A stretch of DNA of 44,145 nt, taken from a virus. The stretch lies in the IMG/VR virus record IMGVR_UViG_3300027834_000002, positions 1 through 44,145 of that record; one strand, 5' to 3'. Made by a program: the position numbers and the translations under genes. Positions within the stretch are counted from its first letter, which is position 1. Every line of letters starts with the position of its first letter. Positions 1 through 44,145 of the stretch are shown in pieces. The notes beneath the pieces were generated by a model. It searched no databases. It worked only from the letters and a program-made list of their open reading frames with translations, and was not told the DNA's origin.

Positions 1-127
1 ATTTCAAGCGAAAAAAACACACACTTCCCATCATAATGTTTCGATATATATTCTATCATATTTAATGCTAATGCTGTTTTACCTATAGATGGTCTAGCTG
101 CAATTAATGTTAAAGTCTTGGGCTCAA
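1..127. repeat. Left copy of an exact 127-bp terminal overlap (identical to 44019..44145), marking a circularly closed assembly
   Basis: Direct comparison shows bases 1-127 (atttcaagcgaaaaaaacac...gtcttgggctcaa) recur exactly at 44019-44145. The dnaB reading frame runs straight through the join. Confidence 0.95.
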
Positions 128-689
128 GGCCATTCAGCATATTATCTATAGTCTCTATACCTGTTAAGCATCCAACAGTTTTATTATTGGTTGTCATCTT
201 TCTCTGTATCTCTGCGTAAACATTCTGGGCTATCGTTAAGTTAGATTCAAGAACCCTATCCTTTCTAGCATCTAAGAGACGAACACGCTTCTTGATTTCA
301 GCAAGGATGTCTGGTGTTTCCTTATTTGTTTTCTTTATCCAGGCTTCAATATCCTCCCCTAGCTGGGCTACTTTACGCCTAGTTGATATCTCCTTCAACT
401 CTTTGGCATGCTGTACTGTACCGACAGATGTAGTTACATTCTCAACAATAGACGTTATTATATCTATAGGGATGAATCTTGCTTTATTATGCTTTTCAAG
501 GAATTCACTTATAGATAGAATATCACAGCCCACTCCAAGAATAGCCTTGTAGATTTCAATGCTTTCAGGAGAATAAAAGTCTTCCGGCTCGATAATAGCT
601 TTAACTTTTGCAAGCATCTTGTCTCCGGCCATCAAGATTCCACCTAGTACAGCGGTTTCTATAGCTTGAGAATAAACTTTTATGGTCAC
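1..689 (-). CDS. dnaB: Replicative DNA helicase DnaB, N-terminal part (gene crosses the contig junction and continues at 43421..44145)
   Basis: The minus frame is open from the window edge to GTG at 689-687, which overlaps the TGA of the upstream ORF (GTGA). My translation is VTIKVYSQAIETAVLGGILMAGDK...GIETIDNMLNGLEPKTLTLIAARPSIGKTALALNMIEYI, a DnaB N-domain followed by Walker A. It joins in frame to 43421..44145 through the 127-bp overlap, giving about 428 aa in total. Confidence 0.9.
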   Translation of the reverse strand, partial: MTIKVYSQAIETAVLGGILMAGDKMLAKVKAIIEPEDFYSPESIEIYKAILGVGCDILSISEFLEKHNKARFIPIDIITSIVENVTTSVGTVQHAKELKEISTRRKVAQLGEDIEAWIKKTNKETPDILAEIKKRVRLLDARKDRVLESNLTIAQNVYAEIQRKMTTNNKTVGCLTGIETIDNMLNGLEPKTLTLIAARPSIGKTALALNMIEYISKHYDGKCVFFSLE

Positions 690-916
690 GATTTAAATTC
701 CTTATAAAACGCGTACAGTAAGAAATCAGCCATCCCTTCGCTTACTTCATCAGGGCTTTTAGTCAGGGTAATTTTATTCCTTGATCCATTTCCTTTAGTT
801 ACTTCAATGTTAAAGTTTAATAAATGATCTTCAACATAACATGTAGTCGCGCTGTTTACGTGAAACCATTTCCCTTTAATCCGTTTAAGTATCCATTCTG
901 TTCGGTATAGCATCAT
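686..916 (-). CDS. Hypothetical early protein (76 aa) immediately upstream of dnaB
   Basis: Track ORF. Its stop overlaps the dnaB GTG start (translational coupling). No recognisable motif. Confidence 0.7.
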   Translation of the reverse strand: MMLYRTEWILKRIKGKWFHVNSATTCYVEDHLLNFNIEVTKGNGSRNKITLTKSPDEVSEGMADFLLYAFYKEFKS

Positions 917-994
917 TTTCTGTTTACTCCTTACTGTTTCTCCTAGGCTATCTCATTTAACCAAATTATAAAACCTAAAGGTACGTTACCCCAT

Positions 995-1219
995 TCAGCA
1001 AAAAAAATCATGCTTAAAATCTGCCGTTGAAGGATTGTATAATTTGCCAGTTCTTACGTTTAACCTGTCTTCATCGACATATCTATCCATACCATCAGTA
1101 TTAAATGTATATTTTTCAGTACATACATTATGTACAATTATTACTTCATCTTTACGTATAAGTTCATTAACTGAACCGTGTTTCAAAGTTACCAGACCTA
1201 TTTCCCCGTGCATATTCAA
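995..1219 (-). CDS. Hypothetical early protein (74 aa)
   Basis: Track ORF in the tightly packed co-directional early block. No motif recognised. Confidence 0.65.
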   Translation of the reverse strand: MNMHGEIGLVTLKHGSVNELIRKDEVIIVHNVCTEKYTFNTDGMDRYVDEDRLNVRTGKLYNPSTADFKHDFFC

Positions 1220-1229
1220 CCCCCTGATT

Positions 1230-1520
1230 TCAACTAACTGCTGTTCTAATTTTGTTGTAATAATAATCTACTCGTTCAATCCCTACGTCTTCCCATGGCT
1301 TAAAACAGCTGGAATATTTGGTATACCCTTCAGGCATTTGTACTTCAGTAGCTATACTGATTCCTGATATATACGCAACGTAACGGGCACCATTTATAAT
1401 GAAGAAACTTTTTTTAATTAATACCTTAATCATATCCTCTTTACTTATTTTTATCTTGGCCTTCCTATACTCTTTTTCTTCTATCATTTCCCGTAATAAA
1501 TCTTCATGATTAGCTAGCAT
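1230..1520 (-). CDS. Hypothetical early protein (96 aa)
   Basis: Track ORF that overlaps the upstream ORF by a few nt (operon-like packing). Confidence 0.7.
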   Translation of the reverse strand: MLANHEDLLREMIEEKEYRKAKIKISKEDMIKVLIKKSFFIINGARYVAYISGISIATEVQMPEGYTKYSSCFKPWEDVGIERVDYYYNKIRTAVS

Positions 1521-1720
1521 TTTTCTTTACCTCTATTGATTAAGTTTATATTTGTATTCTTCCATAGGTCAAAATAATAAACAAGTTGTAATGGTTTCCC
1601 GAGGTATTGTGCTTTTGGGTATTTGCTGATAGCAATATATCGGCTATTATCTATAATCCACTCTCTTTTATCTATCATTTCCTTGATATGTTCTTCACGT
1701 ACTGTATTTATTGGTTCCAT
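1514..1720 (-). CDS. Hypothetical early protein (68 aa)
   Basis: Track ORF, co-directional, with a short overlap to the next gene. Confidence 0.65.
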   Translation of the reverse strand: MEPINTVREEHIKEMIDKREWIIDNSRYIAISKYPKAQYLGKPLQLVYYFDLWKNTNINLINRGKEKC

Positions 1721-1750
1721 GTTTAATCTCTGCTTGTGTTATCCATTCTA

Positions 1751-2020
1751 TTATACACAATCCATTTCCTCTATTATTAATTTTGAATACCCTAAAACAT
1801 CAACCCAGCTATCAAGATGTCTTGGTGTTACGGCTATTCTTGATAATTTAGTTACAACATCATATATATATGTTTCGTACAGTAAAGGCATATCATGGTT
1901 GTGGATATCATAATATCTTTCTTTGATTAGATGCATAATTCTACTCCTTAGAATTGCATTCCCTTTATAATCCCCATAATTATTCCCTCTTTCTTCTAAA
2001 ATCTTTCCGATATCTTCCAT
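1751..2020 (-). CDS. Hypothetical early protein (89 aa)
   Basis: Track ORF. The pattern ERGNNYGD...KLSRIAV...HLDSWVDVLGY looks like a conserved small helical phage protein, but I cannot name the family with confidence. Confidence 0.7.
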   Translation of the reverse strand: MEDIGKILEERGNNYGDYKGNAILRSRIMHLIKERYYDIHNHDMPLLYETYIYDVVTKLSRIAVTPRHLDSWVDVLGYSKLIIEEMDCV

Positions 2021-2023
2021 TGT

Positions 2024-2446
2024 TTACGTTTCCCATTTATCCGTAATCTTTATTGGATTTCCATCTTGCCATCTTCTTTGATTAAGATATGTTGTCAACA
2101 TTGGAATATATTTTCCATTGTTGTCTAGCCAATTGGTCGTTTTCTTTTTCGTTTCAATATCTTTTATTATATTAATGACTATAGCCTTATCTGGATTAAT
2201 GGATGCCATACATTGCAACACCATTGGCTTAGAAACTCTTTTACCGGTAGGGTAGGCATTCCATACAGCTGTCATCATAGCTCTAAGCTCTTCACTGTAT
2301 ACCTTGTCTACTTTTTTCCTAACAGTCTTCTTGCGTGGTACAAATACGGCTCCTGTTTCTTCAATGTAAACGAATCCACCGTGGACTCTCCTTACCTTTC
2401 CGCCGTCCGATAGCTCCGTTAACTCGTTTATCTTTAATTTATTCAT
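2024..2446 (-). CDS. Hypothetical protein (140 aa), possibly replication-associated
   Basis: Track ORF. The C-terminal pattern W..YP......KYIPMLTTYLNQRRWQD resembles tails of phage replication-organiser/DnaD-like proteins. This is from memory and is weak evidence. Confidence 0.7.
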   Translation of the reverse strand: MNKLKINELTELSDGGKVRRVHGGFVYIEETGAVFVPRKKTVRKKVDKVYSEELRAMMTAVWNAYPTGKRVSKPMVLQCMASINPDKAIVINIIKDIETKKKTTNWLDNNGKYIPMLTTYLNQRRWQDGNPIKITDKWET

Positions 2447-2636
2447 CGCTTGCCTCGTCTAGGGATATTACAAAGCCAAGTGGCCCTCCGTCTTGTTCCT
2501 TGAAAAGGTCAATCTTAGTTTCTTTAGTTTTTTTATCGTCATTGGTAAAGATAAACTTCTCTAGCCTTTCCTTAATAGTATCTTTTTTTATAAGTTTCTT
2601 TACTTTATATTTTCTCAAATTCTTTTCTTTTTTCAT
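2439..2636 (-). CDS. Hypothetical lysine-rich protein (65 aa)
   Basis: Track ORF, highly basic N-terminal half, 8-nt overlap with the next gene. Confidence 0.6.
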   Translation of the reverse strand: MKKEKNLRKYKVKKLIKKDTIKERLEKFIFTNDDKKTKETKIDLFKEQDGGPLGFVISLDEASDE

Positions 2637-2666
2637 GTTATTATATATCCTTATGTTAACGATTTA

Positions 2667-3107
2667 CTAATCCCAGATATAACCTAATTCAAGATATCCT
2701 GATGGAAGATGACAAGACCTATGTTTTTCTATTGTGTCATTATATCTACTCATAGGTACAACTCTCCTACCGTATCTTGATTTATTATCATTGCGTGGTG
2801 CATAGAGTACGTCCTCTATGAGATCATACTCTCTAACCATGCTTAGGTATTTGACTATATATGGAAATCCAGCATACATAGATGCATTATCTTTCATGCA
2901 TTCGACCACTTCATGGTAGATATCGTTTATATCTACGTTAGGCTTACATCCGGTCATATGTTTAATCATGATTCTGATTTCATATAATCCTTCCCTATCA
3001 AATCCTGTTTCCTTGGGTGGTATCGAAAGATACCTATAGAGACTTTCAGTCTCATGTCGTGGGATAGGTTTTAAAACTTCATTATATCTATTTTTCTTGT
3101 CTTTCAT
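2667..3107 (-). CDS. Hypothetical protein (146 aa)
   Basis: Track ORF. No motif recognised. Confidence 0.75.
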   Translation of the reverse strand: MKDKKNRYNEVLKPIPRHETESLYRYLSIPPKETGFDREGLYEIRIMIKHMTGCKPNVDINDIYHEVVECMKDNASMYAGFPYIVKYLSMVREYDLIEDVLYAPRNDNKSRYGRRVVPMSRYNDTIEKHRSCHLPSGYLELGYIWD

Positions 3108-3123
3108 TGGTAACTCCTATTTG

Positions 3124-3297
3124 TTATGGCCTAGGTGCCTTGCGTCTCTCTAATATCCTGTCTATATATTCATAAGAATGAAGATAGTCTATACAACATT
3201 GATGCCCAAAATCAACCAAATCATCTTTAAAACCTTTTTGACCACACCAGCAAGTGTAGGTCTTTTCCATCTTCTTTGAGTCATAATTGTATGTCAT
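3124..3297 (-). CDS. Small Cys-rich hypothetical protein (57 aa, below the track cutoff)
   Basis: My translation is MTYNYDSKKMEKTYTCWCGQKGFKDDLVDFGHQCCIDYLHSYEYIDRILERRKAPRP*. It fills the gap between two genes and has AGGGA upstream of the ATG. Confidence 0.55.
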   Translation of the reverse strand: MTYNYDSKKMEKTYTCWCGQKGFKDDLVDFGHQCCIDYLHSYEYIDRILERRKAPRP

Positions 3298-3302
3298 TAT
3301 CT

Positions 3303-3599
3303 TTATCCCTTATTAAACATTTCTTTACAGCATTCGTTACTGTCAAGGTCATCTATAAAACCTTCCAGGCCACATTCTTGACAGATATACCACATCTCAA
3401 TTCCTGAACCGTGCTTATATGTAGCTATATTATAGTCTTCATCTATGATATATACAAACCCTGTTTCCTGATTCCATTCTATAATAGCGGTATCTCTGTC
3501 TATCCCTTTAGGTATCCTACCGTTTATCAATCTTTCTATTTCATAGTGTGTTCCAGGGTCTGCGCCTAATATATCTAGTTTTACAATATGGTCTTCCAT
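3303..3599 (-). CDS. Hypothetical protein (98 aa) with C-terminal Cys cluster
   Basis: Track ORF with motif CQECG...ECC near the C-terminus. Confidence 0.75.
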   Translation of the reverse strand: MEDHIVKLDILGADPGTHYEIERLINGRIPKGIDRDTAIIEWNQETGFVYIIDEDYNIATYKHGSGIEMWYICQECGLEGFIDDLDSNECCKEMFNKG

Positions 3600-3612
3600 G
3601 TTGTAGCTCCTA

Positions 3613-4059
3613 TTATTTTGACATTACAGGGAAATTGTTGTAATGATATGCTCCTGATAAATCCGTTGTGTCATACATGAAACCATTAACTTCTATCTCT
3701 TTCTCTGTATCCAGTAAATTACAGGTAATATCCTTTCCTTTATTGTTAGGCCTCCATCTTAAAGAAAAACCTGTTTCGTACATGTCAAACCTTAGAAACT
3801 TATTACATTCATCCTCAGTCATAAGTACGGGTGCCCTGTCTTCTTCTTTAATATATGACGTATATAGAGCTACTGAGCTTGTACTTACTTGGTTCCAAGT
3901 TTCACTGGAAATATAATCAAGGCCCCGTTTATCGCAGCGCAGAGACATCGTAACACCTTTTTCTGTAAAATCGAATTGCCTTTTAACTCCTAAACTATCT
4001 ACAGACAATATACCTGCTTTGATCAATAGTTCAACCATTTTCTTTCTTTGATTTTTCAT
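3613..4059 (-). CDS. Early paralog-family protein P1 (148 aa)
   Basis: Track ORF. The N-terminus RKKMVELLIKAGILSV...FDFTEKGVTMSL shares a motif with 4056, 4813, 5159, 5519 and 36042. Confidence 0.8.
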   Translation of the reverse strand: MKNQRKKMVELLIKAGILSVDSLGVKRQFDFTEKGVTMSLRCDKRGLDYISSETWNQVSTSSVALYTSYIKEEDRAPVLMTEDECNKFLRFDMYETGFSLRWRPNNKGKDITCNLLDTEKEIEVNGFMYDTTDLSGAYHYNNFPVMSK

Positions 4060-4298
4060 CGCTTATCCTCTTTAAAGTTTGCATAATACGTGTAATCAAA
4101 CAAGGTGTCCAGGTGGACGTCATCCCATTTTTTAATAGACTCAATCTTTTGTGTGAAGTCTAGCCTATTGAATATTAACGTCTCTACTTTATCCAGATTA
4201 AAGCTAACCATTTTAAGACAGTCCATTGTGTCTACTGTTATTGCTCCAGCTTCAACCAGCTCTTTCTTTATTAAGTGTCTCAGCCTTTTATCGTTCAT
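4056..4298 (-). CDS. Early paralog-family protein P2 (80 aa)
   Basis: Track ORF with RHLIKKELVEAGAITV...VSFNLDKVETLIF. It has 4-nt overlaps on both sides. Confidence 0.75.
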   Translation of the reverse strand: MNDKRLRHLIKKELVEAGAITVDTMDCLKMVSFNLDKVETLIFNRLDFTQKIESIKKWDDVHLDTLFDYTYYANFKEDKR

Positions 4299-4558
4299 GA
4301 TTGAATAGCTCCTAATGTTATTGATGCGCTTAGTTGATTGTTGTCTACTATAACGTTTTCGCTTTTTGCGTCACCATACCCTTTACCTAAAAGGTAATCA
4401 GCGAATGCTTCATTAATCAGGCCATTAGGTGTTGAATGGTTAGGGTATTTGTATAGGAAGTCATCTATCATGCGACTCAATGCGCCTGGGCTGGCTGTAT
4501 AGACTAGCCTTGTTTCTTGGTTATTGTTTATTATTATTTTTACGTCTAGTTTTATCAT
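4295..4558 (-). CDS. Hypothetical protein (87 aa; start moved to the internal ATG)
   Basis: The track ORF 4295..4609 was shortened to ATG 4558, which is preceded by GAGG (AATGAGGTCATAATG). The upstream extension overlaps a tiny SD-led ORF. Confidence 0.7.
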   Translation of the reverse strand: MIKLDVKIIINNNQETRLVYTASPGALSRMIDDFLYKYPNHSTPNGLINEAFADYLLGKGYGDAKSENVIVDNNQLSASITLGAIQS

Positions 4559-4623
4559 TATGACCTCATTAAATCTCTTAACATTATGGCAGCTAGTGCC
4601 AGGATACATATTGGTGTGATCAT
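4558..4623 (-). CDS. Tiny hydrophobic peptide (21 aa), tentative
   Basis: My translation is MITPICILALAAIMLRDLMRS*. It is preceded by AGGAG (GTAGGAGATACAAAATG), and its TAA overlaps the next ATG (TAATG). Confidence 0.35.
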   Translation of the reverse strand: MITPICILALAAIMLRDLMRS

Positions 4624-4633
4624 TTTGTATCTC

Positions 4634-4810
4634 CTACTTAAGAAGTCTCTGGATGTCTGCATTTAACTTAAGGTCATAGGTAACTTGTTTAAGCTTAGCT
4701 TCAACCTTATTTATATTTCTACTTACAGCTAGTTCAGCAATCATAAGTAAGGCACCCAGGAAGATAGCGGATGCTATGCCTATTATTATTTTTGTCTTAA
4801 AGTTATCCAT
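4634..4810 (-). CDS. Small single-pass membrane protein (58 aa, below the track cutoff)
   Basis: My translation is MDNFKTKIIIGIASAIFLGALLMIAELAVSRNINKVEAKLKQVTYDLKLNADIQRLLK*, with one clear hydrophobic helix. It fills an otherwise empty gap. Confidence 0.55.
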   Translation of the reverse strand: MDNFKTKIIIGIASAIFLGALLMIAELAVSRNINKVEAKLKQVTYDLKLNADIQRLLK

Positions 4811-4812
4811 GG

Positions 4813-5151
4813 TTACCCCCCTATAGTCGCAAAGTTAAAAATCCATTCATTTACAAGCGAAACCTTATCCCTTAGCCTAAGTATAACCTTTCCCAAACCT
4901 AAAGGGTACAATCTAGTCAAGAAATTGATTGAACCGATCGACATATATAAGCTTATATTGAGTTCTCTCAGTATACTTTCTTCAAGGTATGAACTAAGAT
5001 AGATAGTTGCTCCAATTGGCACATCAGTCCATATAATCTTGGTATACCTAATTATCACGCTATCTTTAGTGAAAGTTACTATGTCGCCAGATTCCAAGGT
5101 GACGCTACCTTCCTTAATTAACGCATCTTTTAACGTTTGTTTAATCATCAT
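4813..5151 (-). CDS. Early paralog-family protein P3 (112 aa)
   Basis: Track ORF with LKDALIKEGSVTL...VTFTKDSVIIRY. Confidence 0.75.
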   Translation of the reverse strand: MMIKQTLKDALIKEGSVTLESGDIVTFTKDSVIIRYTKIIWTDVPIGATIYLSSYLEESILRELNISLYMSIGSINFLTRLYPLGLGKVILRLRDKVSLVNEWIFNFATIGG

Positions 5152-5158
5152 TCTATTA

Positions 5159-5395
5159 TTAACTCCTATTGTCTATAGAGTTTATACCTATCATTTCTCC
5201 AGTGTTCAGCTCATCCCATGCCCTAAATTCTGTTATGTGGGCGCTCTCCATTGGCGTTGTTTCGTCCTTTGTTACGCCATCTTTAGTGCAAGTGAATGTT
5301 GTCTTATATCCTTTACCCCATTCAACGGTGTAGACTTGATGGGCTATCAGGATGTCCATCATCCTGTTTCTATGTTCTAGTCTGGCCTTGTCCAT
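5159..5395 (-). CDS. Early paralog-family protein P4 (78 aa)
   Basis: Track ORF with RNRMMDILIAHQVYTV...TFTCTKDGVT. Confidence 0.75.
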   Translation of the reverse strand: MDKARLEHRNRMMDILIAHQVYTVEWGKGYKTTFTCTKDGVTKDETTPMESAHITEFRAWDELNTGEMIGINSIDNRS

Positions 5396-5518
5396 GGTTA
5401 GCTCCTAAACATAAAAATACGTGTAATTCGCCTACTAAAAAAACACACCTGCACTCAAGGTTGACTCAAAAGTCGGGAAACGTAGGCAGCTATTGAGTTA
5501 CAGGCACTTTTTAGGGGG

Positions 5519-5836
5519 TTAAATTCGGCTCAAAGTTACTATAAATCTCAAGAGTTTACCTGCGCTTACAGTGTCCCACTCATAATTAGCTACTCTATCA
5601 AAGAAACCTTTATTATCATATTTATAGACTTTTATGCTATCCTTAAACATTACTGTCAAACCGTCATGATTTAAAGCCTTACCTGCTACTAGGGCGTCAA
5701 TCATGTCCTGTCTGGCTAGTTCAACCTCTTGGTTGTGCCTTTCGACGTCATTCAAGCTCTTTAAGATTGTGTCGCTTGCTGAATTCTCAAACTCGACCAA
5801 TCTCTCTAACCTTGCGTTATTCATAATTGTCTCCAT
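5519..5836 (-). CDS. Early paralog-family protein P5 (105 aa; family motif preceded by a helical N-extension)
   Basis: Track ORF with ARQDMIDALVAGKALN...TVMFKDSIKVYKY. Confidence 0.75.
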   Translation of the reverse strand: METIMNNARLERLVEFENSASDTILKSLNDVERHNQEVELARQDMIDALVAGKALNHDGLTVMFKDSIKVYKYDNKGFFDRVANYEWDTVSAGKLLRFIVTLSRI

Positions 5837-5875
5837 TTTGATGGTTAAGGGCGATGGTTTGCCCTATTTACCTGG

Positions 5876-6142
5876 TTAAGAGTAAACTACGACGGTTGCC
5901 TGCTGGTTTTTGATTCTAACTGAGTTGACGTCGGCCAGACCATCCTCTCTTGCTGAAACTGCCTGGGCTATGACCTCTTGTCTCATCTTATTAGTGATGC
6001 AGTTGATACAATTTCCCTTAACGACGTAATCCTCAAACATTTCGATTAACTCTTTGGTGCTGATTTTGATTGTCCTACTATGAAACGAAACGTACTCTTC
6101 GTTTCTATCGCGATCTTTTGATCGCATGTTAAATGTTCCCAT
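5876..6142 (-). CDS. First early gene, hypothetical protein (88 aa)
   Basis: Track ORF. ATG 6142 is preceded by AGGAGA (AATAGGAGACAATCATG). It is the first ORF downstream of the large non-coding region. Confidence 0.75.
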   Translation of the reverse strand: MGTFNMRSKDRDRNEEYVSFHSRTIKISTKELIEMFEDYVVKGNCINCITNKMRQEVIAQAVSAREDGLADVNSVRIKNQQATVVVYS

Positions 6143-6342
6143 GATTGTCTCCTATTAAAGTTTCGTTAAAGTTGATCTATAGTAGTGCAGGGAGTGTGCC
6201 AAACTAGGAGGTTATGAAATAAAGTTTGTAAGTGACTGATAGTACTAGGTTAGATGATATTATGGTGTGTTGTACTACAAAAGTGGAAAGTGTAAAGTCG
6301 TGACGTAAAATGTTCCATTATGTGGTAAAGTAGGTACTATTT

Positions 6343-6368
6343 AGGTGGGAAAAGGTGGGAAAAGGTAG
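6343..6368. repeat. Tandem 10-mer AGGTGGGAAA x2 plus a partial third copy (AGGTAG)
   Basis: Read directly: aggtgggaaa (6343-6352), aggtgggaaa (6353-6362), aggtag (6363-6368). Confidence 0.9.
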
Positions 6369-6400
6369 TGAGAACAAAGAGATATAAAACTGGAGCAATT

Positions 6401-6428
6401 ATTGTAACAAAATGACAAAAATTGTCAC
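6401..6428 (-). promoter_or_regulatory. Candidate sigma70-type early promoter (-35 GTGACA, 16-nt spacer, -10 TACAAT) built from two ATTGT[A/C]ACAA boxes
   Basis: Minus-strand hexamers were read from plus attgta (6401-6406) and tgtcac (6423-6428). The boxes attgtaacaa (6401-6410) and attgtcacaa (6421-6430) are 20 bp apart. The host is unknown, so the consensus match is only suggestive. Confidence 0.25.
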
Positions 6429-6435
6429 AACACGG

Positions 6436-6479
6436 ATGAGACACTTTGAGACACTTTTTGAGACACTTTTATGTCTCAT
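6436..6479. repeat. Iteron-like block: GAGACACTTT x3 direct plus one inverted half-site, bracketed by the 8-bp inverted repeat ATGAGACA/TGTCTCAT
   Basis: Read directly: gagacacttt at 6438-6447, 6448-6457 and 6460-6469, tgtctc at 6472-6477, and atgagaca (6436-6443) inverted to tgtctcat (6472-6479). Confidence 0.9.
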
Positions 6480-6641
6480 TGATGGATTTCAGTGGGAATT
6501 AGGGGAAAATAGGCTGAGGTTAGTGTTGATTTAGGTGAAAATAGGCTAGAATTAGAGGAAATTAGGTTGAGGTCAGGTTGAGGTTAAGCTAGATCAGGTC
6601 GAGATTAGGGTGGATCAGGGTGAAATTAGGTCAGGTTAGGG

Positions 6642-6683
6642 GCAACCTAAAGGGTTGCTGAAGATACTTTGTAAAAGTATCAG
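6642..6683. repeat. Left arm of a perfect 42-bp inverted repeat; each arm is a twin-hairpin module
   Basis: gcaacctaaagggttgctgaagatactttgtaaaagtatcag is the exact reverse complement of 7207-7248. It contains hairpins gcaacc-taaag-ggttgc and gatacttt-gta-aaagtatc. Confidence 0.95.
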
Positions 6684-6720
6684 CTGGATCAGGGTGGATC
6701 AGGCCAGGTTAGGGGTGGAA

Positions 6721-6782
6721 TTAGGTTGAGATCGGACTAGATTAGGTCAGGTTAGGTTGAGATCGGACTGGATTAGGTCAGG
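6721..6782. repeat. 31-bp tandem duplication inside the array (one mismatch)
   Basis: ttaggttgagatcggactAgattaggtcagg (6721-6751) is followed directly by ttaggttgagatcggactGgattaggtcagg (6752-6782). Confidence 0.9.
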
Positions 6783-6817
6783 TTAGGTCAGGTTAGGTTA
6801 GGATTAGGTCAGGTTAT

Positions 6818-6845
6818 CCCACCCCTCAACCCCTACTTCACCCCC
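6818..6845 (-). other. Canonical G-quadruplex motif on the minus strand (C-tract block on plus)
   Basis: Plus reads cccacccctcaacccctacttcaccccc. Minus reads GGGGG-TGAAGTA-GGGG-TTGA-GGGG-T-GGG, which fits G3+ N1-7 repeated four times. Confidence 0.7.
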
Positions 6846-7034
6846 ACGAAACCCGATTAATCCAGGATAACACAAATTATCAAGCAATATCCCGATATAA
6901 CCACCCTCTCAGAGCCACCACAATCGACGTTCTTCCACCCACCTAGCCCTAGGTATGGGCTGACCTAAGATGGCTTAGTCAGGTTAGGGATAGGTTAGTT
7001 TAGATTAAATCAGGGTGGGTTGTTATTACCGCTT

Positions 7035-7064
7035 GGGGGGGTTGGGGTAGGGGGTTGGTAGGGG
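7035..7064 (+). other. Canonical G-quadruplex motif on the plus strand, an imperfect inverted copy of the 6818-6845 block
   Basis: GGGGGGG-TT-GGGG-TA-GGGGG-TTGGTA-GGGG. It is followed by the small hairpin gggg-agaaa-cccc (7061-7073). Confidence 0.7.
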
Positions 7065-7206
7065 AGAAACCCCACTAACCATACAATATGTTTTTTCAAA
7101 AAGAGAAAAAAACTATAGAATGGAATCGAAAGATTTCTATAGCGATGAACGTTCCTTTGACGAAAGTACTTCTCGTCTCATATGTTTTTTTTAAATCTAA
7201 CCCAAC

Positions 7207-7248
7207 CTGATACTTTTACAAAGTATCTTCAGCAACCCTTTAGGTTGC
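7207..7248. repeat. Right arm of the perfect 42-bp inverted repeat
   Basis: ctgatacttttacaaagtatcttcagcaaccctttaggttgc is the reverse complement of 6642-6683. It extends imperfectly by 7 more bp (gttaggg versus ccttaac, 6 of 7). Confidence 0.95.
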
Positions 7249-7380
7249 CCTTAACTTTTCCCCTACCATATGTCGCATAATATTTCATTATAAAATATTA
7301 TTTATTATAAATACCAACTCCCACATGAAACCGTATAAGTTTCTATAGTGACATACCTGTCACACTTAAAACCAATGAGC

Positions 7381-7421
7381 ATAAGAAAAAGGTGGTAAGA
7401 GATATACAATCCCCTACCACC
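7381..7421 (-). terminator. Rho-independent terminator closing the late (virion) operon
   Basis: Minus-sense GGTGGTAGGGGA-TTGTATA-TCTCTTACCACC forms a 12-bp stem (two G-U pairs) with a 7-nt loop, followed by TTTTTCTTAT. It starts 5 nt after the stop codon at 7426. The two wobble positions would be A-C mismatches in plus sense, so the structure is specific to the transcribed strand. Confidence 0.8.
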
Positions 7422-7425
7422 CACA

Positions 7426-7725
7426 TTATCTCTTCCCAATCTCTTGGATAATAAACACTAACGTATTGTCTATTCTATCTAATCTCTTTACAATATGAGA
7501 CTGGAAGTCTTTATAGGTATCTTTCGATACCATCTCCCTAAGCTCTCCTTTTACGATATAAGTTTCAGGTAATGTAACCACTCTCTCTGTTATCCACCCT
7601 AATACTGGCAGTGTCAACATAAGGAATCCTATAAATACCTTTTTCCAAGCTTGGCTCTGAGCTAAGATCAACTCCTTAACACCGTGAGATGCATCCAGTG
7701 GCTCTAACTCTCTTTTATATTCCAC
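7426..7725 (-). CDS. Small membrane protein (99 aa), last gene of the late operon; holin-like candidate
   Basis: Track ORF with a GTG start preceded by TGGAGA. It has one hydrophobic helix (VFIGFLMLTLPVLGWI). Its position at the end of the structural module fits lysis genes. Function not shown. Confidence 0.7.
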   Translation of the reverse strand: MEYKRELEPLDASHGVKELILAQSQAWKKVFIGFLMLTLPVLGWITERVVTLPETYIVKGELREMVSKDTYKDFQSHIVKRLDRIDNTLVFIIQEIGKR

Positions 7726-7744
7726 AATGTCTCCATTAAAGTAG

Positions 7745-8050
7745 CTATTCAGGTTCTAGGTCATGGGCAGCAGCCTCAGCTTTTGCCGCCGCTAAAGCCG
7801 CTGCTTGTTCAGCATCTTTAGCATCCTTCCTAGCCTGCCACATAGCTTTTCTTTCATCGGTGAAAGCAACTACAGCCAAGTTTTTAGTCATATCATCTTG
7901 ATCTGTTGTATTGTCTATGGGTGTTAACACATGCCTATGGTAATTCTTTGATATTTCAACACCATCTTCCAAGATACGTGTAATCCTTCTCACGTTGATA
8001 GCACCTTCATCTGTGATTTGGTGGTCGTACGTTATCTGTTTTGTTAACAT
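7745..8050 (-). CDS. Hypothetical protein (101 aa) with Ala/Glu-rich C-terminal helix
   Basis: Track ORF with a strong SD (TAGGGAGGAAAAATG). Confidence 0.8.
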   Translation of the reverse strand: MLTKQITYDHQITDEGAINVRRITRILEDGVEISKNYHRHVLTPIDNTTDQDDMTKNLAVVAFTDERKAMWQARKDAKDAEQAAALAAAKAEAAAHDLEPE

Positions 8051-8158
8051 TTTTCCTCCCTATACTCTATAGGTAACAGTTATATCTAATTCTGATGTAT
8101 CGCTAAAGTCTGTATCATCAAGGACTGATCTAGCTCCACCTGAAGCTACTATAAACAG

Positions 8159-9799
8159 TCAGATGTCAGTTGAGTTATCAATACAACTAACTATTGTACC
8201 GTTATTTACGATCACATCGGTATCCATAACACCAGGAAATACCGGCGCCGATTCAGGTGAAAACGGTAATCCACCCACTTTAGCTGTCCCAGTACTAGTT
8301 CCTTTCGATGTTAGTGTAATTCCCATATGGACAAAGACCACATCTCCAACCTTTGTGTAAGTACCTGTCTGGGTACCGTATGTTATACCTGTAGTTCCTC
8401 CACCGAACTCCAAGGCTGGTGTCCATGTTCCGTCAGTCTCGTAATCATCGAAGGTATTGGCATCTGCACTTGGGACTGCTGTGGATGGGAAGGCTATCTG
8501 CCCACCGTTAACAGCTAGTGTCTTGTTTATCTCAAGATCACCGGCTAGATAATTATCTTTAGTGTTAGCTTGATAGATACCATATGGGTTAGTTACTGTA
8601 CCACCTGTTACTTCTGCACCAATATATATATCGTAGGCGTTAGTTATAGTCCCAGCCATTCGATATGGTGTTACCTTTAACCCATATGCGCTATCAATCG
8701 TACCAGTATCACCGGTATATGTACCATATGTTATGTCCATTGATGATATCTGCGTATTATTATTAACACCACCAAAAACCTCAGCATGAAACCCCTTAGT
8801 GTAACCAGTATTTTTATGAGTCCCTGATGTCTTCATAGATACATAAAGGCCTTTATTGTACTGGGATGCTTCAGCATTCGTTGTGATCGTCCTGTTAACG
8901 TCTATAGCATCAGTCCATGAATCAGTTGAATTAAGGGTTATATCTAGAGTATCCTTTAAATCTGTAGTACCGTTAACCTCAAGATTCAGGTTAGTCTCAA
9001 TGCTCCCAGCGAAATAGTTGTCTTTAGTGTTAGCTTGATAAATACCGTGGCCTCCTACCATAGTACCGCCAGTTACTTCTGGTGAAAGGTAAATATCTTT
9101 CATACTAGTAACTGTACCTGCTTGACGGTATGGGTATATCCTTAAACCGTAAGCGTAATCAGTTGTTCCAGTATCTCCAGTAGTATTACCGTATATAAGC
9201 TTCAAAGCTTCAATACGTGCAAGATTGTTAACCCCTCCGTGCGCACGTAGATCTTCACCTACAACGTATCCAGTATTCTTGGCTGAACCGCTAGAGTACA
9301 CTCTTACTCTATTGCCTATAGTTGTATATGAACCTTCCGAATTAGATGTTATGGTCTTATTAACATCTATACCTGTTGATCCTTCATCAGTTACAGACTC
9401 ACTCATTAACACTCCACCAGTAAAACTCCTTGTCCCATCAGCCTTTATATAGATAGCATGATCGTCATCGCCCAACCCATCCATGCCTCCATGGTCGTGC
9501 TTATGGAGTGTGGTGGCTCCAGCGTCCGTGAGGTCTGTATAGTTGGTTGATGTTAGGTGGTAATATTCGTCAGTTGTACCTCCTTGTAAACCGCTTAATA
9601 AGTTGTGACTTGTAATGGCTGCTGATAATGTGTTCCACATAGCAGCTCCAACAGTGTTATCAAGGCATTGATAAGAAGCATCGTTAGTCTCATCAAGCCA
9701 ACAATCACCCACTTCATAACCATCATTCATGTCATCATTAACTGTGGGTGCTGCCGCTTTGCCTTTAAACAATCTAACGTTTATAGGCTTCCATGCCAT
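8159..9799 (-). CDS. Tail fibre protein (546 aa) with two ~135-aa internal repeats
   Basis: The N-terminus GYEVGDCWLDETNDASYQCLDNTVGAAMW and the motif HNLLSGLQGGTTDEYYHLT are classic podovirus tail-fibre signatures. The protein is Gly/Thr/Asn-rich, has repeats at residues 143-277 and 298-432, and sits in the T7 gp17-equivalent position. Confidence 0.85.
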   Translation of the reverse strand: MAWKPINVRLFKGKAAAPTVNDDMNDGYEVGDCWLDETNDASYQCLDNTVGAAMWNTLSAAITSHNLLSGLQGGTTDEYYHLTSTNYTDLTDAGATTLHKHDHGGMDGLGDDDHAIYIKADGTRSFTGGVLMSESVTDEGSTGIDVNKTITSNSEGSYTTIGNRVRVYSSGSAKNTGYVVGEDLRAHGGVNNLARIEALKLIYGNTTGDTGTTDYAYGLRIYPYRQAGTVTSMKDIYLSPEVTGGTMVGGHGIYQANTKDNYFAGSIETNLNLEVNGTTDLKDTLDITLNSTDSWTDAIDVNRTITTNAEASQYNKGLYVSMKTSGTHKNTGYTKGFHAEVFGGVNNNTQISSMDITYGTYTGDTGTIDSAYGLKVTPYRMAGTITNAYDIYIGAEVTGGTVTNPYGIYQANTKDNYLAGDLEINKTLAVNGGQIAFPSTAVPSADANTFDDYETDGTWTPALEFGGGTTGITYGTQTGTYTKVGDVVFVHMGITLTSKGTSTGTAKVGGLPFSPESAPVFPGVMDTDVIVNNGTIVSCIDNSTDI

Positions 9800-9805
9800 A
9801 GTTTA

Positions 9806-10105
9806 TTACTTTCCTTTCACACCATAGGTGTATATTATTGTTCTGTTAGGTTTTTCTATCATCACGACATCTTTCTTGTTGAGGATTTTATTGACAATAT
9901 CCTTAACAAAATTCTTTTTATTTTCAATCCCAACCATTTTCACTGTCTTTGTTTTAAGTATCTTTCCGTGGTATTTATATTCCTTATGTATCTCACCTAT
10001 ATTCTTACCTTTATTGTTTATAAATATAACTCTTTCAGTTTTAAGTGTCTCCTTAGATATGACTTTAACTTTCTTGAATTTATTACCATCATCTTGAACG
10101 AACAT
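9806..10105 (-). CDS. Highly basic Lys-rich hypothetical protein (99 aa)
   Basis: Track ORF located in the virion module. Confidence 0.7.
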   Translation of the reverse strand: MFVQDDGNKFKKVKVISKETLKTERVIFINNKGKNIGEIHKEYKYHGKILKTKTVKMVGIENKKNFVKDIVNKILNKKDVVMIEKPNRTIIYTYGVKGK

Positions 10106-10115
10106 AAATACCTCT

Positions 10116-10448
10116 TTATTTTTGAGTGAAAAACATTGAAATCACGGCATCATCACCTGAAGCTGTACATTTAATCCTTAGCATATCACCTGGCTTAAGT
10201 GATAAAGGTATTATATCATTACCATCACTACCAGGCCCACTTGTTGCTCCAACATCAGCAGCCTTAATACCGTTGTTGATCCAGTTAACGCCTGATATAG
10301 ATGTCTCAACTGATATATCTAAAGTACCAGACCCTGTTATATTATATTCAAATGCATGTACATCCATACCGTCGTACAGTGCAATATCCCTCGATGTTTC
10401 GGTCTCACCGTTAACAACTGTAATTGCTTTAAAAGCTTGACACCACAT
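10116..10448 (-). CDS. Small beta-rich virion-module protein (110 aa), likely paralog of 10464..10814
   Basis: Track ORF. Its size, Thr/Ser/Gly-rich beta-type composition and single Trp-containing segment (GVNWIN versus GVDDWVD) parallel its neighbour. Confidence 0.75.
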   Translation of the reverse strand: MWCQAFKAITVVNGETETSRDIALYDGMDVHAFEYNITGSGTLDISVETSISGVNWINNGIKAADVGATSGPGSDGNDIIPLSLKPGDMLRIKCTASGDDAVISMFFTQK

Positions 10449-10463
10449 ACCCCATCCCCCTTA

Positions 10464-10814
10464 TTAAGCTATTGCCATTGAAAGACTAACGACTGGGTCA
10501 ACGGTATTGGCTACCTCAGCAATGCTAAACCTTACCCATCTAGTTGCTAGCATTGTGATAGCTACCCATTGTTGATTTCCACTTGCTCCTGGGTCTTGTG
10601 TTGTTATAAAAGCTGTACCATCTACCCAATCATCAACGCCATTGAATGAATACTGTGGGGTTATAGTTACTGAAGCTGTATTACCAGTCATATTGCTAAA
10701 CATAGCGAATGTCCAGTTCTCAGTGTTGTACATCTTAAGATCTATAGCATCTGTATATTCTGTTGTATTCTTTGTGATAGTCTCACTCATTATAACGTCT
10801 ATTATTTCTGCCAT
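10464..10814 (-). CDS. Small beta-rich virion-module protein (116 aa)
   Basis: Track ORF that starts directly after the stop of the 1137-aa gene. Confidence 0.75.
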   Translation of the reverse strand: MAEIIDVIMSETITKNTTEYTDAIDLKMYNTENWTFAMFSNMTGNTASVTITPQYSFNGVDDWVDGTAFITTQDPGASGNQQWVAITMLATRWVRFSIAEVANTVDPVVSLSMAIA

Positions 10815-13800
10815 TTAATCCCTCTTGTATTTGATTATAGATTTAAGGAAACCAGGCATACCTTCATCACCTGTCCTCCTGATTGTCTGCATGGCCTGTA
10901 TTCCACCTGGGGCAAACACTGGTAGAGAGCCAAATGCTAAGCGTTTAAACTGTCTTTTTGCATCATTAATATCACCCATACCTGTTACTGCCTGTGCTGA
11001 TGCTGTAACCAATCTAACTGCATCAACAGCTGGTCTCCATGTTGCTGGTAAACTTGGTGATAGTGGTAATGGTCCAGTTAACACTGTCCTTGATGCTGTC
11101 CTCTCATCCCATAACAATCTCATTCCATTATAAGCCATTGCAGATGTAAGCATAAACGTAAACAACTTCTCTAGCTTCTCTGGTGTCCCTTTCGTTCTAG
11201 TTGACCATTTAGCAAAAGCCTCACCATAATTCATCCACCATGACTGAAACAAAAAACCTGTTTTAGTTAATGCTCCTTTAGAGGAAGATATTAACGGTGA
11301 ATTAGCAGTGTTGTATAAATATTGAGTATCGGCTATAACGTCATTACAAAACACTGCTTTAGCATCTTTTAAGAGATTCCTTGTGCCACCGTGGCCTATT
11401 TCCTCAGAGCCTTTCATTACCATTTTAGTGATCTTCTCTGTTGAATCAGCAGCCCTTTGGTGTATCTTCATCTTCTTAAGGAATCTCTTTTTATCGAGGA
11501 CGCCATTAACCGTATACTTGCTAATGTAATGATCCCATTTAGCAGCAGCAGCAGAACCTGTGACCATCCTATTACTTACATCAGATGACTTATAGATATA
11601 TAAACAAGTATCCTGGATACCCTGCATGGTAGGTGCATCAAATGTATGTTTACCTATCTTAATGGTTTCACCTAGCTTACTGGCTTTATTCATGAATATC
11701 AGGTCTGGAGCGAAGTCCTGTATAGCACCAATACTCCTAACATATTTCACACCTTCCTCGGAAAAGGCTCGCTGGTATCCTTTAGCCAACCAATATATAT
11801 CTTTAACACCTCCCATATCTGTAGGAACCATCATAAGAGGTTGAAATAGATTACGCATTGCAGAAAAAGGTTTCAATCCTAATGCACCCATATAGACCAG
11901 GTTGTTCATTGTCTGAGCTACTCTGGTTATTCTTTCACCTGAAATAGCTAAGCCGAATTGTTTCCTTATAATAGCTGCAACAGTATTATCAGTATCGCTT
12001 GTCATTCCAAGCATTCGTTGGATATAATGTTCAGAATACTTCTTTAGTTCTGGAGGAAGATCTTTGATACTTTCTTGGACATCTTTCATATATGGATTAA
12101 TGTTAAGTTCTTTAGCCTGCATTCTTGATCTGATATTAACCAGATCTGCTAGATTAGTAACTCTTTCACCGGCAAACTCTTCATTCATTCTTGCCTTGGT
12201 GTATCCAGATGTCATCTTACCGGGAACACCCTCCATACTTTCTCTGATTACTGGATTTTTACCGATCCTTAATCCATAGTTCTCGGTGTAATCCATAAAG
12301 TCACCACCATTAGCTCTAATGGTTAGGCTATTCTTAAGTTTCTTGGCTTTATTTCTTATCTGATATAATTCTTTCTTTGATAAATCCTTCATTGACTTAT
12401 CAGTGAACCAGTTAAGCTTGCCATCATCAAGACCTTTAATTACCAGTCCCAATATCTTTTCTACGAAATCCTTCTTACCAGACTGTGAAAGGTTGCTTAC
12501 CGATGACATAGCCTCATCGATGTACCTGTTGATACCTTCAGCTCCATTCATTGATGCTTGGAACCCTATCTTTCCTTTTTCGGTTAAACCTATAGTGTCA
12601 AATGCGTGTGTTATTTTCCCTTTCATATGTTCACCATACATAAGATCTGACCACTCAACCCATGATTTAGCTAGCTTTTGTACTGTGTGCGACTTACCTT
12701 CGAATAACTCATTCATTGCCTCTTGTGGCCGACCTTTAGCTGTCATAGTGTCTATATCTGTAACCAGCTTACCAGCTTCATCAAGATCTTTTTTACGGTA
12801 TAGTTCTTTGAATTTATATGAACCTCCTTTTGTGTTTATTTTCCCTAATCCTTTACCTTGTAAGATTGCGTGCCATGACGTTATATTCATGAATGATGAT
12901 TTATTTGAATTCTCAACCAGCTTACCAAATCTACCATATACTTTGTCTTTCACTTTATAAGTTTTATTGTATTTAGCAAATACCTTTCTTGATGCACGAA
13001 ACCAGCTAATCTTGCCTATATCTATACCCTTAAGAACACCGTGTTCACGTTTAATGGTGTTTAGTAATACATTGGCTACCATATCTGTAGGTGCGTTCTT
13101 CATTGTCAAACCAATTGCATCTTCACCGTATATATCATAAGCAATCTTACTGAATGCAGTATCTGGTTTAATCTTTGTTCCAGTTAAAACTTTATTTAAT
13201 TGTTTTCCTAAGTGTTTACTATAATGCATTTGTCTTTGAACACCTTGTGGTATATCCCATTCTTTCGATTTCTTCTTGTAAGTCTTTGAATTTCTTATAT
13301 CTGATAACGCATTCTTCTTAAATCCAGCTGCACCGCTTCGCTTGTTTGTTGTTACCCATGCATCATTCTCACCTTTAAGCAACCTTTCAGCATCTACCTT
13401 TGTTAGATTGAATGCTTTAGCAGCTCTATCGACAGGCTTTACATATGTAAACTCTGGGATATCTCTCATAAGCTTATGGGCATATGGGTCTACCTCTTTG
13501 AAGTTAACTGATCTCTCTGCTTGCTTCTTAAGTATAGATGCTTTCCTTTTTTCTATTACCTTTATTGCGGCTGCGGCAATCTTAGGGTTATCCCTTGCCA
13601 TAGCTTTAATAGCTGGCTTTATAACGTTATCAGCTTTCTTCATTGCTGTTGTAGTGGCGATTCTTTTGACAACACTCTTTGCTGATTTCAATATAAATCC
13701 TCTTACAGCAAGCGTAGCTGGTGTCAATGCTGCACCGAGTGATGCAAGTGAAAATACTTCTATTCCTAAGATAGCTGCTTTCATACCTGTTGACATTTTA

Positions 13801-14228
13801 CCAAAATCTTCCTTTGAAGATGGGATAAGGAAAGTTTCACCAGGTACTATAAACGATGCTCCTGTTTTAAGAGTAGCGGCTAGCGTTGGGTTTTTTACTG
13901 CAAATTTACCTTCCCACGAACCTTTAACGTTTTCCGAGAATTCTGTCTCTTCCTCTACAGGATCACTCCAAAACCACTTACCTATACCTAACGGCAAATG
14001 ATCTGTTGCTAAATGTGCAGCAGCAGATAGGTTAGGGTTATCAGCAGACCAAGCTCTATCCCAATTAGACATAGCCTCTACACTGAAATCATGTTCAAGT
14101 TTTAGTTGTTCCTCTTCTTCCTTATCTCTAATCTCATCGCGACCGATACCAATATAACGCTGCTCTGTTGATTGGCTGTATTTATTATCTCCATCTTCTT
14201 TGATTCCAACATATCTTTGTTCTTCCAT
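10815..14228 (-). CDS. Very large virion protein (1137 aa), candidate internal/ejection protein (T7 gp16-like position)
   Basis: Longest ORF in the genome. It lies between smaller internal-protein candidates and the tail fibre and has hydrophobic segments (AAILGIEVFSLASLGAALTPATLAV). I saw no lysozyme or transglycosylase motif. Confidence 0.85.
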   Translation of the reverse strand: MEEQRYVGIKEDGDNKYSQSTEQRYIGIGRDEIRDKEEEEQLKLEHDFSVEAMSNWDRAWSADNPNLSAAAHLATDHLPLGIGKWFWSDPVEEETEFSENVKGSWEGKFAVKNPTLAATLKTGASFIVPGETFLIPSSKEDFGKMSTGMKAAILGIEVFSLASLGAALTPATLAVRGFILKSAKSVVKRIATTTAMKKADNVIKPAIKAMARDNPKIAAAAIKVIEKRKASILKKQAERSVNFKEVDPYAHKLMRDIPEFTYVKPVDRAAKAFNLTKVDAERLLKGENDAWVTTNKRSGAAGFKKNALSDIRNSKTYKKKSKEWDIPQGVQRQMHYSKHLGKQLNKVLTGTKIKPDTAFSKIAYDIYGEDAIGLTMKNAPTDMVANVLLNTIKREHGVLKGIDIGKISWFRASRKVFAKYNKTYKVKDKVYGRFGKLVENSNKSSFMNITSWHAILQGKGLGKINTKGGSYKFKELYRKKDLDEAGKLVTDIDTMTAKGRPQEAMNELFEGKSHTVQKLAKSWVEWSDLMYGEHMKGKITHAFDTIGLTEKGKIGFQASMNGAEGINRYIDEAMSSVSNLSQSGKKDFVEKILGLVIKGLDDGKLNWFTDKSMKDLSKKELYQIRNKAKKLKNSLTIRANGGDFMDYTENYGLRIGKNPVIRESMEGVPGKMTSGYTKARMNEEFAGERVTNLADLVNIRSRMQAKELNINPYMKDVQESIKDLPPELKKYSEHYIQRMLGMTSDTDNTVAAIIRKQFGLAISGERITRVAQTMNNLVYMGALGLKPFSAMRNLFQPLMMVPTDMGGVKDIYWLAKGYQRAFSEEGVKYVRSIGAIQDFAPDLIFMNKASKLGETIKIGKHTFDAPTMQGIQDTCLYIYKSSDVSNRMVTGSAAAAKWDHYISKYTVNGVLDKKRFLKKMKIHQRAADSTEKITKMVMKGSEEIGHGGTRNLLKDAKAVFCNDVIADTQYLYNTANSPLISSSKGALTKTGFLFQSWWMNYGEAFAKWSTRTKGTPEKLEKLFTFMLTSAMAYNGMRLLWDERTASRTVLTGPLPLSPSLPATWRPAVDAVRLVTASAQAVTGMGDINDAKRQFKRLAFGSLPVFAPGGIQAMQTIRRTGDEGMPGFLKSIIKYKRD

Positions 14229-14237
14229 GTTTATCCT

Positions 14238-15434
14238 TTACCGTCTCATACGTTTTTCCTTATCCTCTAAGGCTTGTTGTATCGTGAAACCTTTAGTCCT
14301 CCTACCTCCGTCTTTTATATATTGTATAGCTAATTTCTCTTCAGCCTCTTCAGGGCTACCCATTAAAGTACCTTCAGCATCATAACACATTTTACGACTA
14401 GGATCATAATATACTTTTTCACCAAAAACTTCCGTTTTCTCTTCTGTTGGTATAGGTATCAATCTGAATTTACTGCTACGATATTCGTTGCTTTGGCTTT
14501 TAAACCAAGACGGCCTAGGTAAACTACTAGCGCAGAAAGTCCACCCAGGAATGGCACCAGATAGATCGTTGGCTCTTTGTTTAAGGGCTTTAACGCCACC
14601 TTCTTTATATGCATCGAATAAAGCTTCATGTTCGTCACTGTCTGGGTTTATTGAATTGACTAACATCTTCCTTATATCTGCTGGTAACTTTGGTATTGAT
14701 TGACTTGAAACTTCTTGGTCTACTTCACCAAGCTTTGTCATCTTTACACCTTTTTCCATAGAGAAGGCATCTATATTGGTTTGTGCTCTTTGTTTTACGC
14801 CGTTCAATGTTAGGTCTGTAGGTTTACCTGTATTAATTTTACCATTATTAGCCAAGACTTCAGTTAGTGTACTGCCTAGATCCTTTATTCTTCTGATTGT
14901 CTCTACCTGATTTACATTGTGAAAACTTATATTACCTGCTTTTGTCTTATGTGCGTACATATCAGCGTTTACAGGTACAATACTTAACGGTTCTTTAGGC
15001 TCATCACCCATGAAAATACCAAGCCCATTGTTATATTCATCCACCTTAAACATGTAGTCTGCCATACCATGTAAGTCTTCTGTGTCATTAGGCCTCACTG
15101 GCGCTTTATTTGTCTCCATATACCATTTCATTTTCTGCCTTCTTGGATTAATTATCGTACTGGCGGCAATCATCTTAGACTCTGCTTTTTCTACAGGGGT
15201 CATAAAACTATAAATACTCTTCATGTTTTCATCTAATATATCTCTAGAAGCTTCATCAGCTCCCTTAGATAATTGTCTATAAGCATCAAGAGCTGATTTA
15301 ACCTGCATAGATCTAGCCCTATCTTGCATCATGTCATACTTTTTAGGTGGAGCGTTCCTCCTTTCTTGGTCATCCTGGAATCTCTGGATACTGTTGAAGG
15401 TAGACATCATACTGTTCATCTTTTGGAAATCCAT
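14238..15434 (-). CDS. Virion-module protein (398 aa), candidate internal protein
   Basis: Track ORF. The call rests on position only. Confidence 0.8.
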   Translation of the reverse strand: MDFQKMNSMMSTFNSIQRFQDDQERRNAPPKKYDMMQDRARSMQVKSALDAYRQLSKGADEASRDILDENMKSIYSFMTPVEKAESKMIAASTIINPRRQKMKWYMETNKAPVRPNDTEDLHGMADYMFKVDEYNNGLGIFMGDEPKEPLSIVPVNADMYAHKTKAGNISFHNVNQVETIRRIKDLGSTLTEVLANNGKINTGKPTDLTLNGVKQRAQTNIDAFSMEKGVKMTKLGEVDQEVSSQSIPKLPADIRKMLVNSINPDSDEHEALFDAYKEGGVKALKQRANDLSGAIPGWTFCASSLPRPSWFKSQSNEYRSSKFRLIPIPTEEKTEVFGEKVYYDPSRKMCYDAEGTLMGSPEEAEEKLAIQYIKDGGRRTKGFTIQQALEDKEKRMRR

Positions 15435-15443
15435 ATAACCTCC

Positions 15444-16094
15444 TTAGTAGTCGGAACTATTGTCTTTAGATTTATTTGCTTTATTCTCTTGTGCAGTCCT
15501 TATTAGTTCCTTGAAGAATTCAGTTGTATCATAGTTCTGCGACCTACCATAGCTAACCTCATCAGCACTTACGCCTTTAGTCCATTCGAACTTATCTCTT
15601 TCTAGTTGTGTTCGATCGCCGACCTGATCTAAATTTCTTGATTGTGTACTGTAGCTTGTGCTAGCTTCACTTTCTCGCTGATCCATCTGTCTATCTATGT
15701 TATACTTCTGTGCTTCGGTTTGTTTATCTACTCCATACTTCTGTGCCGACACCTGCCTCCTTGACTCTATATCTCTATAGGCTAATTCCTTTTTACCTAG
15801 AGCGTACTGTTGATCCGCTGCATCACGTCTCTGTTCTATGTCTGATTTTTGTACCTTTAAGCCTTCCTCAACCTCCCATCTCTTGGCGTCTGCTGCCATT
15901 TTAAAACTATCTTGACTCCAAGCCATTTGTTCATCAAACTGTCTAGTTGATTCATCTAGCTCAGCATAGAATTGATCCATTGAACTTAAGTATGCAGCTT
16001 GCTTCATAGCTTCTGCCCTAAGTGAATCCTCGAATGCACCAGGTTTACTATAAGCTGATTCACTGGGAAGAAACAGTCCTATTCCATTTGCCAT
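15444..16094 (-). CDS. Virion-module protein (216 aa), charged and coiled-coil-like
   Basis: Track ORF with Gln/Glu/Asp/Arg-rich composition. Confidence 0.8.
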   Translation of the reverse strand: MANGIGLFLPSESAYSKPGAFEDSLRAEAMKQAAYLSSMDQFYAELDESTRQFDEQMAWSQDSFKMAADAKRWEVEEGLKVQKSDIEQRRDAADQQYALGKKELAYRDIESRRQVSAQKYGVDKQTEAQKYNIDRQMDQRESEASTSYSTQSRNLDQVGDRTQLERDKFEWTKGVSADEVSYGRSQNYDTTEFFKELIRTAQENKANKSKDNSSDY

Positions 16095-16512
16095 TTTGTA
16101 ATCTCCATTGTTGTTTAGCGTTTATACTTAAAAACCTCTTGCTAATCCCTATAGCTTTCAATAGGTCTTGAGGTGTCTTCTTTGAGAATACTGCATGTCC
16201 GCAATCCTTGCAATACCATTGACTTTTATATGAACCACCTATCATTGTGCCAGGCGTGTTATTAACTTCCATTGGAGCCATTGCAGATCCACATTCGTCG
16301 CAAGTCTTTAACTTAGAATGAACATGTTTATTAAATGACTCCCTTAACTCCATACTTTTCCTGTTAACTTTGTATTGTTCAGACCTCCATTCGATAAAAT
16401 CATCGATTTCTATTTCATGTTTCCTTATAAGCTTTAGGAGGTCTACCATTCCATGTAGGACTCCCTGTCCGAATGCTTCTATATCTGCTTTAAATTCTTC
16501 TGGTATATACAT
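16060..16512 (-). CDS. Zn-ribbon-containing hypothetical protein (150 aa; start uncertain)
   Basis: The track ORF 16060..16623 was shortened to ATG 16512, 2 nt after the upstream stop, which avoids a 110-nt overlap. No good SD is seen at any candidate start. It carries the motif CDECG...CKDCG. Confidence 0.6.
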   Translation of the reverse strand: MYIPEEFKADIEAFGQGVLHGMVDLLKLIRKHEIEIDDFIEWRSEQYKVNRKSMELRESFNKHVHSKLKTCDECGSAMAPMEVNNTPGTMIGGSYKSQWYCKDCGHAVFSKKTPQDLLKAIGISKRFLSINAKQQWRLQNGKWNRTVSSQ

Positions 16513-16513
16513 A

Positions 16514-17743
16514 TTAACATGTCCATAAAAAAAATGATAGTGAACTGGCGCATATGCATCTAGCATACCTCGGATCTCCGCCATATGAGCACCACGTATT
16601 GTAATTATTAAACCAGTAAGCATTTACACCATCAGCACAGTTTTCTTCATCAATAACACAAGTGCCAACAGTATTAACCATATCAGTACAATACTCTTGA
16701 ACCGTATCAAAACCACCCCAATACCCAGATGATGTATATAAACAAGCTGTCTTCCCTACTGGAGCTGTTCCTACCCAACCCCATTGTGAATGCTGTTCCT
16801 GTCTCTTATTACCGTAATCAAAATAATACCTAGCCCAACTAGGGCCTAGATTATTCACCCAATACCCAGAGCCAGAAGATACACATTGATCATCATAAGC
16901 ACTATCATAAGCCCATTGCCCAGTTGTACATCTAACCCAACCAGTTATAGATTCTCCGCAAGCATCGGTTACAGTTATTGTGCAAGATCCACAAGCTGTA
17001 GCGCCTGCACTTAATTCATTAACTAAACCTGATGTATCGGAGTGTGTTAAAGAAAAACCTGTCCCAGACTCTGACCAGCTATATGGCCCAACGCCATCTA
17101 GGACAGCTATAGTACAGCTACTACTCCTTGCTATAGTTTCGGAGCTGGTGCTATCATCCCATGAGATTGAGGTGTCTGGCGGGCATCCGTATGAACAGTT
17201 AAATGGGAAGCTAATCTGTTCGCAGAAATTATCTGCTCCATCGATTACACTTATACCTATTTGATGATCTCCTGAATTAAGATCGAACGTTAGATGTCCT
17301 CCTAAATCACCAAAAAAACTATCTTCCTCTGAGGTTCTCCATTCACCTAAGTAGTCAACTAATTCAACTGATACATCTAGATGGTTATCGTGTAACGGAT
17401 AGTTGGTGCATACCCAAGCCACCAACCAGTCCATCCCATCTGAGCAATCATCTTCATGCGGAGGAACTGGATTATAAATACCGCATGTTCTACACTCACC
17501 AGATGGCTCCTCTATCCTAGGTTCCAGTCCACCATTGGTGCTCCCTACAGCTCCAGGTTCATAGCTAGGCCACTCCTGTCTTGGTAACGCTAAATGCCTT
17601 GCTCTGTATGAATCGTAATCGTATGGTCTTTCAAATTGAGATTCAACAGCTAATGATTGGTATAGATATCTTTCTGGGTTCCTGTAGTGTTTCAATAAAC
17701 TATCTTCACTCATTAAATAATTCTTCCTATTCTTCTCTGCCAT
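16514..17743 (-). CDS. Cysteine-rich virion-module protein (409 aa, 24 Cys)
   Basis: Track ORF. I counted 24 Cys, including ACGSCTITVTDACGESITG (Ig-like-domain flavour), NFCEQISFPFNCSYGC and EYCTDMVNTVGTCVIDEENC. Confidence 0.85.
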   Translation of the reverse strand: MAEKNRKNYLMSEDSLLKHYRNPERYLYQSLAVESQFERPYDYDSYRARHLALPRQEWPSYEPGAVGSTNGGLEPRIEEPSGECRTCGIYNPVPPHEDDCSDGMDWLVAWVCTNYPLHDNHLDVSVELVDYLGEWRTSEEDSFFGDLGGHLTFDLNSGDHQIGISVIDGADNFCEQISFPFNCSYGCPPDTSISWDDSTSSETIARSSSCTIAVLDGVGPYSWSESGTGFSLTHSDTSGLVNELSAGATACGSCTITVTDACGESITGWVRCTTGQWAYDSAYDDQCVSSGSGYWVNNLGPSWARYYFDYGNKRQEQHSQWGWVGTAPVGKTACLYTSSGYWGGFDTVQEYCTDMVNTVGTCVIDEENCADGVNAYWFNNYNTWCSYGGDPRYARCICASSLSFFLWTC

Positions 17744-20196
17744 TAGAAATCAATCTCCCCTCTAGCATCCACAGCATATAGGAATGAGTGTACTTCTAAT
17801 TCAAGGTCGTCTTCCGTAACTGAGAACTCTAATTGAAATGTACCACAATTCTCATGACTAGCTGAGAGCTTCGGTAACACTAAATCATAACCAGCGTTAG
17901 TTAAGTCCATCATATCTGGCTTAGTTAGAGCTGTACCAGACGTGGCCAGGTCTTTAAAGAAATTACATGCGATAGTCTTGGTTGTTGGAGATGTACGAGC
18001 TACAGCCTCTATATGGACACCTCTGAAGGTAAACCTCATCGTAGTTGTCATACCTTGCTCAGCGCTAATAGCTCTAGTCTTGATGCTATGGTTTATTCCT
18101 TGATCCACATCACTAGTTGTTTTATCAGATGTATCATCTTCAAGCTTCATAACTAATCCACCCCTAGACCCACCGTACACATAATACCGATTATCGGTAC
18201 CTCTAAAGATTAAGCCTGTTACTAGATCTATTTGCCTTGTCCACTTAGGGTAGAACTCATCAGACACATAATTATAAACCAACTCAAATCCTGCTTGTGT
18301 AGCTGAATAAGGAACTATCAAGTGGTACTCATTCTTAAGCCTATCGACAAAGCTCTGACAGTTATCTAATTTTGTGGCTTCAATAGCTGTTGAATATTCC
18401 GTATCAAAGAAGTGATTAACTGGCCCTGATACTTTCTTAGGCTTTCTACCATCAAACACATAGATACCATCTGTATCCATCCATATAGCTATAGACATTG
18501 GTTCATCAGTTTTAATAGATGGGAACCCTGTCTCTATAACTTGCACTGTCTTAGGTGAACAACATCCAATAGTCTCGCATACTTTAGCTGGCCCAAACGT
18601 TGCTGGGCTATATCCTTCCAGGAGCCATACCTCATTAGCTTTAAATATTATAAGTTCATGGTAGAAATGGGCTGCTGCAACTATCTTACTCATATCTCCC
18701 AATTGGTTTATGTGACCACTATCGCTACCAGAGAAACAATCAGGACGATCAACACATGAATACCTTAACCTGTTTGGGTATTCAACTTCACCCCACATAA
18801 ATAATCTATTCTTAAACTCTATAACACCGTCAACTGCATCGAGGTCTTCTGGTTTATTTGCTACGACTATTGATGAAACCCTTATATCATCTACAGCATT
18901 GTCCAGTGTTCCATTTGTGCCTACTCTATACCAATAGCCTGGTACACTGTCATGTGGCCTTGACCCTCTACATGGTACAACCGTGGTTCTATCGAATGAA
19001 ACTAAAGCTGACTGGGACAACGTTTTAGTCTTTGATGAATCGTCAAGGGTTCTATCATCAAGTGTTCCTACACTAGTCCAACTATCCCCGTCCCAAACAT
19101 CTATCTCGTCTATATCTATTACTGCTGTGTTTTCATAACCATCTACAACTGCAAATCCTACAGCTATTATAGGTTCTATGGTTTTAATATATATCCAGTC
19201 ACTAGTGGTGTGTCCATCCATCTGCATGTAGGTTCCAGTAGATTCATTAGTTACTTTACCTGTTAAGTTAGCATATTCCTTTGAAGTATCATTGTATTGC
19301 CTAACTGCTGCCGGATACTCAAAGACACCATTCCATTTATTAGTTACTTCACACATATCGTATTCAACTTTACACGATGTGATCTGTGTACCATCTGTAA
19401 GCGCTGCGCTAAACTCTACTTTATACCAGTAACCCATTTGATTGTCTATTAACGACATTTCATCTGCTGCGTTTTTGGCAAAAGTTATATCACCATCCTG
19501 TGCAATGGTTGCTCCACCTGATATTGTACCATCTGTTCCAACTGCATCAGTCCAGGATCCTGACCTCATGGCATACAATGTCATAGCTACCGTTTCTGAA
19601 TTAACAGTTGAACCAACCTCTATACTTATTTTACTTAACCTTTCAGGGGCACATATGTAAAGGTCATCTGTTGCGGTATCTCTAAGAGATGCATATGTGG
19701 TTGTTTTCCCATCTGTAACCCTCTTAGTGTATGAATGTATTTCTGTAGCTGATCCAGTTCTGAAAATCTTAAAACCTGTACAGTAAGGATTATCACCACC
19801 CCACGTTAAAGGTACTGAACCATCAGCATAAAAGAACTGATCATTAACCATACAGGAAAAGCCTGGTTGAGTCGTACTTAGGTCTGAACTAATACTACTA
19901 CCAAATGTAGTACCATCAGCTGGTGGGTCATTAGTTGCATCGTGTAAATTCCCATTATATTGTGCCATGAAATGGTAATCATCGTTTAAAGGGTGTGTAT
20001 ACTGGTGAAGAGATAGGATACTGTTAGCACCAAGGGTAGTAGAATTATGAAGAGTACAACCCTTTCTAACTTTCCAACCACCAAGAGCGCTAACCTTCCT
20101 CATGTTTAATCCATCAGACACACTTCCGGCTGGTAATAAAGTTGCCGGAGTTACTCCATCATATTTTCCGTTTAACGGCTCTTTAAATAGTTTCAT
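17743..20196 (-). CDS. Large tail protein (817 aa), tail tubular B/nozzle-like by size and position
   Basis: Track ORF. It follows a 278-aa protein, as gp11/gp12 do in T7-like order. No motif-level proof. Confidence 0.85.
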   Translation of the reverse strand: MKLFKEPLNGKYDGVTPATLLPAGSVSDGLNMRKVSALGGWKVRKGCTLHNSTTLGANSILSLHQYTHPLNDDYHFMAQYNGNLHDATNDPPADGTTFGSSISSDLSTTQPGFSCMVNDQFFYADGSVPLTWGGDNPYCTGFKIFRTGSATEIHSYTKRVTDGKTTTYASLRDTATDDLYICAPERLSKISIEVGSTVNSETVAMTLYAMRSGSWTDAVGTDGTISGGATIAQDGDITFAKNAADEMSLIDNQMGYWYKVEFSAALTDGTQITSCKVEYDMCEVTNKWNGVFEYPAAVRQYNDTSKEYANLTGKVTNESTGTYMQMDGHTTSDWIYIKTIEPIIAVGFAVVDGYENTAVIDIDEIDVWDGDSWTSVGTLDDRTLDDSSKTKTLSQSALVSFDRTTVVPCRGSRPHDSVPGYWYRVGTNGTLDNAVDDIRVSSIVVANKPEDLDAVDGVIEFKNRLFMWGEVEYPNRLRYSCVDRPDCFSGSDSGHINQLGDMSKIVAAAHFYHELIIFKANEVWLLEGYSPATFGPAKVCETIGCCSPKTVQVIETGFPSIKTDEPMSIAIWMDTDGIYVFDGRKPKKVSGPVNHFFDTEYSTAIEATKLDNCQSFVDRLKNEYHLIVPYSATQAGFELVYNYVSDEFYPKWTRQIDLVTGLIFRGTDNRYYVYGGSRGGLVMKLEDDTSDKTTSDVDQGINHSIKTRAISAEQGMTTTMRFTFRGVHIEAVARTSPTTKTIACNFFKDLATSGTALTKPDMMDLTNAGYDLVLPKLSASHENCGTFQLEFSVTEDDLELEVHSFLYAVDARGEIDF

Positions 20197-21032
20197 TATG
20201 TTATTAGGTCTCCAAACATAACGCCATCAGCTCCGACGTTTCGGCTTTCAATCCATTCTTCAACTATCTTCCTGGCGTTCCTTGCTTCTTGTATGTAATA
20301 CGATATTACCTTTTCATCCATTGTTGCTCCTGGTCTCATTAGGGAACTTACAGTTGCGTCCCATACTATGTAGGAGTGCATTTCTTCCGGAATCATCGGG
20401 ATGGTACCATATACCGTGTCTGTTGAAAATGTCCCTGCTGCTGTGGTACATACACCTGCTGCTGTGTAATCGGTAATAGATGTTCTTATGGCTGATCCAG
20501 TTCCTGATATGATCTCTATCTCTGCGTCGTTGTAGTAATCAACTCGCATAACCGGATTGAGCGCTGTAGTTAAGGTTAGTGAAGTAGCTGCACCAGCATC
20601 TGCGTAATCAGATATACCGCTCGTGTGTAGGTCTGGGATTCTTCTTTGATACCAGATTGTTAGCTCTGTTGTGTAATCATCTTCATTGACCATCAATCCA
20701 TCCATAACGGGATATACTTCAAGACAAGTGTCATTTAAATTTCTACTAATAGACCTACCTTTTATTGACGGTAAGAAATGTACAACACGCCCAGTTTCTT
20801 TAACTTCTATGTATGCAATCTTTGAACAGTTGGATGGGTAAGTTATTAGGCTAGCTACAGGTGTTATGTCTGCGCTCTCGATTAACCATCCACCTTGGGC
20901 CATAGACAACATTTGAGCCACCTTTCTCTGGCTAGCGTTTATTCTTCTTAGGATGTTTAAGTCAGTCCAATGAGAAGCAGTTTCTTCTCCTATATTTTCT
21001 CTTACCATTTCGAGCATGAAAAACGCATTCAT
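20196..21032 (-). CDS. Tail tubular A/adaptor-like protein (278 aa) by position
   Basis: Track ORF with a 1-nt stop/start overlap with the 817-aa gene. Confidence 0.8.
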   Translation of the reverse strand: MNAFFMLEMVRENIGEETASHWTDLNILRRINASQRKVAQMLSMAQGGWLIESADITPVASLITYPSNCSKIAYIEVKETGRVVHFLPSIKGRSISRNLNDTCLEVYPVMDGLMVNEDDYTTELTIWYQRRIPDLHTSGISDYADAGAATSLTLTTALNPVMRVDYYNDAEIEIISGTGSAIRTSITDYTAAGVCTTAAGTFSTDTVYGTIPMIPEEMHSYIVWDATVSSLMRPGATMDEKVISYYIQEARNARKIVEEWIESRNVGADGVMFGDLIT

Positions 21033-21044
21033 ATTTATCTCCTA

Positions 21045-21350
21045 TTATTGTTCTTCCTGTGGCCCTTGCTGCTGCGGTTGCTGAGTCGGTTGTGGCTGTG
21101 GTTCTTCTTTCTTAAAATTCATTCCGTCCAGCTCGTGGGTAGCCTCTTGTGGTAACTGTTGCGCTAAGCCTTCAAATCTTTTGGTTAGTTGGCCGTACAT
21201 TTCCTGAAGTGTTTTAAATTTATTCTGCTGAACCATTATTTGTTTCTTCAACATAGTCTCTATAAGTTTTAAGCTTTTATATTTCTTGGACCATGACACC
21301 TGTTCAGGTGTTAATTTATATTTCTCTACATTCTCACCTTTAATGTCCAT
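21045..21350 (-). CDS. Hypothetical protein (101 aa) with Gln/Pro-rich tail
   Basis: Track ORF whose C-terminus is EEPQPQPTQQPQQQGPQEEQ. Confidence 0.7.
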   Translation of the reverse strand: MDIKGENVEKYKLTPEQVSWSKKYKSLKLIETMLKKQIMVQQNKFKTLQEMYGQLTKRFEGLAQQLPQEATHELDGMNFKKEEPQPQPTQQPQQQGPQEEQ

Positions 21351-21855
21351 TAGCTATTACCCTCACTAGTTTTTTTATGTTAGATGGTTTATTCTTAAGC
21401 ATCGTTCCATTCATAAACCTTTTCGGTACTTGAACCCTCAAACCTTTAGTGTACCATGCAAGCTCCTTTGAGCAATCAGATAATCTATCGTTCAACCTTT
21501 TACGCTTAGCCCTTAATATGTTTTCATCCATTTTATCAAAGTATCCCATAATTTCCTCTACAGAGTACTTTCTAAGATCATTCTTTTGTAAGTTTAAAAT
21601 AATATCAGCTCCAACTTCCCTGAACGTTCTATCTTGTGTTTGAATAGTCATAACGTGTCTAGCTCTTGGATTCAATCTTTTCTTTACTCTACCACCTTGC
21701 CCAATAAATTTCCAAACCTCCCATTTATTGGAAACATTATCCCACACAATATCAAGTTCTTTATCTAATGCTTGTAATTGTTTCTTGAATCCAACGTCTG
21801 CAACCATCACACCATCGTTTGTGGTCCTAAAACTATTAAATCTTCTATTATCCAT
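21340..21855 (-). CDS. Hypothetical protein (171 aa)
   Basis: Track ORF, the first gene after a 225-bp intergenic region. Confidence 0.8.
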   Translation of the reverse strand: MDNRRFNSFRTTNDGVMVADVGFKKQLQALDKELDIVWDNVSNKWEVWKFIGQGGRVKKRLNPRARHVMTIQTQDRTFREVGADIILNLQKNDLRKYSVEEIMGYFDKMDENILRAKRKRLNDRLSDCSKELAWYTKGLRVQVPKRFMNGTMLKNKPSNIKKLVRVIANGH

Positions 21856-21951
21856 CTTATTCCCTATTTTTTTAAAAACTTATTTCAAAATGGATTAAGA
21901 TAAGGTATCGTCAATCCACGTTCTCAATATAAAGCTTACCTTGCTATCTAA

Positions 21952-21980
21952 ATTATACTAAAGTCTACCTATGTGGCTAA
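21952..21980 (-). promoter_or_regulatory. Candidate sigma70-type promoter (-35 TTAGCC, 17-nt spacer, -10 TATAAT)
   Basis: Minus-strand reading of plus attata (21952-21957) and ggctaa (21975-21980). The -10 is perfect and the -35 is weak. It lies about 95 nt upstream of ATG 21855. Confidence 0.3.
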
Positions 21981-22034
21981 TATTAAGCCTGGTGGGATTT
22001 GTCTGATTTAGCCAACGATTACTGAAACCTCCTT

Positions 22035-22073
22035 CTATTTCCCTACCAGTGGAGTACACTAGTAGGAAAATAG
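22035..22073 (-). other. Long RNA stem-loop (17-bp stem, 5-nt loop) immediately after the beta-helix gene
   Basis: Minus-sense CTATTTTCCTACTAGTG-TACTC-CACTGGTAGGGAAATAG. Two G-U pairs in minus sense would be C-A mismatches in plus sense. No U-tract follows. Confidence 0.75.
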
Positions 22074-22080
22074 AATAATT

Positions 22081-23043
22081 CTAGCTTGTGTGATCTGGAG
22101 ATATTGGTAATCCGATATAAGTTGCATCGGCTGCTGACCATACAGTGTTAAATAAAACACCGGCCTCTTTTGTATTGTCGGTTACATCTGTTACATTATA
22201 CATCTGACAATTTTTAAAGAAGACTCTATGAGCGGTTGTAGCTGGCCCAAACTTAACACCGAGTGCCAGGTTTGATGTCCAAGAAGAAGAGTTGTTGATA
22301 AAGATACAATCTTCGAACATCGTCCATCCGTAAGTAACTGACGAACCAATCTCTACATAGTAAGGAGTGGTTGCGCTTGACATTGAAAGAATTTTACAAC
22401 CCTTGAAGATATTCCTACTTGAATCAGTACCAACTCTAATTACAGAGTTAGCCGCTGACCTGGCTACAGTTTCAATCCCTAGCGTACAATCCTCAAATAA
22501 AGTTTCCTTAGCACCAGTTAGCTCGATAGTAGAATAACCTGCTGTACCGGATTCAGTAGCATTCATTGGCCCACCAAAATGGCATTTCTTGAATGTATTC
22601 CTATCACCGGTAACTTCTACGTTATGGAGGTTAGTTGCACTACCCCTGCCATGCATCGTATAGATATTAGATAATAGATTACCGTATCCACTTACAGTAA
22701 TTAAGGCATCAAAGTCATCACTATGACCAATACGTGCCCTGTGATTCATAGCTGCGTCTGGATACATACCTACTAAGTGTGTCATGTTCTTGTCGAAAGT
22801 TAAGGCAGCAGCTTGTGAATGACTATCTGGAGATAATAAAATAGTATCGTTACGGCCACTCTCTACATTAACGTAAGCATCACCGATAGTAGGATGTAGT
22901 TTACCTGACTCGACTTTCCCATCAAGGAACTCATGAGTGTTACCATCAACGGTAGCAACGTAATGAATATCTGAAACACCGGCAACACCCATACCCTCTA
23001 TAATTCTTCTAATACTTGGATCTAAATTTCTTGCTTTTATCAT
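22081..23043 (-). CDS. Right-handed parallel beta-helix repeat protein (320 aa)
   Basis: It has periodic F-x-x-C-x-(F/L/I/M) rungs: FKKCHF, FEDCTL, FKGCKI, FEDCIF, FKNCQM. This is typical of pectate-lyase-fold tailspike or depolymerase-like proteins. It sits directly after the capsid gene. Confidence 0.8.
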   Translation of the reverse strand: MIKARNLDPSIRRIIEGMGVAGVSDIHYVATVDGNTHEFLDGKVESGKLHPTIGDAYVNVESGRNDTILLSPDSHSQAAALTFDKNMTHLVGMYPDAAMNHRARIGHSDDFDALITVSGYGNLLSNIYTMHGRGSATNLHNVEVTGDRNTFKKCHFGGPMNATESGTAGYSTIELTGAKETLFEDCTLGIETVARSAANSVIRVGTDSSRNIFKGCKILSMSSATTPYYVEIGSSVTYGWTMFEDCIFINNSSSWTSNLALGVKFGPATTAHRVFFKNCQMYNVTDVTDNTKEAGVLFNTVWSAADATYIGLPISPDHTS

Positions 23044-23078
23044 TTTACATTCCTTTTCTGTTTGTGAAATAGTTTACC

Positions 23079-23115
23079 CTTTTTGAGATAAGGTGAAATT
23101 CCTTACCCCAAAAAG
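23079..23115 (-). other. Long RNA stem-loop (15-bp stem, 7-nt loop) between the capsid gene and the beta-helix gene
   Basis: Minus-sense CTTTTTGGGGTAAGG-AATTTCA-CCTTATCTCAAAAAG. Two G-U pairs in minus sense would be A-C mismatches in plus sense. No U-tract follows. Confidence 0.75.
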
Positions 23116-23128
23116 ATACTAAAGGATT

Positions 23129-24481
23129 TTAGTTAGAATAACTTAAGTCACATATAACTCCCTGGTGACTCCTATTGTAACAACCCATCTCAGCATAACG
23201 AAATAAGGTTGCTTCATATTGGTCATATCCTGAAACAGGTCTCAAGATCTCACCATTCTTTGACATCCAATCGTAATCTGACATATAAAAGATAGCAAAG
23301 TCACTTAAGGTAAGAAAGTAAATCTCACCATCGATCGCATCTGGATCAGTTACTAGTGGAACACCGTTAAAGTCCTTAGCCATGTGCCCATACTTAAGTT
23401 CCATATCGGCAAGGAAACTATGATCAGCTCTCCTAATCGCAATCAGCTCACGTTTGATAGCTTTGGTTGTATAGATCATGCTTGGCCCAATACCTTTACC
23501 AGCAGCCTCTTCAATATTATCAAACATCTTTTGCATCATGTTCTCGGTTAAAGCCCTTTGTCCAGCGTAACGTCCTGAGCTATGGGAATCAACAAGAGAT
23601 TTCCACCAAGAGTAAGTATCAACATCAATGCCTTGTAGGGAATCAGTAGAACTTCCACCAGCATCAGTTCCATCAGTAAGAACGATGTCATCAATATTAG
23701 TATCGGTTACTAGACCCCTAAGCCCCATCATCTCTTTACGATTAGCACCAGTAGATTGAGCACCTAAACTTGATGGTCTTGCGTAGAAAGTTCCAGCAGC
23801 TTCAGTAGTGCTAGGGTCAGTACATGTAATTGTATCGTACGTACCATCAGTTGATTCACTAACAGCTGATACAGCCATATCAGTTGTACCTACAGTATAA
23901 GTAGCTGCACCACTAAAGGTAGCACCAACAACAGGTACAACATCGCCACGCTCACTCATATACTTTCCACCGAAGGTAGAGCCAAAACCATCACCACCTG
24001 TTGCGTTACCTCTGTATTTTTTCTGTAATGTTTGTGAAGTACCACTTGCTGTAGACCTCCACCTTGCCAATGTCCCATAACCAGCACCGTTCATCATACG
24101 GTTAGTTTCTTTTTTGATATCGTTAGAGATACCTTTAACTTCTGAATCAAGCATCCTAACAGCAGAACCCTTGGAGTCACGGGTAGATGCTAAACCAAGA
24201 CCAGACAATTTGATCTGGGCATAATGCTGTTTCATTGGAACTGATACCGTTTTGTATTTCTGATAATTAGCAGTTGGTAGCGCATCACCTTCGTTCCTGG
24301 AACCAGAACCAGTTGATCTTCCATAATGTACATCAAACACGGCTTCATTACCCGATACAGCTTCAGTATTCTTTTCGATAAAAGCTGACAAGATATTCTC
24401 ATTATTGTTCTCTTCTCTTAGAGCATCAAGATAATAAGTTCTTAACGCTTCGTCATACGTAGTAGTTGTTGCGTGTGCCAT
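23129..24481 (-). CDS. Major capsid protein (450 aa)
   Basis: The call rests on the portal-scaffold-capsid order and on size and composition typical of HK97-fold coat proteins. A 5-nt gap separates it from the scaffold gene. Confidence 0.8.
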   Translation of the reverse strand: MAHATTTTYDEALRTYYLDALREENNNENILSAFIEKNTEAVSGNEAVFDVHYGRSTGSGSRNEGDALPTANYQKYKTVSVPMKQHYAQIKLSGLGLASTRDSKGSAVRMLDSEVKGISNDIKKETNRMMNGAGYGTLARWRSTASGTSQTLQKKYRGNATGGDGFGSTFGGKYMSERGDVVPVVGATFSGAATYTVGTTDMAVSAVSESTDGTYDTITCTDPSTTEAAGTFYARPSSLGAQSTGANRKEMMGLRGLVTDTNIDDIVLTDGTDAGGSSTDSLQGIDVDTYSWWKSLVDSHSSGRYAGQRALTENMMQKMFDNIEEAAGKGIGPSMIYTTKAIKRELIAIRRADHSFLADMELKYGHMAKDFNGVPLVTDPDAIDGEIYFLTLSDFAIFYMSDYDWMSKNGEILRPVSGYDQYEATLFRYAEMGCYNRSHQGVICDLSYSN

Positions 24482-24486
24482 TATAC

Positions 24487-25284
24487 TTAACTCTCCTTCC
24501 TAGTTGAAGACACTTTGTTTACTAACTCAAGTGTTGCCTGCATAGGTGTCATAGCTCCTTCACCACGCCTGAAGGACATCTTATTCTTCCCTTTAATAGC
24601 TACAGCACCACCACTTGGGTCTTCTCCAAAGATCTTATTTTCGTTAAATTTATCGATATTTACATTATACTTCTTAGCAAAAGCCATTTCCTGTTCGCTC
24701 ACGCTAGCGGTCTTCGTCTTGCTAAAGCCTTCGGCATGTTCCCATAATGATTTGCGTTTATCACTCATGGCTGCTCCAAACACTTGTGAGATATCGTTAT
24801 CGTTTAAATTAGAAAACTTAGATTTGATCTCTCCTTGGAGATTATTCCTTATAAGATCTGTTTGGGTCTTATCGATCTCCTGTAATTTGGAATTAATACC
24901 TGATAAAGCTCTTGCTACCACATCATCGACTGACTCTTTCATCTCTTTGTGATCAATACCTTTAACAGGTTTATTCTCACTTAGACTAGTTAGCGGTTGT
25001 CTCTGTGGTTGCGGGGGTTGTTCTTGTTTTATTATATGTCCGTTCTCATCTATAATCCCCTCTGAAACCAGATTGGATACAGCCGAGAATGAACCGTCTA
25101 CATTTGCTAGAAACGTATCAACATCAGTATCATACTTAGATACCATGTTCATGATTTTATCCGCTTCAGCAACCTTATCTTTATTTTGATCTACTATTTG
25201 TTGAACTTCTTTTTGGGAAAAAGCCTGTGCCTCTCCGTCTACCATGAGTTCAACTGTTGCTTCATTATTCTTTTCTTCTGACAT
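24487..25284 (-). CDS. Scaffolding protein (265 aa)
   Basis: It lies between portal and capsid and is acidic, helical and low-complexity (EQPPQPQRQP). Confidence 0.7.
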   Translation of the reverse strand: MSEEKNNEATVELMVDGEAQAFSQKEVQQIVDQNKDKVAEADKIMNMVSKYDTDVDTFLANVDGSFSAVSNLVSEGIIDENGHIIKQEQPPQPQRQPLTSLSENKPVKGIDHKEMKESVDDVVARALSGINSKLQEIDKTQTDLIRNNLQGEIKSKFSNLNDNDISQVFGAAMSDKRKSLWEHAEGFSKTKTASVSEQEMAFAKKYNVNIDKFNENKIFGEDPSGGAVAIKGKNKMSFRRGEGAMTPMQATLELVNKVSSTRKES

Positions 25285-25293
25285 TTACATCTC

Positions 25294-25563
25294 CTATTCT
25301 TTTTCTACTTTATCACCTTCAAAAACCAGTAACTCACCGGCTCCACCAGCAGCCATAGACATAGATATAAAGCTATCTAAGATACGACTGAAACTCTTTC
25401 CCTTAGTATTATTTACAACCTTCTGCATTTCAGGCTTATGGTTTGCCTCTATCTCTTTCTCGGTTTTATCTATAATTTCTCTTTGATACATAGTCCAGAT
25501 CCCTTCTGCATCTCTTATTTCCTCAACAAACATGTTCCATAAAGTCTCAATGCTCTTATCCAT
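25294..25563 (-). CDS. Hypothetical head-module protein (89 aa)
   Basis: Track ORF with an 8-nt overlap with the end of the portal gene. Confidence 0.7.
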   Translation of the reverse strand: MDKSIETLWNMFVEEIRDAEGIWTMYQREIIDKTEKEIEANHKPEMQKVVNNTKGKSFSRILDSFISMSMAAGGAGELLVFEGDKVEKE

Positions 25564-27481
25564 TATTACCTCCCTTTAATTCTTTCTGTTGTCTTAGCTG
25601 TTGCTCCATGGCTTGTTGCATGAATTTCTGGTGCATAGCTTTATGATATCCCATATCTGCTGAGAATATAAGAAATGCCCTTGGGTTCTCTATTTTTAAT
25701 CTTTGGACTTCCCTAGATTTCTCAAATAACGTGTGAGATCCATAATGGACAGGATGGTTATCATACTGGTTAACGACAATCCTTGACCCAGGTTGCGAAG
25801 CAATGGCCTTATTTTCAAGTTTAGCATTTTGTTCATCTAATTTTACCTCCGAATAGATATCTTTAACAGATGCATCATCAAGCATATTCATTACATGCCT
25901 AGATACTTCTGGATCATTAGGATCACCATATAGACCTTCCCTTCTTCTCTGTAGTATCTGAGCTTGTCTACCAGTCCTTGAGTCTGGAAGAGAACTACCT
26001 TTCTTTATTACAACATCAGTATTATCCCTAAGGTCTGCTCCCTTAAACGCTAACACTTCCCAATCTTTATCGCTGCCGATTATCTTAATCATCCTATCAT
26101 CGGTGTAGCCTTTCTGGATACGCCTTAATACTCGCTTCATAACCTCTTCGAGCGCTTCCTCGAAGATAGCGTGCGTAGGAATGACACCGTAAGAGTCTTG
26201 CTCAAGTAGTAGCTGAACCATGTCGCCGGACCTAATATCAGACTTATTGGTTCCTTGGGATACTTCATGTTGATCGAATAACCCCATTAAGCTATTGGCT
26301 ATCTGCTGTAGCGCAATATCGTATGTTCTGGGTAATGAAGATAATTTCATTTGTTCTGGCTTATGTCCCATTACTGGTGTATAGAGCATTGTTTGACCAT
26401 GACTATCATCTGGTGCAACTTCCATTCTACTACCTCTAGGAATAAGAAATTTCCCCCTTGCCATCGATCTATTAAACTCCGCTATATCAGATATTTGTCT
26501 ATTCCATAACTTCTGTAACCAGATACCAGCTTCTATAGTTGCCATACCCCAGAACACTCCTGGAATCTCTTGATCTTTAAAGTGCTCTATATTATAATGA
26601 TTGAATGGGTAATCGCTTCTATGCAACACTACACCATTAGCAGCTATTATATGTAAACCTTTTGGATGATCAGTATTGGGTTTTAGATCCATCTCCATAA
26701 CCATCGCACCATCAATATCTCCACCAGTCTTACCGCTGCTACCAGCCAGTAACATTTCAGAGTTAACTATTCTATCAGCTCTTCTCTCCGCCGCAACCTC
26801 TCTACCCCTTTTAAACCTACCTTTAATGTAATCCAATGTCCTAAATTTAGCTTTAATTATCCAGGGCTGTTCGCGTAAGTCATCATCACCTAAACCATAC
26901 GCAGGAACATAAATGTCAAACGGTGACCATACACCGCAATCAACGTCGCCAGTATACTTAACTTCACCTGTCTCAACGTCTAACTGAGATGTTCCTTTTT
27001 TGGGATCCCATCTATCATCCAAGAAGGCATTACCACAAGTATAGATAAAACCAGCAAGCAACCTCATCTTCTTTCTCATCCTTGCTTGACCCCAAAAGGA
27101 TTGCAGAACCTTTTCTGCTGTTCTTGCTGCTTCTATATCATCTTGGCTACTTGAATTAGGTACTACAGACATAACAGGTGTATTCCTTATCAACCTTGAA
27201 ACCTGTCTCCTGTAGTATGGTAATAGCTTATTGTCTACTATTCTTAACCTACCCTTTCTTAACATCGCCTGTTGTAACATGTTAGCTGAACTATTGAAGA
27301 AGCTATATTGCCTACCTGAAATAAATGCAAGGTTAATTAACCATTTACGTTCATAGGGTAATCTAGAAGTTGCTCCAACATTGAAATTCTCTAAGACAGT
27401 AAACCAAAGATCATCCTTTGTTTTTTTCCTTAATGACTTCTTCATTTTTTCTACTGATTTATTTTTCATGAACCACCCCAT
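25556..27481 (-). CDS. Portal protein (641 aa)
   Basis: It is downstream of terminase and upstream of scaffold and capsid, and its size is typical. The N-terminal segment is PYERKWLINLAFISGRQY. Confidence 0.8.
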   Translation of the reverse strand: MGWFMKNKSVEKMKKSLRKKTKDDLWFTVLENFNVGATSRLPYERKWLINLAFISGRQYSFFNSSANMLQQAMLRKGRLRIVDNKLLPYYRRQVSRLIRNTPVMSVVPNSSSQDDIEAARTAEKVLQSFWGQARMRKKMRLLAGFIYTCGNAFLDDRWDPKKGTSQLDVETGEVKYTGDVDCGVWSPFDIYVPAYGLGDDDLREQPWIIKAKFRTLDYIKGRFKRGREVAAERRADRIVNSEMLLAGSSGKTGGDIDGAMVMEMDLKPNTDHPKGLHIIAANGVVLHRSDYPFNHYNIEHFKDQEIPGVFWGMATIEAGIWLQKLWNRQISDIAEFNRSMARGKFLIPRGSRMEVAPDDSHGQTMLYTPVMGHKPEQMKLSSLPRTYDIALQQIANSLMGLFDQHEVSQGTNKSDIRSGDMVQLLLEQDSYGVIPTHAIFEEALEEVMKRVLRRIQKGYTDDRMIKIIGSDKDWEVLAFKGADLRDNTDVVIKKGSSLPDSRTGRQAQILQRRREGLYGDPNDPEVSRHVMNMLDDASVKDIYSEVKLDEQNAKLENKAIASQPGSRIVVNQYDNHPVHYGSHTLFEKSREVQRLKIENPRAFLIFSADMGYHKAMHQKFMQQAMEQQLRQQKELKGGNNG

Positions 27482-28092
27482 ATATCAGCTAGTGACCTTC
27501 TCATCATATCTTCAAAAGAACGCTCAAGAGCTTTGTCTGTTAAACCAAAGTTAATAGCTTCCACGATCTTCTTTTCAACCATCCTGGCTTGCTCCTCCAG
27601 TTTGTCACCTTTATAACCTTTCTTTGAGTGAGCAACTTTATCTTTAACTAATCCCTTATGGCCTTCCCACATCTCTTTATAACCCTTCTCATTCTTCTTC
27701 GCTAACTGTGTACCATGCACGCCTATCTCATGCCATACACTTGTCTTAGTTGCTCCTGAATAGAATTTAGTTTTACCAGTTGTTGCACTAAATGTAGCCT
27801 TTGCTCCAGGAAGTTTCTTTGACATTATCCTCATTTCAACAGACTTAGTATTCTTCAGTAGTGACTCTGGCATAATTGATATCTGTGACTTCACATCAGT
27901 ATAAGACCTTTTAAAATTTTGGTAGTGTTTTTTTAACAAATCGGTTTTGGCTGAGTCATTCTTTACCTTCTTTGCTACATCAGCAAAAGCCCTCATAGCT
28001 TTATTACCTGAATTTTTTAATTGGCCTAGTGCTACTTTTCTTGTTAAAGGTTTCTCTACAGCTTCTTTCATCAACCCACTGAGTAGGCCCAT
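27466..28092 (-). CDS. Hypothetical protein (208 aa)
   Basis: Track ORF, basic, lying between the terminase and portal genes. Confidence 0.8.
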   Translation of the reverse strand: MGLLSGLMKEAVEKPLTRKVALGQLKNSGNKAMRAFADVAKKVKNDSAKTDLLKKHYQNFKRSYTDVKSQISIMPESLLKNTKSVEMRIMSKKLPGAKATFSATTGKTKFYSGATKTSVWHEIGVHGTQLAKKNEKGYKEMWEGHKGLVKDKVAHSKKGYKGDKLEEQARMVEKKIVEAINFGLTDKALERSFEDMMRRSLADIWGGS

Positions 28093-28497
28093 TTAAAAAC
28101 CTCCTTGCATATTATACTCTCTAAGGTATTCCTTATATCTTATCTGATCTTCAGCTTCAGGGTTAACTTCTTCCTCTACTTGTTCAGGTTTATCTATGTT
28201 GTGAACCCTATTCCTGAAAGAAGATCTCTTCTCACCCAGTGGGCCAGACTCTTCAAGATTGTTTAACCCTGACTGATAATCGTTTTCGTAATCACCGTAA
28301 CTATCATCTGTAGCAACCCTCTTTCTCCAACTCTGAGCTTTCCGTTGTGGTTCATTGTGTACTGGTTGAGGTTGAATTACTGGTTGCTCGTATGTCTCCA
28401 TGAATTGTGCATAATCTTCTTTACTTGAAGGTGTATTTATGGGAACTAATCCTGGCCCACCATGTGATTGCATATACTCATCATAGCTACTTATCAT
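28093..28497 (-). CDS. Hypothetical acidic protein (134 aa)
   Basis: Track ORF that abuts the next gene with no gap. Confidence 0.75.
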   Translation of the reverse strand: MISSYDEYMQSHGGPGLVPINTPSSKEDYAQFMETYEQPVIQPQPVHNEPQRKAQSWRKRVATDDSYGDYENDYQSGLNNLEESGPLGEKRSSFRNRVHNIDKPEQVEEEVNPEAEDQIRYKEYLREYNMQGGF

Positions 28498-28502
28498 ATC
28501 TC

Positions 28503-28694
28503 TTATACCTCCTTATCGTCAAACGAAACAACCTCGCCTGATAATTCATCGTCATCCCATTTAACACCATGTGTTTCGCAACTATCAGGCTCATAACCGC
28601 TATGGATTAAACCTTTAAAGGTCTTAAGTATCTCAGCTGTTTGTTTATATAAAAGGTCTGTCTGTTTATTTAGAAGGTCAAATGCCATCTTCAT
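28503..28694 (-). CDS. Hypothetical protein (63 aa; start moved downstream)
   Basis: The track ORF 28503..28820 overlaps terminase by 119 nt. ATG 28694 follows the terminase TAA and AAGGA (TGGTAAGGATCACATG). Confidence 0.6.
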   Translation of the reverse strand: MKMAFDLLNKQTDLLYKQTAEILKTFKGLIHSGYEPDSCETHGVKWDDDELSGEVVSFDDKEV

Positions 28695-28701
28695 GTGATC
28701 C

Positions 28702-30507
28702 TTACCAGAAGAAGTCATCCCCCCTGTTAAAGATGTTTTGTGCTCTGATTTGTTCATTGCATTGTTCTGTAACTGTTTTTGTTTTTCCAATCTGCTCTCC
28801 ATTTGGGATATGTGCCTCATGCCAAGCTTTCGCTTCTGCTATAGGCTTTGATTTCATAGACGGTGCTAGTTGATCAACTTGGATAGCAATACCAAAAGCC
28901 ATAACCATATCATCATGTGCACCTTTCTTCGCTCGTGCTTTACCTGTTGAAGTTCTTATAAAGGTAAGCATTTCACCTATTAATCTTTGACTATGTATAG
29001 CACCAGCTTCATCTATCAACCATTCTTTAATGCCAGATATTAACTCTCTCTTTGAAGCTGAGTCTGTTCTCCATCCTTTCTTAAATGTAACACCGTTATT
29101 TACAACATCATATCTTGGAGCCATAAATAGGTTAGGTATGTCAAGATCTACAGCTTTATCGAATGTAGATAAGCCAGGCCCTGTTGTTTCAATAGCAACC
29201 CACGGATAATCTTCTTCGAAAGTAAATAGAATAGCTATTATCTTTATAATTCTTGCCATAAGAACTTCATCTAGCCTTGAATAATAAGTTGCCGCTATAG
29301 ATTTAAGATTCCTATCATATACTATAACACAAGCATAATCACCATCTTCAGTACCTTCAACTATATCAGCTGCTATAACATATTCATGATCTTTATTAGG
29401 GTCTGTATAGCAAACTAAATAATCCTGTCTATCTAAAGGTTTGTCTACCTTTTCGCTCGAGAAATCCTCATGCATTAAGTGGTAGTATGACACTGGGTTA
29501 TCATTAAGTTCTCTTAAAACCATTAAGTAGTCAAGAGCCGTTCCACTAAATACAGGGTTACCGGATCCAATATAACAGAGATTTATCTCCTGATCCATCT
29601 CTTGCTCATCATACCTAAGACTTTCCTTGACATACCATGGAGACTTTAAAACTTCTTTCGGTTTCCATTTATCACCTAGTCTACCTTTAGTATTCTCATT
29701 AGGTGCAGGCCAAACACAGTAAATGTTTTTAGATTTAAGTGGATGCATCGGCCAACGTAATGTTATTTTCCTGGTGATTCCGCTTGTAACTAAATCATAA
29801 TACTTACAATTTACCCCAAAAGGAGTACCTATGGCAATCCTACATAGAGATGCACCAGCTCCAGATGTCCATGCTTTAGCATCAGTGTCTTTCCATTTAG
29901 AAAACTCATCGTAAAAGATAGCTTTATATCTTCCACCAGTTGAAAACTGTACATTATTGGATTCTCCTGTTAAGACTGAGCCTGTAGCTGGATTGATTAA
30001 CTTTAGTTTATTGTCATGTTCTTTAACATCATACCCTTTAGGTACTAACCATTTAGGCAACCTAGCTATCACATACCTAAGCTTAGGAAATAGTGACGAC
30101 ATATTACCTCTATCATCAACAAACATTTCCTTCCTTGAGCCAAGTAAGAAGTCATTCCCTGGTTTCGGGCTTAGCCAAAACCATAACATAACTAAACATA
30201 TCATCCACGTAGCACCCATATCTCTACACTTTTCCCAGACAACATCCTCTCCTACTTCTATAATTCTCTTTAAATCAAGAATAGCGTCATCCTGGAAAGG
30301 GTATGTTGCGAACGGTAGGTGAGACATAACAGCAGTGGGTCTTGGATCATAAGTAAAGAAAAACACATTAAAAGCAAAGACTATATCTTCGTAAAACAAT
30401 CTCTTTAATGATTCCTTAAGTATAGGGTCTCTTTGAGCTTTCTTTAATATCTTGCTACGCCATATAAGGTTCTCTCTTGGGTCTTTTGGATATTTAATCT
30501 TATCCAT
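28702..30507 (-). CDS. terL: Terminase large subunit (601 aa)
   Basis: ATPase motifs WEKCRDMGATW (Walker A-like) and AIFYDEFSKW (Walker B). The C-terminal nuclease motif is GAHDDMVMAFGIA. It lies directly after the TerS candidate. Confidence 0.9.
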   Translation of the reverse strand: MDKIKYPKDPRENLIWRSKILKKAQRDPILKESLKRLFYEDIVFAFNVFFFTYDPRPTAVMSHLPFATYPFQDDAILDLKRIIEVGEDVVWEKCRDMGATWMICLVMLWFWLSPKPGNDFLLGSRKEMFVDDRGNMSSLFPKLRYVIARLPKWLVPKGYDVKEHDNKLKLINPATGSVLTGESNNVQFSTGGRYKAIFYDEFSKWKDTDAKAWTSGAGASLCRIAIGTPFGVNCKYYDLVTSGITRKITLRWPMHPLKSKNIYCVWPAPNENTKGRLGDKWKPKEVLKSPWYVKESLRYDEQEMDQEINLCYIGSGNPVFSGTALDYLMVLRELNDNPVSYYHLMHEDFSSEKVDKPLDRQDYLVCYTDPNKDHEYVIAADIVEGTEDGDYACVIVYDRNLKSIAATYYSRLDEVLMARIIKIIAILFTFEEDYPWVAIETTGPGLSTFDKAVDLDIPNLFMAPRYDVVNNGVTFKKGWRTDSASKRELISGIKEWLIDEAGAIHSQRLIGEMLTFIRTSTGKARAKKGAHDDMVMAFGIAIQVDQLAPSMKSKPIAEAKAWHEAHIPNGEQIGKTKTVTEQCNEQIRAQNIFNRGDDFFW

Positions 30508-30516
30508 ATATTACCC

Positions 30517-31179
30517 CTATTCTTCATCTGAATTTATTATACTCATAACATTATCTATCAACTCATTGTTTGACATCTCCTTGACCTGAGTATGAGCATG
30601 TAAGTTTAATATCTTCTTAGGTTCCTCGCCATTCTGTTTTGAGTATCCACCCCTATCTAATATTTCTAAAGCAATCTTTGTCGTAAGGCTTTCGTTATCG
30701 GAAGTCTTCATTGTATTTATTAATAGGTCAAAAGCATCTGCACATGAGTTTATTATAGATTGCTTAATGTCTATAACGCTTGAATCAACCATCTGATCTA
30801 ACCTATCTTTATACTCTTGAAAGTCTTCCCTTTTCTTTAGGTTAGCCATGTAAGTCCTGGATCGCTTGAACTTTATCCCTAGTTGACGATTAGATGTATT
30901 CTCAGTCGTTGTAACCATGTAACGTGCTATAGCTTTCTGTGCTCCATTTAATGGTTTTAGTTGAGGTTTTTCCTCTTCAACTACTTCAGGTTCAGGGTAA
31001 AGCTCAGCTCTATGTTTCTCTAGTAGCTCGTTGAAATCTTCTCTACGACGCAAAAAGCCTATAGTGTTAATATGTTTATTGAAACGTTTAGCGATTTCCT
31101 TATTAGTAAGCCATCCGGATGCTTTAGCGATATGTTTAGCTATTGCTTGTTGTTCATGTGTTAGTGGTCTCTGTGCCAT
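30517..31179 (-). CDS. terS: Terminase small subunit candidate (220 aa) with two tandem HTH-like repeats
   Basis: It is immediately upstream of terL. The start was set at ATG 31179 after AGGAGAGCAGTA. The duplicated segment is PL(T/N)..Q.AIA......(T/S)N..(I/L)..(R/K)F......T...L..REDF.E. Confidence 0.6.
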   Translation of the reverse strand: MAQRPLTHEQQAIAKHIAKASGWLTNKEIAKRFNKHINTIGFLRRREDFNELLEKHRAELYPEPEVVEEEKPQLKPLNGAQKAIARYMVTTTENTSNRQLGIKFKRSRTYMANLKKREDFQEYKDRLDQMVDSSVIDIKQSIINSCADAFDLLINTMKTSDNESLTTKIALEILDRGGYSKQNGEEPKKILNLHAHTQVKEMSNNELIDNVMSIINSDEE

Positions 31180-31570
31180 TACTGCTCTCCTTCCCTCTCC
31201 AGAAAGACCTCTTGCCACAATACTTTACAGCTAAGTAGAATTTATGGGCCATCTGTTTCCTTAACCAGTTGACCAGTTGAAATTTAGAGGGATTATTTTT
31301 AATGGTCGTTAACATATTTTGGTAAAATATACTATCGGAGTACTTCTTATCTACACTAGTTTCCCCAAAAGCATACATCCAATCATGTATTGCGCATGAT
31401 TTACGCATACATAGTCCTAAGAAACGATCAGGAACAAATATATCACCTAACTTGCCTGGGCCACAACCTCCTTTACCTATAACATTTGCAATCTGTTGCT
31501 TAGTTGCATAAGCGTAACTACATGGCTGTTTACCATACGGTGATGGTATATATAAGTCTTCAGTATTCAT
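31154..31570 (-). CDS. Hypothetical protein (138 aa), DUF1353-like motif
   Basis: Track ORF. FVPDRFL...CAIHDWMY...SDSIFYQNM resembles the HDxxY core of DUF1353 phage proteins (from memory). Confidence 0.7.
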   Translation of the reverse strand: MNTEDLYIPSPYGKQPCSYAYATKQQIANVIGKGGCGPGKLGDIFVPDRFLGLCMRKSCAIHDWMYAFGETSVDKKYSDSIFYQNMLTTIKNNPSKFQLVNWLRKQMAHKFYLAVKYCGKRSFWRGKESSNGTETTNT

Positions 31571-31578
31571 GAATCCTC

Positions 31579-31947
31579 CTAGAGTGGGAATAAAATCTTC
31601 AAGGCAAAATCCTTAAGCTTACAAAGAAATGATCTACTATTATATTCTACAGCATTATCTATGGTATCAGCAGTCCATCTATCTAAGTCTGCCATTGTAC
31701 CTCCAAGATTTAGAATACTAGCCATCGCAGTCGTTACTTCAGATAGCAGTTTTAATTGATAATATTCCATATATTGGATATTGTCCCTTTCCATATTAAT
31801 CCTGTCTAGTTTTACTTCGATAGGTATTCTACCGTAATAATAAACACCTCTAAGCTCAGCTCGATTAACGGCATCATTGAAACTATCATAATCAAGTAAT
31901 GCCCTACTTAATGCTAATTGTATCTTTTGTTCTCTTATTGAAATCAT
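31579..31947 (-). CDS. Hypothetical protein (122 aa), paralog of 32360..32644
   Basis: Shared pattern YDSF..V..AE.RGV.YY ... QL.LLSE.TTAM..L..G....DLDRW. Confidence 0.8.
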   Translation of the reverse strand: MISIREQKIQLALSRALLDYDSFNDAVNRAELRGVYYYGRIPIEVKLDRINMERDNIQYMEYYQLKLLSEVTTAMASILNLGGTMADLDRWTADTIDNAVEYNSRSFLCKLKDFALKILFPL

Positions 31948-31948
31948 G

Positions 31949-32161
31949 CTACCTCCATCTATGCATAATAATCTTGTGTGATCTTACTGGATACATAACC
32001 TTAACACATCTATCATATGGTATAGACCAAATAATCTTATATTGAGGTCTTTTATATGAGAAGCAATAAACCAATAATATAACCGTAGAAATAAAAAACA
32101 CTGTAAAGATGGGAGCTACAATTAAGAATATCCCGTTTTTATTTGTTCTATTTTTTATCAT
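31949..32161 (-). CDS. Small membrane protein (70 aa; start moved to internal ATG)
   Basis: MIKNRTNKNGIFLIVAPIFTVFFISTVILLVYCF... has one clear TM helix. The longer track ORF would overlap the upstream gene by 128 nt. Confidence 0.6.
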   Translation of the reverse strand: MIKNRTNKNGIFLIVAPIFTVFFISTVILLVYCFSYKRPQYKIIWSIPYDRCVKVMYPVRSHKIIMHRWR

Positions 32162-32360
32162 GATTTCTCCCTTCGCTTCTTTCCCATTTATCACAATGTA
32201 TCTTAGCATTAGGTGTGAATTTATGGTAATCAAACCAACGTTTATGAAGTAGACAATACCCACACCCTGGATCATTGTCGCCTTCTTCTCTTTCTTTAAA
32301 TGTAAAGTGTTCGCAAGTACTACAATGTTTAACCGCTGGAGCGTATTTAGCTCTTGGCAT
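32148..32360 (-). CDS. Small Cys-rich zinc-finger-like protein (70 aa)
   Basis: Start ATG 32360 follows GGAGGTTTTA and overlaps the upstream TAA (TAATG). Motifs are CSTCEH...CGYCLLH...HC. Confidence 0.7.
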   Translation of the reverse strand: MPRAKYAPAVKHCSTCEHFTFKEREEGDNDPGCGYCLLHKRWFDYHKFTPNAKIHCDKWERSEGRNHDKK

Positions 32361-32644
32361 TAAAACCTCCATTCTTCCTTCCATCTATCTAGGTCTTCAA
32401 TCGATGCACCATTATCTAGTAATCTAGACATTGCAGTGGTAGCTTCTGATAGTAACTCCAACTGACAGCCTCCCATCTTCATGATAGCTACTCTATCAGC
32501 TATCCCCTTCTCCATCTTATCATCCTCAGTCATACCTTTGTAATAAAAAACACCTCTGCGTTCAGCGTTATGTACTGACATACGAAAGCTATCGTAATTA
32601 GATATTGCTTTAATTATTTTCTTGCTTAATTTTCCCTTCGTCAT
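32360..32644 (-). CDS. Hypothetical protein (94 aa), paralog of 31579..31947
   Basis: See the shared motif under 31579..31947. It lies directly downstream of nrdJ. Confidence 0.8.
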   Translation of the reverse strand: MTKGKLSKKIIKAISNYDSFRMSVHNAERRGVFYYKGMTEDDKMEKGIADRVAIMKMGGCQLELLSEATTAMSRLLDNGASIEDLDRWKEEWRF

Positions 32645-32670
32645 CTATAACCTCTTCAACATATACTGTT

Positions 32671-34566
32671 TTATCCACATAATGAGAAACCACAAGCACG
32701 GCATTCTTTACAACCTCCACTGTGTATCATTGTCCCACCACATTTAGGACAATCACCCTCTGGGGTAATCGCAGCATGCCTGGCTAAGATACTACTTATA
32801 GCATCTGGTATTGATTTGATTAATCCACCTGGGGTTAAGGTCGGATCCCCACCAGCTATATCACTCAATTGGTTAATAATCTTTTCAACTGGGACACCAT
32901 TCTTCAAGCATAAACTGATTAGTCTACCTGTTGTTTCACTAAATGCTCTAACGCTATCACCTGACTTACCAACAGTCACGAAGACGTCATACAGTGAATT
33001 ATCGTACTCAGTAATGGTAACGTATAATGTTCCCTGACTTAACTTAATCCTATAAGTCTTACCATCTAGCCAATCTGGTCTTTCGCCAGTTCTTACGTTT
33101 ACTGCTTGGTCTTTAGATATTACATTTAATGCCTGTTGATCCCTACATCCATCCCTAAATACCGTTATACCTTTACATCTATACTCCCAAGCCATTATAT
33201 ATGCTGCTTTAATATCGTCTACTGTGGCATTGTTTGGCATATTAATTGTTTTAGATATTGAACTATCTATATACTTCTGAAATGCTGCCTGTATCTCTAT
33301 ATGACGTTCCCATGGTATTTCGTGGGCTGTCTTAAACACATCCGAAGGCATATCAGGGTCGTAATATTTATTTTGGTAAAAATAAACATTATCACCATCG
33401 GTAGTCTCCTTAGCATAGTTAACTGCAAAGATAGGCTCAACACCACTTGAGCAATCAGCTATCATACTTATAGATCCTGTTGGTGCTATAGTGGTTTTTG
33501 ATTCAAGCACTACACCTCCGGTATAAATGGTATTTATACCTAATATATTTACGATGTCTCCGGCAATAGCAACAGCCTCGTCTGAGTCATAGGGGACTTC
33601 CATCTGAATCAACATATCAGCGAACCCCATAATACCTAACCCAATTCGCTTGTTCCTTAATGTAGCTTCTTCGATTTCAGGTAATGGAAATTCTGTATGA
33701 TTTAACACCTCTTTGAGATAGTTAACTCCTACAAGGATTAAGTCTATAAGTTTATCCTCATCAATCTTACCGTCAGTAACGCAGTGGGCAAGGTTGATAG
33801 AGCCTAACACACATGACTCATAAGGTAGAAGAGGTTGTTCACCGCAAGCATTAGTAGCCGTAAATAACTCCTTACCATCACCTTCCCTATCTTTATTAAT
33901 AGTATCTATGAATATTATCCCTGGGTCACCAGTCTTGTGTGCTTGTGTAGCTATCTCATCAAATAGCTTATTCTCTAATTCATGCCCTAAAAGAACTCTT
34001 TTCATGAAATCATCAGTAACAGAAACTGATATATTAAAGTTTTGGAGTTTCTTGCCGTCTGATTTACAATGAATAAATTCTCTAATATCCTCATGACCTA
34101 CATCAAGGATTCCCATACTAGCTGCCCGTCTTCTACCTCCTGCTTTAATTTGGTTAGATGCTTCATCAAATACTTTCATAAAAGATACTGGCCCAGATGC
34201 TACTCCGTTGGTACTGAGTACCTTTGATGACTTACCTCTTAATGGTGAGAAGTTTATACCTATCCCACCACCATATTTAAATACTATTGCACATTGCTTA
34301 ACTGTTTCAAAAATATCTACTAAGTCATCCTTTATAGGTAAGACATGACATGCCGCAAGATACGGCGTATCAGTACCTACATTCATTAAGACCGGAGATG
34401 ATGGTAAGAAGTCGAGGTTAGCAATGGCTTGCCTAGTCTCATCCTTAAAATCATCGTCCACTATAGATACAAGCCTATCAACAAGGCCATTAAAGTCCTC
34501 ACCTTCTTGGTAATACCTTGACTGTAGTAGTTTCTCTGCGTTATCTGTTAATCCTTGTTTTTTCAA
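32671..34566 (-). CDS. nrdJ: Ribonucleotide reductase, class II (adenosylcobalamin-type) candidate (631 aa)
   Basis: RNR alpha motifs: LPSSPVLMNVGT, KYGGGIGINFSPLR, ASGPVSFMKVFD, GGRRRAA, the active site TNACGEQPL, and RIGLGIMGFADM. The C-terminal Cys-rich tail is CPKCGG...CKECRACG. No beta-subunit ORF exists anywhere in the genome. It appears to use a TTG start after AGGAAA. Confidence 0.85.
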   Translation of the reverse strand: MKKQGLTDNAEKLLQSRYYQEGEDFNGLVDRLVSIVDDDFKDETRQAIANLDFLPSSPVLMNVGTDTPYLAACHVLPIKDDLVDIFETVKQCAIVFKYGGGIGINFSPLRGKSSKVLSTNGVASGPVSFMKVFDEASNQIKAGGRRRAASMGILDVGHEDIREFIHCKSDGKKLQNFNISVSVTDDFMKRVLLGHELENKLFDEIATQAHKTGDPGIIFIDTINKDREGDGKELFTATNACGEQPLLPYESCVLGSINLAHCVTDGKIDEDKLIDLILVGVNYLKEVLNHTEFPLPEIEEATLRNKRIGLGIMGFADMLIQMEVPYDSDEAVAIAGDIVNILGINTIYTGGVVLESKTTIAPTGSISMIADCSSGVEPIFAVNYAKETTDGDNVYFYQNKYYDPDMPSDVFKTAHEIPWERHIEIQAAFQKYIDSSISKTINMPNNATVDDIKAAYIMAWEYRCKGITVFRDGCRDQQALNVISKDQAVNVRTGERPDWLDGKTYRIKLSQGTLYVTITEYDNSLYDVFVTVGKSGDSVRAFSETTGRLISLCLKNGVPVEKIINQLSDIAGGDPTLTPGGLIKSIPDAISSILARHAAITPEGDCPKCGGTMIHSGGCKECRACGFSLCG

Positions 34567-34596
34567 TTTAGAATATTTCCTATTTTTTTTTAATTA

Positions 34597-34625
34597 ATTG
34601 AATAGTATTTAGATTAATTTGTCAA
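34597..34625 (-). promoter_or_regulatory. Candidate sigma70-type promoter upstream of nrdJ (-35 TTGACA, 17-nt spacer, -10 TTCAAT)
   Basis: Minus-strand reading of plus tgtcaa (34620-34625) and attgaa (34597-34602), in the 67-bp AT-rich gap between the HNH gene and nrdJ. Confidence 0.35.
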
Positions 34626-34633
34626 GACTTATT

Positions 34634-35154
34634 TCAATTAAAAGATTTTATATCATCCAAAACGCAATGAGGTCTCTTATCAGCTTCTATTAGAGCATCT
34701 TTAACTCTACAAGCTCCTTCAAAAGCTTTATAACTGCCGTGATATTTTTGTTTACCTCCCTGACCTGTATGCTGAACATCCCACATTCCTTTGGATTTAT
34801 TAAAAGTAACACCTGATTTTCCGGATGTGTTATGGCTTTTTTCCTGAGAATTACAGTGGTGTCCTATTTCCATTAAGTTATCAATTCGATTATCATCCCG
34901 AACATGATTGATATGATGGATTTCATTTTCTGGAAAATATCCTTGAGTATAAAACCATGCAAGTCTATGTGTAAGGTAAGATTTACCGTTAGCTCTGATT
35001 TGTCGATAACCAGACACCTTATTTAAACTCCCAGCAAGCGCACCAGTTTTTACATTTTTTTTGCTACATCCTTTAACCAATAAAAGTTACCAGTATCGGG
35101 ATCGTACCTCAGAATTTCTTTTAATTCTTCCTGTGTTAATCGTGTCAGGCTCAT
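34634..35154 (-). pseudogene. HNH/AP2 homing endonuclease interrupted by a -1 frame change in an A8 run (would be about 173 aa if repaired or slipped)
   Basis: ATG 35154 (ATGA overlap with the upstream stop) gives MSLTRLTQEELKEILRYDPDTGNFYWLKDVAKK and then stops. Frame -1 continues NVKTGALAGS...HRLAWFYTQGYFPENEIHHINHVRDDNRIDNL...SGKSGVTFNKSKGMW. The join lies in the minus-strand run AAAAAAAA (35055-35062). The N-terminus matches the intact paralog at 38866. Confidence 0.8.
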
Positions 35155-35552
35155 TTGTCTCCCTTGTGAGAATATAAGGGGTGAACTCTAGCTTTATGTT
35201 TTTGTTTACGAATAGTGTCTGGATGTACTTGTATATGGAAATGTTTGCCTAAGCCAACATCATGATAAACACAGACCTGTATATATTTCCTTCTTGGATC
35301 ATAGATGAAAGCATCGTTAATAAGAGTAGCTATCCGCTCTGGGTCATCAAATACCCAACTCCTTACATCGACCGCACGTAAAGGTAGCTCACCATGTAGG
35401 TCGTCAGAGTGTCTCTTCTTCCTAGCTGACTCAGTTATGGTCAGCTCTATACCAGAGTCTAGTATGAACTGGATAACTTCCATCAGTATGGGATGAATCT
35501 CAACTGCGAATCCCATTAAGACTTCTTCATCTTTAAAGCTAATCTTCAACAT
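35151..35552 (-). CDS. Peptidase M15/LAS-family-like Zn hydrolase (133 aa), endolysin candidate
   Basis: The pattern GIELTITESARK...HSDDLHGELPLRAVDV...GKHFHIQVH parallels the H-x(n)-D and H-x-H metal ligands and the size of small L-Ala-D-Glu peptidase endolysins such as the T5 type. The comparison is from memory. Confidence 0.5.
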   Translation of the reverse strand: MLKISFKDEEVLMGFAVEIHPILMEVIQFILDSGIELTITESARKKRHSDDLHGELPLRAVDVRSWVFDDPERIATLINDAFIYDPRRKYIQVCVYHDVGLGKHFHIQVHPDTIRKQKHKARVHPLYSHKGDK

Positions 35553-35567
35553 TAACAGCTACTCCTT

Positions 35568-35714
35568 TTAACTATTTTCCTTGTCCGATTCCCTCATTGC
35601 ATCTATATAAAATGACATTGCTGCTTTTCTTATTACCTCCTTAGATCTCCTATCGGTTTCTTTGGCTGTATCTGAAAGCTTATCTCTCCTAAAGAATTTA
35701 AAGATATTAAACAT
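35568..35714 (-). CDS. Small hypothetical protein (48 aa, below the track cutoff)
   Basis: My translation is MFNIFKFFRRDKLSDTAKETDRRSKEVIRKAAMSFYIDAMRESDKENS*. It fills a gap and is followed by AAGGAG and the next ATG. Confidence 0.45.
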   Translation of the reverse strand: MFNIFKFFRRDKLSDTAKETDRRSKEVIRKAAMSFYIDAMRESDKENS

Positions 35715-35716
35715 TG

Positions 35717-35854
35717 CTATTCCTCACTATTTGCAATTTCTTGCTCCTCGAAGTTCTCTTTAGATACCATCTTCACATGCCCACATGATTTACATTTGAT
35801 AAGGTAACATCTCTTCTTAAGAAAACTATCCGGCTCATAAAACATGTAACCCAT
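35717..35854 (-). CDS. Small Cys-containing hypothetical protein (45 aa, below the track cutoff)
   Basis: My translation is MGYMFYEPDSFLKKRCYLIKCKSCGHVKMVSKENFEEQEIANSEE*. It fills a gap. Confidence 0.45.
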   Translation of the reverse strand: MGYMFYEPDSFLKKRCYLIKCKSCGHVKMVSKENFEEQEIANSEE

Positions 35855-35859
35855 ATCGG

Positions 35860-36045
35860 CTACGATTTGCTTGTCGTCTTCTCTAATTTTTTCCAAAAAT
35901 CTTCCTCCTCATTGATGATTCCAGTATCGAAAACACCTTTAAAGAACGTATCAATAAGCTCGTTAAAGGTCATAATTTTACAATCATCATTATCTTTAAG
36001 CGGTATCATTTCTATCTTATCGTCTTTCATGTAGCTCCTAGTCAT
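35860..36045 (-). CDS. Hypothetical acidic protein (61 aa)
   Basis: Track ORF with a 4-nt overlap with the upstream gene. Confidence 0.65.
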   Translation of the reverse strand: MTRSYMKDDKIEMIPLKDNDDCKIMTFNELIDTFFKGVFDTGIINEEEDFWKKLEKTTSKS

Positions 36046-36335
36046 ATTGGAAGTTCTTGTTTAAGGCCATGGTTCTTCTGAGCATCAAGCAATGAGGCTC
36101 TTAAGAGCGGTGTATCCATAGCATCCACACCGTTACAACCGTCATATCTAAATTTAAGTGTAATCACTCTCTTACCCGTAATCTTTCGCCCAAAGTCATC
36201 AGTCAAAAAGCTCAATGTATAATGTGTTTTATAATAATGAAATCTCATAATACAGCCATCTTTACCAAGGGTCTCTTGAGCATCTACACCTATTTCCGCT
36301 AACATATCTATTATCTTTCGTCTTTCTTCAGTCAT
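36042..36335 (-). CDS. Early paralog-family protein P6 (97 aa), distant copy
   Basis: RRKIIDMLAEIGVDAQ...IMRFHYYKTHYTLSF matches the family motif of the 3613-5836 cluster. Confidence 0.75.
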   Translation of the reverse strand: MTEERRKIIDMLAEIGVDAQETLGKDGCIMRFHYYKTHYTLSFLTDDFGRKITGKRVITLKFRYDGCNGVDAMDTPLLRASLLDAQKNHGLKQELPI

Positions 36336-36350
36336 TGTTTTATTCCTTTA

Positions 36351-36518
36351 TTACATTGATTCGTTTCCACCACCAGCAAAATATTTAGCATCAATCGCAT
36401 CGTATAGATCATCATACCTACCTATAATAACATTATCTGCTGGGTCTATATTAGATGTCTGGACTACCCAGTCTGGAGAATAAGGGTCTGTATCCTTGTG
36501 TATCACTATTCTTTTCAT
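36351..36518 (-). CDS. Small hypothetical protein (55 aa, below the track cutoff)
   Basis: My translation is MKRIVIHKDTDPYSPDWVVQTSNIDPADNVIIGRYDDLYDAIDAKYFAGGGNESM*. It overlaps the 3-prime 68 nt of the upstream ORF, so one of the two ends may be wrong. Confidence 0.45.
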   Translation of the reverse strand: MKRIVIHKDTDPYSPDWVVQTSNIDPADNVIIGRYDDLYDAIDAKYFAGGGNESM

Positions 36519-36762
36519 TTTGTTTTCCTATTTCAGGGTCCTTGTATAATAGCAAAGCTGCTCCACCATCTTTCAATATGATTGTTTCTATATATTCATA
36601 ATTGAAACGGCTATTAGTTAAGACCATATGTTCTATAGCTCTATATCGTTTCCCTGGTTCCTTAACTGGTACTGGGTTATCGTTCTTATATATTTTTACC
36701 AGCTCTTTCACTTTTTTTTTGGTAAAAAATATCGTTTCAGTTAAAATGTATTCCCTTAACAT
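36451..36762 (-). CDS. Hypothetical protein (103 aa; start moved to the SD-led ATG)
   Basis: ATG 36762 is preceded by GAGGA (AAAGAGGATATAATG). The track start 36801 has no SD. Confidence 0.7.
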   Translation of the reverse strand: MLREYILTETIFFTKKKVKELVKIYKNDNPVPVKEPGKRYRAIEHMVLTNSRFNYEYIETIILKDGGAALLLYKDPEIGKQNEKNSDTQGYRPLFSRLGSPDI

Positions 36763-37522
36763 TATATCCTCTTTAATAAAATTTAGGCATAGCTTTATCA
36801 TAAGACCGTAGTGGATACATAGTTACAGGGTTAAGCAAACCACCCACTTACTATATCCAAACAGTCACCAATACAATTCTTACACTCAGTAAAAATCACT
36901 GAGAAAATAATACAGGGTATCAATCCTACACTTTAAGATTAGCTATACTTTAAAACACACTCTTTATCAGGTACCTAATCAACTTCAGGAAAGGTGAGAA
37001 CCTGGGACACCAGTTTTATCTTTAAAGAAAGCTACCTTGACAGCTTGAATTCCACGTTTTGCATGTTTATCTAAATAAAGGAAAGCTAAAATTCCCCTTA
37101 CTTAACGCCCGTCTTAAGGCGGAGTGTTGTTTCTTTACTATTAAAAACATTTGTTGTCTTCCATACTTGTAGGAAGATTTTTAAGTCTCCCTTTTCAGGG
37201 AGGGTGAAACTAAGCCACTACTTTTTTAACGGCTTGCAAACCGTTCAGGTAAAGATTAGGTTGCTGTGAAAACCTGTATATACTAAATGCCTAATGCTAT
37301 AGCAATAGAACTATAACGTTCATGTTGACCTTAAGCCAAAGATTCATAGGCATATCCTTATCTAGTTCATAAAAGCTTTCAACGCTTTTATATTACCTTT
37401 TTATTTTAGAGCTAACTCTAAGGAAAAAGAAGGCACTTTAAAAACCTAATTATGTAATTCCTCTCTATACATTTGTCCAAGATAAGAGAGAATATAAGCT
37501 GTTTGCTTTACAAATCTAACTT
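36763..37522. other. 760-bp ORF-free, hairpin-rich intergenic region (candidate structured RNA or regulatory region)
   Basis: There is no minus-strand ORF of 60 aa or more. Many short stem-loops are present: ctcagt-aaaaatc-actgag (36885-36903), tcttcc-atacttgta-ggaaga followed by ttttta (37158-37184), ctccc-ttttca-gggag, aacgg-cttgcaaa-ccgtt, aggtt-gctgtgaa-aacct, and the palindrome tgctatagca. Confidence 0.7.
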
Positions 37523-37903
37523 CTATAGTATACGTGATATAATTTCATCGCCACTCTGTTGTTTAATTTGCTGCCCAACCCTTTTTGCTTTCATGTGTTT
37601 ATCTCCCATATCTATAGCATTTATAAGATCATCCTCTGAACATAGTGGATGTGTTTTGAGGTGAGCATCTCTTGCTTCGTAAGTATCATTAGTTGTTATA
37701 TCTCTACGGGTTATACCTTTTGATGAATAAAACCTTTTAAGCCTATGTACAACTCTATCGTATACAAGCAGGGTTGCAGTTTCACCAGTATCATGTAGCT
37801 CGATCCACATCATATTAGTTATTTCATCAATGAAAGTCCTGTCTGATCTAGCCTTAATATTCCTCCCTCTTAGAAATGCCATGATCTCATTATATCTTTC
37901 CAT
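37523..37903 (-). CDS. Hypothetical protein (126 aa)
   Basis: Track ORF with ATG preceded by GGAGG (CGGAGGTTTAATG). Confidence 0.8.
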   Translation of the reverse strand: MERYNEIMAFLRGRNIKARSDRTFIDEITNMMWIELHDTGETATLLVYDRVVHRLKRFYSSKGITRRDITTNDTYEARDAHLKTHPLCSEDDLINAIDMGDKHMKAKRVGQQIKQQSGDEIISRIL

Positions 37904-37913
37904 TAAACCTCCG

Positions 37914-38072
37914 TTACTTTAATCTCAATAATTGCCTTCCGTATCTATATATATCGATAGCTTCCTTTGTAGGGATATCATCATCCCTTAATACAAATTT
38001 AAGCACTTCCTCAACTATAACCCTTTCAAAAGGTTTCAGCTTCTTCGCACCCTCGAGATCGTATTTTTCCAT
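37914..38072 (-). CDS. Small hypothetical protein (52 aa, below the track cutoff)
   Basis: My translation is MEKYDLEGAKKLKPFERVIVEEVLKFVLRDDDIPTKEAIDIYRYGRQLLRLK*. Its ATG overlaps the upstream TAA (TAATG) and follows GGAGG. Confidence 0.6.
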   Translation of the reverse strand: MEKYDLEGAKKLKPFERVIVEEVLKFVLRDDDIPTKEAIDIYRYGRQLLRLK

Positions 38073-38866
38073 TAAACCTCCATGACTTTAATCTTAAACC
38101 TGCCTGATGATTGTGGCGTTATCGTAATCTCAAAACCACCAAGGGTTGTAGGTAGATAATTCGCAACCTCAGCATAACTTGTTGTACCCTCTTCTAAAGT
38201 TTTAAGAAAAGTACCGCACTCTATAATATACCTTTCTTTTGCTATGAAGTTGCTCTTGCCTGAAACAGAGAGCTGAGGATACGCTTTGAAGACTTTACCA
38301 TGTGAGTGACCGAAAAGGAACAAGTCTGCATCATATGACTTAAGATCTTTCTCGTACCTTGTTAAACTTGCTCCACCTGTTCTCCCTGCGCCATGACCAT
38401 GGTGCGCCCTGATCCTTACAGTGCGACCACCGTGGCCGCCTTTAGTTAAGACAAGCTTGTAGTAGCATGAATAACCAGCGTACGTCAAGCCTAGTGCCTT
38501 ACAGATGCGTTTAGTGGGGTTCGTACCGGAGTGTTTGAGTATGGTTTCTTCATGGTTCCCTGTTCCATAACCTATGAACTTATCTTTAATGGGGGTTAAG
38601 AGGTCGCATGCCATTTCTATCTGGTCATCAATTATTGCGGAAGACTTTGTCTTGTCTATGGCCTTGGAGTATCTAGGATCCTTAGTCCCGATTGCATCTA
38701 CTATGTCTCCTCCCCCAATGTAAAATAAATTGTCATCCTTGCATGAGATGAAAGATTTGAACGCTGCTTCATCAGCAAGCTTGTTACCTAAATGTACGTC
38801 AAAAATTGGCCGCAGCCTGATACTTTTAAACTCTGAATAGTTAATCCGTCTGTAGATTATCTCCAT
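38072..38866 (-). CDS. Calcineurin-like metallophosphoesterase (264 aa)
   Basis: It carries the full MPP motif set: DVHLG, GGGDIVD, GNHE, HHGHG, GHSH. Confidence 0.85.
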   Translation of the reverse strand: MEIIYRRINYSEFKSIRLRPIFDVHLGNKLADEAAFKSFISCKDDNLFYIGGGDIVDAIGTKDPRYSKAIDKTKSSAIIDDQIEMACDLLTPIKDKFIGYGTGNHEETILKHSGTNPTKRICKALGLTYAGYSCYYKLVLTKGGHGGRTVRIRAHHGHGAGRTGGASLTRYEKDLKSYDADLFLFGHSHGKVFKAYPQLSVSGKSNFIAKERYIIECGTFLKTLEEGTTSYAEVANYLPTTLGGFEITITPQSSGRFKIKVMEV

Positions 38867-39357
38867 TAGTCTTCTCCTGTAAAGCAGGTTAAAAATTTCG
38901 CTCGCACGGTTTTGTTTACGAAAAAAGCTTGGGTAAAATCCTGGTAGGAACCGTAATATATTCCTCTATACCTTACTCTCCATTTTTTACCCTTCTTTCT
39001 CCAGCGAATCCCAGTTACGCCAGACGTATTGTTGACCTGGACACCCCTGTTTTGCATATTGCACGCATGTGTCGCATGTCTTAAGTTTACCCAGCGATCA
39101 TCTATTCGGACTCTGTTCCAGTGATCCACTTGATGCTCCGGAAAATAACCCTCCATATATAGAAATGCCAGGCGTGCTCGTCTATAGAGCTTATTATTAG
39201 TTCTTATTCGCCAATATCCATCAGATCCTAACCCACCAGCAGTGTCTCCAGGTTTAATTATATTACTACGAGCAACCAACCACACCATCTCACCAGTCTC
39301 CGGATCGTACCTCAACAGCTCCTTAAGTCTCTTCTGTGTTAACTTTTTCTTACCCAT
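38866..39357 (-). CDS. HNH homing endonuclease with AP2-like DNA-binding domain (163 aa), the intact copy
   Basis: N-terminus KLTQKRLKELLRYDPETG, HNH core HQVDHWNRVRIDDRWVNLRHATHACN, then SGVTGIRWRKKGKKWRV (AP2-like). It is free-standing between unrelated genes. Confidence 0.85.
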   Translation of the reverse strand: MGKKKLTQKRLKELLRYDPETGEMVWLVARSNIIKPGDTAGGLGSDGYWRIRTNNKLYRRARLAFLYMEGYFPEHQVDHWNRVRIDDRWVNLRHATHACNMQNRGVQVNNTSGVTGIRWRKKGKKWRVRYRGIYYGSYQDFTQAFFVNKTVRAKFLTCFTGED

Positions 39358-39611
39358 TCATCCTCCTTACCATGCTTTCTCCTTATCATCTCTATTTTGC
39401 AATTACCTTTAAATGAACCTTTAGCTATAATTTTAATAATCTTTCCACGCTTAATGATGATATCTATATCACCATCTTCATGTCTTAACATACAATCAAT
39501 AGACATCTTGTCTTCTATAGCTATTTCTAGGGCTACACATAGGCGCTTCACCTCTCGCGTGCGGTATTCTCCATGGTAGACCATGTCGTCTTTTATAGCT
39601 CTACGTTTCAC
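39339..39611 (-). CDS. Hypothetical protein (90 aa), GTG start
   Basis: Track ORF whose end overlaps the HNH gene start by 19 nt. Confidence 0.65.
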   Translation of the reverse strand: MKRRAIKDDMVYHGEYRTREVKRLCVALEIAIEDKMSIDCMLRHEDGDIDIIIKRGKIIKIIAKGSFKGNCKIEMIRRKHGKEDEWVRKS

Positions 39612-39621
39612 AGTGTTCCTT

Positions 39622-39861
39622 TTAACTATATTTAATTTGATCTATATCAGATGCCGTCATTGGAACAGCTAAGGTGTCAACAACCTCACCACGTTTGAAG
39701 ACTAAGCAAAGATATCCGTTGATCGTTCCCAGGCTTAGCTCTGCTGTTAGCTTATTTTTAACAGCAGCCTCTACGGCTATAATAAATAAAGATAATTCAT
39801 CTGTCTCATATTCGTGAAACCTATTTAATTCACCTAGTACCATATCGTTTACTATGTTCAT
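39622..39861 (-). CDS. Hypothetical protein (79 aa; start moved to the SD-led ATG)
   Basis: ATG 39861 is preceded by AAAGGAGGTTGT. The longer track ORF would overlap the upstream gene. Confidence 0.7.
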   Translation of the reverse strand: MNIVNDMVLGELNRFHEYETDELSLFIIAVEAAVKNKLTAELSLGTINGYLCLVFKRGEVVDTLAVPMTASDIDQIKYS

Positions 39862-39871
39862 ACAACCTCCT

Positions 39872-40225
39872 TTAATATAAATTATCAGACATAAGTTCAA
39901 AAAAATCATCCAGATCCATACATACAACTGGTTTAGTTCTATTCTTTCCCATGACCAGCAACCACATAGTGCCAGGCATTACGTTGCTCTTGGCCTGATC
40001 TATGAATGATGGCATAGTCCATTTCTCGCAGTTCTTACACTCAATACTGAACGGGAACTTATCTCTAGCTTCGCCTATTAGCTTAACGTCTACTCCGGAT
40101 TGTGACATCTCTCTTGACTCTATCAAGCAGTCTTTACCATGAGGTATCCCTGTTAGTTCAGATATCTTCTGAGCTACCAACTTCTGTAGTTTGCGCCCCT
40201 TAGCTTTACATGATGATGTTTTCAT
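39872..40225 (-). CDS. PD-(D/E)XK nuclease (117 aa), Holliday-junction-resolvase-like
   Basis: The pattern KGRKLQKLVAQKI...GVDVKL...FSIECKN has the G..(E/Q)..V helix followed by D...ExK, as in Hjc/VRR-NUC-type nucleases. It has a 1-nt overlap with the ThyA-like gene. Confidence 0.55.
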   Translation of the reverse strand: MKTSSCKAKGRKLQKLVAQKISELTGIPHGKDCLIESREMSQSGVDVKLIGEARDKFPFSIECKNCEKWTMPSFIDQAKSNVMPGTMWLLVMGKNRTKPVVCMDLDDFFELMSDNLY

Positions 40226-40896
40226 TATCTAAATATACTCCCACTTGGTAGGTGAAGTAACTGTTCAACAACATCTGCTTGATGATCGTATATGTGGCAA
40301 CCAGAACTGGTATAGTATATTGGCCCGTCATCAAGCAACGATTCAAAGGCAATCATATCCTTTATAATTGATAGAGATGCTATGTTGGCCAGGTAAGCAT
40401 TGTATATATCATTAGATCTGAAAGTCACATATCCATTCAGCTTACCACTGACAACCTTGAGCTCCATCTCCCTTAAGCATGGTGGATGCTCCAGTTTCAT
40501 ATCAGATGGCTGAGCCACTTGCAACACAACCTGATTTGTCTGTGGGTTATTCCTTAATATATCTATGGCTATATCTATTTGGTCACCAATACGTTCTCCG
40601 TAGCTGTAATCTTCACCTTCCTTCTTGGTGTCTACCAATAAGTCTAAGACATATTTCCCTAGAAAGTCATCATCAACAGGGTTAGGGATAGAAATACCTT
40701 CAGGTATTGCATTAACCATAGTATTACGATTCCCATTGTAAGGGAACTTTATCTCTATCATTGCCATATCTAGTTGCTTGCGATAGGATCCTTCAAAGGA
40801 ACCCCTATCTATTTTATATATGTAGCCTTCTGTAGCTATAGCTCTTAGTAGTTGATTGAAACTATCTGGTATGTCTCTACATATTGCTGTAAACAT
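40225..40896 (-). CDS. Thymidylate synthase (ThyA) family enzyme, short form (223 aa): TS or pyrimidine hydroxymethylase
   Basis: It aligns by eye to the E. coli ThyA core: YGERIG (YGxQW), DQIDIAIDILRNNPQTNQ (DQI..V...L..DP.SRR), catalytic HPPCL (APCH), FRSNDIYNAYLANIAS (QRSCDVFLGLPFNIAS, Asn retained) and GCHIYDHQ (DTHLYSNH). Confidence 0.8.
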   Translation of the reverse strand: MFTAICRDIPDSFNQLLRAIATEGYIYKIDRGSFEGSYRKQLDMAMIEIKFPYNGNRNTMVNAIPEGISIPNPVDDDFLGKYVLDLLVDTKKEGEDYSYGERIGDQIDIAIDILRNNPQTNQVVLQVAQPSDMKLEHPPCLREMELKVVSGKLNGYVTFRSNDIYNAYLANIASLSIIKDMIAFESLLDDGPIYYTSSGCHIYDHQADVVEQLLHLPSGSIFR

Positions 40897-40937
40897 ATAA
40901 ACCTCCTGTTATGGCGGAGTTACCCGCCTATTAGTTA

Positions 40938-41576
40938 TTAGAATGGTAAATCATCTTCTTCTTGCTGGGCTGGTGGAGTTACTTCCCGCTTGTCTTTTGA
41001 TGGATCTTCATGACCATATGTTGCAGCCATCCTTTCAATACTACTATCTCTATCTTTCACTATCCATTGGTTCATCCACTCTGGATCTGGGTCATCAATC
41101 ATTATCATACTTGGTGTTTCACTAGATTCTACGGTTTGCATACCCTTCATAAGTGGAGTAATTCCGGCAATCTTTGCGAATGTATCACCTCCATCAAAGC
41201 TATCATGAATAACATTGAGCATGCAATTCTTTCCAAGGATATTCTTTAAATCAAAACCATCTTTTTCTTTTTTGGTAAAAGGTCGTGACCTCCATCCTTC
41301 CAAGTCCTTCGCTAAGGTGGCCTTACTACCTAGGGACATTGAATAATATTTCTTAGATATCCTTCCTGGCCTAGTTACTTCTTTACCTGTTTCTTCATCC
41401 GTGTAAGTGTATGATTCGTCCGGGAGTTCCCATATAATCCTTATATGTCTTGATTCTTTATTGTATTTTTCGGACAAATGTGTACCGAGGTCAATTATAG
41501 TGGTACACACTCCACGGTAAACAGCTGCATCTATTATCTTTCGGTCTTCGCTTTCAGATTTTGCAATCAAACTCAT
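40938..41576 (-). CDS. Single-stranded DNA-binding protein candidate (212 aa), T7 gp2.5/DUF669-like, with acidic C-terminal tail
   Basis: The C-terminus ...PPAQQEEDDLPF mimics the SSB interaction tail (E. coli SSB ends DDDIPF; the T7 gp2.5 terminal Phe is essential). It lies next to the Cas4-like nuclease and helicase. Confidence 0.6.
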   Translation of the reverse strand: MSLIAKSESEDRKIIDAAVYRGVCTTIIDLGTHLSEKYNKESRHIRIIWELPDESYTYTDEETGKEVTRPGRISKKYYSMSLGSKATLAKDLEGWRSRPFTKKEKDGFDLKNILGKNCMLNVIHDSFDGGDTFAKIAGITPLMKGMQTVESSETPSMIMIDDPDPEWMNQWIVKDRDSSIERMAATYGHEDPSKDKREVTPPAQQEEDDLPF

Positions 41577-41588
41577 TATTCTCTCCTG

Positions 41589-42096
41589 TTAAAGTTTTAT
41601 TATTTGTTCCGTGAAACATCTTTGGTCTTTACCTGCTTCAATACATGCTTCTTTTGCTGCTATTGCATCTTGCTTTGATTTAAAACGTCCGATGTATTTA
41701 CGTTTCCCTCCTGTTGTGTGCCTAGTTATCCAACAATTTTCAGCTTTACGATAAGACACTCCAGAACAACCTGATGTATTAGCTGTGCTGTTTTGCATAT
41801 TACAATAGTGTGTAACTTCACGTAGATTAATAATTCTATTGTCGCCTTTAATATTATTTATGTGATCAACCTCATACTTCAGGGAAGTAGCCGTGAACAT
41901 ATAACCATGCTAGTCTATGCCCCCTATAACGTTCCCCGTCAATCCAAACCTGGATGTACCCATTAGAGTCAGTGGAATTGAGGATATCACCAGCTTTTGC
42001 ATTCCATTTTCTATCCACCTTTCGAACGAACAACCCGGTAATCTCATTATAATCCAATAATTCTTTCAATCTTTTTTGTGTTAATTTCTTTTTCAT
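41589..42096 (-). pseudogene. HNH/AP2 homing endonuclease split by a +1 frame change (74-aa plus 103-aa fragments)
   Basis: Fragment 1 reads MKKKLTQKRLKELLDYNEITG...HRLAWLYVHGYFPEV* and fragment 2 reads ...YEVDHINNIKGDNRIINLREVTHYCN...SGCSGVSYRKAENCW. Together they are colinear with the intact copy at 38866. The break is near 41872-41900 and is not in a homopolymer. Confidence 0.8.
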
Positions 42097-42105
42097 TACC
42101 TCCTT

Positions 42106-43032
42106 TTATCCTCTTGCAATTAGTTTACCTGATTTCATATCCATCTGTTTACAGGCACTTTCAACTTCACATAACGAGCACTTCCTTCCATCCCATCGCT
42201 GTTCACTACTACAGTATGGAGCATACCCTACTTTAAAAGCTTTGTCAACTTCATTCTCTAAGTCTTTGTAGAATTTTTTTACCTCGCTATCCTTTATCTT
42301 CGGGACGTCTATCATCATAATGTTATCATCTACACCATTGTTCTTTGCTGAAAAAGTGCCACCGTCTCTGACGAATACTTGGAGTTGCATTCTGGATATC
42401 TTGTAACCATTCTCTTCAAGGATCATTCTATAGCAATTCTGTTGTAAGCTTGCACCTCGAAGCTCCCTTCTAGCTAATTCTCTGTCTATAGTTTTAACGT
42501 TAAAGTTCTTTGTTTTAAGTTTACCTGCCTTCATACCTCCTTTATAATATGCTTTGTTACCGTTCTTGTCTAGTGCTGGTATCCTTGTCTTCTTAACTGA
42601 CACTCCCAATATCTGCATAACGTGGAAAGAGCCAAAGAATTTATGATCTATTAAGATATGAGATCCAGGTCTTGATTCGTCTGGCTCTACGAGATCTGCT
42701 GTACCGCTTATCCAATCACTCTTAAGCCTAACCTCAGTTAAAGCTTTAGCTATAGGATATTTCTCTAATTCAGCATGTAAAATACTTCCAAACGTTTGCC
42801 ATACGCTACTATTGATTGATATAGCGTAGTCGGTTGTAGCTTTTAGGAATATTTCTCTTGCCCCATTCCCAGCCATAGACGGGGATACCCCCCTATATTT
42901 TCTTTCACCTGCTACTATATTGAGGTATGACCTGCTAGCACATCTTCTACTTGCTCTACATCCTCTATTTTTTAGGCATTCCTTAATATTTATAACCCCA
43001 CCATCTGGACATATGAATTTAGTTGCTGGCAT
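42106..43032 (-). CDS. Cas4-like/RecB-family PD-(D/E)XK exonuclease with Fe-S cluster cysteines (308 aa)
   Basis: Nuclease motifs are DLVE, ILIDHKF (D/ExK) and QQNCY (QxxxY). The C-terminal CSLCEVESAC is an exact CX2CX5C, and N-terminal Cys residues are also present. Confidence 0.8.
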   Translation of the reverse strand: MPATKFICPDGGVINIKECLKNRGCRASRRCASRSYLNIVAGERKYRGVSPSMAGNGAREIFLKATTDYAISINSSVWQTFGSILHAELEKYPIAKALTEVRLKSDWISGTADLVEPDESRPGSHILIDHKFFGSFHVMQILGVSVKKTRIPALDKNGNKAYYKGGMKAGKLKTKNFNVKTIDRELARRELRGASLQQNCYRMILEENGYKISRMQLQVFVRDGGTFSAKNNGVDDNIMMIDVPKIKDSEVKKFYKDLENEVDKAFKVGYAPYCSSEQRWDGRKCSLCEVESACKQMDMKSGKLIARG

Positions 43033-43196
43033 TATATCCTCTTAATTGAGGCATTGATAGTTATTAGATACCCAGCTATATCTATTTCAATATCATCTAT
43101 ACTGAATTGTTCACCTTTAGTATTCAAGTGAGCCATAATTAGCTTCCTAACTTCTTCGTGACTTATATGAATTGTAGTGTTAGTTGTCTTTATCAT
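43032..43196 (-). CDS. Small hypothetical protein (54 aa, below the track cutoff), paralog of 43225..43419
   Basis: My translation is MIKTTNTTIHISHEEVRKLIMAHLNTKGEQFSIDDIEIDIAGYLITINASIKRI*. Its TAA overlaps the next ATG (TAATG). Confidence 0.6.
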   Translation of the reverse strand: MIKTTNTTIHISHEEVRKLIMAHLNTKGEQFSIDDIEIDIAGYLITINASIKRI

Positions 43197-43224
43197 TTTT
43201 AATTACCTCTATTTGCTATAAACT

Positions 43225-43419
43225 TTACAGTTTTACTGTGCCATGTTCCTTTAGTATTATCAACTTTTTTGTGGTACCTAAATTTATCGTGTATCCAATT
43301 TCATTTGGATCAATGTCGCATTCTTCTATAAATATACCCTCTGTTTTTAGATGATCTATTACTATTTCCATGATTTCTTTACTGTTTATAAGTAATGATT
43401 TCTTTGTCATTTCTATCAT
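43225..43419 (-). CDS. Small hypothetical protein (64 aa; start moved to the SD-led ATG)
   Basis: ATG 43419 follows GGAGGCTTTTAAA and sits just past the dnaB stop. The protein begins MIEMTKKSLLINSKEIMEIVIDHLKTEGIFIEECDIDPNEIGYTINLG... Confidence 0.65.
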   Translation of the reverse strand: MIEMTKKSLLINSKEIMEIVIDHLKTEGIFIEECDIDPNEIGYTINLGTTKKLIILKEHGTVKL

Positions 43420-43420
43420 T

Positions 43421-44145
43421 TTAAAAGCCTCCATAAATAATAGGGTCTTGATCGTATACCTTTTGATATCTACCTTCAAATGCCAGCGTTGAGTGCCATA
43501 ATTCGCCATCTCTTGCTTTGAGACATGCTATATCAAGGTTACTTGATCCTCTAGTCTCGGTATGGAGCATTAAGCATATATCTGCGTCGGCTTCGAGGCT
43601 TCCTGAATCTCTAAGACCGCTTAATCTTGGTCTCTTGTTTTCAATATCCCTCCTTAATTGAGCTAATGCTATGACAGGTGTATTGTATTCCTTGGCCATG
43701 GATTTCAATGCACTACTAATTATCCCAAGCTCAAGATTTCTATTACCTGTACGAGCTTTAACATACATTAACTGCACATAATCTATAAATATAGCTGATA
43801 CTTTATTATTCATAGTGTATGAAGCTATAAAGGACTCTACATTCTCAAGCGCTTTGAAGAAAGGTTTATCTATTACAACAGTATTAGATTTACTAACAAT
43901 ATTTAACGCATTGTTTAGTTTATCCATTTCACTATCGTTTAGATCAGCCTTTTTAAGGTTAGTTAAATTTATAAGGCCTATACTGGCTAACCTACGCATC
44001 ATAACAGCTTCGGAACTCATTTCAAGCGAAAAAAACACACACTTCCCATCATAATGTTTCGATATATATTCTATCATATTTAATGCTAATGCTGTTTTAC
44101 CTATAGATGGTCTAGCTGCAATTAATGTTAAAGTCTTGGGCTCAA
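43421..44145 (-). CDS. dnaB: Replicative DNA helicase DnaB, C-terminal part (continues from 1..689 across the junction)
   Basis: RecA-like core motifs: CVFFSLEMS, IFIDYVQLM (Walker B), VIALAQLRRDIE and SGLRDSGSLEADADI. The frame stays open to the window end and matches bases 1-127. Confidence 0.9.
   Translation of the reverse strand, partial: EPKTLTLIAARPSIGKTALALNMIEYISKHYDGKCVFFSLEMSSEAVMMRRLASIGLINLTNLKKADLNDSEMDKLNNALNIVSKSNTVVIDKPFFKALENVESFIASYTMNNKVSAIFIDYVQLMYVKARTGNRNLELGIISSALKSMAKEYNTPVIALAQLRRDIENKRPRLSGLRDSGSLEADADICLMLHTETRGSSNLDIACLKARDGELWHSTLAFEGRYQKVYDQDPIIYGGF
44019..44145. repeat. Right copy of the exact 127-bp terminal overlap
   Basis: Identical to 1-127. Confidence 0.95.

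Follow-up and report, generated by a model that had tools for sequence, protein, structure and literature searches.

A gene-free late-to-early junction in a novel phage: late terminator, conserved early promoter and a fast-changing, repeat-rich middle

The window analysed here, 44,145 nucleotides of viral DNA, closes into a circle of 44,018 bp that is the assembled genome of a novel phage with all of its genes on the minus strand. Its two ends share a 127-bp overlap inside the DnaB gene; this overlap comes from the assembly and is no biological repeat. The minus-strand ORFs 5876–6142 and 7426–7725 are separated by a gap, 6143–7425, that is the single late-to-early junction on this one-strand circle. 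When both strands of the gap were examined, only ORFs of 20–44 aa were found, none of them credible, which bears out its description as a stretch devoid of ORFs in the original prediction. It is not the only such stretch, however, as a second ORF-free gap of 721 bp (36802–37522) sits among the replication genes. No tRNAs were detected in 6143–7425, and no Rfam family matched it at gathering level or with a credible E-value. Since the whole region is matched at 100% identity by a second, independently assembled ENA contig (L101, MEGAHIT), an assembly artefact is excluded. The predicted placement, past the late terminator and ahead of the early promoter in a genome read in one direction, was also correct. 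The gap is a composite, made up of a terminator, a conserved early promoter with its leader and a fast-changing middle of ~900 bp.

A terminator scan placed the intrinsic terminator of the late operon at 7390–7422 on the minus strand, where a 13–14-bp stem followed by TTTTTCTT folds at −8.2 kcal/mol (z = −5.0); the related contig L001 carries a terminator in the same position (8910–8947). At the early-gene side of the gap, a promoter/operator module and leader (6470–6143) show ~75% identity to L001 over 320 bp. The promoter is of the sigma-70 type, GTGACA-16-TACAAT with a TG extension (6401–6428, minus strand; 10 of 12 hexamer matches), and is nearly invariant in an alignment of four genomes. 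Its −35 hexamer and spacer are overlapped by a palindromic operator, TGACAA-N3-TTGTCA (6413–6427, minus strand), and directly upstream of the −35 lie GTGTCTCA boxes, three direct and one inverted (6437–6479, minus strand), with the repeat TGAGACAC(TTT) present three times at 6437–6470. A 33-nt core of this box region is identical in L001, which carries five boxes. The conserved early leader of roughly 250 nt (6143–6400, minus strand) includes the ribosome-binding site and, at 6343–6366 on the same strand, two TTTCCCACCT boxes recovered by repeat search (repeat AGGTGGGAAA ×2.4).

Every repeat listed for the region in the original prediction was present where it had been placed. On the minus strand, repeat searches delimited a long, more degenerate array with super-units of 21–32 bp (6496–6634), a long CCTRAY array with 5-, 10-, 11- and 21-bp spacing (6684–6816) that contains a 31-bp tandem duplication (6721–6788, 97% match), and a short array of CTAAC/CTGAC-type units (6960–7015). 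The region makes up 2.9% of the genome and holds 15 of the 36 plus-strand copies of RTTAGG, with 0 copies on its opposite strand. In the window, CTAAC reaches 7.8 per kb in the gap against 1.1 per kb, and the corresponding densities in L001 are 8.5 and 0.83 per kb. Since the motif is thus enriched 7–10-fold in the gap of both lineages while the arrays themselves cannot be aligned, the sequences point to selection for many CTAAC copies rather than for a fixed sequence.

The two long arrays are followed by a C-run block on the plus strand (6818–6845; gene-sense G-rich), and the short array by a G-run block (7035–7064, plus strand; gene-sense C-rich). The genome has no G4-type motifs besides these two, which lie on the minus and plus strand, respectively. 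The G-rich block at 6818–6845 is kept in L001 and L128 and is weak in L125, and the positional counterpart of the G-run block is a C-run block in L001 and L106. Conserved G-quadruplexes were rejected as an interpretation because the canonical motifs are not kept in relatives. Within the distal 900 bp, the sole well-conserved piece is a central block, AGCCCATACCTAGG...GAGAACGTC...GTGGCTCT (6911–6961, minus strand), which has a palindromic core at 6941–6954 and is 72.5% identical to L001 over 51 bp. The block is also found in L125 and L128, where its core, ACCTAGGCCTAGGT, is a perfect 14-bp palindrome. In the window, symmetry centres at 6941, 6945 and 6947.5 nearly coincide; this arrangement is not kept in L001. 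A protelomerase target was considered and rejected, the core palindrome measuring 8–14 bp and no tyrosine-recombinase-like protein being present.

Repeat searches also found two A/T boxes (7086–7101 and 7180–7195), annotated on the minus strand and reading ATATGTTTTTTYAAAA on the plus strand. Counterparts of the form TTTCAAAATTATATTATATAGGGAGG number two in L001, four in L107 and five in L106, the last two contigs being otherwise near-identical. An AT-rich palindrome with 12-nt arms (7277–7301) is the 7th least stable 60-bp window of the genome.

Neither the region nor 19.6 kb of late genes had a blastn match among 50,697 phage records. The iteron pattern occurs at 89 loci in IMG/VR, of which the only related one is the L001 contig. 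With the 88-aa early protein or the 1137-aa protein as query, protein searches returned only the phage itself and the L001 lineage, and a metagenome scan returned only the L001 contig and one fragment. (The 1137-aa protein was rejected as a tape measure, having no similarity to the L109 tape measure protein.) Scans of GTDB genomes with the promoter pattern and with protein alignment A2 gave no match, and thus no host and no prophage. The gap measures 1283 bp in the window and 1291 bp in L001, and the order of landmarks is kept: A/T boxes, C-run block, array, palindromic core, G-run block and arrays. The two lineages are 70–79% identical in genes, yet their gap arrays are not alignable. Comparison with related contigs divides the region: terminator, promoter module and core block are kept, but the arrays and the inverted hairpin pair are not. 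The contigs L125 and L128 begin at one and the same array position, and a single array holds the ends of both L106 and L107; these ends were rejected as physical termini and are explained by breaks at shared array units in a strain mixture. The L106/L107, L108, L125 and L128 variants belong to the mixture of strains in JGI sample 3300027852.

The inverted pair consists of two twin-hairpin cassettes, copy L (6635–6683) and copy R (7207–7255), which are 48/49 complementary as a 49-nt inverted repeat with 523 nt between the arms. In the sense orientation copy R reads GCAACC-TAAAG-GGTTGC, TGAA, GATACTTT-GTA-AAAGTATC. L001 has a cassette at the place homologous to copy R, with different but compensating stems, and no counterpart at the position of copy L; the pair is lineage-specific and not a core feature. 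A further hairpin (7113–7145) belongs to the ATCGAAAGAT family and has TATAGCG after it; its orientation relative to the genes is reversed in L108. Folding z-scores are −4.5 to −5.4 for the twin hairpins and for the hairpin at 7113–7142. Another twin hairpin with a TATAG spacer (7327–7364; minus strand TGACA..TGTCA-CTATAG-GAAAC..GTTTC) holds one of two exact copies of TCRCTATAGAAA.

Twin hairpins also occur just outside the gap. One sits within the opening codons of the first early gene (6087–6126, minus strand), and its stems are kept through compensatory changes in L001 and L125. The last late gene contains another, 38 bp long (7495–7532, minus strand), which forms a +27-bp in-frame insertion relative to L001 and has a second copy, 36/38 identical, at ~3018–3055 on the plus strand. 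Genome-wide, seven of the 11 twin-hairpin loci fall in 6087–7532. L125 and L128 show insertion or deletion of cassettes, and cassettes are found even within ORFs. Judged from these alignments, the twin hairpins are a family of small cassettes gained and lost between relatives. An exact 32-mer of the hairpin cassette had no match in IMG/VR. The idea that the 49-bp arms delimit a miniature transposable element was rejected, since the sequence between them is ancestral and runs collinear with L001. CACTATAGAA and TATAGGGAG were likewise rejected as promoters for a phage polymerase, as these are local motifs and no polymerase was found; TCRCTATAGAAA and motifs like TATAGGGAG occur in the gap region only and not across the genome.

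Bacterial REP elements are small palindromic mobile elements, and Rickettsia palindromic elements insert in-frame into genes. The twin-hairpin cassettes resemble both in their size of 38–49 bp, in occurring as several copies in both orientations, in being indel-polymorphic among close relatives and in the in-frame residence of one of them in an ORF. They differ in that no transposase was found and only two near-identical copies exist per type, and they are much shorter than the Rickettsia elements. For some cassettes the source may be local template switching and not transposition. The cassettes show small palindromes reshaping phage intergenic DNA and even coding sequence.

The gap can be compared with the genome ends of two well-studied phage groups. 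The earlier statement that short heptamer arrays flank the T7 terminal repeats is right: arrays are read on both sides of the terminal repeat, with CCTAAAG ×11 after it and CCTAAAG/CCTAAGG ×8 before it. SP6, gh-1 and phiKMV have 6–7-mer short-motif arrays of their own at the left end. The T7 layout runs from the last gene through an array, the terminal repeat (in which hairpins and a G-rich tract lie), a second array and host promoters to an anti-restriction gene, and its concatemer junction has ~1.16 kb of non-coding DNA, compared with 1.28 kb here. As in the T7 group (SRL/SRR arrays), arrays of a 6–7-bp motif flank a unique, GC-richer core with hairpins and G-runs, and host-type promoters lie next to the arrays. 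The motif is CCTAAAG in T7 and ACCTAA/CTAACCT in the window phage. An anti-restriction gene is among the first genes in both settings (ocr in T7, ArdA among the early genes of L001). The only G4-type motif of T7 lies in its terminal repeat, and the only two of the window phage lie in the gap. To our knowledge, the function of the T7 arrays has never been settled, so the analogy comes without an established mechanism.

The second parallel is Repeat Region 3 of phage T5, a candidate injection stop signal placed where the long terminal repeat ends on its inner side. It is 1.2 kb long and untranslated, and in it palindromes and direct and inverted repeats are nested like a 'Matryoshka' (Davison, bioRxiv 10.1101/866236). 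Repeat Region 3 combines a 9-copy direct repeat array with a distant inverted-repeat partner, and its architecture is more conserved than the neighbouring ORFs (bioRxiv 10.1101/866236). The gap is likewise ~1.2 kb, untranslated and built of nested direct and inverted repeats and palindromes, although the paired DnaA boxes (TTWTNCACA) that are a T5 hallmark were not found in it. The terminal repeat of T5 is 10 kb long, and T5 injects in two steps. Because the layout of the gap has parallels in the concatemer junction of T7 and in Repeat Region 3 of T5 (bioRxiv 10.1101/866236), such a nested architecture has already been described, contrary to the earlier statement that no such element was known.

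The packaging genes set limits on these comparisons. TerL lies at 28702–30507, next to a candidate small terminase (30517–31218) that has no family match. Both lie at the start of the late block, ~23 kb from the gap. The nearest matches of TerL are T4-type terminases (21–24% identity). TerL matches only Terminase_6N, whereas T7 gp19 matches PF22530 at 5.6e-40; the PF22530 nuclease domain was not found in TerL, and pairwise comparison of TerL with T7 gp19 was not significant. Terminase_6N itself was rejected as a guide to packaging mode, as T7 gp19 matches it equally weakly. The portal weakly resembles that of P22, below the Pfam cut-off. No RNA polymerase family was detected in any large ORF, and no DNA polymerase was found. 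With neither polymerase found, a TerL devoid of the T7 nuclease domain and T4-type terminase matches, the phage is not T7-like as had been supposed. It also differs from T7 in having no phage promoters and in that its terminase genes open the late block instead of closing it. Terminase sites built from repeated boxes are known in the R-sites of lambda cosB, the P1 pac hexamers and SPP1 pacL/pacR, and these adjoin or lie inside the small-terminase gene. The gap shares with them short boxes that flank a core at near-helical-repeat spacing. Unlike those sites, it lies 23 kb from the candidate small terminase rather than beside that gene.

Our analysis favours, tentatively, a packaging/terminus-type junction as the role of the gap, which we regard as quite possible. 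Concatemers would be recognised and cut for packaging in the ~900-bp middle part, and the virion DNA would have its ends, cohesive or with a short terminal repeat, within the conserved GC-rich palindromic core or next to it. The CTAAC-type arrays would offer terminase or accessory proteins many sites to land on, and their placement would match that of the short-repeat arrays around the terminal repeat in the T7 group and at its end in T5. The genome end beside the early promoters would enter the cell first. If the ends do map to the core, three unrelated lineages (the T7 group, T5 and the window phage) would share one design, with arrays of one motif around a DNA end beside early promoters, which would suggest a general role for such arrays in packaging, end protection or DNA entry. 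Against this, the T4-type relatives of TerL and the weakly P22-like portal would also fit headful packaging, in which no ends are fixed. In that case the gap would be an unusually large, otherwise ordinary promoter/terminator spacer.

A doubtful but possible alternative takes up this point: packaging would proceed by headful from a pac elsewhere, and the middle 900 bp would hold no DNA end, serving as a transcriptional buffer or regulatory platform. On circular or concatemeric templates this stretch would shield the early genes from late read-through, and a regulator or nucleoid protein bound to the arrays would modulate the early promoter. Besides the terminase and portal matches, the terminator at one end and the promoter/operator at the other are consistent with this proposal, as are the GTGTCTCA boxes and operator palindrome beside the promoter and the sense-strand composition of the window arrays, which have much C and little G as Rho-utilisation sites do. 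The L001 arrays, however, have no strand bias, CTAAC and GTTAG alternating in them; an insulator needs far less than 900 bp, and a DNA-binding domain was not detected in any early protein.

The favoured terminus reading can be joined to the observations on the hairpins. In this broader form, which we consider unlikely as a whole, the scaffold of C-run block, CTAAC array, palindromic core, G-run block and further CTAAC arrays would be a new kind of genome-end/packaging signal, and placing arrays of a single short motif about the DNA ends would be a general solution that fixed-end phages reached convergently, with mobile twin-hairpins added. If true, an uncultivated lineage unrelated to T7 or T5 would give a handle on the unexplained T7 arrays, and the twin hairpins would represent an undescribed family of 38–49-bp mini-elements that move within the genome and in-frame into genes.

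It is decidedly unlikely that most of the middle is devoid of sequence-specific function, with slippage arrays and palindromic cassettes accumulating in the only spot that a compact genome leaves them and selection acting only on the terminator, core block and promoter module. Such a drift would account for arrays that cannot be aligned between lineages still 70–79% identical in genes, for the five versus four box copies in L106 and L107, for the cassette indels of L125 and L128, and for the presence of cassettes even inside ORFs. It would leave unexplained why gap length (1283 versus 1291 bp) and landmark order are kept, and neutral slippage is not expected to produce the 7–10-fold CTAAC enrichment twice.

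A replication origin, which had also been proposed, is quite improbable, and little stands behind it. Iterons would bind a phage initiator, an AT-rich segment would melt and DnaB would be loaded; direct repeats at 10, 11 and 21 bp, near one or two helical turns, the AT-rich segments 7076–7206 and 7256–7340, and genes for DnaB and an initiator-like protein are compatible with this. However, none of the three DnaA boxes (TTWTNCACA) in the genome lies in 6143–7425, the least stable DNA is at 34.56 kb and 2.57 kb with 7277 ranking only 7th, the initiator-like gene (2024–2446) is 3.7 kb off, the arrays are not conserved as defined iterons, and it is the second ORF-free gap that lies among the replication genes.

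Finally, an invertible 523-bp switch flanked by the 49-bp inverted repeats, or a small RNA encoded by the hairpins, is extremely improbable: the 48/49 identity of the arms, the opposite orientation of the hairpin module in L108, the frequent GAAA loops and the co-varying stems would suit one or the other, but no recombinase, integrase or invertase was found in any scanned protein, the inter-arm segment is collinear with L001, which has no second arm, and neither an Rfam match nor a convincing conserved promoter–terminator pair was found. Four partial variants in which the arrays are quite different and the landmarks the same provide concrete targets for deletion and binding.

We first confirmed that the stretch between the last late gene and the first early gene (6143–7425, here the junction) is free of genes as predicted, since the only ORFs inside it code for 20–44 aa. 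Every sub-element originally listed for it was found, and neither a tRNA nor an RNA family match was detected within it. On the plus strand the junction holds 15 of the genome's 36 copies of RTTAGG, with none on the opposite strand. G4-type motifs (four runs of at least three G, loops of 1–12) number two genome-wide and correspond to the predicted G-tract and C-tract, one per strand, and seven of the 11 twin-hairpin loci, which are small two-hairpin modules, lie between 6087 and 7532. By these three counts, the repeats of the junction are beyond chance. It is not the genome's lone ORF-free stretch; a second one of 721 bp is located at 36802–37522.

The window begins and ends with the same 127 bases (1–127 and 44019–44145), an overlap that lies within the DnaB-type helicase gene, and it therefore represents a circular assembly with a length of 44,018 bp. 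A biological terminal repeat was rejected as the source of this identity; it is an overlap left by the assembler and marks the contig as circular. A second, independent contig (ENA, MEGAHIT) has a length of 44,159 bp, which becomes 44,018 after subtraction of a 141-bp k-mer overlap presumed from the contig name (k141). Over the part that was fetched (L101), which includes the whole junction, it is 100% identical to the window, which excludes a mis-assembly of the repeat region. All credible genes are on the minus strand and are ordered, in the direction of transcription, as early ORFans (6142 down to 1), replication and nucleotide-metabolism genes (DnaB, exonucleases, thymidylate synthase, ribonucleotide reductase), the large terminase (28702–30507), portal, major capsid protein and tail or internal proteins, and lastly two small genes that end at 7426. 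A nucleotide search of 50,697 phage records gave no match, the capsid protein is ∼23% identical to those of Arthrobacter phages and TerL is 21–24% identical to T4-type terminases; judged by sequence, the phage is very distant from all cultured phages. No RNA polymerase, DNA polymerase, recombinase, integrase or partition protein was detected among the scanned proteins.

Relatives are rare and comprise one near-complete genome (L001, also L099; 43,570 bp, proteins 40–84% identical) and fragments whose source samples are the same or related (L100, L103, L106, L107, L108, L125, L126 and L128). The corresponding gap of L001, in the same place, measures 1,291 bp, and in both genomes an intrinsic terminator directly follows the last late gene. 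Across the relatives compared, scaffold landmarks and promoter module are kept, as is the terminator in L001, but the arrays and the inverted twin-hairpin pair are not. The 330 bp adjoining the first early gene align with L001 at ∼75% identity and are nearly invariant across four genomes. This module contains three to five copies of the GTGTCTCA box, a promoter of the sigma-70 type (GTGACA-16-TACAAT, TG-extended), a palindrome (TGACAA-N3-TTGTCA) overlapping the −35 and spacer, and a leader of ∼250 nt that carries another, short box twice. We conclude that it is an ordinary early promoter/operator module. No family was detectable for the window's early genes; the fourth early gene of L099 (10984–11340) codes for an ArdA anti-restriction protein.

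The middle 900 bp cannot be aligned globally among the relatives; nonetheless, the landmarks are collinear. A/T boxes and, next, a C-run block (7102–7036) are followed by an array and a core block (AGCCCATACCTAGG...GAGAACGTC...GTGGCTCT, 6961–6911), and then by a G-rich block and further repeats. The core block has a palindrome of 8–14 bp, of which the L125 and L128 versions are perfect. The window arrays consist of direct CCTRAY units spaced by 5, 10, 11 and 21 bp and those of L001 of 19-bp units (CTAAC-N4-GTTAG), yet despite this difference in form the CTAAC pentamer is enriched 7–10-fold in both. Tandem boxes of ∼40 bp (TTTCAAAA(A)TTATATYATATAGGGAGGCGYTATTC) are present in five copies in L106 (2835–3030), four in L107 (2320–2470) and two in L001 (9154–9221), copy number thus varying between the near-identical contigs L106 and L107. 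The TATAGGGAG part of this box resembles the start region of a T7-type promoter; it was rejected as such, since no phage polymerase was found and the motif is absent elsewhere in the genome.

The two members of the 49-bp inverted pair (6635–6683, left; 7207–7255, right) are identical at 48 of 49 positions. L001 has a single cassette, located where the window has its right-hand copy, whose stems differ but can still pair; it has none in place of the left-hand copy. In L125 and L128, comparable cassettes are inserted elsewhere, and in L108 the module is reversed relative to the window. From these comparisons, the inverted pair is not a conserved architectural feature. A 38-bp twin-hairpin element (TGGTATCGAAAGATACCTATA[G/A]AGACTT[T/C]CAGTCTCAT) occurs twice (36/38 identical), at ∼3018–3055 (plus) and 7495–7532 (minus), each within an ORF; relative to L001, the latter adds 27 bp in frame to the last late gene. 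Another twin hairpin (6087–6126) overlaps codons 1–19 of the first early gene. Its stems are kept in L001 (10205–10250) and L125 (∼820–860) by compensatory substitutions (GCGATC/GATCGC to ACGATC/GATCGT and GAAACGAA/TTCGTTTC to GAAATGAA/TTCATTTC), suggesting that the early message starts with a structured element, of RNA or DNA. The shared core of the cassettes, ATCGAAAGAT, is found three times exactly and 11 times with at most one mismatch, compared with 4.0 ± 2.1 expected. We read these small palindromic cassettes as one family, mobile or locally generated, that accumulates around the junction.

The architecture had been considered unprecedented and the genome T7-like, and neither view held. 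Read directly, the T7 sequence (L124) has past its last gene an array of five CCTAAAG and three CCTAAGG, a hairpin-bearing terminal repeat of 160 bp that includes a G-rich tract, 11 further CCTAAAG, and then host promoters A1–A3 and anti-restriction gene 0.3; non-coding DNA at the T7 junction amounts to ∼1.16 kb. SP6 (L119), gh-1 (L120) and phiKMV (L121) each have a left-end 6–7-mer array of their own. The whole-genome count, which among these four phages covers T7, placed its sole G4-type motif in the terminal repeat (88–119 and 39865–39896). In SP6 (22–56) and gh-1 (108–192, inside the annotated terminal repeat), the left-end G4-type motifs fall inside the first ∼190 nt, and that of phiKMV (2–30) is on the opposite strand, within its annotated repeat. 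The SP6 terminal repeat, which we take to be ∼174 bp, would hold the SP6 motif. In T5, the end of the terminal repeat carries an untranslated 1.2-kb 'Matryoshka' in which direct repeats, inverted repeats and palindromes are nested (bioRxiv 10.1101/866236). Precedents therefore exist, all at or beside genome ends. Because the window phage lacks a T7-type polymerase and a T7-type terminase domain, its junction lacks T5-type DnaA boxes, and there is no sequence similarity, it belongs to neither system. The junction is a known sort of region, in a new version, in a novel phage lineage.

A terminus or packaging interpretation is plausible, and we tentatively favor, at less than even confidence, the middle part as the region where concatemers are processed and the termini lie. 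The cut by terminase would fall within the conserved, GC-rich palindromic core or next to it, multi-copy landing pads would be provided by the arrays, and the genome end next to the early promoters would be the first into the cell. We observed directly where the junction lies, its terminator and promoter, a scaffold that is conserved, a motif enrichment that is shared with L001, and a structure that parallels those of T7 and T5; cutting, DNA ends and binding we infer. Against this reading, the detectable TerL relatives are T4-type alone, and T4-type terminases are classically headful packagers; moreover, the terminase genes are 23 kb distant and the G4 motifs are not kept in relatives. Contig breaks in the relatives, considered as physical ends, are accounted for by a mixture of strains that carry repeats. 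A platform for regulation or insulation in a headful phage, which would suit a T4-type TerL, is rather unlikely. Plastic, largely unconstrained DNA, which would fit the varying box copy number but not the collinear landmarks, is distinctly improbable. The predicted origin is a weak interpretation and a doubtful one, as the junction has no DnaA boxes and is not the genome's least stable DNA, an initiator-like gene is 3.7 kb off, and the gap at 36802–37522 competes. An invertible switch or small RNA is very improbable, with no recombinase found and no RNA family match.

The second ORF-free stretch lies amid replication and nucleotide-metabolism genes and has hairpins but no repeat arrays and no Rfam match. 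It is also present in relatives, where only a block of ∼100 bp (37487..37385) is conserved, and may serve as a middle promoter or replication origin or encode a small RNA. Dispersed among the middle genes are three HNH-type endonuclease genes (34634–35080, 38866–39357 and 41589–41900, the third with a weak AP2 match), which are likely homing endonucleases.

Follow-up and report, generated by a model that had tools for sequence, protein, structure and literature searches.

A single-orientation TTAGG/TCAGG repeat array at the junction of late and early genes in a phage genome, and its likeness to the left ends of T7-group phages

The stretch of DNA analysed here, IMG/VR record IMGVR_UViG_3300027834_000002 (44,145 nucleotides; hereafter the window), is a complete, circularly assembled phage genome, since its ends share 127 identical bases and the length of the corresponding ENA contig fits an overlap of 141 nt, both of which lead to a circle of 44,018 bp. 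All the credible genes lie on the minus strand, and in the sense direction they run from small early ORFs (6142 downwards) to an initiator-like protein, then through a DnaB-type helicase, an exonuclease, thymidylate synthase, HNH endonucleases and ribonucleotide reductase to TerL (28702-30507), the portal, the major capsid protein, large virion and tail proteins and, finally, the last late ORF (7426-7725). The initiator-like protein (2024-2446, 140 aa) matches phrog_9474 and phrog_270 at E = 1e-9 over part of its length, and its annotation as a putative initiator is weak. The ORF at 30517-31218 is a candidate TerS; there is no non-coding gap beside it or TerL. Scans of 50 different ORFs against PHROGs and Pfam found no RNA polymerase and no DNA polymerase. 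The best matches of TerL are T4-type terminases with at most 24% identity, and a search of PDB sequences gave no match for it; for the portal there is a weak match to the P22 type, and between the capsid protein and that of Arthrobacter phages the identity is 23%. A blastn search of 6100-7500 against 50,697 phage records returned nothing, and the exact motif string described below is absent from IMG/VR. Judged from these comparisons, no cultured phage appears to be close to the window phage.

Between the last late ORF and the first early ORF lies a spacer of 1283 bp (6143-7425), and no other ORF-free gap of the genome is as large. The last late ORF is directly followed by an intrinsic terminator on the minus strand (7390 to 7422), a 14-bp stem followed by UUUUUC, with a folding energy of -21.5 kcal/mol (z = -5.4), and an equivalent of it was found in the relatives. 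At the other side of the spacer, also on the minus strand, is a sigma-70-type early promoter (6401 to 6428), with the boxes GTGACA and TACAAT set 16 nt apart, a TG extension and a match to 10 of the 12 consensus positions; it is conserved in the relatives and is predicted to drive the small early ORFs from 6142 onward. The repeat array (6490-6815) is found 575 nt past the late terminator and 62 nt ahead of the early -35 box. Given the positions of terminator and promoter, the array occupies an apparently untranscribed junction, with the end of the late genes on one side and the start of the early genes on the other, which bears out the placement between late and early transcription that an earlier note, made from this sequence alone, had suggested.

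Several other elements share the spacer. Three copies of TGAGACACTTT(T) (6437 to 6470, plus strand; 4-5 copies in relatives) abut the -35 box on its upstream side. On the far side of the array there is a C-tract, CCCACCCCTCAACCCCTACTTCACCCCCACGAAACCC (6818 to 6854, plus strand), which marks a sharp flip of strand skew and lies next to the array in every relative. It is followed by a unique core, GACGTTCT-N14-CCTAGGTATGGGCT (6926 to 6961, plus strand), which is also present in the relatives L001, L020 and L021 and deleted in L025. Next comes a second patch, with copies of TTAGG, TCAGG and GTTAG (6960 to 7019, plus strand), which starts with the palindrome CTGACCTAAG-ATGG-CTTAGTCAG; the earlier note had placed a further patch of motifs at 6975-7020, and copies are indeed present over 6960-7020. 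A G-tract of the form G7 TT G4 TA G5 TT GG TA G4 (7035 to 7065, plus strand) is partly conserved in relatives. At 7250-7340, over 400 nt away from the array, the spacer reaches its AT-rich minimum, with 20% GC. A search of the spacer for DnaA boxes, allowing one mismatch, and for the IHF consensus found neither; nor was there any tRNA or any Rfam match at the gathering score, and a relaxed search gave chance snoRNA-level matches only. The array is non-coding, since no ORF spans it and its periods are mostly not multiples of 3 (5, 10 and 31 nt are not). A CsrB-like sponge RNA read from the plus strand was also rejected, as it would need a promoter and a terminator, of which no credible conserved pair exists, and the array itself is not conserved. 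The lesson for annotation is that this region should be treated as non-coding control DNA and not as a gene, an RNA family or a contaminant.

The array confirms the RTTAGG-type micro-repeats reported in the earlier note for 6490-6815. The plus strand of this interval has 25 copies of T[TC]AGG, where the density outside the spacer predicts 0.56 (Poisson p = 2e-32), while the opposite-strand forms are represented by one CCTAA and no CCTGA. Across the window, the longer form RTYAGGT has 50 matches vs 24 +/- 4 in shuffles, and 17 of these 50 fall in 6561-6984, all 17 on the plus strand. The periods found by Tandem Repeats Finder are 5, 10, 21 and 31 nt. The first part of the array (6490 to 6636, plus strand) consists of degenerate 21-32-nt units of (A/G)T(T/C)AGG pentamers; here the plus strand is G-rich and the sense (minus) strand is C-rich. 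The second part (6685 to 6815, plus strand) includes 31-nt units at 6721-6751, 6752-6782 and 6783-6813, and finishes in a pure pentamer run at 6773-6813. Tandem-repeat search bore out the 31-bp duplication, already noticed as having one mismatch, at 97% identity between the first two units; the third is 71% identical, and duplicated pairs of 10-11 nt are 100% identical. GATC occurs six times in the array, a density some six times that of the genome. The spacing of the motifs has its maximum at 10.5-10.6 bp (p = 0.049 over all periods from 4 to 40, p = 0.003 in the 10.2-10.8 band), which gives modest support to a helical phasing of the motifs. Over 2876-9040 the window agrees base for base with an independent MEGAHIT assembly (ENA ERZ27237540, k141 contig), and the array is therefore not an artefact of one assembler.

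The strand skew is as extreme as had been claimed. There are 59 G in 6481-6640, as counted before, and 9 C rather than the 10 given in the earlier note; the resulting skew of +0.74 is the highest of all 160-nt segments, which over the whole window have a mean of -0.18 (sd 0.16) and outside the spacer reach +0.27 at best. A minus-sense RNA of the array would be C-rich and G-poor, again as noted earlier, with 119 C vs 28 G over 326 nt, and untranslated. Its two parts fold with minimum free energies of -6.9 kcal/mol (131 nt) and -1.8 kcal/mol (147 nt), values not better than those of shuffled sequences, and this RNA is essentially unstructured.

Between the two parts of the array, at 6637-6684, comes a non-repeat stretch with two hairpins, GCAACC..GGTTGC and GATACTTT..AAAGTATC, a module that the earlier note did not mention. 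This module forms the left arm (6635 to 6683) of a 49-nt inverted repeat whose right arm is at 7207 to 7255, with the two arms 98% complementary; on the plus strand the right arm reads as a weak terminator-like hairpin. Apart from the two arms, no further copies of the 49-nt module exist in the window, and the module is missing in all the relatives, so that it is unique to the window. A mobile or host-derived origin of the module was considered and set aside, as the window has no more than two copies of it and 185,579 species genomes gave no match.

The lineage was searched for by protein and DNA-pattern scans of IMG/VR, in JGI metagenomes and in a set of 5.8 billion proteins. It was found in four samples only, ERZ27237540 (the window's own), ERZ27237542, JGI 3300027852 and JGI 3300002180, and no more distant relatives turned up in these three collections. 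The relatives compared were L001/L011/L024, L020/L022, L021/L023, L025, L080 and L085. Their gene order is that of the window, the proteins encoded on either side of the spacer are 39-94% identical and the initiator-like protein 56-61%, and the relatives encode ArdA just downstream of the early promoter. Their spacers align well to 6143-6475 of the window, i.e. the early leader, the promoter and the GAGACAC repeats, and then diverge. At the site of the 330-bp array they have about 85 bp, with roughly five copies of GATTNGG/GATCAGG, and this rudiment adjoins the same C-tract (6818-6854). On the far side of the C-tract and of a variable unique segment, the relatives carry a palindromic array of about 300 bp, GTTAGA-N4-CCTAAC with a 19-nt period, of which the window has only the 60-bp patch as a counterpart, with the G-tract and AT-rich DNA next to it. 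The order common to the window and its relatives is thus GAGACAC repeats, a first array (the short GATTNGG array in relatives), the C-tract, an array of GTTAG half-sites, the G-tract and the terminator. The spacer totals 1283 bp in the window and, in L001, 1291 bp. All relatives have the sharp change from G-rich to C-rich at the C-tract; their C-rich block at the site of the array (on the sense strand) is 80-100 nt, with about 28 C to 8 G per 80 nt, and their second arrays are palindromic and without skew. Duplicated AT-rich 34-mers also occur in the relatives' spacers.

Thus GTTAG-half-site arrays to either side of the C-tract, the skew switch and the size of the spacer are conserved, and the length and sequence of the arrays are not. 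The earlier note had proposed to compare array length in relatives of the same gene order, and that comparison came out divided: an array at this site holds, and the 330-bp size does not, the relatives having about 85 bp. Judged from these alignments, the long TTAGG/TCAGG array is a lineage-specific expansion, and its large size is evolutionarily labile; the near-perfect internal duplications indicate recent slippage. The short version in the relatives weakens the case for the exact array being required, and it leaves the claim of an array at this site unaffected. Contig ends of the relatives scatter in the spacer, with that of L085 at the junction of array and C-tract and those of L022, L023 and L080 inside the second array; as they fall at differing sites, they were rejected as a proxy for genome ends and treated as assembly breaks.

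Runs of TYAGG pentamers occur in 45 IMG/VR contigs in mixed contexts, including coding, convergent and divergent positions and giant-virus bins, and only one of these contigs resembles the window. This is L042 (IMGVR_UViG_3300003690_000059), an unrelated viral contig of 52.6 kb with an alternating TTAGG/TCAGG array of 16 copies, whose sense strand is C-rich, in the same orientation to transcription as in the window. An intrinsic terminator immediately precedes the L042 array, and about 0.6 kb upstream of the array there is a gene above the Pfam threshold for terminase small subunit.

On these findings, the interpretation that we tentatively favour, as a real though far from assured possibility, is that the array acts in cis as a lattice of sites where a DNA-binding protein of the phage would bind, located at the junction together with a packaging or end-forming site. 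A protein-binding lattice was among the options of the earlier note, with terminase or initiator as the protein. In this scheme, the half-sites (A/G)T(T/C)AGG would recur about every half or full helical turn, and the lattice would have grown through replication slippage of units of 10, 21 and 31 nt. The packaging or end-forming site is suggested by analogy with T7, and the physical ends, or a terminal repeat, may lie roughly within 6816-7080, with the long array on one side and the short patch or the G-tract on the other. The array would then load or slow a protein that marks this site, as might the CCTAAAG arrays that in T7 lie between the terminal repeat and the early promoters. What is observed is the array, its position, the terminator and promoter that flank it, and the arrays and skew switch kept by relatives; that a protein binds, and where the genome ends lie, we infer. 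Putative binders include the candidate TerS, the 88-aa first early protein (5876-6142) and the initiator-like protein.

Several lines of evidence point to such a lattice. One is the array itself, with its extreme enrichment, its single orientation, its hierarchy of 5-, 10-, 21- and 31-nt periods and the spacing peak at 10.5-10.6 bp. Another is its setting in an ORF-free gap larger than any other in the genome, with a strong terminator at one end and a conserved promoter at the other, where relatives with 65-94% flanking protein identity keep the order of parts and a near-equal spacer length. The position of the L042 array, after a terminator and near a terminase small subunit gene, also favours a lattice, and the same order of parts at the left ends of T7, T3, SP6 and gh-1 favours a junction that holds the ends. 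The presence of ArdA just past the early promoter in the relatives would fit a leading, first-expressed end. In Pfam, the window TerL matches Terminase_6N weakly, and T7 gp19 matches it equally weakly, so this match does not speak against fixed ends; we rejected it as a guide to the type of packaging. That the arrays changed fourfold in size while the spacer kept its length suggests selection on the amount of lattice, and not on its exact sequence.

Other observations count against this interpretation. The relatives' contig ends fall at several sites of the spacer, and not at one. The terminase genes are 22 kb from the array, and pac and cos sites usually adjoin terS. The best matches of TerL are of the T4 type and the weak match of the portal is of the P22 type, both typical of headful packaging. 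The replication and transcription genes are not T7-like. Since relatives have about five copies at the site of the array, most of the 25 copies cannot be essential, and the modest significance of the helical phasing sets a further limit on how far the lattice can be pressed.

An alternative, which we regard as unlikely, is that the array and the second array are iterons of a replication origin, where the phage initiator opens AT-rich DNA nearby and loads the DnaB-type helicase. The genome encodes both a helicase of this type and the initiator-like protein, and no iteron cluster occurs in or near the gene of the latter, which led us to reject an origin at that place. The spacer of the window has AT-rich stretches and those of the relatives have AT-rich 34-mer duplicates, and units of 21 and 31 nt correspond to 2 and 3 helical turns. 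The array is in this respect like the iterons of lambda ori, P1 oriR/incA and SPP1 oriL/oriR, which are likewise direct repeats at whole helical turns in non-coding DNA. However, iterons are usually 17-22 bp long and few, with an AT-rich unwinding element adjacent, whereas the periods of 10, 21 and 31 nt in the window are built on a pentamer, the larger units are degenerate and the AT minimum lies more than 400 nt off. The spacer is also without DnaA and IHF consensus sites, though these are not obligatory for phage origins. Moreover, the arrays of the relatives changed fourfold in length, and in sequence, alongside an initiator-like protein that is 56-61% identical, and the initiator annotation is itself weak.

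It is rather unlikely, in our estimate, that the array is a functionless by-product, generated by microsatellite-like slippage of a short ancestral cluster in DNA under little constraint. Such an origin would fit the near-perfect duplications (97% for the 31-nt pair, 100% for the 10-11-nt pairs), the fourfold variation in length among homologous arrays, the repeated breaks of the relatives' contigs in the array region and the 45 contigs with TYAGG runs in mixed contexts, some of them coding. Phage genomes are compact, however, and the gap that holds the array is the only large one in this genome. Neutral slippage also sits poorly with 25 of 25 copies in one orientation, with the retention of GTTAG-half-site arrays on both sides of the C-tract in every relative, and with a spacer length that was conserved (1283 vs 1291 bp) though the arrays swapped sizes.

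It is quite improbable that the array is a loading site for Rho (rut), another option of the earlier note, serving as a back-up insulator between escaped late transcripts and the early operon on circular or concatemeric DNA. In composition the sense RNA does resemble a rut site, which takes at least 80 nt of C-rich, G-poor, unstructured and untranslated RNA; the array also ends 62 nt ahead of the early promoter, and the relatives keep their C-rich block at the same site. But little RNA should reach the array past the strong terminator at 7422-7390 and the two double-hairpin modules upstream. Furthermore, rut sites are compositional, without a precise motif, and about 80 nt would suffice, whereas the array has 330 nt of precise pentamers with helical spacing, and the second arrays of the relatives are palindromic and show no skew. 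T7 has a C-rich array too, and its late transcription is by T7 RNA polymerase, on which Rho does not act. An arthropod (TTAGG)n telomere, or a contaminant derived from one, was dismissed, since the likeness is limited to the pentamer sequence and the array is not a perfect tandem repeat at a chromosome end but a degenerate mix of TTAGG and TCAGG, internal to a circular phage genome and syntenic with the arrays of related phages.

Repeat arrays in the junction and control regions of phages are familiar, and what is new here is the motif, the 31-nt super-unit, the size and the extreme skew. Among the known terminase sites that are built from repeats are P1 pac, with TGATCA/G hexamers flanking the cut, SPP1 pacL/pacR and the R sites of lambda cosB. 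Like the junction in the window, these have a unique central segment flanked on each side by clustered copies of a short motif, and the six GATC sites and the suggested helical phase of the array recall such sites. They differ in having 3-7 copies, in or next to terS, with a mapped point of cleavage, whereas the window array has 25 copies and does not lie in or beside the gene of the terminase small subunit, all the terminase genes being 22 kb away.

The closer comparison is with the T7 group. Reading the left ends of T7, T3, SP6 and gh-1 directly, we found in each a lineage-specific motif of 6-8 nt in about 6-13 copies, placed within the terminal repeat and shortly beyond it, ahead of the early promoters. 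In T7, there are 13 copies of CCTAA, 11 of them as full CCTAAAG, with 56 C and 22 G in 165-350, and the terminal repeat has a C5/G5 element and G-tracts. These CCTAAAG arrays were reportedly named SRL and SRR by Dunn and Studier in 1983, and to our knowledge the function of the T7 short-repeat arrays is still undefined after 40 years. In the sense direction, the window presents the terminator, C-tracts, a few copies of the motif, the unique core, G-tracts, the long C-rich array and the early promoter, an order of parts that by analogy matches the T7 left end with its terminal repeat, CCTAAAG array and early promoters. As in the T7 group, the array has many copies of a motif of 5-8 nt in one orientation (25 here, where at least 10 were looked for), is non-coding and C-rich on the sense strand, and lies just upstream of the first early promoters of the type used by host RNA polymerase, in a genome where all genes point in one direction. 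Additional copies of the motif occur across a unique segment that bears C- and G-tracts, and the motif is lineage-specific and fast-evolving in both. TTAGGT is even common to the window consensus and to CTTTAGGT, the complement of the T7 motif.

There are also clear differences. The T7-group arrays adjoin a terminal repeat, while the window phage is known from circular assemblies alone. The window phage has no T7-type RNA or DNA polymerase, neither the single-subunit RNA polymerase nor the T7-type replication genes of the supergroup, and its TerL, followed by the portal and major capsid genes, is in the middle of the genome and not at the right end. Its pentamers are spaced at 5 and 10.5 nt within 31-nt super-units vs heptamers at about 13 nt in T7, and the array is twice the length of that of T7. 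Membership in the T7-type class thus cannot be claimed, as the T7-type enzymes are lacking and the genome was assembled as a circle. It could further be speculated that one-way arrays of the TYAGG(T) type inside the leading end are a device shared by, or convergent among, unrelated phages, namely the window lineage, L042 and T7, the last with CTTTAGGT on the same strand, and that they act on the biology of DNA ends. We consider this very unlikely. Such an array might brake the packaging motor and so lead to the terminal cut, or, as a Chi-like or decoy array, might shield the DNA that enters first against exonuclease or defence proteins of the host; the unexplained T7 repeats would in that case gain a general function. 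For the lattice at the junction that we favour, the implications are more immediate: if the array marks the junction, it would offer a landmark, readable from sequence only, for ends and packaging signals in uncultured phages with all genes in one direction, and would extend the terminal arrays of the T7 type to a lineage without a cultured relative. The resemblance to the T7 arrays is, by this analogy, one of layout and probably also of role.

The junction between the late and early genes contains a 49-nt inverted repeat whose arms (window 6635-6683 and 7207-7255) are 98% complementary and separated by 523 nt. Enclosed between them are the array's second half (TTAGG/TCAGG motifs, the whole array spanning window 6490-6815), a C-tract, the unique core (6926-6961), the short patch of further motif copies (6960-7019) and a G-tract. 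Each arm contains two hairpins, GCAACC..GGTTGC and GATACTTT..AAAGTATC. These two are the only copies of the repeat in the window; it is missing from all relatives, and a comparison with 185,579 species genomes gave no match. Possible roles for the repeat are those of a module that inverts or forms a cruciform, or of terminators facing outward. Within it, the core is flanked by the C-tract (6818-6854) and the G-tract (7035-7065), and because the C3-5 runs of the former and the G4-7 runs of the latter are both on the + strand, the two constitute G-quadruplex-type motifs on opposite strands. The C-tract, with the sharp skew switch found there, is conserved in all relatives.

Relatives have a second array of their own, about 300 bp long, in which a palindromic GTTAGA-N4-CCTAAC unit recurs at least seven times with a 19-nt period (L001 9260-9490; also L025, L020/L022, L021/L023 and L080), while the window holds just a 60-bp patch at that site. 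The GTTAG half-site is common to this array and to that of the window, and in the relatives it is arranged in an inverted, dimer-like manner. In three relatives, the contigs break within this palindromic array. A similar organization to that of the window's array was found in L042 (IMGVR_UViG_3300003690_000059, contig positions 12561-16209), part of a 52.6-kb viral contig unrelated to the window, where 16 alternating TTAGG/TCAGG copies are followed by four copies of GATCAAAGC (L042 1869-1990). On the sense strand an intrinsic terminator immediately precedes these repeats, and a small terminase gene (Pfam Terminase_2) lies approximately 0.6 kb upstream of them. Small ORFs come next, and a duplicated promoter-like 40-mer stands in front of each.

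The conserved early promoter has three tandem copies of TGAGACACTTT(T) directly upstream of its -35 box (window 6437-6470), compared to four to five in the relatives. The GAGACAC(TTT) tandem is also present in unrelated IMG/VR phage contigs (L010, L012, L013, L014 and L015); in L010, L014 and L015 there are extra copies close by, some of them inverted, and in L010 the tandem adjoins a C7-TATA-G7 palindrome. GAGACAC(TTT) may be a widespread regulator-binding motif. On the other side of the promoter, the early transcript has a predicted 5' leader of about 250 nt (6143-6394, minus strand), which is strongly C-rich and G-poor (e.g. 47 C versus 9 G in window 6211-6370) and includes AGGTGGGAAA repeats at 6343-6366. 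It is 85-90% conserved in the relatives, a higher level than a mere spacer should require. The window and its relatives do not have the same set of early genes: in the relatives the fourth gene after the promoter encodes an ArdA anti-restriction protein (PF07275; L084 3984-4340, L085 1437-1793), and no equivalent was detected among the early ORFs of the window.

The second-largest ORF-free gap, 721 bp among the DNA-metabolism genes (window 36802-37522), contains many stem-forming inverted repeats and lies 1.3-1.7 kb from two HNH endonuclease ORFs (34634-35080 and 38866-39357). A search of the gap against Rfam gave no match; a self-splicing intron or some other structured RNA could lie there.

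Finally, six GATC sites fall within the array itself, in its GATCAGG and GATCGG variants, a density about six times that of the genome as a whole. This cluster recalls the pac site of phage P1, the hexamers of which are Dam-regulated.

Follow-up and report, generated by a model that had tools for sequence, protein, structure and literature searches.

The window analysed here, the whole stretch of 44,145 nucleotides of IMG/VR record IMGVR_UViG_3300027834_000002, holds a circularly assembled, podovirus-like phage genome of 44,018 bp in which every gene lies on the minus strand. The genome has a single long non-coding gap (6143–7425), with the late terminator on one side and the early promoter on the other. 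The terminator is of the intrinsic type and consists of a stem plus TTTTTCTT (7390–7422, minus strand). The conserved early control region (6401–6470, minus strand; 85–90% identity to relatives) comprises three GTGTCTCAAA repeats at 6437–6470 and a sigma-70-like promoter at 6428–6401 (GTGACA-16-TACAAT with TG). The phage has its own gene for a DnaB-like helicase and also encodes HNH, RusA-like and PD-(D/E)XK nucleases. Compared with any cultured phage, its large terminase reaches no more than about 24% identity, too little to infer the packaging type from it. Searches of deposited phage DNA with the gap and with a 25-kb part of the window returned no match. The bulk of the 1137-aa and 817-aa proteins has no family match, and neither has a relative in PDB. 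No tRNA or tmRNA was found in the window, Rfam gave no match at gathering thresholds and only chance-level ones for the gap at permissive thresholds (E 0.26–0.48), and no RNA polymerase family is represented among the 71 ORFs (Pfam; PHROG, with 25 of 53 families listed). Strings resembling T7 or SP6 promoters occur as GTCACTATAGAAAC in the window and as TATAGGGAGG units in relatives. The hexamer CTATAG is present in 39 copies, compared with 17 ± 4 in dinucleotide shuffles but merely a 1.4-fold excess over a 4th-order Markov model; most copies lie in plain coding sequence, and the hexamer was dropped as a signal.

Within the gap, a repeat search identified two arms of 49 nt, at 6635–6683 (plus strand) and 7207–7255 (minus strand), which are 98% complementary (48/49) and separated by 523 nt. 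The sequence-only reading had described 6642–6683 and 7207–7248 as exact reverse complements embedded in a 49-nt match with one mismatch. Direct string comparison confirmed the 42-nt identity, and the mismatch was located at 6639/7251, within the outer 7 nt. Folding bore out the further claim that each arm forms two adjacent perfect hairpins, the first being GCAACC-taaag-GGTTGC (stem 6 bp, loop 5 nt) and the second GATACTTT-gta-AAAGTATC (stem 8 bp, loop 3 nt). In the left arm, hairpin 1 (6642–6658) and hairpin 2 (6663–6681) are joined by the linker TGAA (6659–6662); in the right arm, hairpin 2' (7209–7227), the linker (7228–7231) and hairpin 1' (7232–7248) follow in the opposite order. Folded as DNA, an arm reaches −11 kcal/mol (z = −4.9 to −6.9), a value matched by none of 200 shuffles. 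With about 1e9 position pairs in 44 kb and a probability of 4^-42 for each, some 5e-17 perfect inverted matches of 42 nt are expected. The inverted repeat is thus real and far beyond chance.

The last late gene ends with its stop codon 171 nt before the right arm begins, and the stem of the late terminator precedes the arm by about 135 nt. The arm occupies a post-terminator stretch in which relatives have hairpin modules of their own. That neither arm is followed by a U-tract proved essentially right: there is no T-run behind either arm on the minus strand. On the plus strand, a weak T-rich tail, CCTTAACTTT, follows position 7248, and a terminator scan lists such matches no more often than in shuffles. 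This weak match (7232–7248) lies on a strand devoid of genes, and the arms lack the GC-rich hairpin directly followed by a U-tract that characterizes an intrinsic terminator. A role at the RNA level is nevertheless conceivable, in that the arms would form two stable hairpins in transcripts of either direction and thereby insulate the control region or protect RNA ends; alternatively, the arms of a read-through transcript might anneal into a duplex of 49 bp and be cleaved by RNase III. For a single RNA strand across both arms, folding indeed predicts a 49-bp stem that encloses the core (−236 kcal/mol, z = −8.2), several hairpin modules of this genome have GAAA-type loops, and the position of the right arm behind the late terminator stem would suit such a function. 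Against it stand the missing U-tract, the lack of an Rfam match even at permissive thresholds, the lack of the arm pair in relatives, and the good intrinsic terminator ahead of the right arm, owing to which little read-through is to be expected. Taken together, we regard the two RNA-level variants as improbable.

The core between the arms (6684–7206, 523 bp) contains no ORF of at least 60 aa, and its eight promoter-like sites are no significant excess over shuffles (5.5 ± 2.5). Inverted similarity ends abruptly at the arm ends and, within the rest of the core, stays at the null level (score 16 versus 15.2 ± 3.2), which led us to reject a decayed large palindrome. The left arm is situated inside an array of the TTAGG type (CCTAA on the gene strand), which extends on the plus strand over 6496–6634 outside the arm and continues over 6684–6816 within the core, there in 31-nt units with a 10-nt TTAGGTCAGG sub-period. 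When 6642–6683 is taken out, the regular register of the array is restored. Moreover, CCCTAAC (gene strand), the 7 outermost nt of the left arm, is an array unit and holds the sole mismatch, which fits a junction formed at short homology. Further into the core, a short block (6905–6963, minus strand) recurs in relatives L015, L027 and L028, all of which are without the repeat; BLAST covers 6941–6963 at 95–96% identity, the stretch to 6905 having been judged by eye. The block is absent from L033 and L034. Also located in the core is a hairpin (7111–7146, minus strand) with CTATAG at both borders and a sequence related to other modules. The continuation of the array outside the arm and the sharing of the block with relatives that have no repeat point to the core being resident phage control DNA and not cargo.

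These features weigh against the idea, one of the options of the sequence-only reading, that arms and core together (621 bp) form a non-autonomous transposon (MITE) ending in terminal inverted repeats of 49 bp. The overall shape fits, with terminal inverted repeats and a short interior of mixed AT and GC content without a long ORF. Yet the array is present on both sides of the left arm, the core block is common to relatives without arms, and the arm is found at just two places in the window. It has no match in IMG/VR, among JGI metagenome contigs or in the prokaryotic genomes searched, which comprise one for each of 185,579 species. The earlier remark that a target-site duplication is lacking holds as well, there being no direct repeat between the outer flanks (ending in aaattaggtcag on the left, beginning with ttttcccctacc on the right). 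Finally, no transposase, RAYT or HUH family was detected among the 71 ORFs (Pfam; PHROG, 25 of 53 families listed). For arms and core as a unit, we therefore rejected a mobile element as most improbable; on the smaller scale of the single arm, the notion probably stands, each arm resembling one of the hairpin modules gained and lost in this lineage.

The second option that we rejected is a programmed invertible segment (6684–7206), flipped by a site-specific recombinase acting on the arms. Perfect inverted repeats around a short segment are suggestive of such a switch, and in a Logan assembly the core remains unplaced, contig L026 ending in both arms, at 6669 (mismatch 6639 + 30) and 7221. These are precisely the break points predicted for a k=31 graph, which identifies them as an assembly effect at the repeat. 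By contrast, JGI contig L024 and the k141 contig L025 from ENA are 100% identical to the window and span the core in the same single orientation at assembly level, and L025 closes a 44,018-bp circle through the core. Given that L024 and L025 agree and that L026 breaks where k=31 must, the repeat is not an assembly artefact. Nor are contig ends physical ends of the genome: the Logan breaks are accounted for by k=31, and the starts of L027 and L028, likewise considered as genome ends, were discarded, as both lie inside the repeat array and stem from a multi-strain sample. In agreement with the earlier statement that there is no recombinase gene, no integrase, invertase or recombinase family, be it of the serine or the tyrosine type, is represented among the 71 ORFs (Pfam; PHROG, 25 of 53 families listed). 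The segment offers no ORF or promoter–gene pair to be switched, and relatives have no equivalent. A programmed switch thus has hardly any credibility left. Rare inversion through general homologous recombination over 49 bp may occur, but it would not amount to one.

The arms are not the only double hairpins of this genome. Further modules, all on the minus strand, lie just past the late terminator (7327–7363; GTGACA-ggta-TGTCAC TATA GAAAC-ttatacg-GTTTC), within a late gene of 99 aa (7498–7531; GGTATC-gaaa-GATACC TATAA AGACT-tcc-AGTCT), at the start of the first early gene (6087–6125) and within an early gene of 146 aa (3019–3053). The last of these is a near-inverted copy of the module in the 99-aa gene, with 20 nt identical; as an inverted pair (7531–7498 and 3053–3019) the two reach a score of 58, which was attained by none of 200 shuffles. 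Eight double hairpins have stems that add up to 11 bp or more, against 2.55 ± 1.49 expected (0 of 100 shuffles). An energy-based census yielded 18 modules versus 10.5 ± 2.4, 7 of which map between 3.0 and 7.6 kb, and the most stable of them is an arm. In the gap itself, 10 hairpins with a stem of at least 6 bp contrast with 2.2 expected. The modules are double or triple hairpins of about 35–65 nt, often joined by TATA, and there are some 7–8 of them per genome. Of 14 modules, 5 have TATA as their 4-nt linker (P about 1e-7) and 7 a linker conforming to TRYA (P about 1e-8), compared with 1 of 9 in 169 kb of distant relatives. The arm, with its TGAA linker, differs in this respect, and its sequence shows no statistically significant similarity to any other module, matching its own second copy alone. 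Its assignment to the module class hence relies on architecture, size and location and not on sequence, and we infer membership on these grounds.

Comparison with relatives, of which those of the L015 type share a habitat with phages of the window type, revealed that such modules come and go. In the first early gene, an in-frame stretch of 48 nt (about 6088–6135), which includes the module described above, is missing in L033 and L034. In the 99-aa gene, an in-frame insertion of 27 nt (about 7504–7530) is confined to the window and missing in L015 and L033. A 40-nt module with TGTAG preceding its second hairpin is found exclusively in L027. The twin hairpin of L015 corresponds to a 41-nt indel and the triple hairpin of L033 and L036 to a 66-nt indel, L035 being empty at both sites. 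L015 and L033 have the hairpin GCGGC-cttta-GCCGC in common, but at different loci, and the L015 module at 8542 scores 40 against L033. In two of the indels, the 27-nt one of the 99-aa gene and the L027 module, one half of a stem is made up of flanking sequence that was already present. In principle, all module indels could be precise deletions rather than insertions. Double-hairpin density in distant relatives amounts to 0.4–2.2 per 10 kb, compared with 3.3 in L015.

With respect to the arms themselves, the nearest relatives share the layout of the gap, and none has the inverted arm pair. In L015 a single module is present, confined to the late side; in L035 the late side is free of modules, and the contig stops short of the early side. 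Among distant relatives (about 30% identity), the regions examined are free of long inverted repeats. A search of a collection of 5.8 billion proteins for relatives at intermediate distance retrieved the L015 group and the identical strain and nothing else, and this collection includes no relative close enough to show either arm's site unfilled or just one of the arms in place. MAFFT had aligned the right arm with the twin hairpin of L015, with stems differing by paired substitutions; the ensuing argument for orthology and covariation was dropped because L035 exposes the L015 module as an indel and the similarity between arm and L015 module is not significant.

The main rival to the explanation that we prefer is a functional one. 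It takes the arms for a pair of strand-specific hairpin sites bracketing a replication origin or a packaging region: once the core is unwound, each strand would present the twin-hairpin signal once, so that events start symmetrically and run outward, recognition being effected by a primase, a helicase loader, a terminase or another structure-specific protein. Protein-binding or cruciform sites flanking an origin or terminus had already been put forward from the sequence, and part of this proposal is compatible with our data. The arms lie in the sole long non-coding gap, between late and early genes; they flank iteron-like arrays, AT-rich stretches and both of the only two G-quadruplex motifs in the genome, and the phage encodes a DnaB-like helicase. 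From geometry, priming at the left plus-strand copy and the right minus-strand copy would extend outward. In addition, 42 nt are perfectly identical although the DNA around the arms is unalignable with a relative of about 70–84% protein identity. What the proposal does not accommodate is that the nearest relatives do without the pair despite the common gap layout, L015 with its one module and L035 with none on the late side; that no primase or RepB'-like protein is detectable among the 71 ORFs (Pfam; PHROG, 25 of 53 families listed), many of which have no assignable function; and that similar modules reside inside coding genes, where a function of this kind makes no sense. We consider it unlikely, if less so than a role as RNA.

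A precedent for this functional layout is provided by ssiA and ssiB in oriV of the IncQ plasmid RSF1010, hairpin sequences of about 40 nt, one on each complementary strand, that lie beside an AT-rich region and iterons and become accessible through the action of a helicase encoded by the element (PMC8567376). The one-per-strand geometry of the arms and their neighbouring arrays would fit this model. Differences are that an ssi site consists of a single hairpin and depends on a dedicated primase, RepB'. The arms are set 523 bp apart, relatives are without the pair, and a primase was not found in the phage by Pfam or in the 25 of 53 PHROG families listed.

We favour, with moderate confidence, the explanation that the repeat arose by inverted duplication of one small hairpin module, and that it is neither a switch nor a transposon carrying the 523-bp core. 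The arms would be two opposite-facing copies of a discrete 49-nt twin-palindrome unit. This unit would be one of the lineage-specific double or triple hairpin modules of 35–65 nt that are gained and lost in the late end, the gap and the early region, both between genes and, in frame, within them. The right arm is presumably the source copy, and the left arm a later, derived inverted copy that landed in the CCTAA array. Copying would most likely have taken place during replication or recombination, through a template switch onto the other strand where short sequences match; alternatively, some enzyme acting on hairpins in single-stranded DNA may have been responsible. Instead of a recent origin, the perfect 42-nt identity in this fast-evolving region may have its cause in selection or gene conversion.

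Template-switch mutation, a replication error by which a nearby stretch is copied in inverted form, can create perfect stems (PMC8794818). The arm pair, an inverted copy at a distance of 572 nt, is reminiscent of this process, as are the two indels that use a pre-existing flank as one stem half. Template switching is, however, a mutational mechanism and not an element family, and on its own it leaves the recurring TATA linker and the hairpins shared across loci and genomes unexplained.

Elements with a closer resemblance to the module class are known from mitochondria, namely the double-hairpin elements (DHEs) of Allomyces, the repetitive hairpin-forming elements (RHEs) of sponges and the GC clusters of yeast (PMC2800124, citing Paquin et al. 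2000). According to this source, they consist of consecutive hairpins, are restricted to close relatives among which they differ in presence and absence, and have no enzyme of their own; they are both intergenic and intragenic, staying in transcripts, and for the Allomyces elements no flanking duplication was reported. At least two consecutive hairpins per unit are present in the mitochondrial double-hairpin elements, in the arms and in the phage modules alike, and presence/absence differences, also within genes, without flanking duplications are evident for the phage module class. The phage elements differ by their host genome, by their few copies and by very heterogeneous sequences of which the TATA linker is the most constant part. 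As for related copies, some modules share segments (scores 58 and 40), whereas the arm has its own copy only.

Bacterial REPs are another point of reference. They carry a short GTAG tag beside a palindrome and are sometimes intragenic (PMC3733652; PMC3337134), and they are thought to be RNA elements downstream of genes (PMC3733652). In REPINs, the spacer measures tens of bp (34–110 in SBW25; PMC3337134). The phage units are likewise palindromic, and TGTAG in the L027 module resembles the GTAG tag. There are differences as well: REPINs, mobilised by RAYT, reach tens to hundreds of copies per genome alongside a RAYT gene, whereas the arm exists in 2 copies and the module class in about 7–8 per genome, 7 of 14 modules have TATA/TRYA as the tag-like element and the arm has TGAA, the phage lacks a RAYT or HUH gene (Pfam; PHROG, 25 of 53 families listed), and the arm is absent from the cellular genomes searched (185,579 species). 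The two phage arms are inverted as in a REPIN, but they enclose a resident spacer of 523 bp without internal inverted symmetry.

Going one step beyond the duplication of a single module, it is tempting to speculate that this lineage hosts undescribed mobile modules of about 40 nt with a hairpin–TATA–hairpin structure, which encode no enzyme, multiply by self-copying in either orientation inside co-circulating phages and from one to another, and can settle in frame in genes, the arm pair being the freshest copying event. This bolder proposal is a tentative one and, in our judgement, rather doubtful.

In practical terms, perfect inverted repeats of this kind break short-k assemblies, as exemplified by the Logan contig that ends in both arms, and they may be taken erroneously for ends of the genome, for transposons or for invertible switches. 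If the arms were functional sites after all, they would show where replication starts or packaging occurs in a phage family without a cultured relative. If instead the repeat is a copied hairpin module, enzyme-less hairpin repeats like REPs and double-hairpin elements would turn over in a compact phage of the lytic type, even within its genes. Such a phage would provide a simple, sequence-tractable system, with co-circulating strains having filled and empty sites, in which the question of copying by template switching or by a hairpin-acting enzyme can be approached. Mobile modules of about 40 nt, if they prove to be real, would represent a viral counterpart of the mitochondrial double-hairpin elements and of the bacterial REPs.

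The inverted repeat is located in the only long non-coding gap (6143–7425) of the genome. Nucleotides 1–127 of the window are identical to 44019–44145, which indicates a circular assembly and a complete genome of 44,018 bp; the same length is implied by an ENA contig of 44,159 bp (k=141). All genes lie on the minus strand. Structural and metabolic functions include portal, large terminase, major head and internal virion proteins and ribonucleotide reductase. A DnaB-like helicase gene spans the window junction, and exonucleases, thymidylate synthase, a RusA-like resolvase, a PD-(D/E)XK nuclease and three to four HNH endonucleases are also encoded. Free-standing HNH genes (38866–39357, 41589–41900 and at least one more ORF; one with AP2) occupy the region of replication and nucleotide metabolism. 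DNA searches gave no match to deposited phages, whose large terminases are at most about 24% identical, and no close cultured relative was found. The two largest proteins (1137 aa, 10815–14228, minus strand; 817 aa, 17743–20196, minus strand) have neither a Pfam match nor a sequence relative in PDB. The former is about 30% identical across a wider group of 42–49-kb uncultured viral contigs, and the latter has one weak PHROG match (phrog_511, internal virion protein; E = 7e-5, ~55 residues). The palindrome CTATAG occurs 39 times, compared with 17 ± 4 in dinucleotide shuffles and with only a 1.4-fold excess over a 4th-order Markov model; the majority of copies are within ordinary coding sequence.

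Read in gene direction, the gap holds, in order, the late terminator (7422–7390) and a double hairpin (7363–7327); an AT-rich stretch then leads to the right arm, behind which lie AT-rich DNA with more hairpins and a C-rich tract. A short block that relatives share separates this tract from a G-rich one. Then comes the long CCTAA-type array in which the left arm is embedded, followed by three GTGTCTCAAA repeats and a σ70-like early promoter. The tandem GTGTCTCAAA repeats (6437–6470, minus strand) adjoin the promoter (6401–6432, minus strand), whose −35 region overlaps a 16-nt self-reverse-complement match (6413–6428). This stretch, with its counterpart at 9857–9942 of the relative L015, is the best-conserved non-coding DNA between window and relatives (85–90% identity) and probably represents an early promoter with its operator.

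The repeat is real and non-random. Its arms (6635–6683 and 7207–7255) are 49 nt each, 98% complementary and 523 nt apart, and no further copies exist in the window. The sequence-only reading had described 42 perfectly complementary nucleotides with two hairpins per arm, exactly as found: the inner 42 nt (6642–6683 and 7207–7248) match perfectly, the single mismatch falls within the outer 7 nt, and each arm comprises two adjoining perfect hairpins, GCAACC-taaag-GGTTGC and GATACTTT-gta-AAAGTATC, joined by the linker TGAA. Both arms fold much more stably than shuffles (z = −4.9 to −6.9). An assembly artefact can be ruled out. The JGI contig L024 and the ENA k141 contig L025 carry the identical repeat, and the 43,467-bp Logan contig L026 breaks where predicted for k=31: one of its ends is at 7221 and the other, judged by length, at 6669, that is, 30 nt past the mismatch at 6639, the position at which a 48/49 inverted repeat has to interrupt a k=31 graph. 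A large decayed palindrome was likewise rejected, as inverted similarity stops sharply at the arm boundaries and the core halves score 16 compared with 15.2 ± 3.2.

A MITE-like insertion, one of the options initially considered, is unlikely. The arm pattern, with loops and linker left free, had no match in 185,579 prokaryotic species (one genome each) or in JGI metagenome contigs, and the exact arm 40-mer had none in IMG/VR. A target-site duplication, already reported missing, is indeed absent from the flanks of the repeat. Once 6642–6683 is taken out, the CCTAA array, which flanks the left arm on either side, continues regularly, and a core block (6963–6941) is 95–96% identical in relatives that lack such a repeat. 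Equally unlikely is an invertible switch. In agreement with the sequence-only reading, no recombinase gene was recognized. No integrase, invertase, transposase or HUH enzyme family was detected among the 71 ORFs, nor was any primase, DNA polymerase or RNA polymerase family. L024 and L025, both of which span the core, are 100% identical to the window, so that at the level of assemblies there is one core orientation, although a minority orientation might exist; nothing in the core, neither ORF nor promoter, would be switched by inversion. General recombination across the 49 bp could invert the core on rare occasions.

Most likely, a single discrete double-hairpin unit of 49 nt was duplicated in inverted orientation to give the arm pair. 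The derived copy is probably the left arm, since it breaks into an array that is regular apart from this interruption. On the gene strand the outermost 7 nt of this arm read CCCTAAC, itself an array unit, and they hold the only mismatch, as would be expected of a junction formed at short homology. The right arm resides in the stretch behind the terminator, where relatives have independently acquired modules. According to this duplication model, the 523-bp core would be resident control DNA.

The nearest relative, IMGVR_UViG_3300027852_000016 (L015), is 69–84% identical at the protein level across the compared genes. Its corresponding 1.3-kb gap is built from parts of the same kinds but has no long inverted repeat; the two gaps align only on the early-promoter side (window 6143–6470). 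When L015-group strains from other contigs and samples (L027, L028, L033, L034, L035, L036) were added, double and triple hairpin modules appeared as clean presence/absence indels. A 48-nt in-frame indel (16 codons) at the start of the first early gene is present in the window, L015, L027 and L028 and absent from L033 and L034, and a 27-nt in-frame indel (9 codons) in a 99-aa late gene is present in the window and absent from L015 and L033. Within the gap, L027 carries ~40 nt (GCGATC-gaaa-GATCGC TGTA GTGATTT-gat-AAATCAC) that L028 and L015 lack. After the late terminator, a 41-nt twin hairpin (GCGAC-caggt-GTCGC TATA GATGCTT-taac-AAGCATC) is found in L015 and missing from L035, L033 and L036; about 50 nt further on, a 66-nt triple hairpin is found in L033, L034 and L036 and missing from L035 and L015, so that both sites are empty in L035. 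In the 27-nt and ~40-nt indels, one half of the new stem is pre-existing flank.

A ~34–37-nt unit (ATTTCAAAAATTATATyATATAGGGAGGCG...) is present in five tandem copies in L035 (2835–3005), two in L015 (9154–9221) and one in L033 (~975–1005); its end, TATAGGGAG, matches the initiation region of T7-class promoters, whereas a gene for an RNA polymerase was not detected in the genome of the window. The place of the CCTAA array is taken in L015 (9270–9487) and L033 (1060–1290) by about seven copies, 19 nt apart, of the palindrome yCTAAC-nnn-GTTAGr, which look like initiator- or repressor-binding iterons and share the CTAAC core with the CCTAAC units of the window. About 170 bp of L015 (9513–9685), also present in L027 and L028, are missing from L033 and L034 (L033 ~1290–1300). 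This piece has AAGATAT at both boundaries and contains the short block conserved with the window core; the block is thus dispensable. The second early gene is a tandem pair in L015 (10504–10839 and 10900–11235; two 111-aa paralogues) and single in the window (5519–5836), and several small early window proteins share, by eye, a similar N-terminal pattern.

The window contains 8 perfect double hairpins whose stems add up to at least 11 bp, compared with 2.55 ± 1.49 in shuffled sequence (none of 100 shuffles reached 8), and an energy-based census counted 18 modules (10.5 ± 2.4 expected). The excess is concentrated at 3.0–7.6 kb (7 modules), the most stable module of all being one of the arms; in the gap, hairpins whose stems reach at least 6 bp show a 4–5-fold over-representation. 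The 4-nt linker between hairpins is TATA in 5 of 14 modules (P about 1e-7) and TRYA in 7 of 14 (P about 1e-8), compared with TATA in one of nine in distant relatives (169 kb). Modules 7531–7498 and 3053–3019, 4.5 kb from each other, form an inverted pair. The module in the early gene is similar to the insert of L027, and the hairpin GCGGC-cttta-GCCGC is located between two late genes in L015 and within the gap in L033. None of these sequences was found in IMG/VR beyond this phage lineage. Since no other module resembles the arm significantly in sequence and the linker of the arm is TGAA, we place it in this class by architecture, size and location only.

Copying might have occurred by template switching during replication or recombination, a process that yields hairpins and copies in reverse complement (PMC8794818). 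The inverted orientation and the short distances agree with this mechanism, as do the stems that derive in part from flanking DNA. The TATA linker found again and again and the hairpins common to several loci nevertheless suggest a more specific process, perhaps one in which an enzyme acts on hairpins in single-stranded DNA.

The best rival explanation is that the arms are a functional pair of strand-specific hairpin sites in a replication or packaging region. They flank iteron-like arrays as well as AT-rich DNA, and the core between them contains, on opposite strands, the only two canonical G-quadruplex motifs in the 44 kb (6822–6854, minus strand; 7035–7064, plus strand). On inspection by eye, the gaps of L015, L027, L028 and L033 also have a G-rich tract of this kind on the gene strand. 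The phage has its own helicase; yet relatives do without the pair, no primase was detected among the 71 ORFs, and sister modules reside inside genes. A role at the RNA level, with twin hairpins as insulators or end-protectors or with a 49-bp arm-to-arm duplex in read-through RNA, is possible but unsupported; a good terminator lies ahead of the right arm, and no Rfam match was obtained.

Closest in behaviour are mitochondrial repetitive or double-hairpin elements (PMC2800124) and bacterial REPs/REPINs (PMC3733652, PMC3337134). The high copy number, short self-pairing spacer and RAYT transposase that define REPs/REPINs are absent here. The module class displays features that define hairpin-forming repeat elements, and the arm itself may share them. 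Of greater interest than the arm pair are the many small hairpin modules that surround it in this phage genome.
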